Part shown: piece after piece, positions 1-64,000 of the stretch
Position numbering within the stretch: position 1 is the first letter of the stretch
How the letters are laid out: every line of letters begins with the position of its first letter
Origin: a virus
Reading direction: 5' to 3' (one strand)
DNA length: 64,000 nucleotides
IMG/VR virus record: IMGVR_UViG_3300047678_000169
Location: 16,239-80,238 of that record
Program-made: the position numbers and the translations under genes
The notes under the pieces: model-generated
The model's database searches: none
Seen by the model: the letters and a program-made list of their open reading frames with translations, nothing else
Told to the model about the DNA's origin: nothing

Positions 1-563
1 GCATCATGTCCACCAATGGCCAAGAAATCTTCCTTGCTAATCAGCCAAGGAGCAAAGATACCTCTGCTTGTAACATCCTTTGACTTGAGTTGTTCTTCAT
101 CTACAAATTTATCAAAATCTAATTGTTTAAATTCGTTGTATTCTTTACCAAACGGTTTCAATATCTTTTCCTTCCCAGGACCATAGATTCCTTCTGGCTC
201 AATACGTGTAGCACAGACGACTTTCTTTGGAGCCCAGTGTTTGATTAGGTTCTCCAAATAGTTTTTTCCACATATCATGTCTGAGTGAAAAATAGTCACC
301 AATGGGGTTGTAGCCAAATTTATTCCAATATCATATGTTATGGTATGGCCCATGATGTTTCCGCTATCATTCCTCCAACGACGAAGATTTGGGTCAGTAT
401 CATGTTTATCAGCAATCCATGTCCAACTTCCATCGGAACTACCATCATCGAGAATGACTATCTTTACGGATGGATAGTATTTTCTTAGGCTAGCATAGGC
501 GAGCTTCGTATATTCAATGGTGTTATACGAAGGAATAATAACTGTTACATCTTCTGTGGTCAT
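1..563 (-). CDS. Glycosyltransferase family 2 (runs off the window start)
   Basis: Translated by hand, not in the ORF track: MTTEDVTVIIPSYNTIEYTKLAYASLRKYYPSVKIVILDDGSSDG..., later IFHSDM; GT-A fold motifs. Confidence 0.85.
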   Translation of the reverse strand, partial: MTTEDVTVIIPSYNTIEYTKLAYASLRKYYPSVKIVILDDGSSDGSWTWIADKHDTDPNLRRWRNDSGNIMGHTITYDIGINLATTPLVTIFHSDMICGKNYLENLIKHWAPKKVVCATRIEPEGIYGPGKEKILKPFGKEYNEFKQLDFDKFVDEEQLKSKDVTSRGIFAPWLISKEDFLAIGGHD

Positions 564-757
564 TTCTTTGGTGGATAAAATGCTAATTCTTGATTTGGTA
601 ATTGTGTATAACCTTTATCTAACATTTCTTGAATTCGTTCACCCGGTTTTCCACTGATTAGGCAATAAACGACTATTGAATCATTCATTAGGTCTATCAT
701 CTTTTGTCTTCTACCACACATGAGGAATATTGATGTATTCGATTTCGGTTTCTCCAT
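560..757 (-). CDS. Small hypothetical protein
   Basis: Fills the operon gap; 4-nt overlap with the downstream gene start. Confidence 0.45.
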   Translation of the reverse strand: MEKPKSNTSIFLMCGRRQKMIDLMNDSIVVYCLISGKPGERIQEMLDKGYTQLPNQELAFYPPKK

Positions 758-1154
758 ACTTGTTCTTTGTAACTTTCATTTGAACATTGACGAGATACTT
801 ACTTTCTCTTTCTTTTGAGCGCTTCCAAAATTCTTGATAGTGTTTAACATCTTCTTGGAGGTCATATGGGTATCCAAGAATCTTTCTACGAAATGCCTTC
901 ATAATGATTCCACTCATGTCATCGGCATGTTCAATACCAATGGAGTTGAACCACTGTTTTAATGGACTTCCTGACCACAAGCCCCATGAATTACGCATGT
1001 TCATACCTGTAGTGAAGTGAAACTGAGCCATGTCAGCAGTTTTGAGCTTTTCTCTATCCTCATTGGTCAAACGAGCCTCAAGGTAAGCTATAGCCTCATC
1101 TAAATTCTTTGGTATATTATCAGTTAACATATTGAATTCCCGGTTTTTTAGCAT
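711..1154 (-). CDS. DUF6794-like hypothetical protein (start probably MLTDN near 1130)
   Basis: IPKNLDEA...HFTTGMNMRNSWGLW...HADDMSGII motif. Confidence 0.65.
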   Translation of the reverse strand: MLKNREFNMLTDNIPKNLDEAIAYLEARLTNEDREKLKTADMAQFHFTTGMNMRNSWGLWSGSPLKQWFNSIGIEHADDMSGIIMKAFRRKILGYPYDLQEDVKHYQEFWKRSKERESKYLVNVQMKVTKNKYGETEIEYINIPHVW

Positions 1155-1431
1155 ATCTGATTATCGGTCTTGGGTCATTGAATACACCGTCTTCCTCTAC
1201 CCAAGCTGGAATGAAAAATTCCCACACCACAATTTGATGTTTGTTGTTTTTAATAAAATTGACGGCAGCTTCTTCATGTTGAAAAACATGAGCCCTACAT
1301 ACAGCTGGAAGACCATTTATCGTATCAATTTTCATAGTTTCCCAATTAACCCTAGTTGCAGGATAGTTCGTGTATACGATTCCATCTATACCGTCTAACA
1401 AATGAAATAGCGTTCTCTTAGGGTGTTCCAT
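1120..1431 (-). CDS. Hypothetical protein
   Basis: Overlaps its neighbours in the operon. Confidence 0.55.
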   Translation of the reverse strand: MEHPKRTLFHLLDGIDGIVYTNYPATRVNWETMKIDTINGLPAVCRAHVFQHEEAAVNFIKNNKHQIVVWEFFIPAWVEEDGVFNDPRPIIRYAKKPGIQYVN

Positions 1432-2299
1432 ATAGTTCTCTAAACCTCTGTTTGAGTGTTGGGGTTAGCTTCACAAAACCGACCTCATCTTCGGTAAACA
1501 TTTCTCCCCATTTCTTCATCCACTTAGTATGATTGTCAGCCTCAGCTTTAACTTGCCTTGGGTGTCTAGTAGTTAGGTCGTCACCCCTAAAAATGCTTCC
1601 TCTGGCTCCGAAATGATAGACAACAGCTTGATTGGTTGTGGCGAATTCATAGCCCATGCACATCATACGGATGGTAAGGTCGTGGTCTTCATACGAAGCA
1701 GGAGCGAACAGTGGGTCATTGCCGCCTGTTTTGAGAAAGTCTTCTGTCTTTCCGAAATAAGATACTCCCTCCAGTTTTCTGTGCATGTGCGGTTCGTTTG
1801 CTACAACAAAGTCGCTTGACCAGTTTCTAAACTCCAGCCAGTCGAAGTTGTGGTGGAACTCTCCAAAAGCCTCCTTCGGAACCACAATTGTTCCAGGTCG
1901 AGACGTTTGATATGGCCCAAAAATGTTTGGTTCGATTCTTGTAGCACTAACGAAATATGGAACGCCGTGATTGAGAAGGCACGTTTGATAACATTCAATT
2001 AACGCCTTGTCGTAGTTCCTACCAATATACATGTCTGAATGTATCAGATTGAAATATTCCGTCCTAACTTGCTTTATCGCTTCATTGACTCCACCGCCAA
2101 TTCCTTTTGGAACATCGTTGTATTCTATGAGAGAATGAATGTCAGACCTGCTCAACAACCAATCGGCAGTTTCTTTGTCATTTTCGACATACACGATAAT
2201 TGGAGCATTCTTGTTGAAAGCGTTTGAACGTATGGAATCGATTGCCAACTTTAGATAATCTAAGTTCCTGTGAGTGTTAATTATCCATGTATAATTCAT
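1418..2299 (-). CDS. Glycosyltransferase family 2
   Basis: IINTHRN...LIHSDM...YEDHDL...VYHF; GT-A motifs. Confidence 0.85.
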   Translation of the reverse strand: MNYTWIINTHRNLDYLKLAIDSIRSNAFNKNAPIIVYVENDKETADWLLSRSDIHSLIEYNDVPKGIGGGVNEAIKQVRTEYFNLIHSDMYIGRNYDKALIECYQTCLLNHGVPYFVSATRIEPNIFGPYQTSRPGTIVVPKEAFGEFHHNFDWLEFRNWSSDFVVANEPHMHRKLEGVSYFGKTEDFLKTGGNDPLFAPASYEDHDLTIRMMCMGYEFATTNQAVVYHFGARGSIFRGDDLTTRHPRQVKAEADNHTKWMKKWGEMFTEDEVGFVKLTPTLKQRFRELYGTP

Positions 2300-3092
2300 G
2301 TTCGTATTCCTTCACTTTGTTAGAAGCCTCTATTGGAGATTGATAGTATCCAAGGCATTTTCTTTTTCTGTTTTCGTAAATATAAGCAAGAAATTTTTTT
2401 CTCTTTGTTATAAAATAAACCCCTCTATAACCTGAAATTCCAACCGGCTTCGCTAGAGACATTTTTCTTCTTGTTTGTTTACTAAAAATTCTTCCCATTA
2501 GAGATTTTGAAATATTCTTATTTTGTAAAATTGAGTGTTTTCTGTTTTTTTGAAATTCGGACATCCTTTTTCTTGTGATAATTGAGCAAATTCTGCCGGC
2601 AGCAGACCTTGACATTTTTTGTTTTGTTTTGTTCGTGTGGTTCTTTCCGAACATTGGATGATTTTTTCCGCTTAAGGCCATTGATAGTTTTTTCTTTGTA
2701 AAATCACTGACTTCGTAGTTATCACCTCCAGTTGTCAAATTATATCCAAATTCATTCTTACCGTGAAAGGTATTGAACATTTTGATATACTTTACCTCCA
2801 AACTATTCAACTCCTCCAAACAATCGGATGCATCAATGACATAACATTTGAAATTTTCTGGTCTTTTTCTCAATTTACTTTGAAAAAGAAATGCTTCATC
2901 ATAAATCAAATGGCCCTTGGTTCTGTAAAATATACGATTTCTTGTTTGTCCAATATAAACAGGAATATTGTTTTCCGTCCAAAGATATATTACATTTGAT
3001 AGATTACACCCAACACATTCGTTGTAAAATCCATCATAACAAATTGGGTATATATTATCAAACATTTTTGTATTTCTTTGCTTTAGTATCAA
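2277..3092 (-). CDS. GIY-YIG homing endonuclease with NUMOD3 repeats and AP2-like C-terminus
   Basis: VIYL..PVYIGQT, LEVKYI, GYNLTTGG, NHPMFGKNHT, SGYRGV. Confidence 0.85.
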   Translation of the reverse strand: MILKQRNTKMFDNIYPICYDGFYNECVGCNLSNVIYLWTENNIPVYIGQTRNRIFYRTKGHLIYDEAFLFQSKLRKRPENFKCYVIDASDCLEELNSLEVKYIKMFNTFHGKNEFGYNLTTGGDNYEVSDFTKKKLSMALSGKNHPMFGKNHTNKTKQKMSRSAAGRICSIITRKRMSEFQKNRKHSILQNKNISKSLMGRIFSKQTRRKMSLAKPVGISGYRGVYFITKRKKFLAYIYENRKRKCLGYYQSPIEASNKVKEYEHELYMDN

Positions 3093-3366
3093 TGTGTGAA
3101 ATCAACTCATTGAAGAAAATGATGGCGCTTTCGTCTGCTGCTCCTTCAAATTTGAGGCATCCACTCTCCCACGATAGAGTTGCAATTTTTCCAGTTTTTG
3201 GGTCGTGGAATGAAATTATTGGAAAATTGCTCACAGTTAATAGCCACGGAGTTAACCCAATGGAGTTGACTTTAAATTCTCCAAACGGAGTTTCTTCTAT
3301 AAATTCTAATGGGAGTTCTAATTGTTCTCCGGACACCTCTAAAGGTAATTCAAATTGTTCTTTCAT
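3058..3366 (-). CDS. Hypothetical protein
   Basis: ORF in operon context; repeated QxELPLE motif. Confidence 0.5.
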   Translation of the reverse strand: MKEQFELPLEVSGEQLELPLEFIEETPFGEFKVNSIGLTPWLLTVSNFPIISFHDPKTGKIATLSWESGCLKFEGAADESAIIFFNELISHIDTKAKKYKNV

Positions 3367-3367
3367 A

Positions 3368-3823
3368 TCATTTCAGTTGTTTAAGCCACTTGTTAAAATT
3401 CAAATCCCATTCACCGAGAGGTATTCTGGTTTCTGGTCTGTTTTGATATTCTTTCAGTTTTATTTTTACTTCCGGTCTATTTGCTGGATTATTTTTGCCT
3501 GTCAATCCGTAAAAATGATTGTTGGTGCCCATCTTTGAAATAGATACTTTCTTTCTCATTTCCTCCGACACATTTCTTATTCTACAACAACAAGAATTAC
3601 AGTTTTTTCCTTTAAGTGTTTTATATTGAGAAAGAAAGCATAATTTAATTTTTCCGCACGTTGGGCATCTTTTTACCCACTTTCTTATTTTTCCAATATC
3701 TATCCATTCGTTCCCCGTTGAGTCTATTTTTGTGTTTAGAATGATATCTCCTAGCTCTAGCACGTTGGAGTTCAAGCAATTCTTCTTTAGTTCTATGTAA
3801 TTTTCTTCTTCCCATACGTTCAT
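3368..3823 (-). CDS. Homing-endonuclease-related protein (Zn finger plus NUMOD3-like; no nuclease domain evident)
   Basis: CPTC/CNSC, EEMRKKVSISKMGTNNHFYG; late-type promoter upstream. Confidence 0.6.
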   Translation of the reverse strand: MNVWEEENYIELKKNCLNSNVLELGDIILNTKIDSTGNEWIDIGKIRKWVKRCPTCGKIKLCFLSQYKTLKGKNCNSCCCRIRNVSEEMRKKVSISKMGTNNHFYGLTGKNNPANRPEVKIKLKEYQNRPETRIPLGEWDLNFNKWLKQLK

Positions 3824-3845
3824 TTCCTATAAATATATCGTCACA

Positions 3846-4643
3846 TCATAAATCGTCACGGAATACATAACTTTCTGCTTTTTTTCGTAGTTCTAAATAA
3901 TCTTTTGTTCTTTTTATAACGGCGTGAAAAAATTCTGACTGACCGGCTTCTGCCTTTTGACAATATTCTTGAATGTTTATTCCAGCCACGCCTTTTTTCA
4001 CTGTCATTGAATTGTGATGAATAACACTTACGAGGTCACTCACTTTTATTTTCCAACCCCTGTCTTGGCATGTCAAAGCAAACAAAAAATCTATACCAAA
4101 TCCCATTATCAAACTTGGGTGTATTTCTTTTATCTCTTCAAGGAGTCTTTTCGAAATCAATGGGCATTGAAAATCTATGAACGGAACTTCTCTTGTCACC
4201 TTCCCATAACCATGCATAGTTTTCCAATGACATTGTTTGTTTGGTTCTACATTATAAAAGCTTGGAGATATGAGGTCGCATTGTGGATTTATTTGATAAT
4301 TTTCCGGGTCTTCTTTCCTATTAAATGTAAGACCAAACATCTCTGCTCTTAACACTCTGACAAAATTATATCCGTGAATTGTAAGGTCGTTGTTCAAAAA
4401 CAACATTGAATCGTATGTTGGGTCATCGATTACCATCTGCATCGCAGCATTGAATCCGCCGCCGAAGTAAACGTTCTTTTCAATTCGATGGGTTGTGTGC
4501 TTACTTGTTCCTTCGGAGGAAGAGCCATTATCAAATACCATCAAGTCATAATCATCTCGCTCATATGGCTTGAGCGACTCAAACAACATATCTGTGTAAT
4601 CAGGTAGGTTGTGATTCAGTATTATTGCGGCTGACTTTTTCAT
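3846..4643 (-). CDS. Glycosyltransferase family 2
   Basis: IILNHN..VFDNGS..FGGGFN..FLNND. Confidence 0.85.
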   Translation of the reverse strand: MKKSAAIILNHNLPDYTDMLFESLKPYERDDYDLMVFDNGSSSEGTSKHTTHRIEKNVYFGGGFNAAMQMVIDDPTYDSMLFLNNDLTIHGYNFVRVLRAEMFGLTFNRKEDPENYQINPQCDLISPSFYNVEPNKQCHWKTMHGYGKVTREVPFIDFQCPLISKRLLEEIKEIHPSLIMGFGIDFLFALTCQDRGWKIKVSDLVSVIHHNSMTVKKGVAGINIQEYCQKAEAGQSEFFHAVIKRTKDYLELRKKAESYVFRDDL

Positions 4644-5058
4644 GTAGTTCGCTATTTGATGGGATTAAAATTCCGAAGTCCTCGAATATAATATTCGATT
4701 CCACAAATATGTAGTGGTCTTCTGGATAAGTCAATTCAAAATATAACTCCAACTCATGTTCGGTGTCGGCTCTGACATGTTTTATATTACCTGTTCGTGT
4801 ATTCTTACACTCCCACAGCTGCTTCTTCTTGGCGACTATTTTATAGTCTCCGTTTTTATAAACTTCCGTTAGATGATACCAGAACAATGGAGCGAATGTA
4901 AAAGTGACATACCTAAATAACATGGTAAAATCATTGACAGCTCCGATTTGAGCCATTTTTAAAATACCATAAATGGATGTGGCACACACTAAGAGAGATA
5001 GATAGAACGCTAAAACTGAAAAGAAGTAAGCGGGTTTATTTCGTTTTGATATAATCAT
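4600..5058 (-). CDS. Membrane protein, 2 TM
   Basis: Two hydrophobic N-terminal segments. Confidence 0.55.
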   Translation of the reverse strand: MIISKRNKPAYFFSVLAFYLSLLVCATSIYGILKMAQIGAVNDFTMLFRYVTFTFAPLFWYHLTEVYKNGDYKIVAKKKQLWECKNTRTGNIKHVRADTEHELELYFELTYPEDHYIFVESNIIFEDFGILIPSNSELHEKVSRNNTESQPT

Positions 5059-5695
5059 TTGATTTAAGGGGCCAAGGTGTTACTAAGTCAAATTTATCCT
5101 CATCATTTAAATTCAATTCAACAATTTGACAATTTTTTGAGTTACCGAGATTGTGAAATTCATCAACTGTCCAATGCAACCATCGCATCAAAAGGACTCT
5201 CATAGCGTATCCATGTGTAACAATAAGAACGTTCTCAGGAAAATCTTCTTTCTTGAAGTCTCTATAAATTGTTTCTAAAAATCCAGTCATTCGGTCATAC
5301 ACATCAGCTCCAGATTCACCATCGGGAATTCTATAGAAGAAGTGTCCATATGCTTGTCTTTCCTTATCTATCGCAGAGTGCTCCTCCGCGACTCCCAAGT
5401 GACCCCACTCTTGTTCACGTAATCTTGGGTCTTCCTTGACAAAATCAACATTATCAGAATCGATATTGACCGACATGTTTCTCCATGTTTCCTTCGTTCT
5501 TAAAAATGGGGAAACATAAACTCCAAGCTTCTCCCAGCTAATTTGGTCGGAAATATACTTACCAGCCTTTAGAGATTGGTCAATGCCAAGCTCTGTCAAA
5601 GGAATCTTCCAATCTGGAATAACTGCGTGAACGTTTAGGTCGGCATTGGCAGTTGATTGCCCATGTCTGATGATAAAGATTCTCTTTGGCTTCAT
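5036..5695 (-). CDS. Histidine phosphatase (phosphoglycerate mutase family)
   Basis: RHGQS, SPFLRT, LREQEWG, GES, VTHG. Confidence 0.9.
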   Translation of the reverse strand: MKPKRIFIIRHGQSTANADLNVHAVIPDWKIPLTELGIDQSLKAGKYISDQISWEKLGVYVSPFLRTKETWRNMSVNIDSDNVDFVKEDPRLREQEWGHLGVAEEHSAIDKERQAYGHFFYRIPDGESGADVYDRMTGFLETIYRDFKKEDFPENVLIVTHGYAMRVLLMRWLHWTVDEFHNLGNSKNCQIVELNLNDEDKFDLVTPWPLKSNDYIKTK

Positions 5696-7041
5696 ACTTC
5701 GTCTTCGAAAAAGTCTACTTCTGGCTTTGGTTGGTGGTTATAGAAATCCAAACATTTTTGATTAACCATAATCTTGCTTGGATGAAATTTAGTCAATCGA
5801 AGAGAGCCGAGGTTGCGGACTCGACTTAGAGCTACATACACCTGCCCCGCGGCAAATGCTTCATTGATGTTGATTTCAGCGCGGTCGAGTGTCTGTCCCT
5901 GCGACTTGTGGACAGTCAATGCCCAAGCCAACTTGAGAGGAATTTGTTTACGTGAGGCAACAATGGTTGGCTTCATGTTGCCCAAACCATCGTCCTCAAT
6001 CTGTCGTAGTTCCCACTTTTGGGGTTCGATTGATTGAGTCAACCCATCGGCAAATTTTACTGTTACAAACTCAGGATACATTTCGGTGACAATACCAACG
6101 CTTCCATTGACCAATTTCAATTCAACGTCAAGATTCTTGAGAAGCATGACTTGAGCACCAACCTTCAACTCCAATGTAGAAGGTGCTCGGCAGTTCTTAT
6201 CGAAGAATTTTGTCCACTGTTCGCCACCTTCATCGGAACAGTAGTAATGTCGTGAAGCTCCTTCGATTTTATTGAGCTCTTTTTGGTTGAATTCATCTAC
6301 GTCAACGTTTTTACAAAACAATTTTACCGGCACAATACCATCTGTGGGGAAGTCACGGCCAATACAATCGTCGAGAATGTCGAAGTTTTTACACTCACCC
6401 TTTCTCACTTCGTTGAGAAATTCAGCAAATTCTGGTTCGTCATGCTGACGAACAATCTCTGTTAGATGAACAGTGGAAACTCGAGCGTCCTTCCACGCTT
6501 GAGATTCGAAAGCAAAAACTTCCCTTTCAAATCTTTCAAATACAGGAGGAAGCTGGAGAAAGTCTCCGACAAAAATTACTTGAATACCACCAAACGGCTT
6601 TCCGTTATTACGGATAAATTGGCAGACAATATCAAGCTTTTCTACCAAGTCAGCTTTAGCCATTGAAATTTCGTCAATGATTAGAACCTTGGAACTCTTG
6701 ATTCGATTGCTGGCCTTTCGATTGGACGACGCCTTCTCCAACAGAGCCATACCATTTTCATCCGCTAATCCCATTCCAGACCAAGAATGAATGGTGATTC
6801 CGCTGATGTTAATGGCCGCGACTCCTGTAGTAGCGGTCTTACCATAGAATATCTCCATTTCATCTAGGAACTTGATGAGCAACATCATACAGTATGTCTT
6901 GCCCGTTCCTGCAGGGCCTGTCAAGAAGATATTTTTCTTGTCAAAAAATCTGACGAAGAACTCTTTTTGTAGCTTGGTTAGTTCCTTCCATTCAGGCCTT
7001 TGCTTGAATATAGAAAGTAATGAACGATTTACAGACGCCAT
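5692..7041 (-). CDS. Pif1-family SF1B DNA helicase
   Basis: GPAGTGKT, IIDEISM, PFGGIQVIFVGDFLQLPPV, LAWALTVHKSQGQTL, YVALSR. Confidence 0.95.
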   Translation of the reverse strand: MASVNRSLLSIFKQRPEWKELTKLQKEFFVRFFDKKNIFLTGPAGTGKTYCMMLLIKFLDEMEIFYGKTATTGVAAINISGITIHSWSGMGLADENGMALLEKASSNRKASNRIKSSKVLIIDEISMAKADLVEKLDIVCQFIRNNGKPFGGIQVIFVGDFLQLPPVFERFEREVFAFESQAWKDARVSTVHLTEIVRQHDEPEFAEFLNEVRKGECKNFDILDDCIGRDFPTDGIVPVKLFCKNVDVDEFNQKELNKIEGASRHYYCSDEGGEQWTKFFDKNCRAPSTLELKVGAQVMLLKNLDVELKLVNGSVGIVTEMYPEFVTVKFADGLTQSIEPQKWELRQIEDDGLGNMKPTIVASRKQIPLKLAWALTVHKSQGQTLDRAEININEAFAAGQVYVALSRVRNLGSLRLTKFHPSKIMVNQKCLDFYNHQPKPEVDFFEDEV

Positions 7042-7047
7042 ATCATG

Positions 7048-7075
7048 AGACTACACAGCTCATCACCAAAGTCAA
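7048..7075 (-). promoter_or_regulatory. Sigma70-type promoter for the helicase (leaderless spacing)
   Basis: TTGACT-N16-TAGTCT-N6-ATG. Confidence 0.65.
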
Positions 7076-7098
7076 TGATAGACTAATTAAAATAAGTC

Positions 7099-7413
7099 TC
7101 AATAATCCGTTCGTTTCAATCGGTCAATTTCGGCTGCTATCAAAGCGCCGGCCTTAGCCAATTCTTTAATTCTTTCATCCACCGTTGGTCTAGCGCCAGG
7201 CTTCCACCACGAAACATCCCAAGGCCAACGATAAGTTCTACCTACGGTTAGGTCATACCCCATTCCTTTAACATAAACGTTCGAGCAAGCAGCATAACAT
7301 GCCGCTGCTTCAGCCAATTGTCCGTCTGTATATTGGTCGTCTCTATTTGAATCAAAGCCTTCTTCGTTGACTTGTCTTTCTCTCTCTTGTGTGATAATTT
7401 CGATGCCTGTCAT
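7099..7413 (-). CDS. Conserved phage hypothetical protein
   Basis: ERERQ..EG...DD...LA.AA.CY...WPW...WWKP...AGALIAAEIDRL motif, common in phages. Confidence 0.7.
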   Translation of the reverse strand: MTGIEIITQERERQVNEEGFDSNRDDQYTDGQLAEAAACYAACSNVYVKGMGYDLTVGRTYRWPWDVSWWKPGARPTVDERIKELAKAGALIAAEIDRLKRTDY

Positions 7414-7416
7414 AAA

Positions 7417-8226
7417 TTAATAGTGTAAAGGTGCTCCCCAATTACTCTGCATAACGATTCCGCTGAATACTTGGGCCAAATGCTCTTCTTTGTATCCGAG
7501 TCTCTTAAATTCTTCGTATTGAGGCTTGTAATGGAAGAATTTGAACATCGGTTCGATTGGGTGAATTGGAATTGCACCACTTACCAACAACCATTCTCCA
7601 TACCAAGAGAATTCAGATGGAACAGTCTTGATAAGGTCTTCAAACTTCAATCCATTTGGCTCAAGATAGTTTACTTCAAGAGATTTCCAAACGATACCAC
7701 TCCAAATGATAGGACCTGGTCCAAAATCATAGAATCGTCCTTTGCGGTCAAATACATCCATGACCTTTTGGCGACATTCCTTGAAACTTCCATACGGGTC
7801 GAATCCAAGAACCGAAGTTTTGTTACATGTCCAAGTGAACAAATCTTTTTGCTCATGCATCACTGTGTATGGAATATCACTGGTTCCTTCCACGATAAAA
7901 TCGCTGACGTAAAATGGTCGGATAAAATATGAGTCACTGTCAATCATGACGTAGTTGGCACACAGACCAAGCTTCCAAAAGCTGCTCTTGACAATCTGTT
8001 GGGTTGTCCATGATTCGGCTTGAGAGTGGTCGTAGATGGATTCATCTTCAACTAAAATGTAGCCAGTGGTTCCCAATGAATGCTTGAATATTTCTATATC
8101 TGCTTTTGGAACTGAAATGTAGAATGGAATATTATCGTTGTTGTATTTGAAGATAGAATCGAGCAACACTTTAGCTCTTGAAACGTCTCCACGATATGAC
8201 TTACAGTATAGAACAATATTTTTCAT
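7417..8226 (-). CDS. Putative glycosyltransferase (DUF6492-like)
   Basis: WTTQQIVK, YVMIDSD (DxD), SEFSWYG. Confidence 0.7.
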   Translation of the reverse strand: MKNIVLYCKSYRGDVSRAKVLLDSIFKYNNDNIPFYISVPKADIEIFKHSLGTTGYILVEDESIYDHSQAESWTTQQIVKSSFWKLGLCANYVMIDSDSYFIRPFYVSDFIVEGTSDIPYTVMHEQKDLFTWTCNKTSVLGFDPYGSFKECRQKVMDVFDRKGRFYDFGPGPIIWSGIVWKSLEVNYLEPNGLKFEDLIKTVPSEFSWYGEWLLVSGAIPIHPIEPMFKFFHYKPQYEEFKRLGYKEEHLAQVFSGIVMQSNWGAPLHY

Positions 8227-8927
8227 GTGCGAGGGAGCCAGTAGGTGTGGGTAAAATTGGTATCTTCTTGTAACATATTAAGATATTCGAGCTGAGTCAA
8301 TTCTTTTTCGTCCAGACTGTATATTTTATAGTTTATAGAATCGGGATATTCCGCCAGTGAATTAACTTGAAAACCGTAGCCCGGCAGAAATTTATTATGT
8401 CCCTCAATGAATATTATTGGTCGGTATGCTTCTATAACTTGTAAGGCTCCATTCAACACGGAAATTTCATACCCCTCCACATCAATTTTTATTACATCAG
8501 GACAAATGTTGTTCATTCGACAAAAATCATCGATTTTCATCAAAACAATTTTATCATTTCCTGGCAAAGACAATGCATGAAAATCATCCGAATTAAAATT
8601 AGCAATTCCGGTCTTGTCACCAACCAACATTTTTTGAGGATATATTTTCTTATCCTTATTAGCTAAATATAACTGTGTATAATGTGGCTGTTGAATGTGG
8701 CTTGGTTCAATGGCATAGCTTTCTCTCTTGTCATCTGCAAATAACAGACTGAATATTCCTAGTGCGGAGCCAACGTCAATTAAACACTTACAATTAGCCG
8801 TTTCTCTTAAAAACGCTTTCATTTCTTTGTTTTCTACAGAACCTTTGCTCAAACATCCATTGATGTTGTCAACATACGCATAACCGTATGGAACTTCAAA
8901 TGATTTTCCTTCAAACGAAGTTTTCAC
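8223..8927 (-). CDS. FkbM-family methyltransferase
   Basis: IDVGSALG, AIEP, IKIDVEGYE. Confidence 0.9.
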   Translation of the reverse strand: MKTSFEGKSFEVPYGYAYVDNINGCLSKGSVENKEMKAFLRETANCKCLIDVGSALGIFSLLFADDKRESYAIEPSHIQQPHYTQLYLANKDKKIYPQKMLVGDKTGIANFNSDDFHALSLPGNDKIVLMKIDDFCRMNNICPDVIKIDVEGYEISVLNGALQVIEAYRPIIFIEGHNKFLPGYGFQVNSLAEYPDSINYKIYSLDEKELTQLEYLNMLQEDTNFTHTYWLPRT

Positions 8928-9748
8928 AAACCCAATTCCTCTTTAAAATTATCAAATAACCAAGCAGTAACATCATTTCTGAATTTTACATCGCCCGTGA
9001 TATGAACCACGTTGGTTATGTCTTTGAAGGAAGTTTTGGGGTCTAATTTGCGACCCAATGCGTCAATCTGGCCGTCAAATAGAGTCCTTAACGTGTAATC
9101 CATGACATTGAACGAACGCGGTAGCAATGTGACAGGAAACTTGTTGTCTCTTACTGTAAAATTGAGAATGGTTTGGTCATCGGTAAAATCAGGAGATTTA
9201 TTAACTTCACACCACTTTTTATATTCTCTATGAAAAAATTCATATACCTCGTCCAAAGCCTTCTTATGTTTTTTACTGTATATGACCATACCACCATTGA
9301 TGTAATTTTCCCAAGAAACATCGGTTACTGTTGGAAACCAGTTTTCTCTAACCATTCTTATTGAACGGTTGAGTGCCGGTGCATATCCTCCGTCTGGACA
9401 ACCCCCGAAGTTGCCATCAACCATCTTGAAAAAATCTGGCGCCCAAGGCATAATGAATGTATCCCAATCAACCGCACATACTTGTTCAAATTCAATCTTG
9501 TTTTTCTCAAGTGCGTCTATAATCTTCATTCGCTGAAAGATTCCTGGAACCTTAGCTTGGTCTTCAAATTCCGTTTCAAGAAATATGAATTGATAACCAT
9601 GTTTTTCACACCACGCGTGCCACGAATAAGCGCATCTTTGAACAAATGGTTGATGTGGGGGCGTGGTTGGGCCACGCATTGCAGTCATACACACTACGTT
9701 TTTCATATTGGCATCTCCTTGAAAGTTCTTATCCAAGCCCATCTCCAC
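8924..9748 (-). CDS. Glycosyltransferase (GT8/GT34-like); true start probably near 9706
   Basis: VDWDT, YINGG, DDQTILN, VVHITG. Confidence 0.8.
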   Translation of the reverse strand: MEMGLDKNFQGDANMKNVVCMTAMRGPTTPPHQPFVQRCAYSWHAWCEKHGYQFIFLETEFEDQAKVPGIFQRMKIIDALEKNKIEFEQVCAVDWDTFIMPWAPDFFKMVDGNFGGCPDGGYAPALNRSIRMVRENWFPTVTDVSWENYINGGMVIYSKKHKKALDEVYEFFHREYKKWCEVNKSPDFTDDQTILNFTVRDNKFPVTLLPRSFNVMDYTLRTLFDGQIDALGRKLDPKTSFKDITNVVHITGDVKFRNDVTAWLFDNFKEELGL

Positions 9749-10476
9749 AACTGTGCAATACTTTTATTATGTTTATCTTCTTCTGTCAAAGTTCTTCCCT
9801 TAGAGAATGTATTTCCATTCATCCTCTGTGATTGTAATTTTTTATGTTCTTCCGTCCAAGTTTTACCAAGAGAATATTTGTTACCTATAGCGCTTTTACT
9901 AAGCTTTTGTTTGTGTTCATCGGAAAGTTTTTTTCCAAGAGTAGCGGTGTTTCCCATTTTTGCTATTGATAATTTCTTCCTATATTCATCAGATTTCATC
10001 ATTGTCTGGAATTTTTCACTGTTCTTCATTCCATTAGATATTTTCTTCAATGTCTCTTTACAGACATTTGATGGGCTGTCCCCAGCTCCATAACAATTAT
10101 ATCCATTATGAACCGAATCTTTTTTATTTATCCAAAAATTTTCTCTACCTTTCAACCCAATTAAATTTGGTCGCTGTTCAAGTATATGAAAAACAAAATT
10201 TTCTATTCCATGCTTCATAATGGCTCTATAAAGTTTCCACTGTTTTGAAAATTTCAATTTCTTATAGTCTCCCCACCGTTTATGTATGTTCTTGCTCCTT
10301 CCAACATACCATTTATCAGGCTTGATTTTATTTTGTATTCCATACACACCAATGATTTCAGTCTTTAGATGCCCAATATCGTTGCATTTGAATTTTTTTA
10401 TATCGTTCTTTATTTCGAGCGTAGTGTTCTCTTTTCCACCGTTTTTCAGCCTCTTGTTTTTCTTTAGTAGATTCAT
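9703..10476 (-). CDS. GIY-YIG homing endonuclease with NUMOD3 repeats
   Basis: GVYGIQN..WYVGRS..RW, ENFWI, GYN; repeated EHKQKLS motifs. Confidence 0.85.
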   Translation of the reverse strand: MNLLKKNKRLKNGGKENTTLEIKNDIKKFKCNDIGHLKTEIIGVYGIQNKIKPDKWYVGRSKNIHKRWGDYKKLKFSKQWKLYRAIMKHGIENFVFHILEQRPNLIGLKGRENFWINKKDSVHNGYNCYGAGDSPSNVCKETLKKISNGMKNSEKFQTMMKSDEYRKKLSIAKMGNTATLGKKLSDEHKQKLSKSAIGNKYSLGKTWTEEHKKLQSQRMNGNTFSKGRTLTEEDKHNKSIAQLWRWAWIRTFKEMPI

Positions 10477-10495
10477 ATATTTTTTTTCGTCCCAT
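10358..10495 (-). CDS. 45-aa basic MGRK microprotein overlapping the endonuclease start
   Basis: MGRKKIYESTKEKQEAEKRWKREHYARNKERYKKIQMQRYWASKD; TACTTAT promoter just upstream; similar peptide at 30113-30265. Confidence 0.6.
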   Translation of the reverse strand: MGRKKIYESTKEKQEAEKRWKREHYARNKERYKKIQMQRYWASKD

Positions 10496-10541
10496 TGTGG
10501 CGTCCTCTATAAGTATATAACTCTAAATAAAAAACTCTAAA

Positions 10542-11429
10542 TTATTGAACTATTTCTAACATTTCTTTTACAACGGATTTGGTTGTAAGATTCTTTCTCG
10601 TGTGGTCTAACAATTGATTGACGGTATCTTTATACCAATTCATATCTATTTTTGCGCTAGCAACTACCTCGTTGGATTTCAATATCAATTCCTTTGGAAA
10701 TTTCATCATTGTTTCTGGAGGACATTTTTCCAAGTCCGGAAAATATGGTATGCAGCCGTTCATAAGGATTTCTAGGTGTCTAAGCGTGTCCCACCCCCCC
10801 TTTTTGAAAGTCAAGCCAAAATATGATTTCTGATAGTCTTCGAAGTAAGGTTTCTCCTCATCGAAAATGTATGTTTCCAACTTTCCAGGTTGAACAGTTC
10901 CCCAATCTTGGGATTTCTCTGGAACAGAAGACAATACTTTTTCTTCTGGTATACAGAAATTAATAGGATGTAATCTATCAGTTGGAGAAGTATTCAATTC
11001 ACGTTTGAAAAGGTGACCGCCAACATCAATAAGACTATAATCAATTCCCTGATGGTCTTCTCCGTCGATGAAAATAATCTTACCCTTGTTGTAGACTTTC
11101 AATACTTCTTGTATGTAATCTTGACAACGAGTGATTGAGCCATAAACAACGTAATCAAAATACTTGGAACGAATTTTATCGACCAAATCTATTCTTAGAG
11201 AGTCGTCTATGTCTTCAAACGTTCCATACAACGTAAATCCTCTTCCATAGCTTCTACCTTGGTCTGGAACTCTCTCAGTCCAATACTGCTCCTTGTCTTT
11301 TTTATACATATGCCAAATTTTATTAGCATCAATTACATCAGCTCCAAAAAGAGAGCGCAGACCGTGAAACACCATGTCCGATTGAAAATCTGGTAAATCT
11401 CCCTTAGCTATGAATAGAATTTTCATCAT
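10542..11429 (-). CDS. Putative glycosyltransferase (GT-B-like)
   Basis: FIDGED, YFGLTFKKGGWDTLRHLEILMNGCIPYF; glycan-island context. Confidence 0.7.
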   Translation of the reverse strand: MMKILFIAKGDLPDFQSDMVFHGLRSLFGADVIDANKIWHMYKKDKEQYWTERVPDQGRSYGRGFTLYGTFEDIDDSLRIDLVDKIRSKYFDYVVYGSITRCQDYIQEVLKVYNKGKIIFIDGEDHQGIDYSLIDVGGHLFKRELNTSPTDRLHPINFCIPEEKVLSSVPEKSQDWGTVQPGKLETYIFDEEKPYFEDYQKSYFGLTFKKGGWDTLRHLEILMNGCIPYFPDLEKCPPETMMKFPKELILKSNEVVASAKIDMNWYKDTVNQLLDHTRKNLTTKSVVKEMLEIVQ

Positions 11430-12154
11430 TATATTATGGCTCTACCATGTGGTTTTGTCAATGAGAATTTAATATCATCTCTCACGGCCAAAGAAATTTG
11501 TCTAGCTGAAAAATAAGTGGCCAAGATATTCTCAGCGTTTTCAAAGTGGTGTGAATTTAGGTTGGTCACAAACCTTGGAACATATAGAAAACATTCACAA
11601 GCAGCAGTCATAACGTCCGGCCTTCCCCAAAATATTTGGTCAATGATTCCCATGTGGCCGGTTCTTACGATTAGATTTCCAATTTCAATGTCTTTGATAC
11701 TTGGTTCGACAATATCTTGAACAAGTTCCGTGTCGAATCGGAGCCTAACTACAGCATCATAGGTTGTTCCAGTTTCTGCTGAATAAACAATTCTCAGATG
11801 GTCAGCATCATATATCTTTCGAAACATCGAATTGTTTTGAGACAGTTGAGAACCATTTCTGGTTACTATACCCTTCCATTTGGTTTCTAATCTATTTACA
11901 GAACCATCGGTAGCTCTCTCGATGTGGAAATTTCCATGAACTGGCTTGTAGGTGGATAAAAGCCTATCGGTTACGTCGCTAAATTCAAGAGGCGTTGTTG
12001 CATGATGAACGAATTGGACGCCCACGCCACTCTCCACCCAACTGGATAAGAATACATCGCAATCATACTTATCCAACAAAAATTGTTTCAATGCTGGATA
12101 GGTTAATTTGTCCCCATCACGTAAATGACCAGATATACAGACAGCTATTTTCAT
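11429..12154 (-). CDS. Putative glycosyltransferase-like protein
   Basis: MKIAVCISGHLR...YDAVVRLRFD...DQIFWG, a pattern common in glycan loci. Confidence 0.6.
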   Translation of the reverse strand: MKIAVCISGHLRDGDKLTYPALKQFLLDKYDCDVFLSSWVESGVGVQFVHHATTPLEFSDVTDRLLSTYKPVHGNFHIERATDGSVNRLETKWKGIVTRNGSQLSQNNSMFRKIYDADHLRIVYSAETGTTYDAVVRLRFDTELVQDIVEPSIKDIEIGNLIVRTGHMGIIDQIFWGRPDVMTAACECFLYVPRFVTNLNSHHFENAENILATYFSARQISLAVRDDIKFSLTKPHGRAII

Positions 12155-12648
12155 TGTAAATCTTTCTTGAGTTGTTCAACGTTTTTAGAGCATATTCCAT
12201 ATGCTTTCTTCATTTCTTCTCTAGACCACCCATTCTCCTCAGGCATTACTAATACACTTCTTGGTAAAGCAAATTTATAAGGATTGTTAACATGTGTCCA
12301 AACATAAGCTCGGCTGGTGATGGTATAGTCATCCTCTTGATGCCAAAAATAATGCATAGGATTGAATGTAGCCGTCAACCATCTTGGACACGATGAAAGG
12401 ACGCTCAAAGCATCAATGTTCTTACAATGGAGCCACAACCCATCCTTGAATATGAAATCACTTGGAACTTCATATTCAGGTTTGTCATGTCCTAAGAACC
12501 ACTTACCATCGATATATCGAATATCAACCTCGACATCATATCCGAGCATCAAAGCAAAGTTGACCCTTTCTGGATGATTTTCTAATCCAGAATTTGGCCC
12601 GGCTATCAATGCTCTGTGTGCGATTAATTTCAAGACTTGATTCCCCAT
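12151..12648 (-). CDS. Glycerophosphodiester phosphodiesterase-like (PLC-like) protein
   Basis: IAHRA, ENHP, DVEVDI, LGHD, WLHCKN, YFWHQ, GICS. Confidence 0.8.
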   Translation of the reverse strand: MGNQVLKLIAHRALIAGPNSGLENHPERVNFALMLGYDVEVDIRYIDGKWFLGHDKPEYEVPSDFIFKDGLWLHCKNIDALSVLSSCPRWLTATFNPMHYFWHQEDDYTITSRAYVWTHVNNPYKFALPRSVLVMPEENGWSREEMKKAYGICSKNVEQLKKDLQ

Positions 12649-13835
12649 TTGTTCACAGCAATACCATATTCCATTCCATATGCCTTATCGATAGATTGTC
12701 TGATGGCTCTTGCTCCGGCAACCGTTCCCATTGGGTGTCCGTGAATGGCTCCCCCAACGTTTGCCATATAATCTACTCCAAATCGTTTGTTGATACCTTC
12801 AATCAATCCGGCGTGCATACCACAGCTCAAAGCTGGGACTACGTTTCCATCACGAAGAACCTTTAAGGTCTTTTGCAAATCTTCTTCTGATTCGCTCATA
12901 TATCCACCCCACATTCCTGAATGGATTGTGTCAGCTCCCATCAAGGCAGCTAGCTGACAGATAATATCCCAAGCGATGCTGAAGCGGTGTGATTTGTCGG
13001 TGAATACTTTGTCGCCACTCTTTTGAAAGTGAAGATACAACGGGAGGTCCAATCTTCTAACTGAATTATATGCTCCAAGACCACACCAAACATTCAAGTG
13101 AATACCATTGCCACCAGCATCAGCAACAAATTTGGCTCTGTCCAAGATAGCGTGTGGGTCAGCATTGATGGCGGTGCAATAGACCACCTTGCGGCTTTGA
13201 TTGTTGAGCCAATTTGAAATCAATGGAACTCTTTCCTTTAAAGAACACACCGATGGGTTGGATAGAATTTCGTCTTCTTTGATAAAATCTACTCCACCAT
13301 CAACCAACTCCTTTACCATTTCCAATAGAATCTTTGGAGAAATTCCAGTTTTTGGTTTGATGATAGCTCCAAACAGAGGCTTGTCATATTGGCCTGTGTA
13401 GTTTCTCATTCCGGAGAAACCGTATTTTGGTCCTTTAAAATGCTTCTTGACGTTATCAGGAATATCTAAACCAATCAAACGACAGCCTTGAATTATGTCA
13501 ATATCCATTTGTCCTCCCATTAGTTGACACAATAGGTGAGAAATACCATCATCTTCCCAATCGGTGTTTGCTACTGGAAATCCAATTCTAATGTCTCCAT
13601 GTGTCTTCTTTCGTAGGTCATCTTCAGTAAATTCGGTTATAACAATACACGAATGATTTTCAAATAATTCATCTGTTTCGTGAATGCTACGCACGTTTGG
13701 ATTACCAACACTCTGACCAATGGCTAGGTTCCATGCTGCGTCTCTAAGATTTGAGTCGAGCGTAGAACGCAATTGATACGTGGCAATTACATAATCGTTC
13801 TGATTAACATCTGTCAGTGGTTTAAATAACTTCAT
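12630..13835 (-). CDS. RuBisCO-like protein (form IV, RLP)
   Basis: FKGPKYG, GAIIKPKTG, GGVDFIKEDE, DTIHSG, PALSCG, GGAIHGHPMGTVAGARA; lacks E60, N123, H294 and K334 equivalents of true RuBisCO. Confidence 0.92.
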   Translation of the reverse strand: MKLFKPLTDVNQNDYVIATYQLRSTLDSNLRDAAWNLAIGQSVGNPNVRSIHETDELFENHSCIVITEFTEDDLRKKTHGDIRIGFPVANTDWEDDGISHLLCQLMGGQMDIDIIQGCRLIGLDIPDNVKKHFKGPKYGFSGMRNYTGQYDKPLFGAIIKPKTGISPKILLEMVKELVDGGVDFIKEDEILSNPSVCSLKERVPLISNWLNNQSRKVVYCTAINADPHAILDRAKFVADAGGNGIHLNVWCGLGAYNSVRRLDLPLYLHFQKSGDKVFTDKSHRFSIAWDIICQLAALMGADTIHSGMWGGYMSESEEDLQKTLKVLRDGNVVPALSCGMHAGLIEGINKRFGVDYMANVGGAIHGHPMGTVAGARAIRQSIDKAYGMEYGIAVNKWGIKS

Positions 13836-14145
13836 ATTTGTCGTTTGGTAGTGAGGGTGATTTGATGCACAAAACTTTACAGTCTTCGTGAAAAATTGGG
13901 TCGGCTACTTCACCAGCATCAATGGTGAATATGTCGCCTTTGGATAATAGCGTTCCACATATCGTCATACTTCCTTCTAAGAGGACGTTATGTTCAATAG
14001 CTACTTTGTGATAATGCTTGGGCCATTTTTCGTCCTTCTTATGGGTAAGAACACCAATTTCAACGTAGTCAGTCTTCCATATCGAAGGATTGAAATTTCC
14101 AACGAACCAACCACGATGCATATCACTTAATTTAAGAACTTTCAT
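13822..14145 (-). CDS. Cupin-fold protein
   Basis: GWFVGNF, HYHK..IEH metal-binding motif, PSLPNDKY. Confidence 0.8.
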   Translation of the reverse strand: MKVLKLSDMHRGWFVGNFNPSIWKTDYVEIGVLTHKKDEKWPKHYHKVAIEHNVLLEGSMTICGTLLSKGDIFTIDAGEVADPIFHEDCKVLCIKSPSLPNDKYEVI

Positions 14146-14897
14146 TTTGAATTCTCAAGTTCTACAAACTTAGCTAAATCTTCGGGAGTTCCGACAGCGT
14201 GATGTTGTTCATTTGGGATGTGATATACACCAACGGAAACTCCTCTATTTATAAGATAGTTGTATGTTGGGCCAACGTAATACTCTCCATTTGGTGCGGT
14301 ATCTTTCAAACGAATCATTTCTTCGGCTGAAGACACAAAATCCCTTCCTTGTTTCCAATAATGAATTCCGTTGAGGGAGATGTTGCTAATAACCTTTTTC
14401 TCCTTTACCTCCACAACATATCCCGACCTATCCAACTTAGCATAACTGTTCTTTGGAGTTTCTGAAAAGTATGTGACGATTGTTCCTGAATTGTATCTAG
14501 CATTGTGTAGAAATAAATCAGAATTCCACCACATTACTTGGTCACAATTTGCCACTACTAACTCTTCATTGTTGTCGATTTTGTCCTTAAATAACAAAAC
14601 AGAAGACGCCGGGCCAGCGGTTACATAATCGATTTCAACAAACTCAGCATTTGGAAGTATTGAATGAACCACACTCTTGAGCTTGGAAGTGTATGCGTCC
14701 TTTCTGACAACGAAATGATACTTGCCAGGCAGATTCAATGACTTGATTGCCTTAACAATCATTGGTTCTCCATTAATGTCAATTAGTGGCTTTGGGATAG
14801 AATATCCTGCGTCAGCGAAACGTGAGCCGATTCCGGCCATTGGTATTACGATGTTCATACTTGCTTTGGTGGGTATTTGTGCTTCACTTGATTCCAA
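14142..14897 (-). CDS. Sugar/polyol-phosphate nucleotidyltransferase; start probably MNIVIPM near 14858
   Basis: IPMAGIGSRF..GY..PKPLI, NCDQ, EKKVIS, GEYYV, GTPEDL. Confidence 0.9.
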   Translation of the reverse strand: MESSEAQIPTKASMNIVIPMAGIGSRFADAGYSIPKPLIDINGEPMIVKAIKSLNLPGKYHFVVRKDAYTSKLKSVVHSILPNAEFVEIDYVTAGPASSVLLFKDKIDNNEELVVANCDQVMWWNSDLFLHNARYNSGTIVTYFSETPKNSYAKLDRSGYVVEVKEKKVISNISLNGIHYWKQGRDFVSSAEEMIRLKDTAPNGEYYVGPTYNYLINRGVSVGVYHIPNEQHHAVGTPEDLAKFVELENSK

Positions 14898-15595
14898 TAG
14901 TTAATCCAAGATGCTGCTGGTGGGTGGAGTTTGTGATAGAATAATTCATCATCTGGTAAATTGTTGTAGTCCATATACCATCCGTAGTGATGTGCCTGAT
15001 ACAAACCACCAGTTCTGATGGAATTGGTGGAATAGGCTCCGTGAAAATTTGGGCGATTGAGGGCGAATGTCGTGTCGATAGTGGCACGATAAACATCTGG
15101 CTTCAGTGGTTCTTTCCAAAAAGTTGATTCATGAACGAGGACTTGTTCTTTGAGGGGATAGTGGTCTGGCAAATCATCAAGCTTCAATCCAAAACCAACC
15201 TTGTCAGGATTGAATTCTTGCATGATGTTGTAGAAATGCTCTAAGAAATTCTCAGGACAGTCTTTTGCTGGAATTACATCATTGTCGGTTAAAACATTAT
15301 AACTTCCCGTAAACATGGCTCCAAGATAGGTTCTTTCAAACACCAAAGGTCCAGATTCTCCATGTTCAAATCGATGAACGGTGAACATCTTACCATCATA
15401 CGCCTTTAAAAAATCAAGAAGAGGTTGATAGGTAGAACCACAGTCAGCTATATGGAGATTCTTATACCCTCTACTTGTCAATGCTTCCAATTGTTGAACC
15501 ATACAGTTCAATCGATTGTGACAGACAATGATAATGGGAATTTCTTTGAAGTTCATGTAAGAATATCGAAGTGTAATCCATTTTCTTTCTCCCAT
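14855..15595 (-). CDS. Glycosyltransferase family 2-like
   Basis: IIIVCHNR, IADCGSTY, VLTDND, IDTTFAL. Confidence 0.8.
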   Translation of the reverse strand: MGERKWITLRYSYMNFKEIPIIIVCHNRLNCMVQQLEALTSRGYKNLHIADCGSTYQPLLDFLKAYDGKMFTVHRFEHGESGPLVFERTYLGAMFTGSYNVLTDNDVIPAKDCPENFLEHFYNIMQEFNPDKVGFGLKLDDLPDHYPLKEQVLVHESTFWKEPLKPDVYRATIDTTFALNRPNFHGAYSTNSIRTGGLYQAHHYGWYMDYNNLPDDELFYHKLHPPAASWINYWNQVKHKYPPKQV

Positions 15596-16362
15596 TCCTT
15601 TGTGGTGATATTCAAATCAACAGGAGAAAAATGGCTTACACCATGTTTGACATAAGGATATAAACCAAAACGGGAAGAAAGCCAAGGAAAAACTACTTCT
15701 CCATACCATCTATTTTTGATGCGTGTCTTAAAATAAGAATCTGGAGCTTTTTTTAGAAACCAAGACACAACGCTACCTTTGATAACATAAAAAGTCTCAA
15801 CGTAAGACCAATTAACATGAGTATATTTTAGTTCGTCAAAAGGTATGTTCTGAACGATTGGCATTTCTCCGTGGTCGAACTCTAAATGGTCAAGAGTCTT
15901 CCATTGAGTATGTCCGTCAGCCGATTGGCCAACCCCATAATGTCCATAGACACCGATGGAAGGATTTCTATCCAACAGTGCTTCAATTTCTGTTCTTTTG
16001 GATAGAAATTCATTGAGATAGTATTCGAATCTATCCTGACGGTCATTTACTCCACCTTTGGTATGGGCGAACCACACGTTCTTATATGGTTCCTTTGTCC
16101 TCATTCTCATTGCTTTTAAGGCAGCTTGAGTTCCAGATGCGTCTGACTCACAATATAATTCCCTCGGCACCACTGATACCACAAGATTTTGGTGTTTGGA
16201 GCTCAATATTTTGTTATAGACTTCATTGCAAGTGTCTGGATTGATTCCTACGAATACATCAGCATCGGCGAAAGTGGTTTCCAATACCTCTAACCACCTA
16301 TCAATCATCCAAGCTTTGGAAGAGTTGAAAATAGAAACGGAAAATACGACAGCAGATTTCAT
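15553..16362 (-). CDS. Glycan-locus hypothetical protein (GT-like)
   Basis: VWFAHTKG motif; context. Confidence 0.55.
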   Translation of the reverse strand: MKSAVVFSVSIFNSSKAWMIDRWLEVLETTFADADVFVGINPDTCNEVYNKILSSKHQNLVVSVVPRELYCESDASGTQAALKAMRMRTKEPYKNVWFAHTKGGVNDRQDRFEYYLNEFLSKRTEIEALLDRNPSIGVYGHYGVGQSADGHTQWKTLDHLEFDHGEMPIVQNIPFDELKYTHVNWSYVETFYVIKGSVVSWFLKKAPDSYFKTRIKNRWYGEVVFPWLSSRFGLYPYVKHGVSHFSPVDLNITTKEWEKENGLHFDILT

Positions 16363-17297
16363 TGAATGTGGTGTTTTAAGTCTTCAACCGAAGCAGCTAT
16401 TCCAGCATCCATTTCAAATATTGGGCTCCATCCGGTATCTATCCACAATTTGTAATTGCTGATGTGGGTGCTTTTAACGTCCCAATCTGGAGGTTTACAA
16501 TATTCGATTGTAATTTCCGTATTTGTTTCTTTGGATACTTGCCTAATAATATCGTTTATAGAGTAAGACCTTCCGCTACATACATTGTAGGTTCCGACCA
16601 AATCATCTTCAAGAATAGCCTCAATGGCTCGAATAAAATCTAAGTAATAGATAAAATCTTTGGTCGCCCTGCCATCTCCCCAGATTCTTAAAGTTTCATG
16701 TTTAATGGCTGCTTGTATAACCATTGGTATGATGCCCTGTATTTGATTTCTACCATTTGGAATGTATTTTCCATATGGATTGGTAATTCTCAAATTCAAA
16801 TGGTCCGGAGCTTGAGACACTATTCTTTCAGCAAATAGTTTTGCTTGAGCATACCAACCAATCGGATTCATATATGTCAGAGATTCATCTTTCTGGACAT
16901 ATAGTTCAGACCCATCGGGAAAAATTGTTCTAGCAATTGCTTCGCCATAAACGGCACCGGTGGAAAAGAATACAAGTTTGGTTCCACTTTCGGTGGCGTG
17001 TTGAGTTAACAATCTGACATTGTGATAATCCTCTGAGGTGTTCCAAGGACTTCTTTTCATTTCGGCTATCGATGGAACGGTGGTCCATGATAAATGAAAC
17101 ACATAATCAGATTTTTTTAGATAATCGGAGTTGAACAATAGTTTAACATCTTCATAACCTTTGCCGGGCGTCCTTGAAAAAAGAGTGACTTCATATTTCT
17201 GTGGGTCGAGATATGATTTGATTAGTGTTGCTAGGCGGCCACGGCCACCTGTAACAAATACTCTCTTCTTTCTTTCAGCCATGTTAGTATTTAACAA
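16359..17297 (-). CDS. NAD-dependent epimerase/dehydratase
   Basis: VTGGRGRLA, STGAVYG, YAQAK (YxxxK), NPYG, WGDG..TKDFIY. Confidence 0.92.
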   Translation of the reverse strand: MLNTNMAERKKRVFVTGGRGRLATLIKSYLDPQKYEVTLFSRTPGKGYEDVKLLFNSDYLKKSDYVFHLSWTTVPSIAEMKRSPWNTSEDYHNVRLLTQHATESGTKLVFFSTGAVYGEAIARTIFPDGSELYVQKDESLTYMNPIGWYAQAKLFAERIVSQAPDHLNLRITNPYGKYIPNGRNQIQGIIPMVIQAAIKHETLRIWGDGRATKDFIYYLDFIRAIEAILEDDLVGTYNVCSGRSYSINDIIRQVSKETNTEITIEYCKPPDWDVKSTHISNYKLWIDTGWSPIFEMDAGIAASVEDLKHHIQ

Positions 17298-17886
17298 TCT
17301 TTACCAATTTGTCGTTGTTGAAGAATTCTACGCTCTTTATGTTTTCAGATACAAATTTATTCTCTTCGTAAGATAGATGTGGGCTAGCAAATGAATTGGT
17401 TGTTTCCCAATTTCTCAACAAGAAGTCGGTTCTCTCAGCAGCTGGATACAAGGGACAGGTGTGAAGGTCTTCGATGAAATAAATTCCTCCAGACTTCAAG
17501 GCCTTCAATAGAACAAAGAGGCTGACCTGTTGGTGTGGCATTTGGTGTGCTCCATCATCAACGATGAAATCAAGAGGTTCCATATCAGGAATCATACTAT
17601 TCAAGTGCTCTCTATTGGTTTGGTCTAGAATATAGACCTTTTCACAAATACTCTTGTCAAAGAATGAAGAACAATCATTAATATCCATTCCCCAGAGCTT
17701 CATTTCTGGATTATATTCTTTCCACATTCTCAAAGAATCTCCATGCCAAATCCCAATTTCAAGAAGTTTGACTGGGCCTTCACTTGGGACATATTTCTCA
17801 TACGTCAATGTATAGGAATGTTTTTCAAACCATTCCGTTCCTTTGTCTGCGTGGTGCTTGTTAGCAATTTCTGTTAAATTTCTCAT
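17284..17886 (-). CDS. Class I SAM-dependent (sugar O-)methyltransferase
   Basis: DKG...HSY, LLEIG, DQT, IVDDGAH, GGIYFIED. Confidence 0.85.
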   Translation of the reverse strand: MRNLTEIANKHHADKGTEWFEKHSYTLTYEKYVPSEGPVKLLEIGIWHGDSLRMWKEYNPEMKLWGMDINDCSSFFDKSICEKVYILDQTNREHLNSMIPDMEPLDFIVDDGAHQMPHQQVSLFVLLKALKSGGIYFIEDLHTCPLYPAAERTDFLLRNWETTNSFASPHLSYEENKFVSENIKSVEFFNNDKLVKIVKY

Positions 17887-18617
17887 GTTAGTAGTATTGT
17901 GTAGTAGTCTTGAGTTTTTCTCATATAGTCGTCAGTCACTTCTGAGCCTGTGGATGGACCAGAAACAATGAGTCCTCTTAAATAATGTGACCTTAATTCA
18001 ATCAAGTGTTCGATGTTTTCTTGAAAGTTTGGCATCATTGGTGGATGGATGGATAATAGAGTTGGAGGAATCTCATTCCTCAAGAATATAGATTTAGCTA
18101 CAGCATATTCCCCACCCTCAATATCAATCTTTACAAAGTTAATATTACCAGCTTCTTCAATTATAGAACTGACATAATCATCTAAGGTCATACACTCCGT
18201 TTCAAATGATAGCTCAGGCCTGAAATTTCCAACTCTTGTTACACTTTCTCCAAGTCTATTGTCGGAGCCCAACGTCATCTTTCCTTTGTAATCAGATAGA
18301 GCAAATTGATTCACTATGATGTTGGTGAATCCATTTAATGCTATGTTCTTGAACAGTTCTTCTTGAGCAACTGGGTCTGGTTCAAAGCAGTGAACTTTCT
18401 TGGCTAGTTGGGAGCCGTATAAGACGGTTGGACCTATCCACGCCCCAATGTCCAGATAACTTCTGTCTTTTACCAAGTGTTCATCAAAAATCTTATAAAT
18501 TTCCGATTCCCATCCGGAGTTTCCCCAAAATGGTCCGTTCGGAGTTCCTTCTGTAACATTAAATGTGAGATTGTTTCTTTTTACGTTCATAGGCCCATAT
18601 TTTCTTTTTGTGACCAA
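17883..18617 (-). CDS. FkbM-family methyltransferase
   Basis: LDIGAWIG, FEPDP, KIDIEGGE. Confidence 0.9.
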   Translation of the reverse strand: MVTKRKYGPMNVKRNNLTFNVTEGTPNGPFWGNSGWESEIYKIFDEHLVKDRSYLDIGAWIGPTVLYGSQLAKKVHCFEPDPVAQEELFKNIALNGFTNIIVNQFALSDYKGKMTLGSDNRLGESVTRVGNFRPELSFETECMTLDDYVSSIIEEAGNINFVKIDIEGGEYAVAKSIFLRNEIPPTLLSIHPPMMPNFQENIEHLIELRSHYLRGLIVSGPSTGSEVTDDYMRKTQDYYTILLT

Positions 18618-19282
18618 TTCTTCAAATAGAATTCGTTTTGTTTTGTTTGTCTTTCGATGGTCTTATCGTGTATCAGAGAGAAATTAACATCAATTGGCAA
18701 TTCCGCAACAACCTTGGCTCCGGAGATTCTTTCATGTAGCTTTCTCTCCCACTTAATATCAGATGTATTTCTATAGATTCTGCCCTGTTTGTCTCCTGAG
18801 TTCCAGTTGATAATTGGTAGACCAGGAAACTCTTCCAAGAACGATACATGCCACCCCCATCTTTTAGCATCGGCCTCGGTCAAACCTCTGACAATATTAA
18901 CTCTTGGAACCCTATACAACTCTACAGATGGATTCGATTCCAATATCTCATGTATGTTCTCAATCAAAAAATCAGAAGGATATTCGTCAGCGTCTATTTG
19001 AAATACCCAACGATTTTTACAGTTGAGGGTTCCGAAGTTTTTATGTGCTCCAAAATCCCCATCTAAGTTGTGCTTGATTACTCTTCCCAATTTGGAAGAT
19101 GTGCTGAACAATGGGTGGAAAGCCAGTATCTTCTTAGTCTCTTCATTTGTTGAATTATCATCAACAATGATGATTTCATCGTCGGTGTTAGCAACGGTGT
19201 GATATAGTTTTTCAAGAAGCCGACTCAATTCGTCGGCTTCGTTGTGAACCGTTATCAAGTAAGAGATACTTGACTTAGCCAT
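18587..19282 (-). CDS. Glycosyltransferase family 2
   Basis: ITVHNE, VDDNS, FQIDADE, LHE. Confidence 0.88.
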   Translation of the reverse strand: MAKSSISYLITVHNEADELSRLLEKLYHTVANTDDEIIIVDDNSTNEETKKILAFHPLFSTSSKLGRVIKHNLDGDFGAHKNFGTLNCKNRWVFQIDADEYPSDFLIENIHEILESNPSVELYRVPRVNIVRGLTEADAKRWGWHVSFLEEFPGLPIINWNSGDKQGRIYRNTSDIKWERKLHERISGAKVVAELPIDVNFSLIHDKTIERQTKQNEFYLKNWSQKENMGL

Positions 19283-19285
19283 GAA

Positions 19286-20902
19286 TTACATTCCTTCTTG
19301 TGGAATCTGCTGTTGAATTTGCTCGGCCTCATCTTCAATGTCAGCAATCATACATTCGGTGGTCAATAATAGACCAGCGATGGATGCAGCGTTTTGAAGA
19401 GCGGTGCGCGTGACCTTTGTTGGGTCAACAACTCCGGAAACAACCAAGTCTTGATAAACATCGGTTGCGACATTGTAACCGTAATTTCCCGTGTTCTTCA
19501 ACACTTCACTTACTACAACGTCTCCACTCTTTCCTGCATTTGAACACAGCATCTTGATTGGGTGTTCGATGGCTCTACGAACAATTTGAGCTCCAATTTG
19601 TTCATCGCCTTCTAACTTGAGAGCGTCAATAACCGAAGCACATCTCAATAGAGCAACTCCTCCACCCGGAACAATTCCCTCTTCAACTGCGGCACGTGTT
19701 GCGTGCAAGGCATCTTCAACACGGTCTTTCTTTTCTTTCATTTCGGATTCGGTGGCTGCGCCCGTGTGGACAACTGCAACTCCGCCAGTTAGTTTGGCAA
19801 GGCGTTCTTGAAGCTTCTCACGCTCGAAGTCAGAAGTCGATTTCTCAATTTCATTCTTAATGAGCTTAATACGAACTTCAATGGCAGCTGGTTTGCCCGT
19901 TCCGCCGATGATGGTGGTGCTATCCTTTGTTACAATAATCTTCTTAGCCTGACCCAAATCAGCAAAGGTTAATTTGTCAAGATTGAGCCCAAGCTCAGAG
20001 GTAATCAATTTTGCTCCAGTGATGGTCGCAATGTCCTCGAGGGTAGCACGGCGTCTATCACCAAATCCAGGTGCCTTAACAGCACATGAAACGAAAGCTC
20101 CACGAACTCTGTTTACAACCATAAAGGCGAGAGCATCACCCTCAACATCTTCAGCTATAACAAGGAGCTTCTTTCCCATCTTAGCAATTTCTGTAAAGAA
20201 TTTGGCCAATGGGGCTATGGTGGTGAGCTTCTTTTCGATAACCAGAACCAAAGCGTCATCAAGAACAGCTTGTTGGGTTTCTTGGTCTGCAAAATAAGCG
20301 GAAATGAATCCCTTATCGAACTGCATACCCTCAACGACCTCAAGAGTCGTATCCATTGAGCTAGCTTCTTCAACGGTGATTGTTCCATCCTTACCAACCT
20401 TATCCATGGCGTCGGCAATAATGTTACCAATTGAGGTATCCCAGTTGGCGGAGACGGTGGCGACCTGGCGAATCTCTTCGCTGCTGCTTACCTTTTTAGA
20501 GATTTTGGCTAATTCTGCTACAGCAGCTACTACAGCCTTGTCGATACCACGCTTCAAATACACCGGATTTGCGCCAGCGGCTACGGTCTTTAGACCTTCA
20601 CGATAGATTGCGGATGCAAGAACCGTTGCGGTGGTTGTTCCGTCTCCGGCCAAATCGTTGGTCTTGGAAGCAACTTCTTTTACCATTTGAGCACCCATGT
20701 TCTCAAACTTATCTTTGAGTTGAATAGACTTAGCAACCGTAACTCCGTCTTTGGTAATCAATGGAGAACCAAATCCACGTTCGATGGCGACATTGCGACC
20801 CTTGGGCCCCAATGTTACACTGACCGCATTTGATAGGGTTGTTACTCCAGCCAAGATTTTATTTCTGGCCTCTGCACTAAATAGGATTTCTTTTGATTTC
20901 AT
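19286..20902 (-). CDS. groEL: Chaperonin GroEL
   Basis: [37 protein letters not shown]; lacks the GGM tail. Confidence 0.98.
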
Positions 20903-20904
20903 AA

Positions 20905-21198
20905 TTATTTCTCGACTCCGAGGATTTCTTCGATGTGTAGAAGATAGTGTTTGGCACCATCAACCTTAAATTCATTTCTTAGGTTCTTAGGAACAATAGC
21001 GGTAGCCTCAGGAACAAGCTCTTCTGGAACTTGAACGTCCTTGGTTCCCTTACCGACAGCTATTACAACGGCTCTATTGAGTCCATCAACTGCTGTAGGT
21101 GGTATGTAAAGTTCAAAATCACCTGATTTTGTGGTTTCTTCGGCCTCAACAAGTCTTACTAAGACCATGTTGCCAAGTGGAATTATTGTTTTGCTCAT
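20905..21198 (-). CDS. groES: Co-chaperonin GroES
   Basis: [24 protein letters not shown]; adjacent to groEL. Confidence 0.9.
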
Positions 21199-22484
21199 AG
21201 TTTTTCGATTTTCTTAAATTTAGGTAATACCAACTGAACTTTCTTTTCAAAGACTGGTAAATGTTTTTCTATAACTTCAATCAACAACTTGTTACCAGCC
21301 TCAAGGGTGAACTTTTCAGAATTCTCAAGTCGGAGTTTTTCCGCATTTGGGACGTAGTTGATGTAATTTTCAAATACATCATTCATCTTACCAGCTGCGA
21401 CACTGTAGTTTACGGTATACCAGTTTCCTTCTTTGACAATCCATTCATTGACTGCTGAATCGGGTATGTTGGTCAATGTTCCAGGCAACAATACCGCTAA
21501 GGTCTTTGGTAAAAAGTCCAATTGACCTGACCAACCAGAAGCAATTACTGGCTTGCCACTCAACGATGCTTCTAGTAGAGGGCGACCAAATCCTTCTCCG
21601 TGAGTAAAGCAAACGTGTGCTTTTACCTTTGGGTGATTGTATAGTCGATTCATTTCTTCAAGGCTTAGGTCGCCATGAACAAGATAGACGTTTGGTAAGT
21701 TTCCTTCCAATCCATGACGGGCACGATTAATCTTCTTCAAGATTTCATCCTTATCCATTTGAGAGAAATTGGCTCCAGAAGTCTTTAGAATCAATGCCGG
21801 TGCGTTCTTTTTATTCTTAAACACTTCACTGAACACCTTGACCAACATTCCAATATCCTTGCGGTCGGCTCCCAAGTCTCCTTGTAGCCAGTGACCAACC
21901 ATCAAGAAACCAAATGTCTCTGGAATACTATTCATCATTTGGTCAATCGCAGGATTTTCCTTTTGGGTCTTTTTAAAGATGGATGTGTTCACCCCTTCAA
22001 ATGCCACTTCGATTGGCTTGTTGAGAGCAACAGCCTCTTGGCGGCCGTCTGGATGGGTTCTTGTAAATGAAGCCTTAACAAATACATCCTTTGCAAATTT
22101 AGAAGGGACGATGTTAAGATTCATTCTGTTCAAACCATCAATCCATTCAGCCTTCGGTAAGGTTGTTTCAATACCGGCGGTGATACCAATGTTGAATTTA
22201 CCCATTGCTTGAAATTCATTTGGTATGGATACCTGAACGAATAGTTCTGGCTGAGTGGTGATAGGTGCTGTAGCAATTGCTGCTCTAATCAAAGCGCTGT
22301 TTGGGTCTTCGTCCGTGTCCAAAGCAGTGTTTGGACAAGCCCCCCAACGCATAGGAATGATTTTCAAATCAAACTTTCCCCAGTTGATGAGTGCGATGCA
22401 TATCTGCCTCATGTGGTCCCCATACCCGCTCCGAGATTGGACGGGTCCCTGTATTACACAAATTGGTTTTATTTCTTGATTCAT
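21195..22484 (-). CDS. Glycosyltransferase family 4 (GT-B)
   Basis: SRSGYG, RKD, GEGFGRPLLEA..GKPVIAS. Confidence 0.88.
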   Translation of the reverse strand: MNQEIKPICVIQGPVQSRSGYGDHMRQICIALINWGKFDLKIIPMRWGACPNTALDTDEDPNSALIRAAIATAPITTQPELFVQVSIPNEFQAMGKFNIGITAGIETTLPKAEWIDGLNRMNLNIVPSKFAKDVFVKASFTRTHPDGRQEAVALNKPIEVAFEGVNTSIFKKTQKENPAIDQMMNSIPETFGFLMVGHWLQGDLGADRKDIGMLVKVFSEVFKNKKNAPALILKTSGANFSQMDKDEILKKINRARHGLEGNLPNVYLVHGDLSLEEMNRLYNHPKVKAHVCFTHGEGFGRPLLEASLSGKPVIASGWSGQLDFLPKTLAVLLPGTLTNIPDSAVNEWIVKEGNWYTVNYSVAAGKMNDVFENYINYVPNAEKLRLENSEKFTLEAGNKLLIEVIEKHLPVFEKKVQLVLPKFKKIEKL

Positions 22485-23278
22485 AGGTCTAAATTGGTTT
22501 CTGTGATTATCTTGTAAGACATTTCATTTGTCAAACAATATTGTTGTGCGGCTTTTGTTTTTGCCATAATCTTTGGTTGTTTTAGTAAATTTGTAGGCTT
22601 GACTTCGTGTATCTCTGTTTGATTTATTAAGAAGTCTGGGACATAATATCTATTGACGTTCGTGGTTGGGTCAAAGTATTGAATGTGGACACCATGTTTC
22701 TTAGTCCATTTGATTCCGGAAAAGTCCATGATTTCCATGTATTTTTTCTCGTAGGAGCTTTCATAATACTCTTTGGTTCCGTCTGGCTTCTTGTGCCAAC
22801 CCTTAACGAAGCGATGTTGATTTTTGAGAGTTCCATTGGCTAATTTTCGGGAAATGGTTTCTGATACTTTTTGTCCAAGAGCTTTATAGTCGGTTTTTCT
22901 TTTTGATAAATCGATTTCTCCATTATCATACATCCTCTGTATTATTATGGAGTTTTTCTTTGATAGTTTTTGTAATCGTTTGTCTGTTTTCTTAGATTTT
23001 CCCGTTGCCCAAGGTTCTCCAAAATTATATCCATTGCCCGGTTTTGCTAATTGAGGATGTGTGTCCTTTGTCAGACCATTGTTCCAACTGCCTCCATGAT
23101 TTTTTGACCATTTACAAAATCCACGCTTAGCGTTTTCTCTCCTTTCTTCAAGCCGTCTGGGGTCTGAATTGGAACACTTCTTGCTACAGTATTTAGCAAT
23201 GTCTTTACGATAGGTTCCGACGTAAAATGTGGAGCTACATACCTCACAATGTTTTTGAATTGGTTCTTTTCTTTTCAT
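22481..23278 (-). CDS. Free-standing endonuclease, TnsA-like PD-(D/E)xK with Zn finger
   Basis: CEVC/YCSKKC, ESSYE, YYVPDF, EVKP. Confidence 0.8.
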   Translation of the reverse strand: MKRKEPIQKHCEVCSSTFYVGTYRKDIAKYCSKKCSNSDPRRLEERRENAKRGFCKWSKNHGGSWNNGLTKDTHPQLAKPGNGYNFGEPWATGKSKKTDKRLQKLSKKNSIIIQRMYDNGEIDLSKRKTDYKALGQKVSETISRKLANGTLKNQHRFVKGWHKKPDGTKEYYESSYEKKYMEIMDFSGIKWTKKHGVHIQYFDPTTNVNRYYVPDFLINQTEIHEVKPTNLLKQPKIMAKTKAAQQYCLTNEMSYKIITETNLDL

Positions 23279-23414
23279 TTTCTATTTCCTTTATGAGTAT
23301 GGTTTCGGCCCAACTGGATATCTTCAAACTATTGACCCTGCAATAGTTCTTGATAATCTCATATGATGGTGAGTTTATCGGAAGAGTCTTTTTTGGTGAT
23401 TTTGTCATACCCAT
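23244..23414 (-). CDS. Small ribbon-helix-helix-like protein upstream of the endonuclease
   Basis: Hand translation MGMTKSPKKTLPINSPSYEIIKNYCRVNSLKISSWAETILIKEIENEKKRTNSKTL; late promoter overlaps the start. Confidence 0.55.
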   Translation of the reverse strand: MGMTKSPKKTLPINSPSYEIIKNYCRVNSLKISSWAETILIKEIENEKKRTNSKTL

Positions 23415-23466
23415 AAGTATATAGAAAGTGTAGAAAAGTGTATTTATTTACACTTTTCTTAAGATA

Positions 23467-23658
23467 TTAAGGTGCCGTTCCTGGAGTGTTCTGTGCTTCT
23501 TGTTCTTCAATGATTGCGTGAATTTCGTTCTCTACATCGTTGATACGGTCTTTGAAATCGACGTTAGCAGCTTTCTTCTCATTCTTGATTTCGGAGAGTT
23601 GCTTTGTCAATTCATATACCTTTGTCTTTGCTTCGTCTTTAGTTAGTGGCTTTGCCAT
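23467..23658 (-). CDS. Small coiled-coil protein
   Basis: Helical, charged 63-aa ORF. Confidence 0.6.
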   Translation of the reverse strand: MAKPLTKDEAKTKVYELTKQLSEIKNEKKAANVDFKDRINDVENEIHAIIEEQEAQNTPGTAP

Positions 23659-23675
23659 AGTTTTGTTGGGTTAGA

Positions 23676-25175
23676 TTATTTGTTAAATTTTGATAATACT
23701 TTGTCTTTGTCGATTGGAGGAATTATGAATCCAAGATTATTGTCTGGCATCTGATGACCTACGTATTCGTCATGGCGGTGAAGATTAAACTTCTCTCTTC
23801 CCTTCCAGTTGACCATCATTGAATCGAGTCCTTCAATCATTTTGTTACACATGTTTCCGGAGTTCAATCCTCCAATTCCATTAGCGTATTCACGACCAAG
23901 TGCTCCATATTCGGTTCTTTTCTCATGACCAACGCTATACCAATACATCAATGCTTCAGCAGCATCTTCCCAGCGAGCATAGTCTGCCAAGATGTAAGGA
24001 GTTGGAATTGAACCCTGTAAGAGTCTAGCGCCTGGATAAATTGGCGTTACCCACTTACCATGCTTTTGGTATCTACCATCGTGGTTACTTCCCCATGTAG
24101 TATCAAATTCAACGAGCTTTCCAGATTCGTCTTGGAAACCACATTGGTCTTGAAGACCTCCGGTAACAGTTACAATGATTGGAGTTCCTGCCATGAGACT
24201 TTCAGCTGTTCCCAATCCAAATCCTTCATTGTCAGAAAGATTGATGGTAACATCAGCCAAATTATACAAGATGTTCATTTCTGCTGGACCATACTTTCCA
24301 TTACTGAATAGAACATCATAGTTCGGACACAGCGCTTCCTTACATGCAATCAAATCGGTTCCAGCATCTTCGACTGGGTTAGTGTGAAGTAAAAATACAC
24401 ACTTAGCAGCTTCTTCCTTTGGAAGATTGTCACAGAAGGCTCGGTAAGCGAGCATAATGGACGATGTTTGTTTACGACGAATATTTCTACTGTTGTAAAG
24501 AACAACATATTTGTAATCCTTCTTAAAGAGGGATTTCTTCATTGCAGCCACCTTGGCCAAATCAGCTTCGGAAGTCAATGGACGAAATACGTCGGGATTG
24601 ATTCCGTGTGGGACATAAGTAACTGTGGTCGGCTTGTTATATGTGGTTCCCAAGATGCTCTTAACAATGTTTTCAGTTTGTTTGCTGATACATCCAATCC
24701 AATCACAGCTTTGATAGAATGGGCGATTATACATTGGGTATGGTAGGTCGTCCCAAATTGAATAGAATCCAATTGGAACCTTTTGACGAACTTCACGTTC
24801 AATTCCATATAGCCAAATCCAGAAACGTGGGTCAGTGAAGTGGAGAATAGCGTCTGGCTTTTCCAAGCCCATTACTTCATTCAAGATTTCAGGGCTTCCA
24901 TATCCATCGACTGGATAGAGTTGAACATATGGGTCAACGATGCCGGTTTCTACCTTTGTAGCATCATTGAGGTTCATGACCCTACCCTTTTCAGGATGTT
25001 GAACAGCTCCGGCGATTTGTGCCCAATTATATTTGTGAGCGGTTCCCATTACGAATTCTCTGGCCATCGTTGCGATGCCTGAGTGCATTCTTAGGTCGTC
25101 ACAGAGAAGCAAAATCTTTTTGCGTTGTTCCTTTGGTAAGTATCCTTCACGTTGTCCGATAATAGAGAATGACAT
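23676..25175 (-). CDS. Glycosyltransferase family 4 (GT-B)
   Basis: HSGIA, VPHG, RNIRRK, NEGFGL..AES..AGTPII. Confidence 0.9.
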   Translation of the reverse strand: MSFSIIGQREGYLPKEQRKKILLLCDDLRMHSGIATMAREFVMGTAHKYNWAQIAGAVQHPEKGRVMNLNDATKVETGIVDPYVQLYPVDGYGSPEILNEVMGLEKPDAILHFTDPRFWIWLYGIEREVRQKVPIGFYSIWDDLPYPMYNRPFYQSCDWIGCISKQTENIVKSILGTTYNKPTTVTYVPHGINPDVFRPLTSEADLAKVAAMKKSLFKKDYKYVVLYNSRNIRRKQTSSIMLAYRAFCDNLPKEEAAKCVFLLHTNPVEDAGTDLIACKEALCPNYDVLFSNGKYGPAEMNILYNLADVTINLSDNEGFGLGTAESLMAGTPIIVTVTGGLQDQCGFQDESGKLVEFDTTWGSNHDGRYQKHGKWVTPIYPGARLLQGSIPTPYILADYARWEDAAEALMYWYSVGHEKRTEYGALGREYANGIGGLNSGNMCNKMIEGLDSMMVNWKGREKFNLHRHDEYVGHQMPDNNLGFIIPPIDKDKVLSKFNK

Positions 25176-25217
25176 AATGTAACTGTGTTAGTATGGAGTG
25201 TTTTAAGTGTTTGTCAA

Positions 25218-25427
25218 TTAGAATGATGAGCCGCTCGCTTGAAGGTCGGTTGTTTTATCGACCTGCGTGCGGAATGCTTCATTGTTGACATACAGATAAA
25301 CACAACGATTGACCAATTTCTGTAGAGACATTCCGTTTCCGACTGATAGATGCTTGAATGCATCATACTTGTCCTTGAATACGTGAACGCTCGTGAAAGA
25401 GGTTTGGTGGTTTCCTTTGAGTCTCAT
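25218..25427 (-). CDS. Small ribbon-helix-helix-like protein
   Basis: TSVHV..YDAFK...SLQKLVNR pattern. Confidence 0.6.
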   Translation of the reverse strand: MRLKGNHQTSFTSVHVFKDKYDAFKHLSVGNGMSLQKLVNRCVYLYVNNEAFRTQVDKTTDLQASGSSF

Positions 25428-25542
25428 AAATTTCCTTGGTTAGTTTACATTCATATATATGGATGTATAACGGAAATAATCGCTCAAAAGCGATTTTCTA
25501 TCTTCTTATATACCACTCTAAAAATAAGGATATTTTAATCCG

Positions 25543-26160
25543 TTATTTATTTAATGAGGACTCAATCTTTTCTTTATATTTAGTCGGAAACCCAATCATG
25601 ACCTTGGTAAAGGTCTTTCCTTTGATTTCTCTCTTATAATGAAATTCATCAACAGGAATTATAGTTTTTCCAGGCAAAAATTGTGGGACCTCGGACACAG
25701 GAACCTTCTTCCACCCCATTCTATTCGCCATTGCTTCGGCAGCACCGGACACTTCAGCGTATGTTCTCTTCAATAACAAATCGTCTTTAATGATGCGTAT
25801 TAAGTCAATAAGACCTTGTGTTGGTTTCGAACCTTCTCGACCAGACGATGCTCCCATGACTCTTTTCAAACCAAATTCAGTTCTTTGAACAATAGCAATG
25901 GCTACAACATCTTTACCTCTCCTTGACATTTTCCAAAACATGTCTGGGTCATTGGCTAATTTAATCAATTCATCACGCATGCCTTGTTCAGTTTCAATTC
26001 CCTTGTATCCGCCGGCATAACGGTAAGATTTGACCATTAATGGAAGCACTTGGTCAACAAACTTGAGCTTCTCTTGAGTGGTTCTCGCGTTGAGAACATG
26101 CTCTTTCAAGACCTCTTGAACAGATTCTATAATAAGTTTTCTAATATCTGAGCGATTCAC
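25543..26160 (-). CDS. Hypothetical protein (late promoter)
   Basis: 205-aa ORF directly after a TATTTAT motif. Confidence 0.65.
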   Translation of the reverse strand: MNRSDIRKLIIESVQEVLKEHVLNARTTQEKLKFVDQVLPLMVKSYRYAGGYKGIETEQGMRDELIKLANDPDMFWKMSRRGKDVVAIAIVQRTEFGLKRVMGASSGREGSKPTQGLIDLIRIIKDDLLLKRTYAEVSGAAEAMANRMGWKKVPVSEVPQFLPGKTIIPVDEFHYKREIKGKTFTKVMIGFPTKYKEKIESSLNK

Positions 26161-26184
26161 TTAAATAAATATAGAACAACTCTC

Positions 26185-27282
26185 TTATCCTTCCTTTCCG
26201 TCGCAATATTTTTCACCCGTCACTGTATTTACCATGTCCTTGAAAGAACAATATTTGCAGTTCTTTTTGGCTTTTCCGGGATTCTTACCAAATGGAGACT
26301 CCTTGTTGTATTCTCCGTGGGCATCAAAACACTCATTGATAAAGTCTAAGAAAGACTCTTCAACCATTTTCAAGCTCATTTTTCCATCGGGAGGAGCAAC
26401 ACGTTGAATTCTCTGTTGTGGGAATGCCAAATCTTCGTATAAGCGCCTCTTCAAGATAATGAATTCAACTTCAATGTCACTCAAAGGTGTCTTATAGACT
26501 TGATTGTAGAATCTCTTGTATAGCAAAAGTTGGTCGAGCTTTGTTCGGTCAGCCTTTTGATACTTGTTCCAACCAAACGTAGAAGTTTTGAAGTCCAAAA
26601 TGCGAATCTTTCCGGTGGATTTCTCTCTCAATACAATGTCAAGAAATCCCTTGTAAATGATAGTTCCGCCGCGGATGGGAATGTTGAGAGGAAGTTCGAT
26701 ACCAACAATTTCGTAAATTTTAGATGGAAAATGTTTACTTCTCACGGAATGAGATACAAAGTAATCGATGATATTTTTACCATCAACTCTAAATTCTTCA
26801 ATTTCAACATCAATGAATTCACTTGGGAGCTCTACGTGCTCTCTATTTTCAGAAAGAGCTTTCTTTTTCTCTTCCTCTCTTCCCTTAGTCTCTTTTTCTC
26901 GTATCGTCTTAATTTCTTTGTCATATTCTGTGTTGAACTGACCAACGCAATCAATAGCTTCAGCTTCGATTGCTCCTTTGGTGTAAAGGACATTTAAGAA
27001 ATTTTGTAAAACCGTATGTATAGCCTTACCAAAGGCTGTGTTGATGGAGTCGTCCCAGGTTGAGAGCTTGTCCATATATGACAATTTCCATTGAAACGGA
27101 CATTTTAGCCACATTGCATATTGACTAAAACTCACCGTTTTAGGCTTCTTCGCTGTTGGGTCTTTTTGTGGTGTGGTTGGAGGAACAACTGAAACGTCTA
27201 TTGCCTTTAGAGCCACTTCATCACCAACAATAAAAAAATCTTCCATTTCTACAATTACAACAGATTTTTTTACCACTGTCAA
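26185..27282 (-). CDS. PD-(D/E)xK nuclease, RecB/Cas4-like; start probably MEDFF near 27246
   Basis: SFSQ..CP, FGKAIH, GFLD, LDFKTS, QLLLY, CKYCSF..C. Confidence 0.88.
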   Translation of the reverse strand: MTVVKKSVVIVEMEDFFIVGDEVALKAIDVSVVPPTTPQKDPTAKKPKTVSFSQYAMWLKCPFQWKLSYMDKLSTWDDSINTAFGKAIHTVLQNFLNVLYTKGAIEAEAIDCVGQFNTEYDKEIKTIREKETKGREEEKKKALSENREHVELPSEFIDVEIEEFRVDGKNIIDYFVSHSVRSKHFPSKIYEIVGIELPLNIPIRGGTIIYKGFLDIVLREKSTGKIRILDFKTSTFGWNKYQKADRTKLDQLLLYKRFYNQVYKTPLSDIEVEFIILKRRLYEDLAFPQQRIQRVAPPDGKMSLKMVEESFLDFINECFDAHGEYNKESPFGKNPGKAKKNCKYCSFKDMVNTVTGEKYCDGKEG

Positions 27283-27329
27283 CAGATTTTGATTGGCGTT
27301 AACGCATTTTGGCCGATACTTATTCTAAT

Positions 27330-27701
27330 ATGCAAATCGAAGCAATCACTCTTATTATAGGAAGCCTCGCATCAATCCTTACTGCTCTGGTCAGCTATAT
27401 CGCCGGAAAAAAGAAGGCAACAAGCACAGACTTTGATGTTCTAATCAAGGCCAACGAACAATTTCGTTCTGAAATCAGAAATGAACTTGCCCAAGCTCGT
27501 CAAACAATCGAAGAATTGAGACAAGCCATGAAAGATAAAGACAAGGAAGTTTCGGATTTGCAGAACTCTGTTAACGATTTACAAACTGAAATCGTTGAAA
27601 AAGACAGAAGAATTAGTGACCTTAAAATTGATTTGATGAAAAAAGATATTAGGGTATCTGAGTTGGCAGCTAGACTCACGATGCTTGACAAGCAATCATA
27701 A
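27330..27701 (+). CDS. N-terminal TM plus coiled-coil protein
   Basis: Hydrophobic ITLIIGSLASILTALVSYI, then heptad repeats; TACTTAT promoter 6 nt upstream of ATG 27330. Confidence 0.75.
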   Translation: MQIEAITLIIGSLASILTALVSYIAGKKKATSTDFDVLIKANEQFRSEIRNELAQARQTIEELRQAMKDKDKEVSDLQNSVNDLQTEIVEKDRRISDLKIDLMKKDIRVSELAARLTMLDKQS

Positions 27702-28150
27702 TGAATGGGCTCCTACATTTTGGAGAAGACTTAAAGAAGTTTTATAGAGACAAAATAGCCTGTCATTGGCCGGCTAAGCCAGATTCATTGTCCACAGATA
27801 AGTCTATTCTCAGAGGACTGAAAAAGAGCGAAATTCCAGCCATCTTAGCTACACAGGTCAAAGATGAACTTCCGATTATTATATTTTCCAATGAAGCACA
27901 TGAAAAATTGACCGGCTATTCAATGGAAGAATTGATTGGAAAGTCCACCAATATATTCTATGGAAAAAATACCGATAAACATTCTCTCAAAGACCTTATT
28001 GAGAATCTAAAAGAGAATGGATTCTGGACCGGCAAGTTAGTCTGTTATGATAAGCGTGGTAAAGAATGTTTGATTTCTTTTAATATCATAACCATCCTTG
28101 TAAATAACAAACGATACCACATAGCTTACAAGAAGAGGTTGACGAAATGA
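27701..28150 (+). CDS. Stand-alone PAS-domain protein
   Basis: IIFSNEAHEKLTGYSMEELIGK...WTGKLVCYDKRG. Confidence 0.85.
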   Translation: MNGLLHFGEDLKKFYRDKIACHWPAKPDSLSTDKSILRGLKKSEIPAILATQVKDELPIIIFSNEAHEKLTGYSMEELIGKSTNIFYGKNTDKHSLKDLIENLKENGFWTGKLVCYDKRGKECLISFNIITILVNNKRYHIAYKKRLTK

Positions 28151-28521
28151 ACATATTGTATGTTGAAGATGATAGGTTAATATCTGAACTAGCCAAATAT
28201 ATTTTCGTTGAGCTAGACCACACGGTTATTTTTTGTCAAACTATCCAATCTGCCAAGAGCGTCATAGAAAACGAAGGCTCTAAAATTGATTTGATATTTT
28301 TGGATTTGTTATTGCCAGACGGAAGCGGCATAGATATTTTAGATTTTATGGAATCCTCTCATTCAGAGATTCCGGTTATTGTTATTTCTGGTAAGATTGA
28401 TAGTTATAGGGAAAGATTAAATGAACATCTCAGTAAAAAGACTGTGATGGGTGTTTATTCAAAACCTCCGTGTTATGATTCCATAGTATCGGACATGAAC
28501 ACATTATTTTGCAAGAAATGA
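28147..28521 (+). CDS. Single-domain response regulator (CheY-like receiver)
   Basis: YVEDD, FLDLLLPDGSG, VIVISG, SKP. Confidence 0.9.
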   Translation: MNILYVEDDRLISELAKYIFVELDHTVIFCQTIQSAKSVIENEGSKIDLIFLDLLLPDGSGIDILDFMESSHSEIPVIVISGKIDSYRERLNEHLSKKTVMGVYSKPPCYDSIVSDMNTLFCKK

Positions 28522-28979
28522 ATAAACCAACTCCCTTCTCACATCTTCTACAGAAAAAAGGCATTCTAAAAAATTTTTCTATTGCGAAAACCGTTCCTCA
28601 CAAGGAAATAGAAGCTCTCAAGGAAAAAGTCAGAGCATCAACCAAATCTGAGGAAGAATATAACAAGGTATTTGAGCAAGAAATGATTCGTGTTGGGAAC
28701 ATGCACGATGTATCCAATCCGATTCCTGGCATCATCTATGATGAGCAGAAGAAGGGGCGCTCCGCTAAACTTCTGAAACACATGCTTGAAGTTTCTAAGA
28801 AACTAAAGGCTCAAAACTTTACCAAAGCTGAGATGTGCTTCTTTATAGTATCATTGATAAGTGCTCTGGGACTCACCAAAGAAGATTTCTCTGGAACGGA
28901 TTTTACTGACTTTGGCTTGAAGCCAAGGAAAAAGCCTCCAGAAGACGAACAATACGACGATGGATATAGTAAGGATTAA
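28518..28979 (+). CDS. Hypothetical protein
   Basis: ATG overlaps the stop codon of the REC gene. Confidence 0.65.
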   Translation: MNKPTPFSHLLQKKGILKNFSIAKTVPHKEIEALKEKVRASTKSEEEYNKVFEQEMIRVGNMHDVSNPIPGIIYDEQKKGRSAKLLKHMLEVSKKLKAQNFTKAEMCFFIVSLISALGLTKEDFSGTDFTDFGLKPRKKPPEDEQYDDGYSKD

Positions 28980-29650
28980 GCAAGCTTCATCTCTTCGATG
29001 AACTTGCTTACGTGTCTGTTCAATTCGGTATCATTTACCAAATCATCAGACTTAACATGTTCCCACTCTACTCTATAAGAAGCTAGAGCCTTTATTTTTG
29101 GGTCGTTGAGAGCTTCATGGTCATTTGCTGGTTGAACAAACTTAAATTCGTTCGCTCCAACAACATCAACGTCTCCTCGTGAGGTTCTCTGTGTATATGG
29201 AAATGGAACAATCTCATAGCGACTGACATGAACCACTACACCGTGCCAGTCTTCCGTTACCCAATGAATTTCATCCTTGGGATAGTGAGCATAACGAATG
29301 TCGGTGATGATGGCGTAATCAGCATCAATCTTTTCTAAATTTGATTGGACAATGTTAATCCAATATTTTCCACCGGTTCTTTTTCGTTGAGCATCACCAT
29401 ACCAAACTAAGAACGGACGAATCAAGTTCTTTTCTTCGGTAATTTGGGTAAAGGCGGAGAATCCAAAATTCTTCTTACAGAATTCATCACAATCAGCCTT
29501 CAAAGCGTCTGCCAATGCAAACTTGATAACCGACTTATTTTTTGCAATAAGCTGGTTCATTAAAATGAGAGCGAAGGTGTCTTTTCCGCTACGGGCAACT
29601 CCCGCTATTCCTATAATAAGTGGTTTATGTGATGCCTGCATATTTTTCAA
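28976..29650 (-). CDS. Deoxynucleoside monophosphate kinase (T4 gp1-like)
   Basis: IIGIAGVARSGKDT, ALADALK, ITDIRY. Confidence 0.85.
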   Translation of the reverse strand: MKNMQASHKPLIIGIAGVARSGKDTFALILMNQLIAKNKSVIKFALADALKADCDEFCKKNFGFSAFTQITEEKNLIRPFLVWYGDAQRKRTGGKYWINIVQSNLEKIDADYAIITDIRYAHYPKDEIHWVTEDWHGVVVHVSRYEIVPFPYTQRTSRGDVDVVGANEFKFVQPANDHEALNDPKIKALASYRVEWEHVKSDDLVNDTELNRHVSKFIEEMKLA

Positions 29651-30101
29651 ATTTATCTTTGTATTTTTCTACAAATCGGATTTCTCCGTTTAGATATTTA
29701 TCCTTTAGGATAGATGAGTTTGGCTCAATGTCAATCAGTTTATACTCTAAACCATTTTCTATACAGAATTTTTCGCCCACTTCTTTTTTTAGTTTTACCA
29801 ACAGAGTTTCCCATAACTTCTTGGGCTTTACTTCTATCAACGAATTCCCAACTAAGAAATCGGGCTGATATGTTCTGTCTGTTCCATCATAACTTTTGTA
29901 TGGTATTCTATACTTTTGGGCGCTTTCGCATGATAGACCTTTTCCCTCTACTTCTGTTATAAAGTATTGCAATTCTCTAAGGCTTCTAAAGTGATGACCT
30001 TTATACCAATTGGCCCACCCGTTGCCAGAACCATTTGGAGAAGGTTTTCCATACATCGGATTTTTCTTTCCCACTCTTCCAAAATGACTTCGCCAAATCA
30101 A
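29625..30101 (-). CDS. TnsA-like PD-(D/E)xK endonuclease (possibly 5'-truncated)
   Basis: NPMYGKP, FRSLRE, RTYQPDF, EVKP. Confidence 0.75.
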   Translation of the reverse strand: MIWRSHFGRVGKKNPMYGKPSPNGSGNGWANWYKGHHFRSLRELQYFITEVEGKGLSCESAQKYRIPYKSYDGTDRTYQPDFLVGNSLIEVKPKKLWETLLVKLKKEVGEKFCIENGLEYKLIDIEPNSSILKDKYLNGEIRFVEKYKDKFEKYAGIT

Positions 30102-30112
30102 CTAACTTTACA

Positions 30113-30265
30113 TCAGTTATTTTCTGCTTCTTTCTTGAGTTTTTCATATGCGGTTCTCCGTTTTTTGTTTACCGCATCACGATTTTTTCGGTAATACTCA
30201 ATCGCACGAATGCGTTTTTCCTCAAGTATTTGCTTGTATGTTTTGTTGTGTGATTTGCGGCCCAT
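30113..30265 (-). CDS. 50-aa basic MGRK microprotein upstream of the endonuclease
   Basis: MGRKSHNKTYKQILEEKRIRAIEYYRKNRDAVNKKRRTAYEKLKKEAENN; TATTTAT promoter. Confidence 0.6.
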   Translation of the reverse strand: MGRKSHNKTYKQILEEKRIRAIEYYRKNRDAVNKKRRTAYEKLKKEAENN

Positions 30266-30323
30266 ATGAATAAATATAAACTATAAACGAAAAGCGACGA
30301 TTTATTACTTATTATATAATATT

Positions 30324-30797
30324 CTATTCATGCCCAATCAACTTTTCCATTTCTTTTTCGGTATAACCAAACAAAGAAACAATTTGCTTTATCTGTTCTT
30401 CGGTCATTAAAGAAAGATACTCTGTTACGTTTCTTTCACTCTCCATGAAGTATCCTTTCATTAGTCCAATCAATTCTTTAGTATGCTCCTTTGACTTGGA
30501 ATTCTTAATATAAGGATAGTAGGCTCGACCTTTGGGAACAATGGCGATGCAGCACTGATAAAATAGTTCTGGGTCAAGAGTCTGATATTTTTGAATCTCA
30601 TTGACCAATTCTATTAGATTTGGCTGCATACTCAAGAATCGACAAATCATATAATTACTCCAACTCTTTCTGTCAGCATCAGTCAAGTTTTTGAAATAAG
30701 CAGGGTCTTGCTTTTCTCTAATGTGATTGATGTGGTCAAACAAGCCCTTGGCTTTGACTCCAACCGTTCCGGTGACTGTAGATTTCTTTTTAGGCAT
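30324..30797 (-). CDS. Clamp loader small subunit (T4 gp62-like)
   Basis: LFDHINHI...YMICRFLSM...VNEIQ...YYPYIK. Confidence 0.75.
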   Translation of the reverse strand: MPKKKSTVTGTVGVKAKGLFDHINHIREKQDPAYFKNLTDADRKSWSNYMICRFLSMQPNLIELVNEIQKYQTLDPELFYQCCIAIVPKGRAYYPYIKNSKSKEHTKELIGLMKGYFMESERNVTEYLSLMTEEQIKQIVSLFGYTEKEMEKLIGHE

Positions 30798-31587
30798 TTA
30801 ATTTTCTCTTTTTACATACCAATCCAATATAACCATCATTTCTGCCGTTTGTCGATTCAATTAGATATTTTTCCTGAACAATTCCAATTATTTCTTCGTA
30901 GGTCGGTATTTCGATAAATTGTCCGTATAGAGTCATATACCTTCTTTCAATCGGCAGTTTAACATCAGTTTGTATATTGAACATCAACATTCCTTCTTCT
31001 GAAAGAAGGGTGTAAGCATCATCGAAAAACTTCAATCGTTGTTTGGGAGATAGATGTTGAAGAACATTGGAGCTAAATACTATGTTGAACTTGCCAGCAT
31101 TCTCTGAAACATATTCGGGAGGAATGTGTCCCTCAGAGGTGCATTTTTTAACATCTGGTGTTTTTGGAACAACGTCAAATCCTACATAATTGAACATAGT
31201 GGTTGCTTCAACATAATTTCGAAGAGAACCATAGCCAGGCCCAAGCTCCAACAGCGATAGATTGTAGTGTCGGAACTCGTCTATCCAATTTATAAGACCC
31301 ACACTACGAGCAATTCTCAAATTCATACGATTTCCACTCATATGATTGTAAGCAACTGTAGTTCCGTTATCGACGGCATTTGCTACACAATCGGTGCTAA
31401 ACAAATCCTCACACACTTTCCAAAAATCTTCCGAATTGATTACGTCTGGATGAAGAAGCTTCAAATCCTCTTCTGTTGGAATCCATGTTTTGGCTCTCCA
31501 AGCAGCAAGCCAGTCCTTATAAACTTCCAATGAGGTAATTTTGAAGTGTTCGGTGATTATCTTTTTTATTTCGTCGTAGGTTTTCAT
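30790..31587 (-). CDS. Class I SAM-dependent methyltransferase
   Basis: LLELGPGYG, FD, SSNVLQH. Confidence 0.8.
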   Translation of the reverse strand: MKTYDEIKKIITEHFKITSLEVYKDWLAAWRAKTWIPTEEDLKLLHPDVINSEDFWKVCEDLFSTDCVANAVDNGTTVAYNHMSGNRMNLRIARSVGLINWIDEFRHYNLSLLELGPGYGSLRNYVEATTMFNYVGFDVVPKTPDVKKCTSEGHIPPEYVSENAGKFNIVFSSNVLQHLSPKQRLKFFDDAYTLLSEEGMLMFNIQTDVKLPIERRYMTLYGQFIEIPTYEEIIGIVQEKYLIESTNGRNDGYIGLVCKKRKLNA

Positions 31588-31832
31588 TTTTGCAATACTA
31601 AAACTTTTTTGTCATACGGAATGAACGCTTCATAACCAAGTTTTGAACGAGCGTTTATCCAATTACCTTTTGAATTCTTTACACTCGCAATCTTTTTCAA
31701 AGGTTCGGTGTCGTCTATACCACTAGAAGTAAGTCTTGGGCGACGATTGAAAAATTCTTGTCCAATTGGTAAAGAGGAAAATTCAATATTTTTGAACTCT
31801 CTATCATCATATGCGTTTAAGTCATAGGTCAT
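31584..31832 (-). CDS. Hypothetical protein
   Basis: Operonic ORF. Confidence 0.55.
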   Translation of the reverse strand: MTYDLNAYDDREFKNIEFSSLPIGQEFFNRRPRLTSSGIDDTEPLKKIASVKNSKGNWINARSKLGYEAFIPYDKKVLVLQK

Positions 31833-31835
31833 AAA

Positions 31836-32266
31836 TTAAGCTTTTTCTTTAGCGGTATCTTCTTTTTGAGATTTCTTTTCAACTACAGGCCTCTTTACTT
31901 TAAATTCTGGTTCATTCCACGCAGTCTGTGTATATTTTCTCTCAGGCCTCGATGAAGTTTGTTGACGGACAATCTTTTGCCCATGAATTGAAACGGTGTC
32001 CTTTAAAGCCGTGATGGTCTTTGTCATTCTTTTCATTTCATCATTGTGCTCTTTATGAGCCCCCACCAATCTCTTTGTTGTCTCTTCGTTTCTTTTTAAA
32101 TCAATTTCAAGTTGAACAATTTGAGCTTGTCTGTTTACATCTTGATTTCTAAAATAAACAACAATAACCGTTAAGCCAATATAGACAACCCAAAAGTTGT
32201 CTCTCCAATAAGCCATTGCCAAAGGAACTAAAAAAACCGTCGCTAGCCAAGTCAGATTTATACGCA
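31836..32266 (-). CDS. Membrane protein (2 TM plus coiled coil)
   Basis: MRINLTWLATVFLVPLAMAYW...; start placed downstream of the terminator. Confidence 0.6.
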
Positions 32267-32267
32267 T

Positions 32268-32301
32268 AAAAAAAGGATACCCAAACATATCGGGTATCCT
32301 T
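32268..32301 (-). terminator. Intrinsic terminator
   Basis: AAGGATACCC-loop-GGGTATCC followed by a T-run. Confidence 0.75.
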
Positions 32302-32317
32302 GTGATGGTCAAGTCAA

Positions 32318-32983
32318 TTAAACTCTAGCCTTGTGCTCTCTAATTTCCCTCACGTTGGTCATGAAGGGAACCCAAGAGGGGTGATGTGCAACGTCAATGG
32401 TAGAACTTAACGGAACACTCTTTGGAGAAACTGGCTTACGGATTAACTTTAAGCCAGCCTGGTCAGGAGTCTTGTCAGCCTTTTTAGAGTTGACGTTCTT
32501 CTCAGCCCAAACCATGTTTTCAAAGGTGTTCTTTCCACCCTGAGCACGAGGAATAACGTGGTCGATGTTACCTTCGCTCTTACCAATTAACTTTCCGGTG
32601 TATTGACACACTCCACCGTCACGGCGCCGAATAGCATCCTTGGTAGGGCGCGGAGTAATCAAAGGCATCTTAGAGAAATTGGTTTGAACAATGACACGAG
32701 GAGCACGGATTTCCATGTGGCCAGTGTGGATAACCAAATCGTAGGAACGAATCGGAAGCTTGACCCACTCATCCCAAGTAACAGGGTTGGCGTAAATCAT
32801 GTTGCTGTAATCAACTTCGCCGGTGGCGGCATCGACCTCAAACTCTTGGTCAATAGCCATCGCTGGCGGATTCTCACCGTCCTTTCCACCAAGCATTGCG
32901 ACAAGGGCTTCCTTGACGTTCTTGGGTGAAATAGGTTGCCATAGTGCGTTTAACACTAAGACTGGTTGATTTAATACGTTCAT
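32318..32983 (-). CDS. HNH endonuclease (McrA-like)
   Basis: VLVLN..WQ, RD.GVCQYTG, NIDHVIPRAQGG, NSKKAD. Confidence 0.9.
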   Translation of the reverse strand: MNVLNQPVLVLNALWQPISPKNVKEALVAMLGGKDGENPPAMAIDQEFEVDAATGEVDYSNMIYANPVTWDEWVKLPIRSYDLVIHTGHMEIRAPRVIVQTNFSKMPLITPRPTKDAIRRRDGGVCQYTGKLIGKSEGNIDHVIPRAQGGKNTFENMVWAEKNVNSKKADKTPDQAGLKLIRKPVSPKSVPLSSTIDVAHHPSWVPFMTNVREIREHKARV

Positions 32984-32990
32984 AGATGTA

Positions 32991-33018
32991 ACATTAGGTT
33001 GTTTTTATAAAAAGTCAA
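32991..33018 (-). promoter_or_regulatory. Sigma70-type promoter
   Basis: TTGACT-N16-TAATGT-N7-ATG. Confidence 0.65.
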
Positions 33019-33122
33019 GGTTTAGTTTGTCTTTTATAAGTTGTTGATTTGCAACCACCTGTAAACTGGCTGAGTTTTAAATCGTCTGTCTAATACGCTT
33101 AAATGACTGACAATAAATATCA

Positions 33123-33638
33123 TCAGATATGCGGATTCTTCTCGACGATGTATTTTTCTGTTTTTCTTAGCAGATTGATAATGTCGGGAAGATTTGGTAA
33201 CACTATCATTTCAATTCCCTTTGTATAAGAAAGCATAAGCTCGTAGATTTTAGCTTCGCTATCATCTTGCATAACCGCTTTGTTTCCGTCTGTAGTGACA
33301 ATTCTTTTTACTCCCTTTTGGAGTATCATTCTCAAACACCTGTGACATGGGCGGCCGGTGACATACATTGTGGAACCAACAATGTCTTGGAAACTACCAT
33401 TGTATGCCAGCAGGCAATTTTCTTCTGCGTGAAGTAGGTGGGCATATTTGGCTGGTCGTTCCAATGGAATCAAAGAGTCATCAGAGCCTTTGATTGGACC
33501 GTTGTAGCCAGTAGATAACACCTTGTTTTCGGAACTGACAAGAACCGCTCCACATTTGGTGGATGGGTCTGGACTACGTTGTGCCACTAAGAAGCACATC
33601 GTCAAAAAATAATCATCATACTCAATCTTATCACTCAT
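33123..33638 (-). CDS. dCMP deaminase
   Basis: RSPDPSTKCGA, TGYNG, HAEEN, PCHRC. Confidence 0.93.
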   Translation of the reverse strand: MSDKIEYDDYFLTMCFLVAQRSPDPSTKCGAVLVSSENKVLSTGYNGPIKGSDDSLIPLERPAKYAHLLHAEENCLLAYNGSFQDIVGSTMYVTGRPCHRCLRMILQKGVKRIVTTDGNKAVMQDDSEAKIYELMLSYTKGIEMIVLPNLPDIINLLRKTEKYIVEKNPHI

Positions 33639-33879
33639 ACTGTTGTTTTTCTGTAATTGGAAGTTGGGAAAATGGAATAACAAATCTGGACTCACAGTGC
33701 CTACATGTTGCTAGGCCTGATTGATATACTCTAACCACCGAATCATTTTTGTTACATGAATCGCAATGCCATTTCTCTTTATCTCGCACCAAGTATAAGA
33801 AAGATGGGGTCGGCTTTTGGTGTGGGTATATTCCCACACACCAAAATGACGCTAGAGAGCAAATTACGTTCATTAACAA
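33631..33879 (-). CDS. Small Zn-ribbon protein
   Basis: CDSC...CRHC. Confidence 0.5.
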   Translation of the reverse strand: MLMNVICSLASFWCVGIYPHQKPTPSFLYLVRDKEKWHCDSCNKNDSVVRVYQSGLATCRHCESRFVIPFSQLPITEKQQYE

Positions 33880-33906
33880 AAAACCTCCGATTTTAAGCCG
33901 GAGGTC
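33878..33906 (-). terminator. Intrinsic terminator
   Basis: ACCTCCGG-loop-TCGGAGGT TTTTT. Confidence 0.7.
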
Positions 33907-33935
33907 TTCGGTGTTTAACCAAAAATTCGAGCTTA

Positions 33936-34142
33936 TTAGGCGAGAACCTTACGAAGTGTTGCAACTTGGCGTCCATCAAGACGAATCTTGGTGAATTCAT
34001 TCGTCTCAGGATTTACTCCAGAGAGAGTGAGATAGGTTGCTTCGCTCTTCGTGTTTGCCTTCGATAGATAGGCAACGAAGTTTTCTTGATTAACGTAAAC
34101 GGAAGTCTTGCGTCCGTTGTGGGTAGTGCGGGTCTTTGTCAT
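33936..34142 (-). CDS. Small hypothetical protein
   Basis: AAGGA RBS; followed by a terminator. Confidence 0.7.
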   Translation of the reverse strand: MTKTRTTHNGRKTSVYVNQENFVAYLSKANTKSEATYLTLSGVNPETNEFTKIRLDGRQVATLRKVLA

Positions 34143-34170
34143 AGTATTTTTATTCCTTATATTAGGAGTA

Positions 34171-35136
34171 TTAAGATGCCATTTTGTAACCGATAAGGCT
34201 GTTTGTCAACGTTTTTTCGTGTATAATAATCGCTTTCTCTTTACCTTTGAACTCAAACTCTAAGTGAAGCTTCTTTTTATACAGTCGATATTCCCAAGAA
34301 TCTCTCCAAGGAGAAATGGCATGGGCGCGGGAAACTTTGTCCTTCTCATGGTCAGAATAATGAAATAAAGGAGTAATTTTTTTAGGCCAAGTAGAAACAC
34401 AAACTTTAAGAGCGGTCATTGCATCGTATCCATCAGGATTTAAAGCATGATGGAGATTGTCATAGGTGATAGGAATTTTTCTCTTGGAAAAAATGTAATT
34501 TTGAAGAGCCTTAACTGACCAACTATTTTTCTTGTCTTCATTTTCAAGAACCAAACGAAGTCTGACTGAATCTGGCAATGAATCGTATTCGTGAATGAAT
34601 CTATCAGCAATTTTTTGAAGTGTTTCGTGTCCGCCACCCAAGAAGCAATTCAAATGAATGTTGATAGGAGCTTGGTAAGACCTTGGAAGTTCGAGTAAAT
34701 CCATAATGAACCCATGTTGAATTAATTCACGGCGAGCCGACTCACGAACATGGTCTTTTTCGGAAGCTAAGACAACAAATTGGTCAGGATGCATACTACA
34801 ACGCATATCGCTACCAATCATGAAATAACCAATAGATGCAGCAGCCTTCTTAATTTTATCAGCATCTTTCAAGTCCTCAAGTTGGTATTGAACTTGAGGA
34901 TGGGTCATCAACGGAAACACGTTACTTCCAATTCTATAATTCCAACCGTGGTTAGAACAAGTCAAGATGTGCTGTTTGATAGCCTTCATGTTGGCTAGAG
35001 CTCGTTCTGACAATGCTTCCATTGCTTTTGCTTTGCCAAGTTTGACGTATTGTGAATACGTCATGGTTTTAAACTTACACCCCTTATCTTGAAGGCCGGT
35101 GTGGATGCAGCAAAGAGACGGTTTATGTTGAATCAT
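34171..35136 (-). CDS. uvsE: UV damage endonuclease
   Basis: YRIGSNVFP, SMHPDQF, LENED, YDNLHH, FHYS, RAH. Confidence 0.92.
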   Translation of the reverse strand: MIQHKPSLCCIHTGLQDKGCKFKTMTYSQYVKLGKAKAMEALSERALANMKAIKQHILTCSNHGWNYRIGSNVFPLMTHPQVQYQLEDLKDADKIKKAAASIGYFMIGSDMRCSMHPDQFVVLASEKDHVRESARRELIQHGFIMDLLELPRSYQAPINIHLNCFLGGGHETLQKIADRFIHEYDSLPDSVRLRLVLENEDKKNSWSVKALQNYIFSKRKIPITYDNLHHALNPDGYDAMTALKVCVSTWPKKITPLFHYSDHEKDKVSRAHAISPWRDSWEYRLYKKKLHLEFEFKGKEKAIIIHEKTLTNSLIGYKMAS

Positions 35137-35142
35137 TGTTAC

Positions 35143-35170
35143 ATATTATAGTAACAATCATTCGTGTCAA
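35143..35170 (-). promoter_or_regulatory. Sigma70-type promoter for uvsE (leaderless spacing)
   Basis: TTGACA-N16-TAATAT-N6-ATG. Confidence 0.7.
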
Positions 35171-36219
35171 CGCATTTTTCTTCTTATAAAAACAAACCCA
35201 ATGGACACGGCTATAAAAATAGCTCCATAGGTTGAAGGTTCTGGCACCGGACGAGAAACTTGTGCTCCAAATCCCATAAAATCCATGTTTCCATACCCAG
35301 CAGAATCGGTATTTGTTGGATAGTAGGTGGCATTGTTCCAATTGACCAATTGTGTTCCCGTTGTAGCAGTAACATCACCAGCCATCAGTGAATATCCGTA
35401 AATAGTTTGTCCAGGACTCAATCCTAAATCTGCCATACGAATCAAAATACCCACAAGATATAAATCGTTTGCTCCCAAGGTTCCTGAATTCGTATCCACT
35501 GTTGCTACTGTTTGATTTGTATTGTTTGTGGGGCTTGTGTAAAGATTGTCTCCAAACGTTGTGGTTGAACGAAGATATGTTCCATTGGTTCCGTCAGGCG
35601 TTCCCACAGGCCCACCAAATGAATCGGATGCAACTAACAATCCACTGTTGGCATATGCAGTTGGTGTTCCTGCTCCATCAACTGATGTATAAGCTGCGAT
35701 GCGGAAGCCGTCGCCGAAGTTATTTTGGTTTTCCAAATCAAAAAATACCAATGCATCGTTGGCTTGAACAGTATATCCCCCACTAAAATAAAAATCCATT
35801 CTTTCAATGTTGGTGTTCTGTGCGCTGGTTCCGTTTGCAAATGGATTTCTGATTCCTTGGCTTAAATCACCACTCAACATAACTTCTGAAAGAGTTGGAG
35901 TTGTATCTCCAGCTCCTATAACTTGATTGGGGGAACCGAGAGAGTTGTATTGATAAAATACCGTAGAGTTATTTGGGCTTGTTGTTCCCGTGTTTCTTCT
36001 GAAAAATACATTGTCGGCGACCGGACCAGTAAATTGATAATCTCCTAGTGTCGTATTGATTGTCGATACTACTGAAGTCTGATTCAAGTATCTAATTTCA
36101 TCGACGTTTCTGTTGGCTCCATTTGATGAAACGCCATACGTCACACTGTTGACTGCCACTTGTCCGAAGCAAGATGACACCAATAATAGGAGAAAAATGA
36201 GTTTTTTGTAGGGGTTCAT
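35167..36219 (-). CDS. Secreted PEP-CTERM sorting-domain protein
   Basis: N-terminal signal peptide; C-terminal VPEPSTY, TM helix, RRKMR. Confidence 0.9.
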   Translation of the reverse strand: MNPYKKLIFLLLLVSSCFGQVAVNSVTYGVSSNGANRNVDEIRYLNQTSVVSTINTTLGDYQFTGPVADNVFFRRNTGTTSPNNSTVFYQYNSLGSPNQVIGAGDTTPTLSEVMLSGDLSQGIRNPFANGTSAQNTNIERMDFYFSGGYTVQANDALVFFDLENQNNFGDGFRIAAYTSVDGAGTPTAYANSGLLVASDSFGGPVGTPDGTNGTYLRSTTTFGDNLYTSPTNNTNQTVATVDTNSGTLGANDLYLVGILIRMADLGLSPGQTIYGYSLMAGDVTATTGTQLVNWNNATYYPTNTDSAGYGNMDFMGFGAQVSRPVPEPSTYGAIFIAVSIGFVFIRRKMR

Positions 36220-36234
36220 ACCTATAAGTATTGT

Positions 36235-37053
36235 TTAGGGTATAATAAATCCACTTGGGTCGTATTTACAAGGAGCTTTTATCCATTTTTCACAATACAC
36301 ATCCTTTGGGTCAGCGTGGACCAGTAATTCTGGCCCAAACCAAACTTCTGGAGCTATTACAACCTTATTTGGATTGTCTGATAGCCACGCTCCCCACCAA
36401 GTAAATGTAGAATTAGATATAGCAAAATGATGACACAAAGATAACAGCCACAAAGCCTCATGTCGAATGTAATCCACATAAACTACGTTAGAAAAATGTA
36501 AATTTTGTTTACACCATTCAACATCGTCACTCACAATAAAAATGAAATCACTCTGAGGCAACATTTCTTTGACCATGTAAAGGTAATCCTTTGATACAAC
36601 AGGATGCCTGTTTGGAAATGTTAAGAAATCTCCTCTTCTGACAACGATGGCGGATGTGATTCCTTGTTTTAGTTGGGGATATTCTTGATACACTTTGGTT
36701 AAAAACTCTTCCGTAGGACCGTAGAGAGATTTTATCTCATTGGCATACTCTTTGAAAAATTTTTCGCTTTCAAAGTATCCCCTAAATACCGTGGGTTTTG
36801 TATCGTGTGGAGTCAACAACGTATAATGATGTGGGCTTTGAATGTAATGATATGAGTCGTCATTTTCTGGAGACCTATCAATGGTAAATTCAAGTTTCCT
36901 AAACACTGTAGAGTAATAATCGCTTACAGATGTATCATGTTTTGGTAAAATCAACTGTCGATTGTGACGAATTGATTGGGCATAGACATTTGCAATTTGA
37001 AACATCTGGTTTCCAAGTCTTCCTGTCATTCTACATGTTACAAAGTTGTTCAC
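36235..37053 (-). CDS. Alpha-1,2-fucosyltransferase-like (GT11)
   Basis: GRLGNQMFQ, VRRGD, SDDVEWC, SNSTFTWWGAWL. Confidence 0.92.
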   Translation of the reverse strand: MNNFVTCRMTGRLGNQMFQIANVYAQSIRHNRQLILPKHDTSVSDYYSTVFRKLEFTIDRSPENDDSYHYIQSPHHYTLLTPHDTKPTVFRGYFESEKFFKEYANEIKSLYGPTEEFLTKVYQEYPQLKQGITSAIVVRRGDFLTFPNRHPVVSKDYLYMVKEMLPQSDFIFIVSDDVEWCKQNLHFSNVVYVDYIRHEALWLLSLCHHFAISNSTFTWWGAWLSDNPNKVVIAPEVWFGPELLVHADPKDVYCEKWIKAPCKYDPSGFIIP

Positions 37054-37715
37054 ACTATTCTAAATTTGTTATAAGAGCCATTCCATATATCGTGGGTAAT
37101 AGCGTTTCCCGTTATATCAATATCAGATTCTCCTTCACGTTGAATTACTGACATAGGATGGACAAAGTATTTATTGAAATAGGTTCTATCACCAATCCAT
37201 CCATCATAGATACAATCAGTGTATGGTCTAAAAGTCAATAATTCATCGATACATTTACTGTTTATTCCTACAGCATGGAACGTTAAAACAATGTTCGGCT
37301 TCAAAAGATTTTCAGACACTCTTTTTACTTCTCCGTCTATTATCAATCCTCCAAAATAAAGAAAATCCCAATCTGGAAATTCTGAAATTTGGTCTAATGC
37401 TTTTTCTACATTTTCAAGACCATTTTCACAAAACATCATGTCATCTTCACAGACCAACACTCTGTCATAGCCTTCTTCTTTTATCTTTAAAAATGTGTTG
37501 TGAAAGGCTTTGCTACAGCAATCTCCTTTCCAAACTGTTTCATTTTCGCTTGGCTTGTTTTCTTTCGCTGTTTCTATATCATCTACACCTGGAATTCTTT
37601 CAAAGAAAGAAGAGAGGCCAATTCTTGAAACTTCATTTTCAAATAGCTTCTTTCTTTCTGGTCTCTTATCAAGATTTATGTAATATCCCTTTTGAAAAAA
37701 CTCGTCAATCTTCAC
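37050..37715 (-). CDS. Glycosyltransferase family 25
   Basis: YINLDKRPER, VLVCEDD, WDFLYFGG. Confidence 0.88.
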   Translation of the reverse strand: MKIDEFFQKGYYINLDKRPERKKLFENEVSRIGLSSFFERIPGVDDIETAKENKPSENETVWKGDCCSKAFHNTFLKIKEEGYDRVLVCEDDMMFCENGLENVEKALDQISEFPDWDFLYFGGLIIDGEVKRVSENLLKPNIVLTFHAVGINSKCIDELLTFRPYTDCIYDGWIGDRTYFNKYFVHPMSVIQREGESDIDITGNAITHDIWNGSYNKFRIV

Positions 37716-37722
37716 TGTAAAT

Positions 37723-38127
37723 TGGTGGACCTGCGGGGAGTTGAACCCCGGTGTTTCATAAATTGCTCATCAGACATATACAAGCGTTAACACGGTGGAT
37801 ATGATTGTGGTTAGTAGTGTGCTCCACAAAAATTAGAGTCAGTAGTTTCTTCGTTGTTACAGTCTCACTTTCTCACAACGAACATATCAGCAGAGGTTGA
37901 CGTATTGACCCACTTATCTGCGTGGTGGAATACGGACTGCTCAGTTTATTAAGCAGCGACAGCCATAGCGGCTCCAACGTTCTTCGCCTTGCGGAGAAGT
38001 GTTAGAACATTTAGCTTAGCAAGATTTCTCTTAGCATTTAGTTTTTGTAATCAGGATTATGCAGGATGTTTACCACCTGCGCTTGCGTTCCGAGCTCAAC
38101 CCATAAAGTCGAATCCTGGACAGGCCC
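37723..38127 (-). ncRNA. ssrA: tmRNA
   Basis: 5' GGGCCUG..GGAUUCGAC; 3' T arm plus CAGGUCC-A-CCA with G3.U70; tag ORF 38035-37949 (AKRNLAKLNVLTLLRKAKNVGAAMAVAA) after the UAAAU resume context. Confidence 0.93.
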
Positions 38128-38329
38128 AAAAATAAACAGACGGTAGATGTGTGTGGCTTTCCAGTTCGGCGGAGGCTTCCTATTCCGTGACTTCGGGTTT
38201 TGTTCAAAAAGAACTTTCCTACTATTGTGTCGTTGGAAAACGCTACGTATAACATAAGTGGCAGTGTAATCTCTACTCATATCTGCTCCGTTAGGAGTTT
38301 ATCCGTCTGCTATAAAATTGTTTAGTATC

Positions 38330-38372
38330 AAAGAACTGTCTATAAATATAGTCCGTTTTATTGATAAGTCAA
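38330..38372 (-). promoter_or_regulatory. Composite sigma70/late promoter with boxA-like element, upstream of the ncRNA and tmRNA
   Basis: TTGACT-N16-TATATT overlapping TATTTAT, then GACAGTTCTTTGA; 16-nt identity with 47954-47969. Confidence 0.6.
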
Positions 38373-38379
38373 CTATATT

Positions 38380-39753
38380 TTATCTATCCGATTCAATATA
38401 AATTCTATTAACATCTATCCCAACGGTTCCGACGGTCGTATTTGTAGCGCCGTTTCCTATTACTACCTGAGGACCAAGAAATACCGTGGATGTTGGGAGA
38501 TTGTTTGTTATACTCGAATTTATCAACGTTGTCGCAAGAGAACCAGAACCATTGTCTTGCATATCTACTCTGAAATAAACTGTTGAATCATTTGGTTTTG
38601 CATACATATAAACGTCAAAGACACTTCCTCCGTTGATGACCGAGCCACTTATTGCTGTCGAATAAGTTCCTACGGTATCTCTCGAAATAAATGATAGAGA
38701 ACTTCCCGAATCAAATGAAGCTTTCCACAATCCGATTGTGTTATTTTGCATTGTATCTGACGATACTACTTCTGCAGTTCCGGGAGTCATACCACAAAAA
38801 ATTCTAGAACCGGATGCCCAAGCAGCAATTCCAAATCTAGCGAAGAAAAACCAGCCACCCAAACCAGAAGAATTTCCTCTCCAAAATTGAGGGCTTCCGG
38901 CGGCCGTGCAAATTATTCCCATTGATTGATTTTGTGTCGTGGCCGCATTGACATGCCTTGTTCTTTTTAGAGAATTCAATAAAACAGGAACAGTAGATGT
39001 TGGCGTCGGTGTAGATACTGTTCCTGCGCTTCCGCCTTTTGCCCATGTTGTTCCAAAACCAAGAGTGACGGTAGTTCCACTTGAGGGTGTATAAAATATT
39101 TGTGTGTTTCCAAATAATGCTGGTTGAAATGGAGTGTCGATTCCTGATGGACCGACCCATTTTGGCAACATTCTTCCTGAAACATTTTTTGAATATATTC
39201 TTAAGTTATTAGAAGATGAACCTGCCGGCTCATTTGTTATTCCATTCAATATTATACTTGTGTCAGTTCCATTTAATCCGAATTCATTGGCACTTTTATC
39301 CCAAGTGATATTAGAATCTCCACCGATTATATTTCCTCCGTCATTAAATTGAATGGATTTATCTGTTCCCGATGCAATTAATCCCATTCCTGTCAAAACA
39401 TTTCCATTTGAATCAAGAACATTCCATCCAGAATCCCATACAAATTGCATTGTATATCCACCCAAAAGATTTATTTTAATTAATTCTACCGATGTAGTTC
39501 CGTCAAAATGTTGAGCTGTAATCACGTTTGGACCGGTTGATGTATTTCTAATACTGATAAATTTGGCCTGTCTTTGCGTCGACCCGGCTGGCGACCCGAT
39601 TATAGTTGTTGTGGTTGCTGACGAAACAATAGTATTTGTTCTTCCGGGAGTGAACGTTGATGTAGTTTGGTCGGCCCAGCTTGCTTGGATATTAATACTA
39701 GCCGTGGTTGTGGTGACTATTCTGATAATGTCTGATGTGGATGTTAGTAACAT
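38380..39753 (-). CDS. Virion structural / tail-fibre-like protein
   Basis: G/S/T-rich beta protein containing the IQFNDGG..GGDS phage fibre motif. Confidence 0.7.
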   Translation of the reverse strand: MLLTSTSDIIRIVTTTTASINIQASWADQTTSTFTPGRTNTIVSSATTTTIIGSPAGSTQRQAKFISIRNTSTGPNVITAQHFDGTTSVELIKINLLGGYTMQFVWDSGWNVLDSNGNVLTGMGLIASGTDKSIQFNDGGNIIGGDSNITWDKSANEFGLNGTDTSIILNGITNEPAGSSSNNLRIYSKNVSGRMLPKWVGPSGIDTPFQPALFGNTQIFYTPSSGTTVTLGFGTTWAKGGSAGTVSTPTPTSTVPVLLNSLKRTRHVNAATTQNQSMGIICTAAGSPQFWRGNSSGLGGWFFFARFGIAAWASGSRIFCGMTPGTAEVVSSDTMQNNTIGLWKASFDSGSSLSFISRDTVGTYSTAISGSVINGGSVFDVYMYAKPNDSTVYFRVDMQDNGSGSLATTLINSSITNNLPTSTVFLGPQVVIGNGATNTTVGTVGIDVNRIYIESDR

Positions 39754-39765
39754 ATGTTAATCTTT

Positions 39766-40980
39766 TTAAAAACCTATTGATGTGATTGAAAATACTTGTG
39801 CCTGACTTAGGCCGCTTCCCACCGCAGCGGGAGCCCACGATGCAGATACCGCGAATGACGCGGTGGCTTGAATACTGGAACTTAAAGACAAATTTATCGT
39901 AGCATTGGTAGTAGGATTAGTTACGCTGGCTATAATTCCACTGGCCGATACAATTGATATAGAAGATACTCCACCACCTACACCACCAGGTGCCCAAGAC
40001 GCACTGACAGCAAACTGAGACCACGATGCAGTTCCAAACAGTGAGCCGGTGATTTGTGGACTGTTAACAATTGAAGAAGTTATCTGCGTGCTGTTAAACG
40101 AACTTGATAGAGCTACGAGCCTGTTTGAAAATGAAGCAGAGGTTGTTGCTACTGCTATATTTGTTACTGTGAAAGATGAACTTAATGGTGCTATCGAAGC
40201 ACTCAAAGCCTGCAATGAACCGGATACAATTATTAGGCTTGAGCTTACTGGTATAACTGAGGAGCTGTTCGTGTTTACGACTGTGGTTAGAGCCACGACA
40301 GTTGTAGTAAACGATGAACTTGTTGCCGTGGCGCTTGTAGAAAATGAACTTGATAGCGTTCCAAGTCTCGTTGAGAAGGATGCTGATGAAACGACGAAAG
40401 AAGATGATACGGCAGTTAGCGACGTATTGGTTGCGACATTTGTAACAGTCAACGAAGAGCTTAATGGTGCAATCGATGCGCTTAGAGCTTGCAATGAACC
40501 AGAAAAAATAATCAAACTGGAACTGACAGGAATTAACGACGAACTGTTTGTGTTGACAGTAGAAGTCAAGGCTACAATAGTCGTCGTCAAAGATGAACTT
40601 AGTGGAGCAATTGATGCACTTAGAGACTGAAGCGAGCTTGAGATTACAATCAAACTCGAGCTAACAGGAATCAACGAAGAGCTATTCGTGCTGACCGTTG
40701 ATGTGAGGGATACAATTGTCGTAGTAAATGAAGAGCTGTTCGTGGTATCCGATGTTGCGAATGATGAAGAATATGTCAGTGCGTTTAAGGCGAACGATGC
40801 CGTTGTTGCCATAGACGATGTTCCAAAGCCAGGAGTTATTCCCGCTGCCGATTCCGCCTGCACTCTTAATTGATTGTTTGCATCTAAAAATAAGCTAGAC
40901 GTTGTTACGCCATCTGCGTTCATCAACGAGAGAACCGGGCCGTTTTTTTGGTCAAATAGAATTTCTGAAATATTGCTCAT
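39766..40980 (-). CDS. Ser/Thr-rich repetitive virion protein
   Basis: Repeats TNSSSLIPVSSSL / LSASIAPLSSS, ITGSLFGTASW; shares modules with 40977-44732. Confidence 0.75.
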   Translation of the reverse strand: MSNISEILFDQKNGPVLSLMNADGVTTSSLFLDANNQLRVQAESAAGITPGFGTSSMATTASFALNALTYSSSFATSDTTNSSSFTTTIVSLTSTVSTNSSSLIPVSSSLIVISSSLQSLSASIAPLSSSLTTTIVALTSTVNTNSSSLIPVSSSLIIFSGSLQALSASIAPLSSSLTVTNVATNTSLTAVSSSFVVSSASFSTRLGTLSSSFSTSATATSSSFTTTVVALTTVVNTNSSSVIPVSSSLIIVSGSLQALSASIAPLSSSFTVTNIAVATTSASFSNRLVALSSSFNSTQITSSIVNSPQITGSLFGTASWSQFAVSASWAPGGVGGGVSSISIVSASGIIASVTNPTTNATINLSLSSSIQATASFAVSASWAPAAVGSGLSQAQVFSITSIGF

Positions 40981-43900
40981 AGCTTACTTATAAGTATTGA
41001 AACCGATGGTTTTGAGTGTGAAGTTGCAATAGAAGGTGGCGGTATAACCTGCATGGAACCACTATTTCCAGCGAATTCAGCTCTGAGAGCGGAGCCTGAT
41101 AGAACAGGAATTATCACCTTTGAAACTAATGGCTGAGGAACGTTGTTGGCCGTGAATGAGAAAGCAGAATAACTTCCTGATATTTCAAGATTATCAAGAA
41201 CCAATCTTGTTGCTCCGACCAAAGTTCCGCTGCCTGTCTTTTGCATGTAGGTAGTTAAAGTAACTTCATATAATCCACCCAAAGAACATGTGAATTGTCC
41301 AGATGATGTTGAATGTGTCCATGCCGGAGAAGGAGTTAAAATATTGCTGAAATTAATTTCGTTAAACGTATTGACAGACAGAACAGACTGTGAGCCAGTT
41401 CCAATTGCTGTGTAAAATCCGGATGCTGTTGCGTTTGCTGCCCATGAGGCTGTTCCAAACAAAGAACCTGTTATTTGTGAACTGTTGATGAATGAACTTG
41501 TAACTTGTGTGCTATTGAATGAGCCAGAGAGTGCAACGAGTCTACTTGAGAAAGAGGCTGAAGAATTTACAAAAGAACTTGATACAGTAAGTAAGCTTCC
41601 ACTGTCAGCCAATTCCCTTGCTGTAAATGATGCAGAAGTGGCCTGGTAAGATGAGGATAACGCTAATAGACTTCCTGAGTCAGCCAATTCTTTTGCAGTG
41701 AAGGATGCGGATGTTGTCTGATAGGATGACGACAGTGCCAACAAACTTCCGCTATTTGTAAATATCCTTGTGCTAAATGATGCAGAAGATGCAACAAAAG
41801 ATGCCGATACTGACAGTAGACTTGAACTATTCGTAGTGACATTTGAAGTCAAATTACTTATAGTAGAAGTTAAAGATGAACTATAAGATAAAGCATTTGA
41901 AGAGAAAGATGCTGTTCCATCCAAGCTACCACTGAAGGAACTTGTAACGTCAGTTGGAGTTATTCTACCCAAAGTAAGTGTTATCGATGGAGTAGTAGTT
42001 GCGTTTTGAACCGTTCCACTTACGCCGTTTGCCGTAGCAACGGACACCGATGTTACTGAGCCTGTTGCAGACGTTCCTGCTGTTGGTGCCCAAGACGCAG
42101 AAATTGCATTTACCGACCACGACGCAGTTCCAAATAAAGAACCGGTAATATTTCCTGAAAATGATGATGTTACGTCCGTTGGAACTATTCTACCAAGGGT
42201 TACTGTTATAGCGGGCGTTGTTGTTGCATTTTGAACGGTTCCACTAACTCCGTTTGATGTATTAACAGATACATTGGTTACTGAGCCGGTAGCCGATGTT
42301 CCCGATGTTGGTGCCCACGATGCCGAAATTGAATTTTGTGCCCAAGAGGATGTCCCGAATACTGAACCAGTTATTTGAGTGATTAGAGCAGATGATGCTG
42401 TTATTGATGTTGATACAGACAGTGAACCACTCAAAATTGTTATGTAGGAACTACTGAATGTTGCGATTGCTGACAAAGTATTTTGTGCTGTTCCGGTTGG
42501 CCCAACAGGAGCAATTTTGATTATAACACTTCCTCCGCCACCAAGTCCAGTTCCTCTACTTCCAGCCAACACAAAGTCTCTTCCCTGCGTATCGGATGTT
42601 CCGGCAACAACGCTTTGCATAGACATTGTTTGCGGAACAGCGGCCGCTGCATCAGCATTTCCGAACTGTAGATTTCCCGCTCCTGGACTTGTGATTACAG
42701 TGTCGGCGCTTGCATTTGCGTCAGCCAATCCTGTAATAAATCCATATCCATAATTTCCTCTTTGAATTACAAAACCTTTGCTATTAGAAATTCCGATGAC
42801 TCCATTACTTGCTCCAGCGGAACAACCAATTATCAATAATCCGTTTAAATCTTGTCCACCGAGATATATTACAGCGTTTCCTCCGGCACTCGTTCTTTCA
42901 ACTCTAAATATTCCTGTCGGGTCCGCTTTTGATGAAATTGCAGCTTCTGCCGAATATGAAGATGTTCCAAATACGCTTCCTGTTATTTGAGAGCCTGAAA
43001 TTATTGAACCAGTAATTTGTGAACTATTAAACGAAGATGATAGTGCCACTAACCTACTTGAGAACGAAGCGCTCGATACAACTAAGGAAGATGATACCAA
43101 TAATAAACTTCCTGAATCTGCTAATTCTTTTTCTGTGAAAGACGCGGAAGTTGTTTGGTAAGACGAGGAAAGTGATAATAGAGAGGCAGAGGTCGTTAGT
43201 AAACTTCCACTGTCTGTAAAGATTCTTGTGCTGAATGAAGCAGATGAAGCGACATAAGATGAAGACAGTGCCAACAAACTTCCAGAATCAGCCAGTTCTT
43301 TAGCTGTGAATGATGCAGAAGATGCCAAATAAGAAGCCGAAAGAGCTAATAAACTACCACTATCTTTAAACACCCTTGTGCTAAACGAAGCTGAAGAAAC
43401 AACGTAAGATGAAGAAAGCGTCAACAAACTTCCAGAATCAGCCAACTCTTTTGAGGTAAATGAAGCAGATGTTGTTTGATACGAAGAAGACAGAGCCAAC
43501 AAACTCGAACTATTCGTAGTAACGTTTGCGGTCAAACTACTGATGGTCGTTGTAAACGAAGCACTGTTGGTTGTATCGCTAGTGCTAAATGATGAAGAAT
43601 ATGTTTGGGCGTTTTGAGAGAATGATGCGGTTCCAAACAACGAACCTGTAAATTGTGAGCCGGAAATTATTGAACCCGTAATTTGTCCGGTTGAAATTGA
43701 TGTTGGAGTTATTGCTCCTAACGTTATAGAAATCGCCGGGGCCGTTGTCGAATTAGCAACAGTTCCACTTACTCCAGCGTTTGTGGTTACGCTTACGCTT
43801 GTTACAGAGCCTGTGGTTGTTGTTCCTGATGTAGGAGCCCACGATGCCGATACTGAATTTTGTGCCCATGACGCAGTTCCAAACAATGAACCGGTTATTT

Positions 43901-44732
43901 GTGGACTGTTAACAACAGAAGCGGTTATTTGAACTGTGGACAATGAGGTATTCAACGCTCCAATTATATTGGAGAATGATGCCGATGCCACTACAAGATT
44001 GGTCAGTCCCGTTCCAGCTGATGCGCTTAGTGAATTAACAGTGGAATTGAAAGATGCACTATTCCCTGTTATTTGAACAGATAAAGAACTTGATAAAGGA
44101 GCTATTGAAGCACTAACAGATTGAACTGAGCCTGATACAATGACTAAGCTTGAACTTATTGGTATTAACGAAGAACTGTTTGTATTGACAGTTGATGTCA
44201 GTGTTACAATCGTTGTAGAAAAAGATGAACTGATGGTCGTATCAGTTGCGCTAAGCGACGATGAATAAGACTGTGCGTTTAAAGCAAAAGAAGAGGTAAC
44301 TGAATTCTGTGACCAGGATGATGTTCCAAATAAAGAACTTGTTGGTGAAAGACCGGCACTTGGGGCCCACGACGCTGATATAGAATTTCTCGACCAAGAA
44401 GCTGTATCAATATAAGAAGCCGTTTGAGCCTGTAGGCTGTTTAAAGAAAGTCCAGCTATTACAGCGTAGGACGCAGTATCACTGACACTTGCTATTACCG
44501 AATATGAGGCACTTACAGCCAATTGTGCTTTGATAGCATAAGAGGCTGTTGAGACAGACATTGAGCTTGTCTGGGAACTAGCCAGAAGCGAACTTGATGG
44601 TGTATAACTGAACACCATGTTTCCAACTCCGTCCAAAACATAAGAATTAGAGCCAGTGTCTAATCTCTGTAGGATATTTTGGTAACTTTCAGAGACATGT
44701 TGGAGAGTTAAGTCTTTATCAGGAAAATTCAT
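40977..44732 (-). CDS. 1251-aa Ser/Thr-rich tail-fibre-like protein
   Basis: Repeats GSLFGTASW, ~25-aa LLALSSSYxxxSASFTxKELADSGS, and GSVTSVSV...GVSGTV; C-terminal beta domain. Confidence 0.8.
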   Translation of the reverse strand: MNFPDKDLTLQHVSESYQNILQRLDTGSNSYVLDGVGNMVFSYTPSSSLLASSQTSSMSVSTASYAIKAQLAVSASYSVIASVSDTASYAVIAGLSLNSLQAQTASYIDTASWSRNSISASWAPSAGLSPTSSLFGTSSWSQNSVTSSFALNAQSYSSSLSATDTTISSSFSTTIVTLTSTVNTNSSSLIPISSSLVIVSGSVQSVSASIAPLSSSLSVQITGNSASFNSTVNSLSASAGTGLTNLVVASASFSNIIGALNTSLSTVQITASVVNSPQITGSLFGTASWAQNSVSASWAPTSGTTTTGSVTSVSVTTNAGVSGTVANSTTAPAISITLGAITPTSISTGQITGSIISGSQFTGSLFGTASFSQNAQTYSSSFSTSDTTNSASFTTTISSLTANVTTNSSSLLALSSSYQTTSASFTSKELADSGSLLTLSSSYVVSSASFSTRVFKDSGSLLALSASYLASSASFTAKELADSGSLLALSSSYVASSASFSTRIFTDSGSLLTTSASLLSLSSSYQTTSASFTEKELADSGSLLLVSSSLVVSSASFSSRLVALSSSFNSSQITGSIISGSQITGSVFGTSSYSAEAAISSKADPTGIFRVERTSAGGNAVIYLGGQDLNGLLIIGCSAGASNGVIGISNSKGFVIQRGNYGYGFITGLADANASADTVITSPGAGNLQFGNADAAAAVPQTMSMQSVVAGTSDTQGRDFVLAGSRGTGLGGGGSVIIKIAPVGPTGTAQNTLSAIATFSSSYITILSGSLSVSTSITASSALITQITGSVFGTSSWAQNSISASWAPTSGTSATGSVTNVSVNTSNGVSGTVQNATTTPAITVTLGRIVPTDVTSSFSGNITGSLFGTASWSVNAISASWAPTAGTSATGSVTSVSVATANGVSGTVQNATTTPSITLTLGRITPTDVTSSFSGSLDGTASFSSNALSYSSSLTSTISNLTSNVTTNSSSLLSVSASFVASSASFSTRIFTNSGSLLALSSSYQTTSASFTAKELADSGSLLALSSSYQATSASFTARELADSGSLLTVSSSFVNSSASFSSRLVALSGSFNSTQVTSSFINSSQITGSLFGTASWAANATASGFYTAIGTGSQSVLSVNTFNEINFSNILTPSPAWTHSTSSGQFTCSLGGLYEVTLTTYMQKTGSGTLVGATRLVLDNLEISGSYSAFSFTANNVPQPLVSKVIIPVLSGSALRAEFAGNSGSMQVIPPPSIATSHSKPSVSILISKL

Positions 44733-44785
44733 TTGGGACGGCTATATATATGAATTGAATCAGTGATTTGACACCGATTCATCCA

Positions 44786-45400
44786 TCACTTGATTTTTTT
44801 AAGGAATTGACGAGAAATAGCTTCTCTTTTTCCAATCAATTCACCGTTAACCTTAAAGTATTCTCCCAAAAGCTCTTTTAATACTTCTTTCGTCAATGTC
44901 TTTTTTGTGATACCAACACGTTCACATATAGAAACTAATTCATCAGAAGGAGATTGCTTTTGATTTGAAATTTTAACAACGTGTTTTTCCTTCAATGGTT
45001 TCGTTTCTTTTGATAAATCCGTTTTTTCGATGGTTTGTGCAGGACCTTTTGCCACCACCACTTCAACCAATGGCTTTTTGTCTTCTTTCTTCTGTTCTTG
45101 AACTACAACTTTCATGGATGTGTGTTCTTCAACTATGAAATCGGATTCCCAAGGTTTAAAATAAACATCTTCCACAATAATTTCAAGATGCATTTTTCCT
45201 GTTGTATTTTCTTCCATGATTCCCTTCAATTTTTTGATTGGGATTATGCACTTATCACCTTCAATGGTTCCTTTGAAAACTAAGTTGAGCCCCTCAGATT
45301 CTACAATCAAACGAGCAATTGAATTTTTCAACGAGGCGTTCTTAACTGAAACATCAGCTGAGAAATTTTCGTTTTTGTCTGTGTATAAAGTGTAGGACAT
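44786..45400 (-). CDS. Hypothetical (probably virion) protein
   Basis: 204-aa ORF in a late operon. Confidence 0.65.
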   Translation of the reverse strand: MSYTLYTDKNENFSADVSVKNASLKNSIARLIVESEGLNLVFKGTIEGDKCIIPIKKLKGIMEENTTGKMHLEIIVEDVYFKPWESDFIVEEHTSMKVVVQEQKKEDKKPLVEVVVAKGPAQTIEKTDLSKETKPLKEKHVVKISNQKQSPSDELVSICERVGITKKTLTKEVLKELLGEYFKVNGELIGKREAISRQFLKKIK

Positions 45401-45404
45401 GGGC

Positions 45405-45830
45405 TTATGTGGTTACGCTGAGCTTTGCTTCTGTGAGTCGATTGATTTCAAATTTTATTTTCTTAACATTGAAGAAAATATTATTTTCTTCTCTGGTTTC
45501 TTTTTTTTGGGAAAAATGTTCGGTTCCAACAATGCAAATCAGTTCAATAGTCTTTTTCTTTTTTACTTTTCTCAATTGAACTGGCTCAACTGATGGAATA
45601 ACTTCGGGAATATTTCCCATTGCCAAGTTCCAACCATCTTCTGTAGAAGGAACTGATGGGGTTGGTGGAATCGGTTGTTGAGTTCCCCAGGTGTCTTGAA
45701 AACAAACCCAAGTTTCGCTGATTTGGCTCCATATGTCGGAGTTGGTTGCTCTTTTGCCGACCTCGCTCCATGTGGCCTTAACAGAAGACCACGTATCGCT
45801 AAAATTACTCCATGTGAGGTTGCATGACAT
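45405..45830 (-). CDS. Hypothetical protein with periodic Trp repeats
   Basis: TWSNFSDTWSSVKATWSE; start placed at the ATG 7 nt after TATTTAT. Confidence 0.6.
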   Translation of the reverse strand: MSCNLTWSNFSDTWSSVKATWSEVGKRATNSDIWSQISETWVCFQDTWGTQQPIPPTPSVPSTEDGWNLAMGNIPEVIPSVEPVQLRKVKKKKTIELICIVGTEHFSQKKETREENNIFFNVKKIKFEINRLTEAKLSVTT

Positions 45831-45897
45831 ATTGACTATAAATATAGGTTTTTTCCTCAATTAAACCTTGGGAGACAGATTTATTTGGCGATGGGCA

Positions 45898-45932
45898 CAA
45901 AAAAAGAGCGGAGAAAAAATCTCCGCTCCTTT
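45898..45932 (-). terminator. Intrinsic terminator
   Basis: GAGCGGAGA-loop-TCTCCGCTC followed by a T-run. Confidence 0.8.
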
Positions 45933-45946
45933 CAAGGGGTCGCTAC

Positions 45947-46057
45947 TTAGACTTCACGGTAAGTAAGCCTTTGGCGAGTCTGGTCTTTGACCGTAATCAC
46001 CACAAGGCCTATTACGGCGAACCAAGCAACAGCCATTGCTAATGTATCAGCTATCAT
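45947..46057 (-). CDS. 36-aa single-TM peptide
   Basis: MIADTLAMAVAWFAVIGLVVITVKDQTRQRLTYREV, followed by a terminator. Confidence 0.55.
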   Translation of the reverse strand: MIADTLAMAVAWFAVIGLVVITVKDQTRQRLTYREV

Positions 46058-46224
46058 TTGTTTTCTTATGGTTAAGGCGTCCACCTTTTTCAAGGCTTCC
46101 GCAGTTTATATTAAAGTGTATCATTCGATTGTGTCTCTTAAATACACCGTAAAGTTGTAAAAGTTGCTAGTAAAATACTAACTACTTGATGTTACGCTAC
46201 TTACGTAGGAAATATCATTCCTTT

Positions 46225-46485
46225 TTAACGGGCATCATACGTAGGACCAGGCGGACAGTCCTTTTCCATCTGAATCTTGAAGCAATGAACCAAGGCGTCC
46301 AAATTAGACAGGTCTAGGACGCGAATTGCATGTTCAATATCTTTGTAACTTACTAAGGAATAGTAAGAACCGAAATCACCGTCATCGACGTAGATTTGCA
46401 CAAGTTCCTTCTGTTCATTGATTTGAATCCGTCCACCAAGTATAGTGCCGGCCTCTTCAATATCGAGTGAGTCTAAGGTTATCAT
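46225..46485 (-). CDS. Hypothetical protein, paralog of 46619-46861
   Basis: Shared DGDFGSY, AL..C and PPGP. Confidence 0.7.
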   Translation of the reverse strand: MITLDSLDIEEAGTILGGRIQINEQKELVQIYVDDGDFGSYYSLVSYKDIEHAIRVLDLSNLDALVHCFKIQMEKDCPPGPTYDAR

Positions 46486-46523
46486 TTGACCGCTACGCTA
46501 CTCAATTCTATAAAATTAGTCAA

Positions 46524-46555
46524 CAAAAAAGACGACTCTTTTGGAATCGTCTTTT
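46524..46555 (-). terminator. Intrinsic terminator
   Basis: AAAGACGATTC-loop-GAGTCGTCTTTTTT. Confidence 0.7.
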
Positions 46556-46618
46556 AAGGCAATGGAGGGCCAACTATACGTTACGAAATCGTAACTATAA
46601 TTGTAAAAATTGTATATA

Positions 46619-46861
46619 TTACCTCGGACCGGGAGGAGAATTGAGTCTCATAGCCTCTTTTACACAATATAATAAGGCTCCGAAATCGTCAGTTTTTCTA
46701 TCAACCATCGCTTTTTTAACTTGGTCGTAGGTGACGGTTGCCAAGTAACTTCCAAAGTCACCATCTTCATACCGTAGATTGAATCTGCTACGTTCTTTGT
46801 CGTCGGCTATATCAATGTGAAGCTGTGTTGAGATTGTTACTATGTGGGTTGGATTTAACAT
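46619..46861 (-). CDS. Hypothetical protein, paralog of 46225-46485
   Basis: Shared motifs; TTGACA-N16-TAGGAT-N6-ATG promoter at 46868-46895. Confidence 0.7.
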   Translation of the reverse strand: MLNPTHIVTISTQLHIDIADDKERSRFNLRYEDGDFGSYLATVTYDQVKKAMVDRKTDDFGALLYCVKEAMRLNSPPGPR

Positions 46862-46931
46862 TCCACCATCCTACAGGAGTTAATAATACTGTCAATCTCA
46901 ATAATTTCGTTCAAATCCTATGGTTTGAACC

Positions 46932-47575
46932 TATTTAATTTACAAGATAACTAACAAGCTAAATAACAAAATTTACGTTGGAAAGCATAAGACCGTTGAT
47001 ATCAACGACGACTATTTTGGTTCAGGTTTACTATTGAGTAGAGCGATTGAAAAACATGGAAAAGAAAACTTCACAAAAGAAATTCTCTTTGAGTGCAAAT
47101 CAGAAAAAGAAATGAATCAAAAAGAGGCCGATATTGTTAATGAAGATTTTGTTGCTCGGGACGATACTTACAATTTAGTATTAGGAGGAACCGGTGGATG
47201 GAACTGTGTTATGGAAAACAAGTTATTTCTAACGGACAAGTTTTATCTATCTTCTGCGTCAAATTGGGAAATTGGAAGAAAAAATTAGAGGAATTTATGT
47301 TAGACAAAGAATTTCGAGAAAAGTTTTCAAAGAAAATTTCAAATGGACTAAAAAAATTGTATGAGGGTTCTATTCATCCGTGGATAGGAAGAACTCACAA
47401 TACATCTTCGAAAAAGAAAATGAGTGAGGCCAAGAAAGGAAAATACAACGGAAACAAAAATCCGTCGTTCGGAACAATTTGGATAAATAATGGTTCTCAA
47501 TCTATGAAAATCAAAAAGACAGAACAAATTCCTCAAGGCTACAAAAAAGGTCGGCTCACTAAAATGTTATCTTAA
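46932..47575 (+). pseudogene. Seg-like GIY-YIG homing endonuclease, start lost and frameshifted
   Basis: YLIYKITNKLNNKIYVGKHKT is identical to 61483-62127; no usable start; one-base loss in the A-run near 47281. Confidence 0.8.
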
Positions 47576-47582
47576 TGAGCCG

Positions 47583-47656
47583 GGGTGCAGGTCCGGCGTC
47601 TGAATCCGTTGTTCTTGGTTATGAGCCAAACGAGTTACCACATACTCTACCCTGCA
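47583..47656 (-). tRNA. tRNA-fMet-like (CAU), degenerate T arm
   Basis: UGCAGGG..GGCU CAU AACC; T loop and 3' end decayed. Confidence 0.55.
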
Positions 47657-47664
47657 AAATAAAA

Positions 47665-47737
47665 TGGAGCGGCGTTCTTGGAACGACCAGAACCTTCGAC
47701 CTGGAAGGCCGACGTGCGAACAATACACCAACACCGC
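47665..47737 (-). tRNA. tRNA-Gly (UCC), aberrant T arm
   Basis: GCGGUGU/ACGCCGC-U-CCA; CU UCC AG loop. Confidence 0.6.
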
Positions 47738-47953
47738 ATAATTTGTGGACATGTTTATTACCTTTTACGGCGTATTCAATGACCACAATCAAAAATCGAT
47801 TTAACCTTTTACGTAAGGGGTTGTCTTCTCACCTAATGTTTTGGAGCTATTGAGACTCCGAACTTGGCGCTCCCTAAACTACTCGCCAGAGCAACTTTCA
47901 ATAATCCTACTGGCTTTCGCGGTGAGTTGAACTAAACCGACTTTCAAACTTTT

Positions 47954-47996
47954 AAAGAACTGTCTATAACTATGTCACAATGATACGAATTGTCAA
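47954..47996 (-). promoter_or_regulatory. Sigma70 promoter plus boxA-like element
   Basis: TTGACA-N16-CATAGT, then GACAGTTCTTTAAAA. Confidence 0.6.
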
Positions 47997-48120
47997 CATA
48001 TAATTAGTTTTAGAATTGGGGAATTTTTGTGATATCGGGAGTCCACTCCGACACTTATTCTTCGCCAGCCGTTCCACGCACAGTGGACAACCAGACTTGA
48101 AGACTTCGCTGAATCACAAA

Positions 48121-48211
48121 TGGCGGAAGACTGAGTATTCGAAACTCAACGGCTTTTAAACCGTCAGCCGACTTTCCAGGTCGGTGTTGCCCCCTGGCAA
48201 CTTTACTCTCC
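48121..48211 (-). tRNA. tRNA-Ser (GGA), atypical (6-bp D stem, weak acceptor)
   Basis: CCGAC CU GGA AA GUCGG, long V arm, G73-CCA. Confidence 0.65.
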
Positions 48212-48215
48212 AAAT

Positions 48216-48351
48216 TGGCGGAAATGATTGGATTTACCAACATGCGCACCAAACGTCTTTGGTGTTTAAACAGTATTCTCTTTGGATATTCCTGTCACAT
48301 CCACATCAACCGGATATAGCCTGACTCTTGCGAATCGTTGCTCACATTTCC
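48216..48351 (-). ncRNA. 136-nt tRNA-like RNA with Ser-type acceptor
   Basis: GGAAAUG/CAUUUCC-G-CCA; non-canonical interior. Confidence 0.55.
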
Positions 48352-48354
48352 ATA

Positions 48355-48445
48355 TGGCGGAAGGTAGAGGTCCTGACCCTCAACGCTTTTAAGTTCGTCC
48401 AACAGTTTTCGAAACTGTGTCAATGCCCTGATTGATTTATCTTCC
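48355..48445 (-). tRNA. tRNA-Ser (CGA), 8/4-type
   Basis: GGAAGAUA/UACCUUCC, 4-bp T stem GAGG/CCUC, ACAGU UU CGA AA ACUGU. Confidence 0.75.
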
Positions 48446-49078
48446 ATGTTCTATCTCTAAAATTTTCAAAGGATTTGGATAGTTGACTTCGTTTAAGTCA
48501 GACTTCTCTCCATATCCATCTATTCCGTTCATTTGTGCTAAATCTTTGATTCCTTGTAGGTGTAAGTGTGTAAACCACCCACCATTCTCATGTGGAGAGG
48601 CTAAAACACCAACAGGCGACCCTTTAAGATACTTCTGTCCAATAACAAGCTTTTCAGCTTTCAAATGAGCAAAAATTACAAGGCCATTTTCGGTTTCAAC
48701 AAGGACTCTATCTCCCCAACCTCCGTTTTGGTCTGTATCATGAAATATCTCTTTAACAATGAAATTCAAAGGACAATAAATTGATTTACCGGGCTTCAAG
48801 AAATTAACATCAACTCCGAGATGAATCGATTTCTTTGGGTTAAGATAACTTCCTCTCCAAAGGAAAGAGCGGTCTTCCATGTAGCCGCCATAACTGAAAT
48901 CTATTCTATTTAGGAACGATAGTTTGGCTAGCCACTCTTCACACCTATATGGATTGAGCAGTGGGTTTGGTTCAATGTTCTTGAACTCGACTCTTGCACA
49001 TTCATTTAAATCCAATTCTCCACATTCAACATGTGTGTCGTAATGTAACAATCCATTCATCGTGATATAATTCATCAC
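48437..49078 (-). CDS. M23-family metallopeptidase
   Basis: HLGVDV, FAHL, NGGWFTHLHLQ. Confidence 0.85.
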   Translation of the reverse strand: MMNYITMNGLLHYDTHVECGELDLNECARVEFKNIEPNPLLNPYRCEEWLAKLSFLNRIDFSYGGYMEDRSFLWRGSYLNPKKSIHLGVDVNFLKPGKSIYCPLNFIVKEIFHDTDQNGGWGDRVLVETENGLVIFAHLKAEKLVIGQKYLKGSPVGVLASPHENGGWFTHLHLQGIKDLAQMNGIDGYGEKSDLNEVNYPNPLKILEIEHGR

Positions 49079-49104
49079 TTATTAAGTATTGTCAATCACT
49101 AAAA

Positions 49105-49180
49105 TGGTAGGCCTGGAGGGAATCGAACCCCCATCCAAACGTTCGAAGCGTCTGTTTCTAATCCGTTGAATTACAAGCCC
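49105..49180 (-). tRNA. tRNA-Arg (UCG)
   Basis: Cloverleaf, CU UCG AA loop, CCA. Confidence 0.88.
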
Positions 49181-49408
49181 ACTAAAAGTTTTCTCAAATA
49201 ATACATAACATACAGAAGATGGCAGTTGCTTAGGCTGATTTAGTTCTGCTACCATGTATCTTTTCAGGGAGTCCCTCAATCCATAAGCGGTGGATAATAT
49301 AGCTCCAAGAGGCGCGGTCTAGTTGGCCGTGTTTGAGAAAAGGGCCCTCGCCCACGGGGACGGAGGGGGCCTAGCCGCGGGTGTGTATGTCCGAGTCTAG
49401 GGGATGAT

Positions 49409-49484
49409 TGGTGGGAAACCTCGGGCTCGAACCGAGAACCTTCGCTGTGTAAAAGCGCTGCGCTAACCATTGCGCCAGTCTCCC
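49409..49484 (-). tRNA. tRNA-Val (UAC)
   Basis: Cloverleaf, UU UAC AC loop, CCA. Confidence 0.9.
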
Positions 49485-49492
49485 AAATGCCG

Positions 49493-49933
49493 TTAGGCCA
49501 AAATTTTTCTTAGTTTCATACATTCAATACCATGATAGGATTTTTTCTCACCTGTGGGTTTAAAACCTTCCTTAACAAGATTAGCGTATGAATAAACGTT
49601 CTTCAATCCAACCCAAACATTGACCCTCGAAGCGTTCTTGGCTTCTTTCTTTACATGTTCAATTCTCTGTTTGATTAAAAGTCTTTGTAGTCCATTTCCT
49701 CTGTGCTTTTTCGTGACCACACAGAGTCTCAGTCCCCAAAATCCGTGATAACAGGTGATTCCACCAAATCCGACGATTTCATCATTGAACTTAGCAACAA
49801 ATATACGATGTAAAGACTTTTTAATCTCAGCCGCAGATAAGTGAGTGTATTCACTTTCGTTTGCTATTTTCTCAAGTGTAGGAAGAACTTCTTCCCATTT
49901 GCTTTTTTCTAATTTTTCAATGATGTATTTCAT
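49493..49933 (-). CDS. GNAT acetyltransferase
   Basis: IVGFG, VTKKHRGNGLQ, N..S..NL.K.GF. Confidence 0.85.
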   Translation of the reverse strand: MKYIIEKLEKSKWEEVLPTLEKIANESEYTHLSAAEIKKSLHRIFVAKFNDEIVGFGGITCYHGFWGLRLCVVTKKHRGNGLQRLLIKQRIEHVKKEAKNASRVNVWVGLKNVYSYANLVKEGFKPTGEKKSYHGIECMKLRKILA

Positions 49934-49937
49934 AAAT

Positions 49938-50021
49938 TGGTAGCGAGGGTGGGAGTCGAACCCACATTCCTTTCGGAGACTGATTTTGAGTCAGTTGTGT
50001 CTGCCATTCCACCACCCCGCC
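49938..50021 (-). tRNA. tRNA-Leu (CAA), canonical
   Basis: Long V-arm hairpin, CU CAA AA loop. Confidence 0.92.
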
Positions 50022-50025
50022 ATAA

Positions 50026-50208
50026 TTACTGTTTAAATTCCTTATTCCAGCGACTCAACATTTCAGTTGTAGCATCAGAAGCTTTCTTCTGAGTCCATTT
50101 GTCAACTTCTTTGTCGATTAGTTCTTTAGGATACATTCTACCACGCTGCTTCGCAGTATAGTGTTGGAATTTTCCTTTGACTACTGGTAATTTGTTTTCT
50201 TCTGTCAT
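50026..50208 (-). CDS. Small hypothetical protein
   Basis: 60-aa ORF filling an inter-tRNA gap. Confidence 0.55.
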   Translation of the reverse strand: MTEENKLPVVKGKFQHYTAKQRGRMYPKELIDKEVDKWTQKKASDATTEMLSRWNKEFKQ

Positions 50209-50292
50209 AAATTGGTGCTGTCTTTCTCGCCGTCACCGGTCTGAGGAACGGCGTTTCAATGCCTGCTCAGTGTCGTATTCGGTTTACGCTAG

Positions 50293-50378
50293 TGGTAGCC
50301 AAGGTGGGATTCGGACCCACAAGGACATCGCATTCTAAGTGCGGCGGTTCTTCCAATTTCCCTTTCGTCCACTTGGCC
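50293..50378 (-). tRNA. tRNA-Leu (UAG), non-canonical split-variable-arm form
   Basis: GGAC-GAAA insertion after U8; GUCC in the short variable region. Confidence 0.8.
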
Positions 50379-50386
50379 ATAAATTC

Positions 50387-50797
50387 TTAAAAAAGAGGCT
50401 TCTTTTTTTCTTCTTTGCCTTTTTTGATTTGTTCTTTTGTTGGTTTTGGAGCTTCTTTAGTTTTCCAAGCTAAATGTTGGTAAGCATATGCCAAATTGCA
50501 AATTGGGCAATCTTCCGAATCTTTTTCTCCATGTCTTGCTGGCTTTAAATCTTTTGTAACAGAGCCAAATCCAGCATTGCAACAATTGTTTCCACAACAA
50601 GGACAACGAACAAACATACATTGGCACAAACCACAATAGTCCCATGTGAACATGAAAACTCTTTTTTCTTTCCAGTCTTTGTGCCATCCATTTTTCTTAG
50701 AGCCAATTTCTTGCTCTCCACCTTTCATATAGGTTGGGTCAAAAATTTGCTTAAATGGTTTATATTTAAATTTTCGCATATAGCACATTGACTTCAA
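50387..50797 (-). CDS. Cys-rich Zn-binding hypothetical protein
   Basis: CGLC, CPCCGNNCC, CPIC. Confidence 0.65.
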   Translation of the reverse strand: MKSMCYMRKFKYKPFKQIFDPTYMKGGEQEIGSKKNGWHKDWKEKRVFMFTWDYCGLCQCMFVRCPCCGNNCCNAGFGSVTKDLKPARHGEKDSEDCPICNLAYAYQHLAWKTKEAPKPTKEQIKKGKEEKKKPLF

Positions 50798-51057
50798 TAC
50801 TGATTTTAGTCAAGATATAAAATAGACCCACTTTTTATTAATGTTGGTGGGAATCATTATTATCATTACCGTCTGTTACGACAAGTAGTGTTAACAATAA
50901 CAACACGATTGTCGCTTGTATCATAAAATTTTGAATCAGGCCCGTCTCAGTTGTGAACGCTCAAGAAGAGCGAACCTTTAACCTGTGGTCAGACTGAATC
51001 GCGTTTTTCAGCCCAAATATACGAATCTACACGTAAGCTGGTTCGGTCTAATTCAAA

Positions 51058-51136
51058 TGGTGGGAAGTCAGCGAATCGAACGCTGTTATTTCGCTCTTCA
51101 GGCGAACGCTGAAATGACCACACTAGCTCACTTCCC
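51058..51136 (-). tRNA. tRNA-Phe (GAA)
   Basis: UUCGC CU GAA GA GCGAA, CCA. Confidence 0.85.
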
Positions 51137-51719
51137 AATATCACGCCACATTGTTTCCAACGTGTTCAAGCATTCATTCACTGTTTTCCAGTCGATGTTG
51201 CTCTTTAAATTGTTTATTACCCAATTCTTTTGGCTTTTCGAACCAATTGGATAAACCCATCTCTTCTTTCCAGCAGATTCCCCTTGATAAACTGCGTTGG
51301 TTGCCTTGTAGATGGCTCCCGTGTGATGGCTTGAATCTGAATATGTTAAAATCACTTTTATTTCTGGAAATTTTGTTCCCACATAATCATTACACTTGGA
51401 TATTGAATACCAGCTAAATTTTTCTTGGAATCCTTTGGAAGAATAGCTTCATCATCAACCAAGAACAATCTTTTCAATTCAAGAATGTCTCTATTGGAAA
51501 CTTCAACACCATTTTTGAAAATTGCCTTGTAAGCCGTGAAGGCTATTGGAGAACCATAAATAACAGTTCCTACCATCACACCATTATAGAAGATACCCAT
51601 GTAAATCTTTGCCGCACTTGGGTAATCTCCAAGATAATGCTTCGTAACAAAGTCTTTCACAGAGTTTCTATCAACTTCCTTGAAAGAAACAGCCTGGGGT
51701 CTAAAAACTCATTAATCAT
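51128..51719 (-). pseudogene. Mom-like adenine-modification acetyltransferase with two frameshifts
   Basis: KHYL, GTVIYGSP, ELKRL, TYSD..HTGAIYKATN..YQG are spread over three frames. Confidence 0.75.
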
Positions 51720-51750
51720 GAGTATAAATATAACGAAATCGTATATAAAA

Positions 51751-51836
51751 TGGTAGCCGTGGTGGGATTCGAACCCACAGAGGATAAGACGTTTTAAGTG
51801 TCTCGGTTGTAGCCAATTTCCCTAATCCACACGGCC
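51751..51836 (-). tRNA. tRNA-Leu (UAA), non-canonical split-variable-arm form
   Basis: GGAU-UA insertion after U8; AUCC in the variable region. Confidence 0.8.
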
Positions 51837-51901
51837 AAAAATTATATTCTTCTTTTCTTCCATCCAGTTTCGATAGAAAGGGTTTTTGAAACTATTTTAA
51901 G

Positions 51902-51987
51902 TGGTGGGCATAAGAAGATTCGAACTTCCAAGGACTACGCATTTTGAATACGTCGCTTCTACCAATTTCGCTCTCGTCCACATGCCC
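51902..51987 (-). tRNA. tRNA-Leu (CAA), non-canonical split-variable-arm form
   Basis: GGAC-GAGA insertion after U8; GUCC in the variable region. Confidence 0.8.
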
Positions 51988-51992
51988 AAAAA

Positions 51993-52646
51993 TCAAAGAT
52001 GTTCCAATTTGGATTGAACTTTCTTAATGTCCATCTTATGAAGCTTGAAAAATGCTATCATCGAAGCTGGAGCCAAAAATGTCATGTATTGGTCAGGAAC
52101 AATTGATGTCAACTGAACCAATGCGTTCTTTAGAGCTTCATTCTGAATGAAGTTCGGTAAATTTTTGAGAAGAATGATTAGAACCATCAACACAATCGGC
52201 CAAATTCCTTTGGACATTAATGGATTGTAGCTCTTCACAATGGAACTGAATCTAGCATTGTGTATCTTCATCAATTTAACTGGAATTGATGGGTGTAAAA
52301 TCAAAATTTGCTTGAATACTTCTTGATTGAAAATTGCGACCTTCATTGGAGTTATCGAAACGATAGAAGCACTTCTTGGTGTTCCTGACAATAGCGACCC
52401 TTCTCCAATCAAATCATGAGGCTTGAGGATAATCTTGGCCGGTTTTCCAGCTTTCAATACTTGAGCCTTTCCCTCTAAAACGAGATACATTGAGTCTCCG
52501 GTGTCTCCTTCAACAATGAAGGTGACGCCAGTGGAATATTCTTTGATTTCACACAATGCCGCAACCTTTTTTAAGGTGGGATGTGGAACGTCTGAGAAAA
52601 GAAATCCTTTACTCAATTCGTCTGGAGTAGTGGTCAATTTTGGCAT
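51993..52646 (-). CDS. Cyclic-nucleotide-binding domain protein with C-terminal TM segments
   Basis: EGDTGDSMYLVLEG, GEGSLL...PRSAS phosphate-binding cassette; no HTH. Confidence 0.88.
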   Translation of the reverse strand: MPKLTTTPDELSKGFLFSDVPHPTLKKVAALCEIKEYSTGVTFIVEGDTGDSMYLVLEGKAQVLKAGKPAKIILKPHDLIGEGSLLSGTPRSASIVSITPMKVAIFNQEVFKQILILHPSIPVKLMKIHNARFSSIVKSYNPLMSKGIWPIVLMVLIILLKNLPNFIQNEALKNALVQLTSIVPDQYMTFLAPASMIAFFKLHKMDIKKVQSKLEHL

Positions 52647-52697
52647 ATGACATAAGTATAATATATGCTATTGTAACTTCAATCCATTTTAAAAAAT

Positions 52698-52844
52698 TGG
52701 TGAGAACGCTGGAATCGAACCAGTTTTTCAGCACGTTTCAAGACTTACAATGAGTTTCTTCAAGCCTGTTCGAATTATGAGTCCGAGGATTTCGAAGCGT
52801 TTCAAATTGCTATCGCTGATGTATTACCAACCTACTCCATTCTC
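52698..52844 (-). ncRNA. 147-nt tRNA-like RNA with an expanded anticodon arm containing a CAU stem-loop
   Basis: Intact acceptor, D and T arms and CCA; ~70 extra nt inside UCAGC/GCUGA. Confidence 0.65.
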
Positions 52845-52848
52845 AAAT

Positions 52849-52933
52849 TGGTGCGGATAGAGGGACTCGAACCCCCAAGCCTTTCGGCACATGCACCTCA
52901 AGCATGCGTGTCTACCAATTCCACCATATCCGC
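52849..52933 (-). tRNA. tRNA-Leu (GAG), canonical
   Basis: Cloverleaf with V arm. Confidence 0.93.
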
Positions 52934-52945
52934 AAAGAGAAACCG

Positions 52946-53167
52946 TTAGGCTTCCCAGTTAAACCTCATATCACCATAGCTTGATGGACAGTAGCAATAC
53001 TCGTCTCCATGCCCGCCATGACAACCGATGTAATCGTGGTCATACTTAACCTTGGAAAAATCAGTGACTCCTTGTTCAAGCAATTGCTTCAACACATCTG
53101 CCAAAGTCTGTCCTTCGGTCAAGTAAATTGCTCCACGCTTAATTTCCTTGATGTTTTTCTTTTTCAT
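52946..53167 (-). CDS. Small hypothetical protein
   Basis: GGAG RBS; 73 aa. Confidence 0.6.
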   Translation of the reverse strand: MKKKNIKEIKRGAIYLTEGQTLADVLKQLLEQGVTDFSKVKYDHDYIGCHGGHGDEYCYCPSSYGDMRFNWEA

Positions 53168-53211
53168 AGTTGTTTGTCTCCTTCTCTTACAATATTAGAG
53201 CGAGCATTCAA

Positions 53212-53391
53212 CTAATCAAATTCTTCTACAGTTGGAGCGTGTTTTTTAAATTTACGTCTCCTTCCGTTTATATGTCCACACACTTCACATTTAACTCCTG
53301 GAACTACCCAGTTTCCATCGCAGCCGTGACAGTATCCTCTACTACGTTTTGGTATCTGTGATTTTCTACGATTGATATGTGATGTTTTCAT
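53212..53391 (-). CDS. Small basic Zn-ribbon protein (start MKTSH)
   Basis: CHGC...CEVC; the longer track ORF would overlap tRNA-Thr. Confidence 0.55.
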   Translation of the reverse strand: MKTSHINRRKSQIPKRSRGYCHGCDGNWVVPGVKCEVCGHINGRRRKFKKHAPTVEEFD

Positions 53392-53394
53392 AAA

Positions 53395-53470
53395 TGGAGC
53401 TCCTAATTGGAATCGAACCAATTTCCCCATCATTACCAATGACGAATTCACCCATATGAACTTTAGGAGC
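53395..53470 (-). tRNA. tRNA-Thr (GGU)
   Basis: GCUCCUA acceptor, UU GGU AA loop. Confidence 0.85.
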
Positions 53471-53598
53471 AAAAATTTTGTAATAATGATAATCCCCTTC
53501 ACCAAATTTCTCTGGTTGAGGCCAAGACACACCTGTTATCATCCCTCTTGGTCGTTAACTGCAAATCGAACTAGTATAATCCACAGTTCTATTACAAA

Positions 53599-53684
53599 TG
53601 GTGCAAAGGACTGGATTCGAACCAGCGAAGCCTTACGGCGAAAGCTTATGAAACTCCCTGTTTTAGCCACTTACCTACCCTTGC
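53599..53684 (-). tRNA. CAU-anticodon tRNA with a long variable arm (identity uncertain)
   Basis: UU CAU AA loop; V arm GCC-GUAA-GGC; A73. Confidence 0.75.
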
Positions 53685-53695
53685 GTTAAATTAAT

Positions 53696-54028
53696 CAGAG
53701 AAGCTATAGCCGATGTTCTGTCCAGAACCGAAGTCCCTGACCTTACATTTCTCTATGAGACGTAAATTTTGCCTCATTCCAAGCTTTTCGCCGGGATGCC
53801 CCTACCTTAGTATGCAAACGAGCGACTCACGCTCTCTACAATTTTTGGGTTACTGCGGATGATGTGGTATTAACGAACCGCTTGTGTCCGAGAACCATAG
53901 ACCCTCCTGATTTGGACTCAGGCACTATGGCGGTTGGATGATACAGCATTGTTCTCCCAGCTACGAGTCGAGCAGCATCGAACTTCCTCTATGGTTTTCT
54001 TTCCCACAGCGTAAGGTCGCTTACTCTG
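53696..54028 (-). ncRNA. rnpB: RNase P RNA
   Basis: GAGGAAGUUCGAUG (CR I) and ACAGAACAUCGGCUAUA (CR V) form P4; P2 GACCUUAC/GUAAGGUC; P1 CAGAG/CUCUG. Confidence 0.88.
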
Positions 54029-54032
54029 AAAA

Positions 54033-54124
54033 TGGTAGGCGTAGCTGGACTTGAACCAGCACTCGGCACCTATCAGGTGCGCCAGGTTTATAAAACCTGC
54101 GGTGCTACATTACACAATACGCCC
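54033..54124 (-). tRNA. tRNA-Ile (UAU) with a long variable arm
   Basis: CAGGU UU UAU AA ACCUG; V arm GCAC-CUGAUAG-GUGC. Confidence 0.8.
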
Positions 54125-54129
54125 ACAAA

Positions 54130-54203
54130 TGGCTGGGATAGAAGGAATCGAACCTCCACTAAAGCTTTCAGAGAGCCCTGCGCTACCACTACGCCATATC
54201 CCA
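54130..54203 (-). tRNA. tRNA-Gln (CUG)
   Basis: UGGGAUA acceptor, CU CUG AA loop, G73. Confidence 0.88.
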
Positions 54204-54215
54204 ATAAATTCAATG

Positions 54216-54290
54216 TGGCTGCCCCCCAGCGAATCGAACGCTGATAAACCGAGTCAAAGTCGGCGATAATAACCGTTATATGAGAGAGCA
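54216..54290 (-). tRNA. tRNA-Gln (UUG)
   Basis: CU UUG AC loop, G73-CCA. Confidence 0.85.
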
Positions 54291-55088
54291 ATGTTTCTTA
54301 ATCTTCGGAACAACGATATGGTGTTCACGGCAAATTTCTTTTAAACGATTTGCACTTACACCATACAATTTTCCCAATTTTCGTAGAGAAGTTTTTGTTA
54401 CTTCGTCGGAAAGTTTTTTGAGGGAGTCGTCGTTCCATTTAATTTTTTGATTCCGTTTTTGTAGAGGAATGTTGACAACAAGTAACCCACAGATTTTTCT
54501 CAACTGGTGTTGGGTTATTCCGTGTTTTTTCTTAATGTCACTACAAGTTAACGTTAAACAATCTTGTCTAAATTCATCGGAGTCAAACCTATCTATGTAG
54601 ACTTTGTTCAACTTTAGATTAGAAGACTTCCCAGCGTATGTCGCTGTTTGTGAATGGCAATTTGGACACAAAAAACACAAATTTTCTATACGATTGTCTC
54701 TGTGGTTTCCGTTTTTATGTTCTAGCTGTAAAACTATAAGCTTGTTTCTCCATTCCGTTGTCAGTCCACATTCACATTTATACGGAACCAAATTAAACCT
54801 CAATATTAAGTTCTTTACTGTATTTGTGTTGGTATTACTATTCTCAACAAATACACTCTTACTCGCTTCATACAACGACCATTGACGATGTGTAAACTTT
54901 TTTCCCTTGTTTGATTTCAAATGCTCGGAATTTATTTTTAAAAATTCAATTCTTCTTTTAAGCGTCTTGTTATTAGCTCCCCTCGGTGGGAGGCCACATT
55001 TAATCAATACATCGGAATAAGATTTAGATTCCAGAACTATCTTTGTAAATTCTATATCACTTGTTTCGTAAATTCTACTGGTTTTCAT
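54276..55088 (-). CDS. HNH homing endonuclease
   Basis: CECG..W..LQLEHKNGNHRDNRIENLCFLCPNCHSQT; start MKTSR after TACTTAT. Confidence 0.88.
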   Translation of the reverse strand: MKTSRIYETSDIEFTKIVLESKSYSDVLIKCGLPPRGANNKTLKRRIEFLKINSEHLKSNKGKKFTHRQWSLYEASKSVFVENSNTNTNTVKNLILRFNLVPYKCECGLTTEWRNKLIVLQLEHKNGNHRDNRIENLCFLCPNCHSQTATYAGKSSNLKLNKVYIDRFDSDEFRQDCLTLTCSDIKKKHGITQHQLRKICGLLVVNIPLQKRNQKIKWNDDSLKKLSDEVTKTSLRKLGKLYGVSANRLKEICREHHIVVPKIKKHCSLI

Positions 55089-55162
55089 ACGCTTATAAGT
55101 ATGTAACGGAAGAACCAAAACGTAAATTATTTTACGCTTCCATTACACAATCGGGGAGCGTA

Positions 55163-55795
55163 TCAATTCAATTCTCTTGGGTCAATTGGCTGGCCTGGTC
55201 GTTTGTCTCCAAACAACTTGCAAAATGTGAAGTAAGCCTTCACTGCAACTGGCCACCAGAACCATGTAACTACTTGAGTATTCTCAACAATAAGTTTACG
55301 GTCTGTATCAAACCCTCTAACAAAAATTGGACCACCATTTGGGTTCTTACAGTTGATGAACTTAAATCTTCTGGTTGGTGGGCGACCTGTGTGAATAGCG
55401 TAGTCTCCCATGAGAACATCGTTGATTTCACAATTTTCAAAAGTAACATCACGAACACCAGCTTTCATGCCAATGTCACAAGTTTTGTTCATTGTAAATC
55501 CCTTGGTCTTCTTTCTAGTTCCATCATTCAAAAACTTACAGTCTTTGAAATAAATGTCTCCTCCACGAACCATATCGAAGGCTCGTTCTGCACCATTCTT
55601 GAATATGCAATTTTCAAAACGAAGATTGAATTTGAAGGAGGCTTTGAATCCCCATTCACCTGTCTTACCGTCAAATGTGCAGTTGGTATAAAGTGTATCG
55701 TCTGATACAGCTCCGTATGCTAAGGAATCCTTACCGAAGGTCTGTGGTTGGTCAAAAATTTGTCCGTCAATAGTTGTTGTAAAGCTCATAACCAT
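55163..55795 (-). CDS. Right-handed beta-helix (pectate-lyase-like) protein
   Basis: Repeated xFxNCxF coils. Confidence 0.65.
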   Translation of the reverse strand: MVMSFTTTIDGQIFDQPQTFGKDSLAYGAVSDDTLYTNCTFDGKTGEWGFKASFKFNLRFENCIFKNGAERAFDMVRGGDIYFKDCKFLNDGTRKKTKGFTMNKTCDIGMKAGVRDVTFENCEINDVLMGDYAIHTGRPPTRRFKFINCKNPNGGPIFVRGFDTDRKLIVENTQVVTWFWWPVAVKAYFTFCKLFGDKRPGQPIDPRELN

Positions 55796-55819
55796 AATTA
55801 TGAGTTATAACAAGTAAAA

Positions 55820-55895
55820 TGGAGCCCTCTGCTGGATTCGAACCAGCCTTTCAAGTTTACGAAACTTGCACATTCGCCATATATGTTTAGAGGGC
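55820..55895 (-). tRNA. tRNA-Thr (CGU)
   Basis: UU CGU AA loop, CCA. Confidence 0.85.
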
Positions 55896-55901
55896 GTAAA
55901 T

Positions 55902-55976
55902 TGGTGGTTCCGATGGGACTCGAACCCATAACCTGTCGCTTAAGAGGCGAAAGCTCTACCATTGAGCTACAAAACC
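55902..55976 (-). tRNA. tRNA-Lys (CUU)
   Basis: CU CUU AA loop. Confidence 0.88.
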
Positions 55977-56044
55977 ATATTTTGAACAAGAGGCATCAGA
56001 CTTGCGCTATGGACTTATTTACTGAAATTGTGCATTATTCAAAT

Positions 56045-56607
56045 TGGTGGACTAGTCGGTTATCACCCGAACACGCGATTTAGCTGGATTGCATTACTGG
56101 TTAATCGCCATCGTAGCCCGTAAATAGTGGACGTTCGGGACTCGAACCCGTATCTCTCTCCTCATCTGTCTTCACATCGGAAAGCGTGTTGCCATATCTT
56201 GGCGGAAGTTGCCTCTACACCAGACGCCCATAAATTAGTGACAAATCAGGCAGAATCGAACTGCCGCCCTATTTGATTCTGCACCAGCAGAAATAGCGGA
56301 ATCGAACCGCCCGAATCCTCATCGAGAGGATGTGCTACCATTACACCATGTTTTGTCAAAGTGGTGCGTTCGGAAGGAATCGAACCTTCGCCTGCTTACG
56401 CTGGTTACGCGTCGCCCTTCCAACATGGGCCTTGATACAAGTGCTTACCGCCTTCGAAGAGCAGAGTCACGTTCAACCATTTCCGCCACAAACGCAAATT
56501 GGTGAGTTACAGGAGGATTTGGCACCTCCACGAAGTTATTCCGCCGCTAACGGCAATGCTATTACCTTCGACCCCTTAAAGGCTGCGTCTTCTTCCGCCA
56601 TACACTC
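56045..56607 (-). ncRNA. Run of five aberrant tRNA-like RNAs (56045-56119, 56126-56229, 56237-56357, 56362-56495, 56500-56607)
   Basis: Each has paired ends and a T-arm-like hairpin but a non-canonical interior. Confidence 0.6.
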
Positions 56608-56679
56608 ATAAATTAGCTCCGAAATTTTTATCATCATGCGTCGGATTTACAGACATTACAGCCTGAGCGCTCTCTAAAA

Positions 56680-56755
56680 TGGTGGACCATAGGGGGTTCG
56701 AACCCCTGACCTCTTCACTGCCAGCGAAACGCTCTACCAACTGAGCTAACAGCCC
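56680..56755 (-). tRNA. tRNA-Ala (GGC)
   Basis: G3.U70, CU GGC AG loop. Confidence 0.92.
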
Positions 56756-56766
56756 ACAAAATGATT

Positions 56767-56841
56767 TGGTGTTCGTGGTCGAATTCGAATCGACAATACA
56801 ACCTTCGGAGGGTCGTGTGATATCCATTTCACTACACAAAC
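56767..56841 (-). tRNA. tRNA-Arg (CCG)
   Basis: CU CCG AA loop, A20. Confidence 0.85.
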
Positions 56842-56966
56842 AAAAGAGACGCTTCCGTTGTGCCGAAGCGTTAGCCATCTATTCCATAAGGTATAGAAGT
56901 TTCCGGGGATTTTTACGACGGTTTCCTCCTTGTCGGTTAATCGTGAACTCCATGTTCACAACTAAT

Positions 56967-57042
56967 TGGTGGTCACACTGGGACTCGAACCCAGAACTTC
57001 GCCTTCGCGGGACGGTATGATAATCCATTTCACTATGCAACC
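56967..57042 (-). tRNA. tRNA-Arg (GCG)
   Basis: CC GCG AA loop (C33), CCA. Confidence 0.75.
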
Positions 57043-57046
57043 AAAA

Positions 57047-57136
57047 TGGCGGAAAGGGTGGGAATCGAACCCACGAACCCGTTTAAGGATTAGAAATTTT
57101 CAAGATTTCCGCAATAGACCGCTCTGCCACCTTTCC
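57047..57136 (-). tRNA. tRNA-Ser (UGA), canonical
   Basis: Long V arm, G73. Confidence 0.92.
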
Positions 57137-57320
57137 ATCTTCATATAACCTAACAAAATCTTTTCCATACTTTGTTTCCGTGTATTCTATATATGGTTTT
57201 ATCTCATTCCCGGAACGCTTTCAGCTGCCGCCTACTAACGGACTCATCCCCTGTGTATAGAGGACAATGATGTGCTCCGACCTTTTTTGATGTATAGCTG
57301 CCACAGACAGCGATAAATAA

Positions 57321-57408
57321 TGGCGGAAAATGAGGGATTCGAACCCCCGGAGCCTTTCGACTCGGTTCTTTAGCAAAGAACTGCCATAAACCACTCGACC
57401 AATTTTCC
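57321..57408 (-). tRNA. tRNA-Ser (GCU), canonical
   Basis: Long V arm, G73. Confidence 0.92.
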
Positions 57409-57631
57409 GTAAATTAATTCGTAGTCAAGTTGCCCCACAACTACCCACCTTTAGCGCTTCAGAATAGGTTAAGTCTGAATCTGCGCCAAACTACTGAACC
57501 AGCAGCAACGCTGGACTTCGTTTAACACCCGCAAAGGGTGCCGGCCTCATTTGTCACTACGAAATAGTTTTGCCTTGCGATTGACCACTTATATGAAGCG
57601 TCCTTCAAAGGATACCAATGCACCGGAAAAG

Positions 57632-57722
57632 TGGCGGAAGATTGAGTATTCGAAACTCACCCGACTTTCATCGAGCAATCTGTTTAGCAAACAGTTCCAG
57701 CACCCTGACTGGTTAATCTTCC
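57632..57722 (-). tRNA. tRNA-Ser (GCU), 8/4-compatible
   Basis: GGAAGAUU/AAUCUUCC, AA linker, GAGU-UUCGAAU-ACUC. Confidence 0.78.
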
Positions 57723-57727
57723 ATAAA

Positions 57728-57792
57728 TGGTGGTCAAAATAGGAGTCGAACCTAAAGGATTTCTCTTATACAAAGATTTCCGCCACTTGACC
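57728..57792 (-). ncRNA. 65-nt Leu-like mini-tRNA without an anticodon arm
   Basis: GGUCAAG/UUUGACC-A-CCA plus T arm. Confidence 0.55.
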
Positions 57793-57796
57793 AAAA

Positions 57797-57871
57797 TGGT
57801 GGCCCGAGTGGGATTTGAACCCACAACCGTTCGACTATCAATCGAGTGCTCTAACATTGAGCTATCAGGCC
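57797..57871 (-). tRNA. tRNA-Ile (GAU)
   Basis: UU GAU AG loop. Confidence 0.88.
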
Positions 57872-57881
57872 GTAAATTATT

Positions 57882-57996
57882 TGGTGGACTAGGTGGGAAT
57901 CGAACCCACGTTTTCCGCTAGCGGAAGGACATTCCCACATCCCGTAATGGTGGAATGTATCGGAATCGAACCGATTATTTCTCCATAGACTAGCCC
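57882..57996 (-). ncRNA. Twin Ala-identity mini-tRNAs with swapped acceptor strands
   Basis: Two T arms and two ACCA ends; the acceptor strands pair only across the two units, both with G3.U70. Confidence 0.7.
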
Positions 57997-58001
57997 ACAA
58001 A

Positions 58002-58151
58002 TGGAGCCGATGATGGGAGTCTAACCTAGCAGATGAATTAGCTAACTTTGTCCAACTAATCAACATGTATTTTCATTGGGAGCTACCATTCCTTTCTACG
58101 ACATTTTCTTCAACTTAGAAAGTTGATGCTCTATCCTTGAGCTACACCGGC
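58002..58151 (-). tRNA. 150-nt tRNA-Arg (UCU)-like RNA with a large variable-region domain
   Basis: Normal acceptor, D and anticodon arms; ~75-nt insert. Confidence 0.7.
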
Positions 58152-58230
58152 ATAAATTATTTGGTCTGACTTGAGGGAAACACCAGACAGCACCCGATTT
58201 TTTCAACTCTCCTATTGTAGTGGCAAAAAT

Positions 58231-58305
58231 TGGTGGACCCAGAGGGAATCGAACCCTCACTTAATCGTTGCGAACGATATGTGCTACCATTATCACTATG
58301 AGCCC
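58231..58305 (-). tRNA. tRNA-Ala (CGC)
   Basis: G3.U70, UU CGC AA loop. Confidence 0.88.
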
Positions 58306-58412
58306 GAACCTGAGATTCATCACCGTTAACCGGCGCTAGGAATTGCCTCAGGCATGTTATCATCCGAAGGCCATCACTAAATTTTCATTAGGAGAGGACG
58401 TTTTTCGGAGAG

Positions 58413-58504
58413 TGGCGGAAGACTGAGTATTCGAAACTCAAGCGGGTTTAACACCGCTCTCACGACTTTCCAAGTCGGTCTAGAACCTATCTAGTTAATC
58501 TTCC
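58413..58504 (-). tRNA. tRNA-Ser (GGA), 8/4-compatible
   Basis: GGAAGAUU/AGUCUUCC, AA linker, 5-bp D stem. Confidence 0.78.
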
Positions 58505-58509
58505 AAAAG

Positions 58510-58587
58510 TGGCGGGATGTAAGAGGTTTGAACTCTCGACCTTCGCAGTGACAGTGCGACGCTCTAAACCAACTGAGCTAACACCCC
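58510..58587 (-). tRNA. tRNA-Asp (GUC)
   Basis: CU GUC AC loop, G73. Confidence 0.92.
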
Positions 58588-58672
58588 AAAATAGTTTAAC
58601 GTTCCGAAGTTTTAGTTCAGACGGCGTGATTTCTACACGCTTGATACAGCTCCGTTAATTGTCTGTATGGAA

Positions 58673-58749
58673 AGGAGTCCGTTGAGGGAATCGAACCCAC
58701 ATAACTGCCTTTTGCAGAGGCTGCCATAACCATTCTGGCCCACACGGAC
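58673..58749 (-). tRNA. tRNA-Cys (GCA), slightly atypical
   Basis: CU GCA AA loop, U73; ends in CCU. Confidence 0.72.
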
Positions 58750-58753
58750 GAAA

Positions 58754-59044
58754 TTATTTATCTACGTAGTTCATTTTGAACTCGTATTTCTTTTCAATCT
58801 TGGTTTCAGTCTTATCTGATTTGATTGATTCGATTTTATTTGATTGAATCATATCAACTCCTCCTTGAACACCAGTATAAATTCCAACTAAAAATAAAAT
58901 TGCGGTCATCATTTGTAGAACCACTTGAGTTTCTACTGTTTTGAAAGCCGCCAACATGAAGATGACATTTAAATTCAATAGAGCTACCCCAATGACCAAT
59001 GCTTTCTTACTATGACGAAGTTTTTGTCCGTGAGAAGGTGTCAT
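58754..59044 (-). CDS. 2-TM membrane protein (holin-like topology)
   Basis: Two hydrophobic helices and a charged C-terminal tail. Confidence 0.6.
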   Translation of the reverse strand: MTPSHGQKLRHSKKALVIGVALLNLNVIFMLAAFKTVETQVVLQMMTAILFLVGIYTGVQGGVDMIQSNKIESIKSDKTETKIEKKYEFKMNYVDK

Positions 59045-59163
59045 TTTACATCCTCCACATATTGAGGGACTGGAAATTCCTTACTCTTCTCAACAGGAAC
59101 CGTTTGGCATCCAACGGAGAACAATAAAGTCAAAAATAATAGTGTGTATAGTATCTTTTTCAT
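59041..59163 (-). CDS. 40-aa lipoprotein
   Basis: MKKILYTLLFLTLLFSVG-CQTVPVEKSKEFPVPQYVEDVK; ATGA overlap with the next gene. Confidence 0.65.
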   Translation of the reverse strand: MKKILYTLLFLTLLFSVGCQTVPVEKSKEFPVPQYVEDVK

Positions 59164-59164
59164 A

Positions 59165-59584
59165 TTAGAATCTAATCATCCAACAGCTCAATTTTTCTGA
59201 GCTTGAAAGTTTTGTTTCTTGTCCGTTTTGAGGTTCGATTGTCATTAATCCTTTTTCGGTCACTGCCATATTGATAGCATGACCACTTTTCATGGACTCA
59301 TTGTAATAGAAAAGTTCGCCTATAGCAATTCCTTCTTCTTTTCTTCCACTCTTAACGTGACACATTTGAGAAAAAACATAATAAGTTGATGCAAAGTTAT
59401 CACAATCCCATTTAGCTCTCCACTCACTTAGTTGATGTTCTTTCAACCAACCTTGATAAAATTCATAAAACTGACCTGTCAAATAACTCGTCGTAGGTCT
59501 AGCATAAGAACCATCACTGATAAACAGTTTTGCGTTCTTAAAGCCGGCCTCAATTATGAGTTTTTGAATGTCGTCTGTATTCAT
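59165..59584 (-). CDS. Transglutaminase/papain-like Cys peptidase domain protein
   Basis: WDCDNFA, GHAIN, IEPQ triad pattern. Confidence 0.7.
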   Translation of the reverse strand: MNTDDIQKLIIEAGFKNAKLFISDGSYARPTTSYLTGQFYEFYQGWLKEHQLSEWRAKWDCDNFASTYYVFSQMCHVKSGRKEEGIAIGELFYYNESMKSGHAINMAVTEKGLMTIEPQNGQETKLSSSEKLSCWMIRF

Positions 59585-59615
59585 TTGTTATAAATATAAT
59601 ACATACGAACGAAAA

Positions 59616-59691
59616 TGGTGCACAGTGAGGGACTCGAACCCCCGATGAACAGTATGTAACACTGCCGATTTAGCCGCTAATCTAACTATGC
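59616..59691 (-). tRNA. tRNA-Val (UAC)
   Basis: GU UAC AU loop, CCA. Confidence 0.82.
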
Positions 59692-59742
59692 GTAACTCCC
59701 CTTGTGAAAGACAAAGGGAGGTTGGTTTCTAACTTGTATTCG

Positions 59743-60099
59743 TTAAGCCTTGTCGGTTACATAAACCGGAAGGACAACCTTGACTGAGACAGCCTTTCCG
59801 TCACGAATTGCTGGAGTAAATCTCCACTGAGCAATCGCTTCGGACAGAACTGCCACGAGCTTTGGGTCAGCCTTAGAATCGGTCTTGAGACTTTCTACTA
59901 AGCCTGACGAATTTACCACGAACTCAAATGTCAATTTCGTATTTGCGAATTCGCTGTCAACAATTGGTGAAACTACTTTCACAACGGTTGGAACGGTTTC
60001 GCTTTTAGAAGCGAGTTTGATATAAGCCTCTTCACCAGTTGAAGCGTAAGCTGCAACAGCGGTGAGTAGACCAATGACTAGGATTTTTACTATTTTCAT
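59743..60099 (-). CDS. Secreted stand-alone TonB C-terminal domain protein
   Basis: Signal peptide; FVVNSSGLV...AIAQWRFTPAIRDGKAVSVKVVLP. Confidence 0.85.
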   Translation of the reverse strand: MKIVKILVIGLLTAVAAYASTGEEAYIKLASKSETVPTVVKVVSPIVDSEFANTKLTFEFVVNSSGLVESLKTDSKADPKLVAVLSEAIAQWRFTPAIRDGKAVSVKVVLPVYVTDKA

Positions 60100-60182
60100 A
60101 TGTTAGTTTCTGATTTATGGTTAATTCCATGTCTTTTGAACATGAACACATTCCTAATCATCGAGCCTCATAACTAACAAAA

Positions 60183-60256
60183 TGGCCGGGCCAGAGGGAT
60201 TCACACCCCCATCTTCACCGTAAATGGTGGAGTTCTAAATGTTAAACTACAGCCCG
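60183..60256 (-). tRNA. Degenerate tRNA (6-nt anticodon loop)
   Basis: Acceptor and CCA intact; no D-loop GG; altered T loop. Confidence 0.5.
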
Positions 60257-60260
60257 AAAA

Positions 60261-60336
60261 TGGTCAGTATGATAGGACTCGAACCTACATGTTCTCCTGT
60301 CCGAGAGGAGTCGCCAGCCTTTGGCACCACATACTG
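60261..60336 (-). tRNA. tRNA-Pro (CGG)
   Basis: C1-G72, CU CGG AC loop. Confidence 0.8.
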
Positions 60337-60350
60337 ATAAACTAAGAAAT

Positions 60351-60770
60351 AGGCTTTCGCTGTGGTTATCGACTTCCACTTCTGAGGCTTCAAATGCGAT
60401 GTGCGGGTTGCCTCCGTGTTACCAAGTAAGTCTACTTCCCCTATCCTTTATGATATTATGTCGTGTTCAACTCTTGTTGTCTGTTCGGCCCTGTCTTTCG
60501 ACTCCCCGACTCACGGTTTTTATGGTTGCCCATCGCATTGTTACGCGAAGAACCTACTAACGACCTTTACATATATTCTCAGTTACCTTGACTTACCATC
60601 ATACACTAAACGAAATGGGTGTAAGTAGAGGTCGTTAACTCTCTTGGTGAGGGGAATGACCCGTTCACAACACTTGTCAACTTACAAATTGTCAGAGACT
60701 TTTAAGTAATTAGGAGAGTCACTGTATCAACTCCAGTTCTTGTTTTTAATCGCACTGAACCACGGCGCCT
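60351..60770 (-). ncRNA. ~420-nt unidentified structured RNA
   Basis: Closing helix plus 8-9 bp internal long-range helices; no credible ORF. Confidence 0.6.
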
Positions 60771-60772
60771 TA

Positions 60773-60848
60773 TGGCTGCCTCGGCACGGTTCGAACGTGC
60801 GACCCGAAAATTAACAGTTTTCTGCTCTACCAACTGAGCTACGAGGCA
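60773..60848 (-). tRNA. tRNA-Asn (GUU)
   Basis: U1-A72, CU GUU AA loop, G73. Confidence 0.92.
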
Positions 60849-60874
60849 ATACTTAAACTCTTTCTTTGATAAAT

Positions 60875-60951
60875 TGGAGGGAAGGGGTGGATTTGAACCA
60901 CCGAATCTTTCGATTAACAATCGAGCGCTTTAACCGCTTAGCTACCGACCC
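60875..60951 (-). tRNA. tRNA-Asn (GUU), atypical acceptor
   Basis: UU GUU AA loop; mismatched acceptor, U73. Confidence 0.7.
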
Positions 60952-61105
60952 ACGAAAATTTATGCAACGTGTATTGTTCTGCGCCAGTGTTAAGGTGCAC
61001 CTGACCTGGTCGGAGACGTTTTACATTTTGCGGGAAAAACCGCTGCTACAGTCCTGTCGAACTGGGTCGTCACAAAGGTCAGCCGCTAAGCCAACCAAAT
61101 TAAAT

Positions 61106-61247
61106 TGGTAGAAACGATGGGAATCTCACCCTAGCCATGTTGTTGTCCGTATCAGACTTTAGTGCACTTATTTTCTGACGTAATCAACTCATTTGCGACA
61201 TATCGGCAGCGTAAGATGCTGCTGTTCTTTACTTAAACTACATTTCT
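61106..61247 (-). tRNA. 142-nt tRNA-Lys (CUU)-like RNA with a large variable-region domain
   Basis: GCAGC AU CUU AC GCUGC; insert shares motifs with 58002-58151. Confidence 0.65.
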
Positions 61248-61308
61248 ATAAAGTGGGCCAGATTTGTGTCGTCTTTCAGACAGGCTTGGCTGGCGGAGCC
61301 TCTCTTAG

Positions 61309-61385
61309 TGGTGGAACAGGTGGGACTCGAACCCACAACCTTGTCTTTAGGAAAGACCTGCGCTGTCCAGTTGCGCCACAATTCC
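61309..61385 (-). tRNA. tRNA-Arg (CCU)
   Basis: UU CCU AA loop, A20. Confidence 0.88.
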
Positions 61386-61391
61386 ATAAAC

Positions 61392-61476
61392 TGGCAGGAG
61401 AGGAGCGACTCGAACGCTCAATGTCTTACGACGGCAGTTTTGGAGACTGCTGCAATACCAATTATGCGACTCACCT
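61392..61476 (-). tRNA. tRNA-Trp (CCA) with a long variable arm
   Basis: CU CCA AA loop, G73, V arm GUC-GUAA-GAC. Confidence 0.82.
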
Positions 61477-61482
61477 ATAAAA

Positions 61483-62127
61483 TTATACTCTTCCTTTTCT
61501 GAATCCTCTTGGGAGCGAATCGGTTTTTAGAACTAACTTGCTAACAAGTCCGTTGGTAATCCAATGTTTTCCAAACGACGGATTTTTCTTACCGTCAAAC
61601 ATTCCTTGTTTTGCATCGCTCATTTTCTTTTTTGTTTCTTCTGAATGTTCTTTTCCTTGGAATGGATTTCCGTTTATAGACTGATATAACAGACTTCTAT
61701 TTGATAGTTTTTGAGTAAATTCTATTCTAAATTGTTCGTCGGTTTTATATTTATCCCACAATTTATTCGCCGCTGCCTTACCCATTTTTGTGTAGTGTTC
61801 TTTGGAACGATTTACTTTGTTTCCATTTTTTCCAGTTGAATTGATGTAATCATACCCACCATTTCCTCCTAATTTGATGTTGTATGTGTCATCTCTGGCA
61901 ATAAATTCTTCATCAACTATGTCGGTTTCTTTTTGGTTCATTTCTTCTTCCGTATTACACTCAAAAAGCAACTCTTTGACAAAGTGTTCTTTTCCATGTT
62001 TCTCTACTGCCCGACCAAGCAAAACTCCAGAGCCAAAATACTCATCGTCTTTGTTTTCAGTTTTGTGTTTTCCGACGTAAATTTTATTGTTCAGTTTATT
62101 GGTAATTTTGTAAATCAAGTAGTGCAT
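61483..62127 (-). CDS. Seg-like GIY-YIG homing endonuclease
   Basis: YLIYKITN..IYVGKH..YFGSG, YNIKLGG, NUMOD3 HSEETKKKMS. Confidence 0.9.
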   Translation of the reverse strand: MHYLIYKITNKLNNKIYVGKHKTENKDDEYFGSGVLLGRAVEKHGKEHFVKELLFECNTEEEMNQKETDIVDEEFIARDDTYNIKLGGNGGYDYINSTGKNGNKVNRSKEHYTKMGKAAANKLWDKYKTDEQFRIEFTQKLSNRSLLYQSINGNPFQGKEHSEETKKKMSDAKQGMFDGKKNPSFGKHWITNGLVSKLVLKTDSLPRGFRKGRV

Positions 62128-62181
62128 ACCAATAAGTATTAGTTCAATACTTCAAATCGAACCAACTTGGACTTATTATAA

Positions 62182-62268
62182 TGGGGTGATTAACGGGATT
62201 TGAACCCGCACGGATTTCTCCGCTAGATTCACAGTCTAGCGCGTCTAGCCAATTTCGCCATAACCACC
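62182..62268 (-). tRNA. tRNA-His (GUG) with a Leu-like D arm and long variable arm
   Basis: G-1/C73, CU GUG AA loop, V arm CGGA-GAAA-UCCG. Confidence 0.82.
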
Positions 62269-62273
62269 ATAAA

Positions 62274-62352
62274 TGGTCGGCCCGGTCAGATTTGAACTGA
62301 CATTATTCTTCGCCCCAAACGAAGCGCCATGACCAGATTAGGCGACGGACCG
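62274..62352 (-). tRNA. tRNA-Pro (UGG)
   Basis: UU UGG GG loop. Confidence 0.9.
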
Positions 62353-62467
62353 ATAAACTGTTCTAACACTACATACATATCATGAAGTGTCAATAAAATT
62401 GCGACGTGATAAGGTATTTCGTCACCACCAAGGGGCCACCCTCATTTCACCTTGTCAGGAATGGTAA

Positions 62468-63013
62468 TCAAAGTTGTTCTTTGAGTTTCGTAAATCTTTT
62501 ATAATTTCCGCCTTTTGGCGTTAATCCCACTTTGATGAGAGCCTGTCTTATTGACGACGAATTTTTTAGAGCTTCAATCGCTTCATTGTCAGTAACTCTT
62601 TTACAAGAACGTTTATTTCGACCTCTCCAAGTCGGAGTAATGCTATGACAGTTTGGACAAATTGCTATGTAATTTTCTCTCGTGTAGTTGTCGTGATTTC
62701 CGTCAACGTGGTCAAGTTCTAAAGCCAATCTGTGACCCAGCCACTCAGTCAATTTACACTTTCCACATGCTCCACCTTGTTCTTCTATACATCTATCTCT
62801 CTTCTTCCACAAAGTCAGAGAATCAAAGTCAGCTGACAATAACTTTTGTTTCCAAGTATCTTTTACTTTTTCTATTCTCTTGGTTTCGGTTTTTTGTCTT
62901 GACGATGCTATCTTTGTTTTGTATTCCAAATATTTCTTTGGGTCAGATTTTAGATTATCTAGCCAAGTATAATAACCACTTCTTATTTTATCTTTTGTTT
63001 CTTGAGTGTGCAT
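62468..63013 (-). CDS. HNH homing endonuclease
   Basis: CGKC..WLG..LELDHVDGNHDNYTREN..ICPNCHS. Confidence 0.88.
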   Translation of the reverse strand: MHTQETKDKIRSGYYTWLDNLKSDPKKYLEYKTKIASSRQKTETKRIEKVKDTWKQKLLSADFDSLTLWKKRDRCIEEQGGACGKCKLTEWLGHRLALELDHVDGNHDNYTRENYIAICPNCHSITPTWRGRNKRSCKRVTDNEAIEALKNSSSIRQALIKVGLTPKGGNYKRFTKLKEQL

Positions 63014-63076
63014 GTTAAACTATCATTTTCAGTTTCATATAAATATATGACAGTTAGATGAAAACACAAGAAAATA

Positions 63077-63160
63077 TGGTGGTGTCGGTGGGACTCGAAC
63101 CCACGATGTTTGTATTTCGGCTTAAAAGGCCGAACCAATCGCCGCTATGGGGACGACACC
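63077..63160 (-). tRNA. tRNA-Lys (UUU) with an extended variable region
   Basis: CU UUU AA loop; 12-nt V region. Confidence 0.8.
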
Positions 63161-63286
63161 ATATAAAATGGGCTCGTATCGCAGAGCACCGATGCCGTCA
63201 TCAGTAAGCGTCCGTCTTTCACGGAAGGAGAATCAGTTGGATTCTCCGGATTGGATTGTTCATTTGAACCCAACCTCAGTTGTAAT

Positions 63287-63373
63287 TGGTGCTCCGGGAG
63301 CGACTCGAACCCCCGTTGGTTATTACACATCGGCTTAAAAGGCTAAACTATTCGCCGCTATAGGAACCGAAGC
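63287..63373 (-). tRNA. tRNA-Lys (UUU) with an extended variable region
   Basis: CU UUU AA loop; 15-nt V region. Confidence 0.72.
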
Positions 63374-63384
63374 AAAATCTAAAA

Positions 63385-63459
63385 TGGTGGACCTGAAGGG
63401 AATCGAACCCTTACCTGTTGAATGCAAATCAACTGTGCTGCCATTATCACTACAAGCCC
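63385..63459 (-). tRNA. tRNA-Ala (UGC)
   Basis: G3.U70, UU UGC AU loop. Confidence 0.9.
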
Positions 63460-63956
63460 AAATATTTTTTATCCCATTCTTCAATCTTATAAAAGAAACA
63501 AACTTCTCAGCCATCTTGGCGGTAAGTGTGAAATTTGAGAATATTCTAAAAACGCATCCGCTTTAAACTTTCACCATCAAGACCCAAAAGAAAAAGAATA
63601 TAAATTGGATATTCGTAGTTGTTCTAATTTATCTTGGAAAACTCTACTATCAGAAGTTTCAAAATGTAGATTACTTTGTGCAAATTGTCATATAGAAATT
63701 CATCATCCAAACGGATATGAATCTTAAAAAATGTTTTGTCCTTCGACGTTATCCGACTTCATCGGAGCAGATATTTTCAAGTTACTGCGAGTTTTAAACC
63801 TTCTTGAATAAGGCGCTAACGGTTACTGAACAAATTGAAAAATTGGGATTATTTTGGTCGGCCCACGAAGGAATATTACTCTTCGCTTGTTGCCTGATTG
63901 TTTTCCCGAAGAATCGCACGTGTTGGACTCCTTTCGGGCGTCTGGCGATTACTATT

Positions 63957-64000
63957 TGGTGGTTGTGGTGGGACTCGAACCCACCTGAGCTTGCATGTCG
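63957..64000 (-). tRNA. tRNA, probably Val (GAC), cut by the window edge
   Basis: 3' half with T arm and CCA; GAC lies at the edge. Confidence 0.6.

Follow-up and report, generated by a model that had tools for sequence, protein, structure and literature searches.

A tRNA-derived 147-nt element with a displaced methionine-type anticodon arm in the tRNA array of an uncultured jumbo phage

One unit of a phage tRNA array begins and ends like a tRNA but carries, in place of an ordinary anticodon arm, a 92-nt domain in which a CAU-bearing stem-loop lies far from its normal position. The question raised by this locus is whether such a gene still specifies a tRNA, either as it stands or after removal of the surplus sequence, or whether it is the remnant of a tRNA or the gene of a tRNA-shaped RNA that does not decode. 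An earlier note had proposed two answers, an elongated Met-type tRNA mimic or a tRNA with an unusual short intron; they are weighed here together with the other readings.

The window, by which we mean the whole stretch of DNA analysed (64,000 nt), takes up the final 64 kb of an IMG/VR virus record of 80,238 bp, whose CheckV completeness is 29%; only two runs contain it, both of moss-metagenome DNA and none of RNA. Between about 49 kb and the end of the window, ARAGORN called 33 tRNA genes on the minus strand; Rfam contributed tRNA matches beyond this set, and about 35 tRNA genes, all co-oriented, make up the array. This part of the window is the tRNA array of an uncultured jumbo phage. The element lies directly 3' of tRNA-Leu(GAG) (52849-52933, minus strand) across a 4-nt gap, the spacing between other array members being 4-12 nt by ARAGORN coordinates. 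No terminator was predicted between tRNA-Leu(GAG) and the element, and the spacer U at position -1 is compatible with an RNase P site. On the far side of the element, a promoter-like site, which is a consensus match only, may set the 3' limit of the element's RNA unit. The coordinates of these features are collected in Table 1.

Table 1. Parts of the 147-nt element and features around it (window positions; RNA numbering from the element's G1).
Feature	Window position	Strand	RNA position	Remark
tmRNA gene	37723-38127	-		separate from the 147-nt element
Promoter-like site TTGAAG-16-TATACT	52655-52682	-		consensus match only; between the element and the cNMP-binding gene
147-nt element	52698-52844	-	1-147	tRNA-type ends around a 92-nt middle domain
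Acceptor 3' strand CGUUCUC, discriminator A, encoded CCA	52698-52708	-	137-147
Variable loop AAAA and T arm CUGG-UUCGAUU-CCAG	52709-52727	-	118-136	T stem 122-125/133-136, 4 bp
Outer stem, 3' strand GCUGA	52728-52732	-	113-117
Insert, 82 nt	52733-52814	-	31-112	enclosed by the outer stem
Inner anticodon-type arm UCGGA-CUCAUAA-UUCGA	52770-52786	-	59-75	CAU at 52777-52779
Optional hairpin UUUGAA-ACGC-UUCGAA	52791-52806	-	39-54	competes with rod pairing 48-53/82-87
Outer stem, 5' strand UCAGC	52815-52819	-	26-30	normal place of the anticodon stem
G8 A9 and D arm	52821-52837	-	8-24	loop GUUGGUA with GG pair
Acceptor 5' strand GAGAAUG	52838-52844	-	1-7	pairs 7/7 with 52702-52708, one U.G
Spacer AUUU	52845-52848	-		between the CCA of tRNA-Leu(GAG) and G1 of the element

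Several protein-coding and RNA features accompany the array. Directly downstream of the element, a gene on the minus strand (51993-52646) encodes a cNMP-binding-domain protein (Pfam PF00027, E 2.5e-15), which is a singleton with no relatives at E<=1e-5 among 5.8 billion protein clusters and none in IMG/VR. A 1251-aa protein gave distant and partial matches only. Small genes are scattered through the array and include those of an HNH endonuclease (54276-55118, minus strand) and a GIY-YIG/NUMOD3 endonuclease (61483-62127, minus strand); endonuclease genes likewise lie among the tRNAs of T4 (segB) and T5 (hegC, hegD). The stretch 54628-55981, which overlaps the HNH gene, has about 75% DNA identity to tRNA regions of T-even-like phages, and the annotated features beneath these matches include HNH endonuclease genes. 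Also within the array, positions 53702-54024 (minus strand) gave a full-length match to bacterial RNase P RNA class B at 42.7 bits (E 5.7e-09), below the threshold of 97, and may represent a phage-encoded, diverged RNase P RNA. Finally, positions 63957-64000 (minus strand), cut by the window edge, match the 3' end of the tmRNA model weakly (E 0.48) and would represent another tmRNA-like end in addition to the tmRNA gene of Table 1.

The tRNA origin of the element is established by its ends. A strict tRNA-end motif, made of a T arm, a 7-bp acceptor and NCCA, occurred in 26 units of the minus strand (the element included), in none of the plus strand and 0.01 times per shuffled window; the element is thus certainly tRNA-derived, far beyond chance. 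Both ends are intact: the acceptor GAGAAUG/CGUUCUC-A-CCA was found as the earlier note gave it, with seven pairs, one of them U.G, and a 7-bp acceptor followed by ACCA is common to the element and every other array member. Nor is the element the artefact of one assembler, since an 8,973-nt Logan contig reproduces positions 52300-52913 with no differences and no joints; this contig comes from the same sample and so does not count as independent data. Among the DNA contigs covering the element, no insert-less variant was found.

The body between these ends is a different matter. The D and T arms had been described as intact, which holds for the canonical T loop UUCGAUU and the GG of the D loop; the stems are short, the D stem having three pairs (GUA/UAC, 10-12/22-24) followed by a G13.A21 mismatch, with A25 next, and the T stem four pairs rather than five, and in the core G8 and G14 replace U8 and A14. 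A 4-bp T stem is found in the element only (1/26 strict-motif units), and its body is the weakest and most degenerate of the 26. The short stems and G8 argue for a relic, that is, a disabled tRNA gene. Against this, G8A9 is shared with the tRNA-Phe(GAA) that ARAGORN calls in the same array, and is therefore a trait of the lineage and not damage.

Standard models fail to read the element as a tRNA. ARAGORN did not call it, whether introns were allowed or not, and the Rfam tRNA model RF00005 (29-bit threshold) gave no match at E<=10 in a 15-kb or a 159-nt search, whereas the other giant units of the array reach 36 bits with this model, a difference that again speaks for a relic. Of the tRNA cloverleaf, the 7-bp acceptor, the discriminator base and the CCA end are all present; directly after position 26, where a 7-nt loop on a 5-bp stem is expected, the stem holds 82 nt instead. 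Families of ribozymes, introns, riboswitches, tmRNA and Y RNA in Rfam did not match the element at E<=10. A tmRNA has an alanine-type tRNA-like domain (G3.U70), a tag reading frame and pseudoknots; the third pair of the element is G3-C70 and no tmRNA was called there, so this class was rejected. A bacterial Y RNA-like molecule (YrlA) was rejected as well, with no RF02553 match and no TROVE domain in the 80-kb fragment, itself a partial genome.

Other oversized units that keep acceptor pairing and CCA are found in the array, all on the minus strand. The first (56362-56495, 134 nt) scores 36.6 bits with the Rfam tRNA model; ARAGORN interprets it as Asn(GUU) whose anticodon is preceded by a 35-nt insert. 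In the second (58002-58151, 150 nt; 36.2 bits), the UCU anticodon arm is normal and the variable region contains an insert of about 70-75 nt. In the third (57882-57996, 115 nt), the outermost seven bases pair (GGGCTAG/CTAGTCC-ACCA), and a second T arm and a second ACCA lie inside. A further unit of 92 nt (58413-58504, minus strand), detected by the motif scan only and by neither ARAGORN nor Rfam, has a 5-bp T arm, a 7-bp acceptor GGAAGAT/GTCTTCC and GCCA; its acceptor resembles that of tRNA-Ser(GCU) at 57632-57722.

What does the middle domain of the element contain? The stem UCAGC/GCUGA, said to enclose some 80 nt, encloses 82 by count, and the UCGGA-CUCAUAA-UUCGA arm described within it is indeed there, displaced from the normal anticodon place by 33 nt on the 5' side and 42 nt on the 3' side. 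Among shuffled inserts, an anticodon-arm-like hairpin appeared in 3.9%, and one holding CAU in 0.04%. In a giant-virus MAG and a Chloroflexia MAG, tRNA-Met genes called by ARAGORN have this very 17-mer as their anticodon arm; since it serves called tRNA-Met genes, it is a workable, though rare, Met arm. The exact 17-mer had 20 genome hits in 596 Gb, only one of them in a tRNA-Met, a number about or below a rough chance estimate for a 17-mer in a search of that size, and it is uncommon in prokaryotes. MetRS recognises its tRNA mainly by CAU, and synthetases can bind anticodon-like arms of other RNAs (PMC9976931). The description of the element as an elongated Met-type tRNA mimic fits its tRNA body, its encoded CCA and a canonical CAU arm at the tip or in the middle of a 92-nt domain. 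In its unaltered form the RNA could hardly serve as an adaptor.

The alternative offered in the earlier note, an unusual short intron, was not supported. When single contiguous excisions were enumerated, none left a 7-nt loop with U33, position 33 always being A. Group I introns are about 200 nt or more, contain a P1-P9 core and are inserted in the anticodon loop; the 82-nt insert is far too short for one, and no Rfam intron family matches. The sole bulge-helix-bulge-like motif (41-84) is misplaced, as cutting it out would take the CAU arm with it, and a motif of this kind occurs in 22% of shuffles. The splicing endonuclease PF01974, RtcB PF01139 and T4-type RNA ligase 1 (Rnl1) PF09511 were all absent from the 80-kb record, which covers 29% of the genome; the Rnl1 profile gave no signal in any control genome either.

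A tRNA can be recovered from the element in silico if two segments are removed. Deletion of exactly 26-58 and 76-117 leaves 72 nt that ARAGORN, run at its default threshold with the real flanks kept, calls tRNA-Met(CAT). The element might accordingly be conceived as a tRNA-Met precursor, from which both pedestal strands are removed and the three remaining pieces joined into a 72-nt tRNA with CAU. A73 together with CAU is in line with methionine identity (PMC9976931), which suits this reading. So does the state of the only other CAU tRNA of the array (53599-53684, minus strand; 86 nt, with a long variable arm), the only one called tRNA-Met(CAU), whose anticodon stem is poor, three of its five pairs being G.U, which is unusual for a Met tRNA. 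However, maturation would require four cuts and two ligations, and we know of no such tRNA maturation in bacteria or phages. Moreover, the two segments to be removed pair weakly with each other, excision of a single segment never works, the insert falls in no known intron class, and the one bulge-helix-bulge-like motif is not only misplaced but at chance level. We therefore regard a precursor of this kind as improbable, and it is very unlikely that the element is a true tRNA-Met precursor matured by two-segment excision, along a route perhaps common to the other oversized units of the array. If true, the precursor reading would amount to a tRNA maturation route new to bacteria and their viruses.

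Folding gave little further guidance. Beyond the CAU arm, the insert shows no structure signal: the 92-nt domain at the anticodon position has a minimum free energy of -15.2 kcal/mol (z = +1.19, slightly worse than shuffles), and the whole RNA folds no better than shuffles either (z = 0.07). With the cloverleaf constrained, the lowest energy (-28.0 kcal/mol) is predicted for an irregular rod without branches that carries the CAU loop at its tip, whereas a branched form, which has one hairpin at 39-54 and another at 85-105, reaches -22.0 kcal/mol, 6 worse; the branched anticodon domain that had been proposed is thus not established. The unconstrained ensemble is mixed, the rod and branched helix sets both having pair probabilities of 0.3-0.5. 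In this free ensemble the inner arm reaches 0.44, the hairpin at 39-54 about 0.5, the rod helix 48-53/82-87 0.3 and the outer stem 0.07, with 0.57-0.97 for the acceptor and 0.03 for the D arm. Computed folds cannot separate the rod from the branched form.

The branched form matters to the idea that the RNA is aminoacylatable or ribosome-active as is, the inserts folding aside so that the CAU arm stacks in the anticodon position. Local hairpins at 39-54 and 85-88/102-105, with pair probabilities of 0.35-0.5, would allow this; in addition, the 3' segment sits where a variable arm would, and other tRNAs of the array have 70-nt inserts in the variable region. Yet the required form is the one that lies 6 kcal/mol above the rod, U8 and A14 are missing from the core, and a 33-nt insertion between D arm and anticodon arm is, to our knowledge, without precedent in working tRNAs. 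We consider activity as a tRNA in this state very improbable.

Relatives of the element were sought in several collections. A blastn search of 50,697 public phage records returned no relative, an exact 24-mer from the 3' end of the element was absent from IMG/VR, and a 20-mer from its 5' half was absent from JGI metagenome contigs. A two-anchor pattern (the CAU arm and the T loop 36-60 nt apart) retrieved just two ordinary tRNA-Met genes, a coincidental match. GroEL-bearing viral contigs (L002-L081), considered as possible relatives, proved unrelated, and model R1 finds nothing in the five largest of them. Within the 80-kb record there is no paralog of the insert. Within the array, the closest member to the element is the tRNA-Phe(GAA) gene mentioned above (51058-51136, minus strand; R1 31.9 bits), and the 5' half of the element scores 18.5 against it, the next best score being 16; paralogy between the two is only suggested by these comparisons. 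This tRNA-Phe is 79 nt long, with an enlarged D loop next to its G8A9. Seven nt after it, a 65-nt stretch (50986-51050, minus strand) whose ends pair and which has ACCA, but in which a T stem is lacking, matches R1 weakly (7.2 bits).

The most substantial of the alternatives is the relic. It holds that a former tRNA gene (Met by its inner arm, its body nearest to tRNA-Phe) was expanded around the anticodon arm by insertions or local duplications, and that its product, perhaps still transcribed and processed, is inert. Besides the degenerate body and the missing Rfam match, an insert no more stable than shuffles would be expected of such a gene, and the short repeats UUGAAACG and AGNCUUGAA, each present twice in the element, are compatible with slippage. 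The motifs UUGAAAC and UCGAAA, which the earlier note had called repeated, are present (the former twice, the latter once), but recurrence of this sort is near chance: p is about 0.05 for two copies of the 8-mer UUGAAACG and about 0.18 for three copies of the 5-mer UUGAA. Alignment of the insert with itself likewise gave an internal-duplication signal that is not significant (p = 0.09), which weakens the case for growth by duplication. Furthermore, the perfect acceptor pairing, the ACCA, the T loop and the inner arm are all intact, which is unexpected after long neutral decay, and dead DNA is usually purged from phage genomes. Considering these points together, we see the relic as a real possibility, although one that we think is probably not correct.

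The reading we prefer, at about even confidence, is that the element is a tRNA-derived gene whose product would be a stable, tRNA-shaped RNA that does not decode, some 147 nt long: a tRNA scaffold of natural origin that bears a 92-nt domain. Several observations count against it: the insert is no better folded than shuffles, the degenerate body fits decay equally well, about 4% of shuffled inserts hold an anticodon-like hairpin by chance, the searches for relatives were empty, and outside the tRNA core the sequence is unlike T5 RNA1 and T4 rnaC. We infer its transcription, processing and stability, as well as any function. As we envisage it, the element would be co-transcribed with the upstream ORF and tRNA-Leu(GAG) in the minus-strand array. 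RNase P would then cut after AUUU at G1, and the 3' end would be trimmed to the encoded A-CCA, steps that we propose because the acceptor/T-arm minihelix and the D/T loop contacts are kept. The tRNA body would shield the RNA, by analogy with engineered tRNA-scaffold fusions. In such a molecule the CAU loop would be separated from its usual site by many base-pair steps or by one junction, and would make no codon contact with the acceptor end placed in the peptidyl-transferase centre; MetRS, too, would probably be unable to grip the anticodon and the CCA end together. With the CAU loop out of reach, any function would be that of a mimic. One may speculate that this mimic presents its Met-type stem-loop, or another part of the insert, to MetRS, to a tRNA-modifying enzyme or to a host anticodon nuclease, and that the element acts, for example, as a decoy for some protein that reads CAU. 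Phage tRNAs are known to be under pressure from tRNA-targeting defences (PMC10264068, PMC11555353). If expressed, the element would be a candidate decoy for CAU readers such as MetRS, lysidine synthetase and the anticodon nucleases of host defence. Its present value is limited, since there is one copy of it, in a genome that is itself a singleton.

How does the element compare with RNAs and designs already known? The nearest to an ordinary counterpart would be the canonical elongator tRNA-Met(CAU), with which it shares A73-CCA, a 7-bp acceptor, the T loop, the GG of the D loop and a Met-type arm, and from which it differs in the displaced position of this arm, in G8, in its 3-bp D stem and 4-bp T stem, and in that no tRNA model calls it. 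Its features are also those of the tRNA-like stable RNAs of phages: it lies within a tRNA cluster in the common orientation, and joins a tRNA-like acceptor and T arm to a long insert that replaces or extends the anticodon arm. In T4, species 1 RNA (rnaC, 139 nt) and species 2 RNA (rnaD) are small RNAs that adjoin tRNA genes, and their roles are still unknown (PMC3014915). Similar to the element, rnaC combines a canonical T arm with paired ends, and long hairpins are inserted in it; in contrast to the element, rnaC folds far better than chance (z = -4.57 as against 0.07) and its annotated gene does not encode CCA. The two have no sequence similarity beyond the T arm, and model R1 matches rnaC in this region only (14.4 bits, E 0.16) and T5 RNA1 not at all, so that no homology to either RNA is apparent.

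T5 RNA1 (NC_005859 30501-30644, 144 nt) is similar in layout as well. Like the element, it lies inside a tRNA cluster on the tRNA strand, and its fold has tRNA acceptor, D and T arms with an anticodon-position stem that encloses a long hairpin. Its record describes a 'tRNA-like stable RNA with unknown functions', whereas the element is known from sequence alone. The two share no sequence similarity, and they differ in type: in T5 RNA1 the body is of class II type, with a variable arm, and the loop that closes its long arm does not resemble an anticodon loop, while the element is of class I and holds a canonical CUCAUAA arm. The last comparison is with a man-made object, the 'tRNA scaffold' of Ponchon and Dardel, in which the acceptor, T and D arms are kept and a hairpin replaces the anticodon stem-loop. 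E. coli factors recognise RNAs built on such scaffolds, which are processed in the manner of tRNAs and accumulate as stable molecules (PMC3753655). The element, if expressed, would be the natural counterpart of this design. It resembles T5 RNA1, T4 RNA C and the tRNA scaffold in layout and, judged by sequence, is not a homolog of them. It would thus extend the class of stable RNAs formed by T4 RNA C/D and T5 RNA1 to an uncultured jumbo phage, with the new twist that its cargo includes an intact methionine-type anticodon stem-loop.

Follow-up and report, generated by a model that had tools for sequence, protein, structure and literature searches.

The tRNA-Ile(UAU) gene and its setting

The window, by which we mean the whole stretch of 64,000 nucleotides that was analysed, forms the final 64 kb of an 80-kb contig from an uncultured large phage. 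It encodes GroEL, a Dda-like helicase, many homing endonucleases and a tmRNA, and its minus strand carries more than 33 tRNA genes at 49-64 kb. ARAGORN called 33 tRNAs, all but one of which are drawn with an encoded CCA. The positions of the features discussed below are collected in Table 1, together with four Rfam tRNA matches that have no ARAGORN call and several protein-coding genes that lie inside the tRNA array.

The gene under study is a 92-nt tRNA-Ile(tat) according to ARAGORN, and it scores 43.6 bits with the Rfam tRNA model RF00005, for which the gathering score is 29. The ARAGORN drawing shows a cloverleaf that includes the T loop and the acceptor stem. The bases UU lie between the acceptor 5' strand and the D arm, and CG between the D arm and the first anticodon arm. 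This first, decoding arm has U34 and a G29-C41 pair, and it is followed by a second arm that presents GAU and has a C29'-G41' pair (primed numbers refer to the second arm); the C4-G69 pair is present in the acceptor stem. The earlier note had described a tRNA-Ile(UAU) with an extra arm, GCAC-CUGAUAG-GUGC, and ARAGORN, Rfam and the sequence all bear this out. Its description of that arm as ending in a 7-nt loop of the anticodon type holds for the layout but needs a qualification for this copy, where the flanks may close to a GAU triloop: because the C-G and U-A flanks of the loop can pair, RNAfold predicts a 6-bp stem with GAU alone at the tip.

Table 1. Positions of the tRNA-Ile(UAU) gene, its parts and other features of the window
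Feature	Position	Strand	Basis
Whole tRNA-Ile(UAU) gene, with encoded CCA	54033..54124	-	ARAGORN; Rfam RF00005
Acceptor 5' strand GGGCGUA, partner 54037-54043; G1.U72 and C4-G69	54118..54124	-	Sequence, ARAGORN drawing
D arm GUGU-AAUGUA-GCAC; short loop containing one G, as in the tRNA-Ile(GAU) of the window	54102..54115	-	
First (decoding) anticodon arm CAGGU-UUUAUAA-ACCUG; UAU at 54092..54090; G29-C41	54083..54099	-	
2-nt spacer GC separating both arms	54081..54082	-	
Second arm GCAC-CUGAUAG-GUGC; GAU at 54074..54072; C29'-G41'; flanks closable to a GAU triloop	54066..54080	-	
5-nt linker CGAGU, same length as a class I variable loop	54061..54065	-	
T arm GCUGG-UUCAAGU-CCAGC	54044..54060	-	Sequence, ARAGORN drawing
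Acceptor 3' strand UACGCCU, discriminator A73, encoded CCA	54033..54043	-	Sequence, ARAGORN drawing
Ordinary class I tRNA-Ile(GAU), loop UUGAUAG, C29-G41; comparison gene	57797..57871	-	
tRNA-Met(CAU), 85-86 nt, 3-bp arm with GUAA tetraloop	53599-53684	-	
tRNA-Trp(CCA), 85-86 nt, 3-bp arm with GUAA tetraloop	61392-61476	-	
tRNA-His(GUG), 85-86 nt, 3-bp arm with GAAA tetraloop, C73	62182-62267	-	
tRNA-Lys(UUU), 84 nt, unstructured variable region	63077-63160	-	
tRNA-Lys(UUU), 87 nt, unstructured variable region	63287-63373	-	
tRNA match without ARAGORN call, 131 nt; large insert, intron-like or extended arms	56365-56495	-	Rfam
tRNA match without ARAGORN call, 147 nt; large insert, intron-like or extended arms	58005-58151	-	Rfam
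tRNA match without ARAGORN call	51754-51836	-	Rfam
tRNA match without ARAGORN call	60186-60256	-	Rfam
Phage tmRNA, tag peptide AKRNLAKLNVLTLLRKAKNVGAAMAVAA	37723-38127	-	
HNH/other homing-endonuclease gene in the tRNA array, directly upstream of the Gln-Gln-Ile(UAU) trio; 15-nt overlap with tRNA-Gln(UUG)	54276-55118	-	
HNH/other homing-endonuclease gene in the tRNA array	61483-62127	-	
HNH/other homing-endonuclease gene in the tRNA array	62468-63013	-	
217-aa protein with cyclic-nucleotide-binding domain, inside the tRNA array	51993-52646	-	PF00027 (56.7 bits)

Conservation of GAU and covariation of the second arm

The chance of finding GAU in any one loop is, by our estimate, roughly 5-8%, and higher if any Ile anticodon is allowed. 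Since its presence in a single loop is thus not significant alone, relatives were gathered without specifying GAU, by three motif scans of IMG/VR whose pattern was limited to a UAU anticodon loop separated by a long gap from a T loop. ARAGORN called at least 126 long (88-96 nt) tRNA(UAU) genes in the three scans, one of which alone yielded 83 such genes in 119 loci among the matches listed; with the window copy this makes at least 127 genes and at least 105 distinct sequences. Two cultured-phage copies were removed by the T-loop filter and stand outside the 105-sequence set.

A hairpin finder blind to GAU placed this triplet at the apex of the second arm in 97 of the 105 distinct sequences among the matches listed, and in a further 2 of the 105, which are register ties, GAU is also at the apex. 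The non-GAU cases among the matches listed comprise one GAC (L212) and five unrelated loops (the L082 group, L272, L279, L305 and L307). A replicate IMG/VR scan, with the tRNA in 106 of 120 loci among the matches listed, gave GAU in 61 of 68 distinct sequences among the matches listed, 39 of the 68 being new. The sequences were also clustered at 80% backbone identity, using the rest of the molecule (single-linkage at 70% or 60% fused nearly everything), and GAU was kept in 40 of the 48 clusters among the matches listed. The earlier note had proposed conservation of this triplet among long-armed phage tRNA-Ile(UAU) genes as a check on its idea, and the triplet is conserved on a covarying stem; an unconserved loop, the outcome it had named as fatal to the idea, is clearly contradicted by the cluster count.

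To score covariation of the stem, one representative of each of the 48 clusters among the matches listed was aligned with MAFFT, blind to structure. All four pairs of the second arm change on both sides, with 91.1% of cells paired, and none of 500 shuffles matched the covariation score, which is a joint score for the second arm and the T arm. The loop bases around GAU vary: position 32' is C or U, 33' is A, U or C, 37' can be any base and 38' is mostly A or G. The nearest relatives of the window copy among the matches listed, L302 (84% backbone identity) and L163 (74%), both have the second loop UAGAUUG where the window has CUGAUAG, so that the loop flanks covary in this lineage. On this sequence evidence, the GAU in the extra arm of the tRNA(UAU) family is more than chance.

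Other parts of the molecule are conserved to different degrees among the matches listed. A73 is found in 105 of 105 family members and the 2-nt spacer in 70 of 105; C4-G69 occurs in only 31 of 105 and is therefore not a trait of the family. The window copy has the UAU arm, the short spacer, the 4-5-bp GAU-tipped arm, the 5-6-nt linker and A73. As minor points, 50 of the 105 sequences among the matches listed, the window copy included, begin the acceptor stem with a G.U wobble pair, and CCA is encoded in 64 of the 105.

Searches by other routes for close relatives of the window copy gave little. The window tRNA region and a 1251-aa protein had no match in the phage collection (megablast, tblastn), blastn with the window tRNA returned T-arm fragments only, and blastn with L163 had no match. 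An exact anticodon-stem scan produced a single match, to an unrelated class I tRNA, and a locus search by the neighbouring peptidase protein found no relatives.

The second arm is like the anticodon arm of tRNA-Ile(GAU) in its 4-5-bp stem, its usually 7-nt loop, the central GAU and the C29-G41 pair, and the second loop of the window copy is equal to that of the tRNA-Ile(GAU) of the same phage at six of seven positions. C29-G41 belongs to the reported bacterial Ile identity elements, the others being A73, C4-G69, G or L at 34, A35, U36, t6A37 and A38 (PMC9976931, in excerpt). The equivalent pair, C29'-G41', is present in the second arm of 83 of 105 viral copies, 62 of 68 copies from the replicate scan, 70 of 93 bacterial copies and 35 of 48 cluster representatives, in each case among the matches listed. 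With the same limitation to the matches listed, C29-G41 occurs in 44 of 49 distinct tRNA-Ile(GAU) genes of the same bacterial arrays, in 100 of 599 other tRNAs of those arrays and in 23 of 155 other tRNAs from the viral flanks and the window. The first, decoding arm has it in only 14 of 105 viral copies and in about half of the bacterial ones (49 of 91), again among the matches listed.

The likeness has its limits. In the second arm position 33' is mostly A and not U, 37' is not fixed as A, and the 31'-39' pair is mostly C-G, whereas it is A-U in the tRNA-Ile(GAU) of the arrays; the arm also sits in the variable region, and the anticodon arm of tRNA-Ile(GAU) under the D stem. When the second arm was deleted in silico, a callable class I tRNA-Ile(UAU) was left in 100 of the 105 sequences among the matches listed, and deletion of the first arm with the spacer left a callable tRNA-Ile(GAU) in 47 of 105, including the window copy. 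The second arm can thus be recognised as a copy, with some departures, of the anticodon arm of tRNA-Ile(GAU).

The ability of nearly half of the sequences to yield a tRNA-Ile(GAU) in this way fits an arm duplication, and the arm might be nothing more than the remnant of such an event or a class-II-like scaffold, that is, a structural brace in which GAU is kept for folding. The flanks that covary as paired in the window lineage, leaving a GAU triloop, agree with this, as do the extra arms on further tRNAs of the window array. However, GAU is still kept in many lineages among the matches listed in which the flanks (A/A, A/G, A/C or C/U) cannot pair, hairpin apices are normally unconstrained in sequence, and the braces of the neighbouring tRNAs are made of 3 bp and GNRA tetraloops, with no GAU. 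A purely structural role is, we think, unlikely.

Extra arms of other tRNAs and the meaning of AUA

Class II tRNAs (Leu, Ser and Tyr) likewise carry a further stem-loop after the anticodon arm and before the T arm. As controls we used the Leu, Ser and Tyr tRNAs of the same loci and of the window, 25 of which were folded out of at least 32 distinct. Among the matches listed, the loop of the second arm is 7 nt long in 73 of 105 family members and the 3' linker 5-6 nt in 78 of 105, whereas the class II control arms have a 3-4-nt loop in 23 of 25 cases and a 1-3-nt 3' linker in 25 of 25. With 5 nt, the linker of the window copy falls outside the class II range. In its layout (short spacer, 4-5 bp, 7-nt loop, 5 nt) the extra arm of the family corresponds to an anticodon arm with a class I variable loop behind it.

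Five other window tRNAs with class I anticodons are also over-long, and none of the five displays its own anticodon in the extra arm, so within the window the GAU arm is specific to the UAU tRNA. The 3-bp GNRA arms of the tRNAs for Met, Trp and His resemble the arms of the phage's own tRNA-Leu, and the variable regions of the two tRNA-Lys(UUU), 12-15 nt long, have no predicted structure.

Two groups of unusual tRNAs invite comparison. The nematode nev-tRNA-Ile(UAU) combines an extra stem-loop with UAU, as here, but nev-tRNAs are eukaryotic and Leu-charged, whereas the window tRNA comes from a phage and has a second arm of the 7-nt loop type, a conserved triplet and a 5-6-nt linker (PMC3333845, in excerpt). 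The allo-tRNAs, thought to be SerRS substrates (Mukai et al. 2017, PMC5389517, in excerpt), share with this family a long extra arm, a common UAU anticodon and an occurrence in Acidobacteria and phages; as described in the same excerpt, they differ from it in their 8/4 or 9/3 acceptor/T branches and in having mostly G73 or U73. We reject membership of the allo-tRNAs for the present family on account of its 7-bp acceptor stem, 5-bp T stem and A73. We also rejected the idea that the gene had recently descended from one of the Leu or Ser tRNAs encoded in the window: the best identity, 0.68 with an approximate query slice, was to Arg(CCU). An intron or spliced insert was rejected by reasoning, the hairpin being 15-19 nt long and without group I features.

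The same comparisons bear on whether the tRNA might be charged with another amino acid, by LeuRS (as is nev-tRNA-Ile(UAU)), SerRS or TyrRS, so that AUA would be recoded. A long extra arm together with A73 would suit such a substrate, nev-tRNA(UAU) is leucylated in vitro (PMC3333845, PMC4300185, both in excerpt), and allo-tRNAs often have UAU (PMC5389517, in excerpt). The arm geometry, however, is unlike that of the Leu, Ser and Tyr arms of the same arrays, SerRS needs G73 where this family has A73, the acceptor/T branch is 7/5 and not 8/4, and the conserved GAU would be left unexplained. Codon usage also argues against recoding. AUA makes up 313 of 1216 Ile codons (26%), or 17.6 per 1000 codons, in 62 ORFs of the window. 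At nine AUA positions of an epimerase, 15 homologues gave I 0.30, L 0.18 and S 0.04, and at its Leu-codon positions they gave L 0.46 and I 0.03; at the two AUA codons of GroEL, four solved homologues have I, M, V, M and I, I, V, I, and never L or S. Small as these samples are (nine epimerase and two GroEL positions), AUA in this phage appears to fit standard Ile decoding and not Leu or Ser recoding, which makes mischarging very unlikely in our judgement.

Distribution and a possible role in recognition by IleRS

The same five-arm tRNA is present in Sinorhizobium phage Phosso (PV764938), where it is annotated as tRNA-Ile(tat), and in the Synechococcus phages S-SRM01 (MW015081) and S-SKS1 (HQ633071), where the copies are unannotated and adjoin tRNA-Met(CAU) and tRNA-Leu(UAA). 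These three have the design of the window tRNA, with the second loop CAGAUUA or CCGAUUA, but belong to a separate sub-lineage, in which the D arm is a mini one and the anticodon stem has 7 bp. This sub-lineage is large (L015-type, L203 and L204, including cyanophages) and has a 4-bp D stem and a UGGU loop; in L086 the neighbouring tRNA-Met has the same mini D arm.

A scan of bacteria with one genome per species found long tRNA(UAU) in 95 of 120 loci among the matches listed; its pattern included GAT, and it therefore has no bearing on the conservation of the triplet. Most of the bacterial loci among the matches listed are densely packed tRNA arrays in Acidobacteriota MAGs (Pyrinomonadaceae, Blastocatellia and Bryobacterales), other carriers among them being Acidithiobacillus, Nostoc, Rhodobacterales, Polynucleobacter, Prevotella and more. 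Plain MFE folding gave a clean five-armed cloverleaf, with 7 bp in the acceptor stem and 5 bp in the T stem, for 12 of 15 bacterial examples among the matches listed. The five-arm tRNA-Ile(UAU) family is abundant, with members in cyanobacterial and rhizobial phages and in many Acidobacteriota arrays, and it is partly unannotated in published phage genomes. In three of the Acidobacteriota arrays (L330, L437 and L334) the long tRNA(UAU) adjoins a 91-92-nt paralogue, for which the ARAGORN call is Ile(AAU) or a 4-base anticodon (aaaa); the anticodon loop of the paralogue is odd, and its extra arm lacks GAU.

The stable presence of the family in bacterial chromosomal arrays also speaks against the nuclease decoy raised in the earlier note; the nuclease lured away would be one of the host that cuts tRNA-Ile(GAU) in its anticodon loop. 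All that recommends a decoy is that the arm looks like the anticodon arm of this tRNA, a decoy has no need to be joined to a working AUA decoder, and our literature searches found no Ile-specific anticodon nuclease; we regard a decoy as highly improbable.

TilS scored above the curated cut-off in all five tested bacterial genomes that hold the long tRNA(UAU), from which it follows that the tRNA adds to the lysidine route and does not replace it. The earlier proposal that UAU decodes AUA without TilS accordingly needs rewording, to a route beside TilS and not instead of it. In the window, no TilS or IleRS was found in the 48 scanned ORFs of at least 150 aa (58 listed), which says little given that the contig comprises only 80 kb of a larger genome.

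The statement of the earlier note that tRNAs with U34 are generally poor substrates of IleRS has published backing: with E. coli IleRS, a UAU variant reaches 1.1% of the charging efficiency of LAU, L being lysidine (Taniguchi et al. 2013, PMC3575796, in excerpt). According to the same excerpt, species bearing tilS keep an IleRS Trp that stacks on the wobble base, a UAU tRNA misreads AUG on E. coli ribosomes, and in M. mobile charging is solved on the side of the enzyme, by Arg865 of IleRS. A 2026 paper reports that reading of the anticodon is needed for the aminoacyl-transfer step itself, and that in the S. aureus IleRS1 complex the tRNA's own U33 contacts U36 (PMC13752280, in excerpt). A mobile tRNA(UAU) meets whatever IleRS its host has, and because U34 is poorly handled it would be badly charged. 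The class I tRNA-Ile(UAU) of M. mobile and the class I tRNA(UAU) of phages share UAU, A73 and TilS-independent reading of AUA with the present family; M. mobile has an adapted IleRS (PMC3575796, in excerpt), whereas here it is the tRNA that has an extra arm, with GAU and C29'-G41'.

We propose, with a probability of about 0.5, that the window tRNA is a TilS-independent decoder of AUA as Ile, and that its GAU arm mimics the anticodon arm of tRNA-Ile(GAU) to recruit IleRS. In the body of a class I tRNA-Ile(UAU), the fifth arm follows position 43 and precedes the 5-nt variable loop. The extra arm would give IleRS the G34-A35-U36 and C29-G41 signals that are missing from the decoding arm, and the UAU arm would decode AUA on the ribosome. 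It is because the second arm could supply these two signals that the five-arm tRNA may be an IleRS substrate. Both IleRS as the reader of the GAU arm and the manner of its docking are parts that we infer.

Several observations count against this reading. About half of the bacterial copies carry C29-G41 in the first arm as well. The predicted triloop of the window sub-lineage, where the flanks covary as paired, would depart from an anticodon loop. Class I phage tRNA(UAU) without an extra arm is abundant (99 of 121 loci among the matches listed), so the arm is no general requirement. The putative mimicry is also imperfect at 33' and 37', though t6A37 and A38 are identity elements.

In the canonical complex of a class I synthetase, an arm in the variable region lies away from the anticodon-binding domain of IleRS. 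Since the GAU arm would not be at that domain, either a non-canonical docking or an exchange of arms must be assumed. For the exchange, the two arms are topologically interchangeable, the order being D stem, 1-3 nt, UAU arm, about 2 nt, GAU arm, 5-nt loop and T stem, so one can picture a two-headed, bistable tRNA in which the GAU arm would lie under the D stem on IleRS, with the UAU arm bulging out, and the UAU arm would take that place on the ribosome. We consider such a switch rather doubtful; if it were true, identity and decoding would be read from two anticodon arms of one tRNA.

That GAU is conserved where 33', 37' and 38' are unlike those of a genuine Ile anticodon loop could also mean that a partner other than IleRS reads the arm. 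Candidates are an enzyme modifying the UAU loop, a device on the ribosome against misreading of AUG, a factor encoded by the phage or the array, or pairing with an AUC/GUC-type sequence such as the anticodon of tRNA-Asp. The misreading of AUG by a UAU tRNA (PMC3575796, in excerpt) would pose a second problem besides charging, and the GAC of L212 is, like GAU, an Asp codon. Yet GAC occurs in only 1 of 105 sequences among the matches listed, no candidate partner was found beside the gene within the window, and C29'-G41' together with GAU is the exact signature of an Ile anticodon arm. Another reader of the arm has, in our estimate, a low probability.

If the arm is a handle for IleRS, the family would be a natural case in which reading by the synthetase is split from reading by the ribosome through a dummy anticodon arm. 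This would explain how an AUA decoder of phages and mobile arrays needs neither TilS nor an altered IleRS, and the dummy-arm principle could be useful for engineering orthogonal or recoded tRNAs. Full-text searches of the openly accessible literature turned up no tRNA-Ile(UAU) described as having an extra arm tipped with GAU. Such an arm is absent from the excerpted text of a review of non-canonical tRNAs (PMC7609411), the allo-tRNA paper (PMC5389517), papers on tRNA arrays (PMC4758250, PMC8421152) and a survey of cyanobacterial tRNAs (PMC6933170), and a paper on a Sinorhizobium jumbo phage lists tRNA-Ile(UAU) as phage-specific, with no description of a GAU arm in the excerpt (PMC11242549).

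A last observation concerns the ordinary tRNA-Ile(GAU) genes of the bacterial arrays (loci L324-L443). U is near-universal at position 33 of tRNAs. Among the matches listed, 25 of 49 distinct genes have C at this position, with the loops UCGAUAA (14), CCGAUAA (8), CCGAUUA (2) and ACGAUAA (1).

What the first reader, a model, noticed from the sequence alone, without database searches (positions are those of the whole stretch)
57882..57996. Twin alanine mini-tRNAs with swapped acceptor strands (double-headed, no anticodon)
Seen (minus strand): unit A (57996-57948, 49 nt) is GGGCUAG...T arm...ACAUUCC-ACCA. After a 4-nt spacer, unit B (57943-57882, 62 nt) is GGGAUGU...T arm...CUAGUCC-ACCA. Neither unit closes its own acceptor stem. 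A5' pairs with B3' and B5' pairs with A3', each 7 bp, both with G3.U70 and A73. Unit B also carries a second, perfectly matching GGAAUGU (no G.U) and a 14-nt palindrome UUCCGCUAGCGGAA. There are no D or anticodon arms. Known: G3.U70 is the AlaRS determinant and is sufficient in minihelices; two-piece tmRNAs mature by similar processing. Inference: a two-piece RNA with two chargeable ends and possibly an on/off identity switch, acting as an alanine donor for non-ribosomal use or as an EF-Tu/RelA decoy.
Basis: partly seen in the sequence, partly recalled or inferred. Interest (0 to 1): 0.88.

Follow-up and report, generated by a model that had tools for sequence, protein, structure and literature searches.

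The report
Two-headed alanine tRNA-like phage RNA
A giant phage's tRNA gene cluster holds a 115-base gene for an RNA with two interlocked tRNA "top halves", each marked for alanine but with no anticodon or message; at least 12 other uncultured phages keep this design, which appears undescribed and is closest to tag-less mini versions of the ribosome-rescue RNA tmRNA.

Summary
On the minus strand, 57996-57882 holds unit A (49 nt), a UUAC spacer and unit B (62 nt). The 5' strand of A pairs 7/7 with the 3' strand of B, and the 5' strand of B pairs 7/7 with the 3' strand of A. Both helices carry G3.U70, A73 and an encoded CCA, and each stacks on a canonical T arm.

I found 12 more intact copies in viral and metagenome contigs, nearly all inside phage tRNA arrays. 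Their stem sequences differ (8 outer, 12 inner among the twelve tabulated), but the crossed pairing and the alanine marks are kept on both heads.

Rfam's tmRNA model aligns end to end at 27 bits, below its threshold. The closest described relative is the one-headed, tag-less "TLD-only" tmRNA of mycobacteriophage DS6A.

Not supported or not shown:
- The proposed identity switch is unique to this copy.
- The inner CCA is missing in 4 of 5 copies found without requiring it.
- Cleavage into two pieces, charging and function are all inferred.

My best guess is an alanine-accepting, message-free tmRNA mimic acting on ribosome rescue.

Earlier unchecked notes of this scan (e1-5496023, e1-5381200) describe the same class on other DNA. 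I found no publication of it.

The parts
57990..57996 (-). A5' strand GGGCUAG: 5' strand of the outer acceptor helix (head 1)
   Evidence: Pairs 7/7 with 57886-57892, G3.U70. Covaries in the family.
57976..57989 (-). Linker A, 14 nt (UCUAUGGAGAAAUA), with a UGG/AUGG D-loop-like motif
   Evidence: Length is 12-16 nt in 11 of the 12 tabulated members (26 nt in L361). An (A)AUGG-like motif recurs and is also in DS6A and in the Rfam tmRNA alignment.
57959..57975 (-). T arm A (AUCGG-UUCGAUU-CCGAU), stacks on the inner acceptor helix (head 2)
   Evidence: 100% paired, 4 of 5 stem pairs change on both sides. Recovered by RNAalifold.
57952..57958 (-). A3' strand ACAUUCC: 3' strand of the inner acceptor helix
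   Evidence: Pairs 7/7 with 57937-57943, G3.U70. RNAalifold predicts this helix without guidance.
57944..57951 (-). Inner tail ACCA plus spacer UUAC: the predicted site of RNase P cleavage and 3' trimming, or an 8-nt loop if uncut
   Evidence: Family tails plus spacers are 6-9 nt and always begin AC.
57937..57943 (-). B5' strand GGGAUGU: 5' strand of the inner acceptor helix
57910..57936 (-). Linker B, 27 nt: GGGAAUGUCC, then hairpin 3 (UUCCGC-UA-GCGGAA, 57913-57926), then AAC
   Evidence: Hairpin 3 covaries with L122 (UGCUGU-AU-ACAGCA), and most members have a hairpin at this place. The GGAAUGU alternative pairing is unique to the window.
57893..57909 (-). T arm B (GUGGG-UUCGAUU-CCCAC), stacks on the outer acceptor helix
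57882..57892 (-). B3' strand CUAGUCC plus ACCA: 3' strand and 3' end of the outer head

Best explanation
The 115-nt stretch is one gene of a conserved phage RNA family. It is transcribed as part of the tRNA array. It folds so that unit A supplies the 5' acceptor strand and D-loop-like linker of head 1 plus the T arm and 3' acceptor strand of head 2, and unit B does the reverse. Each head is an acceptor/T-arm minihelix with the full alanine identity set (G1-C72, G2-C71, G3.U70, A73). This much is shown. Most likely mechanism, inferred: RNase P cuts 5' of each GGG as it does at every tRNA in the array, and exonucleases trim the 4-nt spacer. The 49-nt and 62-nt strands stay joined by the two intermolecular acceptor helices, as in two-piece tmRNA. 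Host AlaRS then charges the outer end and, in this copy, the inner end as well. The product has no anticodon and no message, so it would act like a tag-less tmRNA tRNA-like domain. It would engage host SmpB, EF-Tu and stalled ribosomes, either competing with trans-translation or performing message-free rescue. My odds: real conserved RNA with crossed heads about 0.9; cleaved into two pieces in this phage about 0.5; acts on the ribosome-rescue pathway about 0.35.
For: Pairings are exact. There are 13 intact copies, 12 of them on other contigs. Among the twelve tabulated there are 8 distinct outer and 12 distinct inner stems, with G.U, G1-G2 and A73 invariant on both heads. The crossed model gives 98% of cells paired, 14 pairs changed on both sides and 0/500 shuffles as good. 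The self-closing model gives 58-63% in the acceptor helices. A model built on 7 copies scores held-out copies at 74-81 bits against about 37 bits for tRNA pairs. RNAalifold finds both T arms and the inner helix unguided. Copies sit in tRNA arrays on the tRNA strand. In the window the spacers of 5, 4 and 10 nt match array spacers and no promoter or terminator stands out. Rfam tmRNA aligns globally to exactly 57882-57996 (27.4 bits). DS6A carries a TLD-only tmRNA, and such a molecule inhibited tmRNA in E. coli (PMC4131195, PMC11915505; located). A full tmRNA is present in three carriers, and in L352 the element starts 6 nt after it. From established knowledge, G3.U70 minihelices are AlaRS substrates (Francklyn and Schimmel 1989).
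Against: There is no expression, end-mapping or charging data. The inner CCA is encoded in only 1 of 5 viral-collection copies found with the tail free (ACCG, ACUC, ACAC, ACUA in the others), although 8/8, 21/22 and 4/5 ordinary tRNAs in three of those four arrays encode CCA (L411's array was not counted). The inner loop is short (6-9 nt), so RNase P access is unproven. Related one-headed forms replace the inner acceptor by a plain hairpin, and one (L325) has A3-U70. No carrier encodes SmpB, and the complete 271-kb genome G004 has no full tmRNA. The Rfam score is below the gathering threshold. Most copies were found with patterns that required GGG/UCCACCA, so part of the conservation is by selection.
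Confidence: 0.45

Rival explanations
1. One-piece RNA. The transcript is trimmed only at its outer ends and the inner junction stays a closed 6-9-nt loop. Only the outer head can be charged. The inner T arm plus acceptor-like helix is a built-in mimic that binds a factor recognising alanine acceptor helices or tRNA elbows (AlaRS, RNase P, SmpB, modification enzymes) and acts as a decoy or scaffold.
For: The inner CCA is absent in 4 of 5 copies found with the tail free, in arrays that otherwise encode CCA. The loop is short. One-headed relatives keep T arm A but have a plain hairpin in place of the inner acceptor (L325, L388, L391, L398). The one-piece minimum-free-energy fold forms all helices at -40 kcal/mol.
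Against: G1-C72, G2-C71, G3.U70, A73 and C74 are invariant on the inner helix while positions 4-7 covary, which is hard to explain for a mere hairpin. In the window the inner ACCA plus 4-nt spacer looks like every other tRNA junction in the array. Permuted tmRNA precursors are processed at such junctions (PMC11915505).
Confidence: 0.3
2. One reading: a doubly charged alanine donor for a non-ribosomal aminoacyl-transferase (cell-wall, lipid or peptide synthesis), or a decoy that soaks up EF-Tu or triggers or blocks RelA.
For: Both heads carry the alanine set. From established knowledge, acceptor/T-arm minihelices suffice for AlaRS, for EF-Tu and for some Ala-tRNA-dependent transferases.
Against: No transferase or other conserved protein gene accompanies the element; its neighbours are tRNAs. 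RelA senses uncharged tRNA through a codon-bound anticodon arm, which this RNA lacks. Nothing here points to these roles over the tmRNA-related one.
Confidence: 0.1
3. Anti-defence decoy. The RNA mimics tmRNA or tRNA acceptor ends to divert a host defence or toxin that senses or attacks them, for example systems with SmpB-like domains, or acceptor-end modifying or cleaving toxins.
For: Defence systems with SmpB-like RNA-binding domains are predicted (CoCoNuTs, PMC10542128). Carriers hold several mini-TLD paralogues. From established knowledge, phage tRNA arrays are known counter-measures to tRNA-targeting defences.
Against: Purely circumstantial. No linked defence or anti-defence gene was found, and no target is known.
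Confidence: 0.08
4. Inert relic of recombination between alanine tRNA or tmRNA-like genes, promoted by the homing endonucleases in the array.
For: HNH and GIY-YIG endonuclease genes lie in the array. A decayed copy exists (L144).
Against: There are 13 intact copies with different, compensating stems and constant geometry. The chance expectation is about 4e-5 per site.
Confidence: 0.02

Closest known systems
Tag-less ('TLD-only', 'standard, no CDS') tmRNA, e.g. mycobacteriophage DS6A (PMC4131195; PMC11915505)
   Same: Phage-borne. Alanine acceptor stem with G3.U70, an AAUGG-type D-loop analogue and a canonical T arm. No reading frame and no pseudoknots. Global sub-threshold match to the tmRNA model.
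   Different: DS6A has one head, a closed helix 2, 83 nt and no encoded CCA. The window RNA has a second T arm and a second, circularly permuted alanine acceptor helix interlocked with the first.
Two-piece (circularly permuted) tmRNA of Alphaproteobacteria, some Betaproteobacteria, Cyanobacteria and mitochondria ('permuted, no CDS', 72 sequences in PMC11915505)
   Same: The inner head has the permuted gene order (T arm, 3' acceptor strand, A(CCA), short intervening stretch, 5' acceptor strand). The predicted product is two strands held together by base pairing after tRNA-type processing.
   Different: Permuted tmRNAs have one acceptor helix, and in bacteria a tag frame. Here a standard-order head and a permuted-order head share the same two strands. 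The Rfam tmRNA_permuted model gives only 13.9 bits, in another register.
Synthetic alanine minihelix / microhelix (Francklyn and Schimmel 1989; own knowledge)
   Same: Acceptor stem stacked on a T arm with G3.U70 and A73-CCA, which is sufficient for AlaRS in vitro. Each head has exactly this make-up.
   Different: Those are laboratory constructs made of one hairpin. Here each helix is formed by two different strands, and two heads are tethered.
Permuted and split tRNA genes (Cyanidioschyzon merolae, Nanoarchaeum; own knowledge, not checked here)
   Same: The 3' half is encoded upstream of the 5' half, or the halves are joined only by base pairing. Processing is by tRNA enzymes.
   Different: Those yield ordinary tRNAs with anticodons, in eukaryotes or archaea. 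This RNA has no anticodon arm and has two acceptor ends.

Membership tests
tRNA (RF00005) | Cloverleaf with a D arm and an anticodon arm bearing an anticodon | tested here: not met
   No ARAGORN or Rfam tRNA call over 57882-57996, even at E<=10. The linkers of 14 and 27 nt hold no anticodon stem-loop.
tRNA (RF00005) | 7-bp acceptor stem, T arm with a UUCRAnn loop, discriminator plus CCA | tested here: met
   Present twice, but each acceptor stem is formed between the two units.
tmRNA, standard form (RF00023) | tRNA-like domain: G3.U70 acceptor, D-loop analogue, T arm, ACCA | tested here: met
   Global alignment of the model ends to 57996-57882.
tmRNA, standard form (RF00023) | mRNA-like domain with resume codon, tag frame and stop, plus pseudoknots | tested here: not met
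   Only 69 nt replace 326 model positions. ARAGORN calls no tmRNA here, although it finds the real one at 37723-38127.
tmRNA, standard form (RF00023) | Rfam gathering score of 47 bits | tested here: not met
   27.4 bits.
tmRNA (any form) | Works with SmpB | not testable with these tools
   No SmpB gene in the 80-kb record or in five other carrier records, one of them complete. Host SmpB would be needed, and binding was not tested.
CDS-less / TLD-only tmRNA (DS6A type) | A single tRNA-like domain with nothing else | tested here: not met
   DS6A (L300:28478-28560) has one acceptor stem and one T arm. The window RNA has two of each.
Two-piece (permuted) tmRNA (RF04321) | Permuted order of acceptor strands around a processed intervening segment | tested here: inconclusive
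   The inner head has that order. The model scores 13.9 bits in a different register. Processing was not tested.
Two-headed alanine tRNA-like RNA (family defined here) | A5':B3' and B5':A3' helices, each with G3.U70 and A73, each next to a T arm; unit A 47-51 nt in 11 of the 12 tabulated members (61 in L361), unit B 49-62 nt | tested here: met
   The window copy scores 110.5 bits, but it was one of the seven sequences the model was built from. Held-out copies score 74-81 bits.

The most novel reading that the evidence does not exclude
Message-free double tagging. After processing and charging, the two tethered Ala-heads, each with host SmpB, enter a stalled ribosome one after the other. They add Ala-Ala to the nascent chain without any template, giving the minimal C-terminal degron that ssrA tags and bacterial alanine tails share. 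The phage would gain a 111-nt substitute for a tmRNA of about 400 nt.
Probability: 0.07. Interest if true: 0.92.

Novelty: new variant of a known kind. Interest (0 to 1): 0.72.

Why it matters
Tag-less tmRNA-like RNAs were known from one phage, some organelles and a few bacteria. This family shows that giant phages maintain a more elaborate form: two alanine-type acceptor heads built from two interlocked strands, combining the standard and the permuted tmRNA gene orders in one gene.

If both ends are charged, it would be the first natural RNA with two aminoacyl-acceptor ends. It would then become a direct handle on how phages manipulate ribosome rescue, AlaRS or EF-Tu.

The design is small (about 110 nt), and its marks are easy to mutate (G.U to G-C on either head). 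The questions are therefore directly testable in vitro.

Tried and rejected
- An exact 25-mer of the inner junction has no other copy in viral contigs.
- The first strict pattern (both T-loops GGTTCGAWTCC) gave 45 loci, none with crossed pairing.
- Protein anchors from the array led nowhere. The cNMP-binding protein has no relatives, and the 181-aa protein leads to an unrelated phage without the element.
- BLAST against 50,697 GenBank phages, using the 801-base region around the window copy and the L114, L142 and L411 elements, found only tRNA-arm pieces. The XacN1 and Erythrobacter phage hits scored as tRNA background. No cultured carrier was found at that sensitivity.
- MT837072 (L299) is a T arm followed by a terminator-like hairpin, not a member.
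- L303 and L318 are ordinary permuted tmRNAs.
This is weak evidence only.
- No RNA holder was listed among public runs.
- Contigs laid from four runs did not cover the element in any relative.
- The genome-contig scan (27 loci) gave no crossed member.
- The coding reading (71-aa ORF at 57851-58066) is rejected. Members differ by compensating stem changes and by length differences that are not multiples of three.
- The identity-switch idea is rejected.

Full report
OBSERVATION.
- Unit A is 49 nt: GGGCUAG, a 14-nt linker, a perfect T arm (AUCGG/UUCGAUU/CCGAU), ACAUUCC, ACCA.
- A UUAC spacer follows.
- Unit B is 62 nt: GGGAUGU, a 27-nt linker holding the palindromic hairpin UUCCGC-UA-GCGGAA, a second perfect T arm (GUGGG/UUCGAUU/CCCAC), CUAGUCC, ACCA.

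A5' pairs 7/7 with B3', and B5' pairs 7/7 with A3', each with G at 3 opposite U at 70 and A at 73. Each unit on its own closes only 4/7 or 5/7. ARAGORN and the Rfam tRNA model find 34-35 tRNAs and one tmRNA in the window, all on this strand. They call nothing over the element.

NOT CHANCE. Among the window's own 33 tRNAs, 0.66% of non-cognate 5'/3' strand combinations reach 7/7. Two crossed stems at one site are therefore expected at about 4e-5, or 4e-4 if alanine-type GGG/UCC ends are taken as given.

A FAMILY. Pattern scans of the viral, metagenome and genome contig collections, followed by scripted tests of which strands pair, gave 12 further intact copies: L122, L055, L114, L142, L089, L087, L138, L102, L338, L352, L361 and L411.
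- Across the twelve copies tabulated (all but L411) there are 8 different outer stems and 12 different inner stems.
- Positions 4-7 covary in both helices.
- G1-C72, G2-C71, G3.U70 and A73 never change on either head.
- Unit A is 47-51 nt (61 in L361), the inner tail plus spacer 6-9 nt, and unit B 49-62 nt.

On a 7-sequence alignment the crossed structure pairs 98.2% of cells, with 14 pairs changed on both sides and 0 of 500 shuffles as good. Every slid control falls to 37-53%. The ordinary self-closing structure pairs only 58-63% in its acceptor helices.

Caveat: members were picked for crossed pairing, and most scans demanded GGG and UCCACCA. The following were not selected for:
- the A5' GGG at a fixed distance of about 25 nt;
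- the stems of T arm A (100% paired, 4 of 5 with double changes);
- the unit lengths;
- the linker motifs.

A covariance model built on 7 copies scores the held-out copies L102, L089, L338 and L411 at 74-81 bits. Adjacent tRNA pairs score about 37 bits. RNAalifold on a plain MAFFT alignment predicts both T arms and the inner A3':B5' helix without guidance. It misses the outer stem only because the 5' ends were staggered.

WHAT VARIES.
(i) The alternative GGAAUGU that could replace G3.U70 by A-U exists only in the window copy (0 of 11 others). The proposed identity switch is therefore not a family feature.

(ii) In the scans that left the inner tail free, the viral-collection copies read ACCA (L055), ACCG (L338), ACUC (L352), ACAC (L361) and ACUA (L411). 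Ordinary tRNAs in three of those four CCA-less carriers' arrays encode CCA in 8/8, 21/22 and 4/5 cases (L411's array was not counted). All 13 tails begin AC. A ready-made second CCA end, as in the window, is thus common but not universal. Elsewhere it would need the host CCA-adding enzyme, or the junction is never opened.

(iii) Close relatives share the outer shell and T arm A but have a plain short hairpin where the inner acceptor helix should be. These are L325, L388 and L391, plus L398 with a 7-bp non-acceptor hairpin. L325 also has A3-U70.

(iv) L361 keeps a genuine D arm and a 5-bp anticodon-stem-like helix, with the permuted head sitting where the anticodon loop would be.

(v) L144 is a decayed copy.

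CONTEXT. Copies lie in phage tRNA arrays on the tRNA strand. Contig sizes run up to 271 kb, and the window's own record is an 80-kb fragment estimated at 29% of a genome.

In the window the element is 5 nt after a giant tRNA and 10 nt before tRNA-Ile. The internal spacer is 4 nt, the same grammar as other junctions of the array. No promoter or terminator stands out.

A full-length phage tmRNA is present in the window (37723-38127), in L338 and in L352, where the element begins 6 nt after the tmRNA. The complete 271-kb genome G004 has the element but no full tmRNA. No carrier record encodes SmpB, and the window record has no CCA-adding enzyme. Carriers also hold further 76-113-nt sub-threshold global matches to the tmRNA model.

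The array contains HNH and GIY-YIG endonuclease genes. It also contains a 323-nt stretch with a global sub-threshold match to RNase P RNA class B that keeps the CR-I and CR-V core motifs.

WHAT IT RESEMBLES. With permissive thresholds the only Rfam family that spans the element is tmRNA. The alignment is global, from model position 1 to 374, over exactly 57996-57882. It scores 27.4 bits (gathering score 47), with 69 nt in place of the 326-position mRNA and pseudoknot part.

The tmRNA Website papers list a 'TLD only' ssrA in mycobacteriophage DS6A. They state that a similar molecule strongly inhibited tmRNA in E. coli, perhaps by titrating SmpB. They count 9 'standard, no CDS' and 72 'permuted, no CDS' sequences (PMC4131195; PMC11915505).

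I located the DS6A gene (L300:28478-28560). It has one acceptor stem with G3.U70, a CAAUGG D-loop analogue, a closed helix 2 and one T arm, so it is one-headed.

The window RNA joins a standard-order head and a permuted-order head on the same two strands. Full-text searches found no description of such a form. Earlier unchecked notes of this scan describe the same class on other genomes (e1-5496023, e1-5381200).

MECHANISM. Shown: a conserved RNA with two interlocked alanine-type acceptor/T-arm heads and no anticodon or reading frame.

Inferred:
- RNase P cuts 5' of both GGG, and exonucleases trim the spacer.
- This gives 49- and 62-nt strands held by two intermolecular 7-bp helices (cofold -40.5 kcal/mol), as in two-piece tmRNA.
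- AlaRS charges the outer end and, where CCA is present or added, the inner end. G3.U70 minihelices are sufficient substrates by established knowledge.
- By analogy with the DS6A molecule and organellar tag-less tmRNAs, the product engages host SmpB, EF-Tu and stalled ribosomes. It either competes with trans-translation or rescues without tagging.

Co-transcription with a phage tmRNA in L352 argues against a purely inhibitory role.

The main rival is an uncut, one-piece RNA whose inner head is a protein-binding mimic. The missing inner CCA in several copies and the one-headed relatives favour it. The invariant alanine set on the inner helix speaks against a mere hairpin. A relic is excluded by the covariation.

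LIMITS.
- There are no expression or biochemical data.
Family size and the conservation figures are therefore lower bounds or partly circular, as stated above.
- No cultured carrier was found.

Noticed in passing
window 53702-54024 (-): A 323-nt ORF-free gap between tRNA-Met and tRNA-Ile gives a global (1-365) sub-threshold match to bacterial RNase P RNA class B (42.7 bits, gathering score 97, E 1.6e-10 locally). P1-P4 are kept, with GAGGAAGUUCG (CR-I-like) and ACAGAACAUCGGCU (CR-V-like), but most of the specificity domain is missing. It may be a minimised phage RNase P RNA.
   Followed up: partly
window 37723-38127 (-): Full-length phage tmRNA (70.4 bits) with the long tag AKRNLAKLNVLTLLRKAKNVGAAMAVAA. 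It sits 20 kb from the two-headed RNA.
   Followed up: partly
window 58005-58151 (-) and 56365-56495 (-): tRNA-model hits with large inserts. About 86 nt lie in the T/variable region of a tRNA with a UCU anticodon loop, and the second hit is 131 nt.
   Followed up: no
window 57728-57796 (-): A tRNA-like unit of about 69 nt (GGUCAAG ... T arm ... UUUGACC-ACCA) without a recognisable D arm. It lies between tRNA-Ile and tRNA-Ser and is not called by ARAGORN.
   Followed up: no
window 54276-55118 (-), 61483-62127 (-), 51993-52646 (-): Protein genes inside the tRNA array: an HNH-like (weak) and a GIY-YIG/NUMOD3 homing endonuclease, and a cyclic-nucleotide-binding-domain protein. Elsewhere in the window are GroEL, glycosyltransferases and a Dda-like helicase.
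   Followed up: partly
L056:6724-6798 (+); also L011, L029: Self-closing alanine minihelix-like genes of about 44-62 nt (GGGGCAG ... T arm ... CUGCUCC-ACCA in L056) directly after ordinary tRNAs. This looks like a one-hairpin class that may be related to the two-headed family.
   Followed up: partly
L325:7764-7859 (-), L388:8709-8807 (-), L391:9974-10075 (+), L398:2170-2276 (+): One-headed relatives with the same outer shell and internal T-arm-like hairpin, but a plain hairpin (GUA-UGG-UAC) in place of the inner acceptor helix. L391 shares its outer stem and T arm B with two-headed L142. L325 has A3-U70 instead of G.U.
   Followed up: partly
L352:5374-5882 (-): A phage tmRNA (tag GKNKVVTFRKSAKVARKASLAAA), then AUUUU, then a two-headed RNA in direct tandem, presumably co-transcribed.
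   Followed up: partly
G002:C1:33679-33768, G003:C1:11836-11939, G006:C1:109622-109728 and 129390-129498: Further 90-109-nt sub-threshold global matches to the tmRNA model in carrier phages. These may be additional mini tRNA-like-domain genes.
   Followed up: no
L122:910-985 (+): A tRNA with a CUA anticodon (amber-reading; ARAGORN labels it Pyl) lies next to the closest relative of the window element.
   Followed up: no

Follow-up and report, generated by a model that had tools for sequence, protein, structure and literature searches.

Class II tRNAs (Leu, Ser, and bacterial Tyr) retain a long variable arm that serves as a recognition element. With its 3 to 7 bp, this arm lies between nt 45 and 48, and the 5-bp T stem is uninterrupted. 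Archaeal tRNAs can harbor introns of some tens of nucleotides at sites other than 37/38, including the T arm, and their removal restores the cloverleaf. The bulge-helix-bulge (BHB) motif consists of two 3-nt bulges on opposite strands with a 4-bp helix between them and spans both splice sites. No parts of a tRNA are more constant than the acceptor/T-stem minihelix and the T-loop/D-loop elbow, which are read by the ribosome as well as by EF-Tu, RNase P, and the CCA-adding enzyme; within the T stem, EF-Tu reads pairs 49-65 to 51-63. In the Lak megaphages, intron-containing tRNAs have been described, the introns having been predicted with eukaryote settings (Devoto et al. 2019, PMC6784885).

The two RNAs analyzed here, encoded in a 64,000-nt stretch of phage DNA (the window), are similar to the Lak tRNAs in the sense that they are tRNA-framed genes in the arrays of very large uncultured phages, with conserved inserts of some tens of bases that correspond to no Rfam family. 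Given the eukaryote settings, the Lak introns are presumably located in the anticodon loop. Here, in contrast, the insert interrupts the T stem at 51/52, the T loop carries A56, and the insert has a palindromic loop. As in class II tRNAs, the core has an additional helical arm on the same face, which emerges at the T stem or immediately ahead of it. However, the variable loop has 4 to 5 nt, and the arm, of 62 to 73 nt, enters after the third T-stem pair. Unlike in archaeal BHB introns, the UC and UA(G) linkers of the arm would meet at one three-way junction, and the setting is bacterial. An archaeal-type BHB intron was rejected by inspection, as the linkers (2 and 2 to 3 nt) are at the same junction and the start of the 3' exon (GG plus T loop) is unpaired with the 5' end of the putative intron.

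tmRNA (RF00023) and YrlA (RF02553) similarly fuse a tRNA-shaped module with an acceptor stem, a T arm, and CCA to a non-tRNA domain, act off normal decoding, and occur in phages, but their added domain replaces the anticodon arm, whereas here four tRNA arms are combined with an extra domain in the T stem. The two models gave no match on either RNA at E<=10. YrlA or Y RNA was rejected on this ground, Y_RNA matching neither gene at the same threshold, and no Ro60/TROVE domain was found in the 80-kb record or in the records of four relatives, all of which are fragments. Finally, kissing-loop dimerization elements such as the HIV-1 DIS, and multimerizing phage-associated RNAs (phi29 pRNA and ROOL/GOLLD), also present in a hairpin loop a self-complementary stretch of 6 nt with purines on its flanks. 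Of our hexamers, GUGCAC presumably also occurs in some HIV-1 DIS loops, others of which carry GCGCGC. However, the loops have 17 to 20 nt here versus 9 in the DIS, and dimerization would here be a prediction from sequence; the likeness is one of working principle only and does not extend to sequence or family.

Two oversized tRNA-shaped genes and their orthologues

The phage, of roughly 275 kb, has an array of 33-plus tRNAs, in which both oversized genes occupy the minus strand. RNA 1 (Arg type, 150 nt) spans 58002..58151 and has the anticodon UCU at 58119-58117; RNA 2 (Lys type, 142 nt) spans 61106..61247 and has the anticodon CUU at 61215-61213. All these segments were verified in the sequence. 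Both genes encode the 3' CCA and have a 7-bp acceptor stem, a discriminator, a D arm with a 4-bp stem, and a 5-bp anticodon stem with a 7-nt loop containing U33 and a purine at position 37. Full-length matches to the Rfam tRNA model RF00005 scored 36.2 bits for RNA 1, which exceeds the curated gathering threshold (29 bits), and 26.1 bits for RNA 2, which does not; ARAGORN called neither. Both tRNA-shaped genes are real. A preliminary description of this DNA had considered the two tRNA bodies unrelated, and they do differ; all motifs quoted there were found in the sequences.

Many other tRNAs of the array are enlarged in the variable region (Met, 86 nt; Ile-UAU, 92; His, 86; Trp, 85; Lys-UUU, 84 and 87). 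The array also contains a canonical tRNA-Lys(CUU) with an unbroken T stem, AUGGG/CCCAU (55902..55976, minus strand; called by ARAGORN), and RNA 2 is thus redundant as a decoder. Canonical isoacceptors are found next to RNA 2 and also next to the orthologue of RNA 1 described below, and RNA 1 is the sole UCU tRNA seen in the array. Homing endonuclease genes of the GIY-YIG and HNH types lie 0.3 to 1.3 kb from RNA 2. The phage carries a tmRNA and a TonB_C protein, which fits a bacterial setting.

Orthologues were detected in three further phage lineages (L152, L138/L173/L174, and L259/G008) with syntenic tRNA arrays. The Arg-type orthologue of RNA 1, L152a (L152:17962-18112), is linked to it by compensatory changes, and the Lys-type orthologues of RNA 2 (L138:2602-2743 and L260:10461-10613; L138a and L259a below) by alignment and covariation. 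This gives a family sample of five sequences from four lineages, three of the Lys and two of the Arg type. Covariance models of the two subtypes, R1 and R2, each detect the other (R1 scores RNA 2 at 51.9 bits), and a Lys-only model run on 1.27 Mb at E<=1e-3 retrieved the three Lys-type and two Arg-type RNAs only and no canonical tRNA. With RF00005, L152a scored 30.7 bits, while L138a and L259a went unreported at E<=1. The preliminary idea of a family is supported, with further members in other phages. The Rfam search suggested at the same time matched the inserted domain to no family other than tRNA.

In the Lys-type alignment, 93.9% of cells pair, compared to 38 to 47% with slid partners. Furthermore, 13 pairs are changed on both sides, a number that none of 500 shuffles equaled. 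The acceptor stem, the split T stem, and the basal and distal helices of the arm are all backed by compensatory changes. These four helices are kept between lineages whose shared proteins are only 30 to 60% identical, which indicates long-term purifying selection on the RNA fold, and the same design in three other phage lineages argues for a real, uncatalogued RNA family. In the Arg type, the anticodon loops are perfect and carry an Arg anticodon in both lineages (UCU and CCU), whereas two of the three Lys-type members, L138a and L259a, have 8-nt loops without U33. In L138a, moreover, an A.C mismatch disrupts the acceptor stem and GCA replaces the CCA end, so this gene may be decaying.

A split T stem and the arm inserted in it

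The arm enters the T stem after nt 51, and the stem resumes at nt 52, in the order AUG / UC-arm-UA(G) / GG-loop-CCCAU. In RNA 1, the outer 5' strand AUG, nt 49 to 51 (58102..58104, minus strand), is paired by Infernal with the CAU within 58013-58017, and this helix covaries in the Lys-type orthologues. The inner T stem GG, the T loop UUAGACU (A56, not C56), and the 3' strand CCCAU occupy 58013..58026 (minus strand). Similarly, in RNA 2 the outer AUG (61199..61201, minus strand) pairs with the CAU within 61117-61121, as indicated by Infernal and covariation, and the GG, the T loop UGAGAUU (G55, A56), and CCCAU lie at 61117..61130 (minus strand). The resulting fold is a predicted three-way junction inside the T arm. 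The insert had been placed in the variable region; actually, the variable loop is ordinary (5 nt in RNA 1, 4 nt in RNA 2), AUG plus GG pair with CCCAU, and the T stem harbors the insert in its 5' strand.

Infernal by itself picks the split pairing for both window RNAs, and the canonical tRNA-Lys(CUU) of the array has this stem in one piece. With the split T stem, 100% of cells pair in the Lys-type alignment, with covariation at one pair among five sequences from four lineages; pair 50-64 is U-A in RNA 2, C-G in L138a, and U.G in L259a. If the insert were in the variable region, the T stem would have to be contiguous; such a stem is paired in just 60% of cells and lacks both outer pairs throughout, and a class II tRNA was rejected on this ground. 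Nearest-neighbor energies favor a T hairpin of 2 to 3 bp with AUG unpaired by 3.5 to 7 kcal/mol. In the T loop, A56 is present in 5/5 members, U54 and A58 are kept, and the Lys type has G55, whereas the C56 position is a C in all 33 array tRNAs called by ARAGORN. The Lys-type D loops lack the GG at G18G19. Compared with a tRNA defined by a contiguous 5-bp T stem, U54-U55-C56-R57-A58, and G18G19, the RNAs fall outside the class, with the stem broken after 3 bp and A56 in the loop. The altered T arm that had been reported as common to both RNAs is borne out, together with a shared homologous inserted domain.

The arm of RNA 1 (71 nt; 58029..58099, minus strand), flanked by the linkers UC (58101-58100) and UA (58028-58027), folds into a basal helix GUAGA/UCUGC, a distal helix CCAA/UUGG, and a 20-nt terminal loop. 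That of RNA 2 (63 nt; 61134..61196, minus strand), between UC (61198-61197) and UAG (61133-61131), folds into the helices GC/GC, AUG/CAU, GUUG/CAAC, and GUCAGA/UCUGAU and a 17-nt terminal loop. In each of the five members, the arm has a G as its first and a C as its last nucleotide, and the single-stranded nucleotides flanking this first pair are invariant. Between RNA 1 and L152a, compensatory pairs are found in the basal helix (two; GC,UG,AU,GC,AU versus GC,GC,GU,CG,GC) and in the distal helix (one; AU versus GC), and in the three Lys-type sequences all six pairs of the distal helix show compensatory changes. The arms are no more stable than shuffled sequences (z from -0.75 to +1.13), and their middle is weakly conserved. 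Instead of peripheral hairpins between fixed motifs, as first proposed, the conserved parts are the junction (A-Y-G/UC/G...C/UA(G)/GG), the T loop (U-K-A-R-A-Y-W), and the terminal loop with its palindrome. This junction and T loop, followed by C-C-C-R-U, in a tRNA frame and with a palindromic arm loop, form a signature present in 5/5 members.

The 17- to 20-nt terminal loop is A-rich, with AAUA(C/A) in the Lys type and GAAAU in the Arg type ahead of the central hexamer palindrome. According to the folds, this is ACAUGU in RNA 1 (58063..58068, minus strand), just after AAAAU, and GUGCAC in RNA 2 (61162..61167, minus strand), just after AAAUAA. The three hexamers ACAUGU, GUGCAC, and ACGCGU are found at an equivalent position of the loop, and the changes between them are paired and keep the symmetry. 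From shuffled loops, the chance product is about 0.006. Since a random 70-nt sequence contains about one 6-nt palindrome, the argument hangs on the position and on the three events.

The preliminary description had also seen AUGUCG...GUUGAUUA...GGACAA, in the same order in both RNAs, as a core with UGUC/GACA pairing. The ordered motifs are present, and when the two end motifs are counted, the shared words form a collinear chain that only 1/2000 shuffles at k=5 and 0/2000 at k=6 matched. Without them, however, the interior words (GTTGATTA and GGACAA) are marginal, being matched by 86/2000 and 62/2000 shuffles (p about 0.03 to 0.04), and a gapped alignment of the two insert interiors was no better than shuffles (z 0.2). 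Moreover, GUUGAUUA, GGACAA, and the UGUC/GACA pairing are not kept in L152a, L138a, and L259a, and the interior words fall in non-equivalent places, namely the terminal loop and distal helix of RNA 1 but the proximal helix and internal loop of RNA 2. The proposed core is not conserved.

Retention or removal of the arm

With even confidence, we propose that RNA 1 and RNA 2 are two paralogues of an undescribed family of tRNA-shaped phage RNAs whose irregular hairpin arm of 62 to 73 nt at 51/52 would be retained and which would work partly off the ribosome. The RNAs would be transcribed together with the tRNA array and their ends matured as in tRNAs, the arm remaining in the mature RNA. It may be co-adapted with the remodeled elbow (A56, plus no G18G19 in the Lys type), and the palindromic loop could allow loop-loop (kissing) homodimerization or the binding of a symmetric partner. 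From the proposed retention of the arm, the remodeled elbow, and the palindromic loop, we infer a role that is at least in part independent of the ribosome. The Arg-type RNAs may nevertheless remain chargeable and able to read AGA/AGG; in the Lys type, decoding was probably lost in two of the three lineages. This loss of a usable anticodon loop favors the earlier suggestion of a tRNA-scaffolded noncoding RNA.

A selected family with a 70-nt arm breaking the T stem and an altered C56 is informative whether its members decode or not. Decoding members would show what departures the translation machinery accepts, whereas non-decoding ones would be a distinct addition to the growing set of tRNA-framed non-decoding RNAs of large phages. 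It is possible, if rather doubtful, that the family represents a new elaboration of tRNA, with a retained T-stem helix whose palindromic loop would serve homodimers or the docking of a symmetric phage or host factor (tRNA-framed regulatory or decoy RNAs), or else the first T-stem tRNA intron of a bacterial system, relying on a novel splicing activity of the phage or host. Being small and well delimited (five members, marked by a clear signature at the junction, and two covariance models that work), the family offers a practical way into the question of what oversized phage "tRNAs" do. The predictions of our proposal concern mature length, palindrome-driven dimerization, and charging.

An unlikely alternative is that the arm is removed, either as a protein-dependent tRNA intron at 51/52, cut at UC and UA(G) and religated, or by excision without ligation, as with the intervening sequences of bacterial 23S rRNA. 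In the latter case, the tRNA would consist of two pieces, joined through its acceptor stem and outer T stem. Indeed, deleting the insert gives a perfect cloverleaf with a 4- to 5-nt variable loop and a 5-bp T stem in 5/5 members, and the invariant nucleotides on either side of the first G-C pair, the single-stranded UC and UA(G) at the arm base, would also suit a processing site. An arm kept at 51/52 should hinder delivery by EF-Tu. Conserved "enigmatic introns" have been described in Lak megaphage tRNAs (PMC6784885). The intact anticodon loops and Arg anticodons of the Arg type, and RNA 1 as sole UCU tRNA, count against a retained, non-decoding arm, and because of them the Arg type fits a decoder with the arm removed or tolerated. 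However, the junction has no BHB motif by inspection. A group I/II intron or known small self-cleaving ribozyme was rejected, with no Rfam match at E<=10 in the genes and flanks or at E<=1 in 36-64 kb. Known self-splicing introns have at least about 140 nt, a size that the inserts do not reach, in agreement with the preliminary exclusion of group I/II introns. In addition, a spliced product would keep A56 and, in the Lys type, still lack G18G19, unlike all other array tRNAs; two of the three Lys-type members could not decode even when spliced; and simple removal needs no selection on the distal helix and palindromic loop. A retained arm is preferred over a clean intron because of A56, the Lys-type D loops without GG, the anticodon loops of L138a and L259a, and the canonical isoacceptors nearby.

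The anatomy first proposed, a variable-region insert before a degenerate T arm with an AUGUCG/GUUGAUUA/GGACAA core closed by UGUC/GACA, appears very unlikely. Many array tRNAs do have enlarged variable regions, minimum-free-energy folds leave AUG unpaired and form the short T hairpin, and the window motif chain beats shuffles if the end motifs are counted. Nevertheless, the outer AYG/CRU is always paired and covarying, as opposed to the incomplete contiguous stem, and the interior words are marginal, structurally non-equivalent, and missing, like GACA, from the orthologues. We also consider it scarcely probable that a small mobile RNA/DNA module (arm plus T arm) spread selfishly or neutrally into two tRNA genes of an array rich in homing endonucleases, with the carriers drifting to pseudogenes. 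The same junction and T arm on two different tRNA bodies, the homing endonuclease genes near RNA 2, the defects of L138a (acceptor mismatch, GCA for CCA, and spoiled anticodon loop), and the redundancy of two carriers beside canonical isoacceptors would all be compatible with such an insertion. However, contigs covering the region showed no insert-free allele or DNA joint, and pattern scans of IMG/VR and GTDB found no further copy of the module, which argues against an active mobile element. Instead, the members have been kept between distant lineages, with compensatory changes in four helices.

The split T stem of two oversized tRNA-shaped genes

Two tRNA-shaped genes on the minus strand, one of Arg type at 58002-58151 (RNA 1, 150 nt) and one of Lys type at 61106-61247 (RNA 2, 142 nt), were not among the ARAGORN calls. 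Both were matched end to end by RF00005, RNA 1 at 58005-58151 with 36.2 bits (over the cut-off of 29) and RNA 2 at 61109-61247 with 26.1 bits (under it). In each, the acceptor stem has 7 bp and is completed by a discriminator and an encoded CCA, the D arm has a 4-bp stem and a 7-nt loop, and a 5-bp anticodon stem closes a regular 7-nt loop (UUUCUAA with anticodon UCU in RNA 1, AUCUUAC with anticodon CUU in RNA 2). The two tRNA bodies, described previously as unrelated, indeed differ, and all motifs quoted in the preliminary description were located in both RNAs. The extra bases had, however, been assigned to the variable region, and Infernal placed them inside the T stem, where AUG from "AUGUCG" pairs with CAU from "CCCAU" around 79-86 enclosed nt. 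With this pairing, the variable loop is normal in both RNAs (AGAAA and CGAU, respectively), and both form a perfect 5-bp T stem, AUG+GG/CCCAU, broken at the 51/52 position by UC-arm-UA(G), in which the arm is an inserted hairpin. The same AUGGG/CCCAU stem is uninterrupted in the canonical tRNA-Lys(CUU) of this array (55902-55976). A contiguous T stem, as needed by a variable-region insert, is disfavored: in the Lys-type alignment, 60% of the cells paired and the two outer pairs never formed. Finally, the T loops (UUAGACU in RNA 1, UGAGAUU in RNA 2) keep U54 and A58 and have an A at position 56, where all 33 ARAGORN-called array tRNAs have a C.

A family of five sequences with compensatory evolution

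A 139-amino-acid array ORF (59165-59584) has homologues at 50-71% identity, which carry Pfam PF18021/PF18022. An alignment of these homologues (A2) led us to syntenic tRNA arrays in metagenome and viral contigs. Rfam gave long tRNA matches in the L152 array, including an RNA 1 orthologue with anticodon CCU, L152a (L152:17962-18112), which shares the D arm, the variable loop AGAAA, AUG|UCG...CUAG|GG and CCCAU and has the T loop UUAGAUU. A covariance model built from this Arg-type pair (R1) scored RNA 2 at 51.9 bits and also brought up L138a (L138:2602-2743), present again in two near-identical IMG/VR contigs. The fifth member, L259a (L260:10461-10613), was recovered by a relaxed junction pattern in a 123-kb record (G008) whose array proteins share 30-54% identity with their counterparts in the window. 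Both L138a and L259a are RNA 2 orthologues. Further family members, for which the preliminary description had suggested a covariance-model search of viral contigs, were found in this way and by the other routes given above. The family comprises five sequences from four lineages, every phage genome involved being fragmentary.

Junction patterns retrieved no sixth member from IMG/VR or GTDB genomes. In IMG/VR, scans with GCTAGG..AGAYTCCCATC gave 3 matches, all by chance, those with ATGTCG..GTTGATTA..GGACAA gave 51 matches, none tRNA-like, and those with ATGTCG..CTAGG..AGAYTCCCAT gave none, plus 2 chance matches in GTDB genomes. INPHARED phages yielded nothing beyond ordinary tRNA-level matches. 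A 1251-amino-acid protein had no close relative in IMG/VR, its matches being partial and tail-fibre-like, and a GroEL search returned 80 loci, with identity at the bacterial level; among them, five large records contained 97 tRNA matches, none exceeding 92 nt. A 242-nt freshwater-metagenome contig from another study spans 58036-58277 with four differences, indicating that a near-identical strain retains the insert, and no DNA joint skipping the insert was seen among the contigs aligned to this region.

We then scored an alignment of the three Lys-type RNAs (A4) for a cloverleaf with a split T stem and three arm helices. In this alignment, 93.9% of the cells paired, compared to 38-47% when the 3' partners were slid by 1-3 columns, and both sides had changed at 13 pairs. 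None of 500 shuffles reached the observed values for paired cells, two-sided changes or covariation score. Each pair of the 6-bp distal arm helix showed a compensated change, as did two pairs of the basal arm helix, and T-stem pair 50-64 reads U-A, C-G and U.G across the Lys type. In the Arg type, the pairs of the 5-bp basal helix are GC,UG,AU,GC,AU in one member and GC,GC,GU,CG,GC in the other, one AU pair of the distal helix is replaced by GC, and compensation extends to the acceptor and anticodon stems. A model built from the Lys type alone (R2) was searched against 1.27 Mb of tRNA-rich phage DNA. At E<=1e-3 it returned five matches only, namely the three sequences it was trained on plus both Arg-type RNAs (51.3 and 46.5 bits), indicating that the subtypes share more than the tRNA frame. 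Invariant in all five members are A-Y-G, UC, the arm-closing G...C pair, UA(G), GG and C-C-C-R-U, as well as the T loop U-K-A-R-A-Y-W. Two caveats come from thermodynamics, which we judged uninformative for a three-way junction: nearest-neighbour energies did not favor the split T stem, and the arms were not more stable than their shuffles. Overall, the anatomy and the family membership are well supported.

The motif sharing noted previously between RNA 1 and RNA 2 stood against shuffled controls as long as the end motifs were counted: a collinear chain of exact words including ATGTCG and GCTAGG was reached by 1/2000 (k=5) and 0/2000 (k=6) dinucleotide shuffles. The interior words alone (GTTGATTA and GGACAA) were marginal, being reached by 86/2000 and 62/2000 shuffles, and a gapped alignment of the insert interiors was not better than shuffles (z 0.2). 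The proposed shared core, GUUGAUUA with GGACAA, is absent from the orthologues; its counterparts are GUUAAGUA/GGAAAA in L152a and GUUUAAUA/UGUUAA in L138a, and L259a shows no likeness. The suggested UGUC/GACA pairing is likewise missing from the orthologues. Since the interior words occupy different structural places, namely the terminal loop and distal helix of RNA 1 versus a proximal helix and an internal loop of RNA 2, their resemblance is most likely a coincidence.

Decoding capacity, terminal loop and fate of the arm

The Arg type has a canonical anticodon loop with the Arg anticodons UCU (RNA 1) and CCU (L152a), and RNA 1 is the sole UCU tRNA seen in the array. Canonical isoacceptors make RNA 2 and L152a redundant, which we counted against decoding, and so we did the 8-nt anticodon loops devoid of U33 in L138a and L259a. 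Furthermore, the acceptor stem of L138a contains an A.C mismatch, and this RNA ends in GCA instead of the CCA found in all 16 ordinary tRNAs at its locus. With A56 in all members and no G18G19 in the Lys type, the elbow is remodelled, which also speaks against decoding. T-stem pairs 49-65 to 51-63 are those read by EF-Tu, and the departure of the arm right at these pairs is a further point against decoding.

The terminal loop of the arm has a conserved format: 17-20 nt, A-rich, with a central 6-nt palindrome that comes after AAUA(C/A) in the Lys type and after GAAAU in the Arg type. Both Arg-type RNAs have ACAUGU as this palindrome, RNA 2 and L138a have GUGCAC, and L259a has ACGCGU; the changes that separate the three hexamers are double and symmetric. 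The chances of any 6-nt palindrome in shuffled loops multiply to about 0.006. As about one such palindrome is present in a random 70-mer, the case falls short of conclusive, and we regard the conserved loop palindrome as suggestive. In the window, GTGCAC occurs 3 times (59618, 60995 and 61162, all within 1.6 kb of tRNA array) versus about 9 expected, and ACGCGT 2 times versus 9; these counts give no clear signal of restriction-site avoidance. The aberrant anticodon loop of L138a reads AAAUACAU, then G, and this stretch has the same nine letters as the Arg-type arm-loop motif AAAUACAUG.

The reading that we favor, with chances that we consider about even, is that the arm would be retained in a tRNA-shaped RNA, making a three-way junction of the T arm, that the RNA would act off the ribosome at least in part, and that the palindromic loop might serve in homodimerisation or symmetric partner binding. 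The main rival, which we find unlikely, is that the arm is removed, either spliced out or excised without ligation. Removal would restore an exact cloverleaf and fits the invariant linkers, but it leaves unexplained the altered elbow, the lost anticodon loops and the selection on the distal helix and loop. Moreover, known removal signals are absent: there is no BHB motif, and Rfam gave no intron or ribozyme match on either gene, in agreement with the earlier view that the insert is not a group I/II intron. A selfish or decaying insertion is also unlikely in view of the compensatory evolution between lineages with 30-60% protein identity.

Several other candidates were rejected by eye. The acceptor-like end pairing of a nested tRNA inside insert 1 does not repeat in other members, a hammerhead core (CUGAUAC) occurs in RNA 2 alone, and pairing of the arm loop with the junction AUGU is not conserved; a BHB motif at the junction and a promoter inside the arm were dropped as well. 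An ORF starting in the loop (57851-58066) was considered spurious.

The family falls outside class II tRNAs, BHB-intron tRNAs, tmRNA and YrlA, since in each case a defining feature fails. Neither Ro60/TROVE nor RtcB was found in the virus's own record or in the four relatives' records, all of which are fragments, so that this absence carries no weight. A 2020 review of non-canonical tRNAs makes no mention of a helix insertion in the T stem (PMC7609411), and conserved "enigmatic introns" have been described in Lak megaphage tRNAs, where they were found with eukaryote settings (PMC6784885).

The surrounding tRNA array

The window comprises the final 64 kb of an IMG/VR virus record of 80,238 nt, whose estimated completeness of 29% implies a genome of about 275 kb. 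DNA near-identical to the record comes from moss metagenomes, and no RNA data set figured among the public runs listed for it. The minus-strand tRNA array begins at about 47.6 kb and runs to the end of the contig. ARAGORN called 33 tRNAs and a tmRNA (37723-38127), and Rfam added about ten tRNA-like matches. Small ORFs, among them those of GIY-YIG (61483-62127) and HNH (62468-63013) homing endonucleases, are scattered through the array. Also embedded in it are ORFs for a GNAT acetyltransferase (49493-49933), a cNMP-binding protein (51993-52646), an HNH-like protein (54276-55118) and a beta-helix protein (55163-55795), together with a Mom-family fragment (51358-51660). The segments 60337-60772, 58306-58509 and 60952-61105 are free of ORFs and have no assignment. 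Across 36000-64000, Rfam at E<=1 gave no match to an RNase P family.

Directly 3' of RNA 1, a 115-nt minus-strand element (57882-57996) aligns end to end with the Rfam tmRNA model at 27.4 bits, under the cut-off of 47, and has the acceptor GGGCUAG...CUAGUCC-ACCA and a canonical T arm. A third oversized tRNA (56365-56495, minus strand, 131 nt, RF00005 36.6 bits, CCA present) does not belong to the T-stem-arm family. Its T arm is canonical (GAAGG UUCGAUU CCUUC), and its about 57-68 extra bases, among them an ACGCGU palindrome, lie in or after the anticodon arm, with a possible stem-loop CUGCU-CUUCGAA-GGCGG (anticodon UCG). Two other oversized-tRNA kinds occur in L152 (L152:9361-9511 and L152:2343-2461). 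In the first, the anticodon loop is enlarged by about 75 bases (RF00005 51 bits), and this insert includes AAAAUACC, then the palindrome AACGUU. In the second, a variable arm of roughly 45 nt has a T-arm-like hairpin inside. The array also holds six 84-92-nt tRNAs with enlarged variable regions (53599-53684, 54033-54124, 61392-61476, 62182-62267, 63077-63160 and 63287-63373), which are Met, Ile-UAU, Trp, His and two Lys-UUU, types that are normally class I. The 92-nt Ile(UAU) was seen again in many phage arrays, both related and more distant (L138, L143, L152, L193, L194, L208, L226 and L237).
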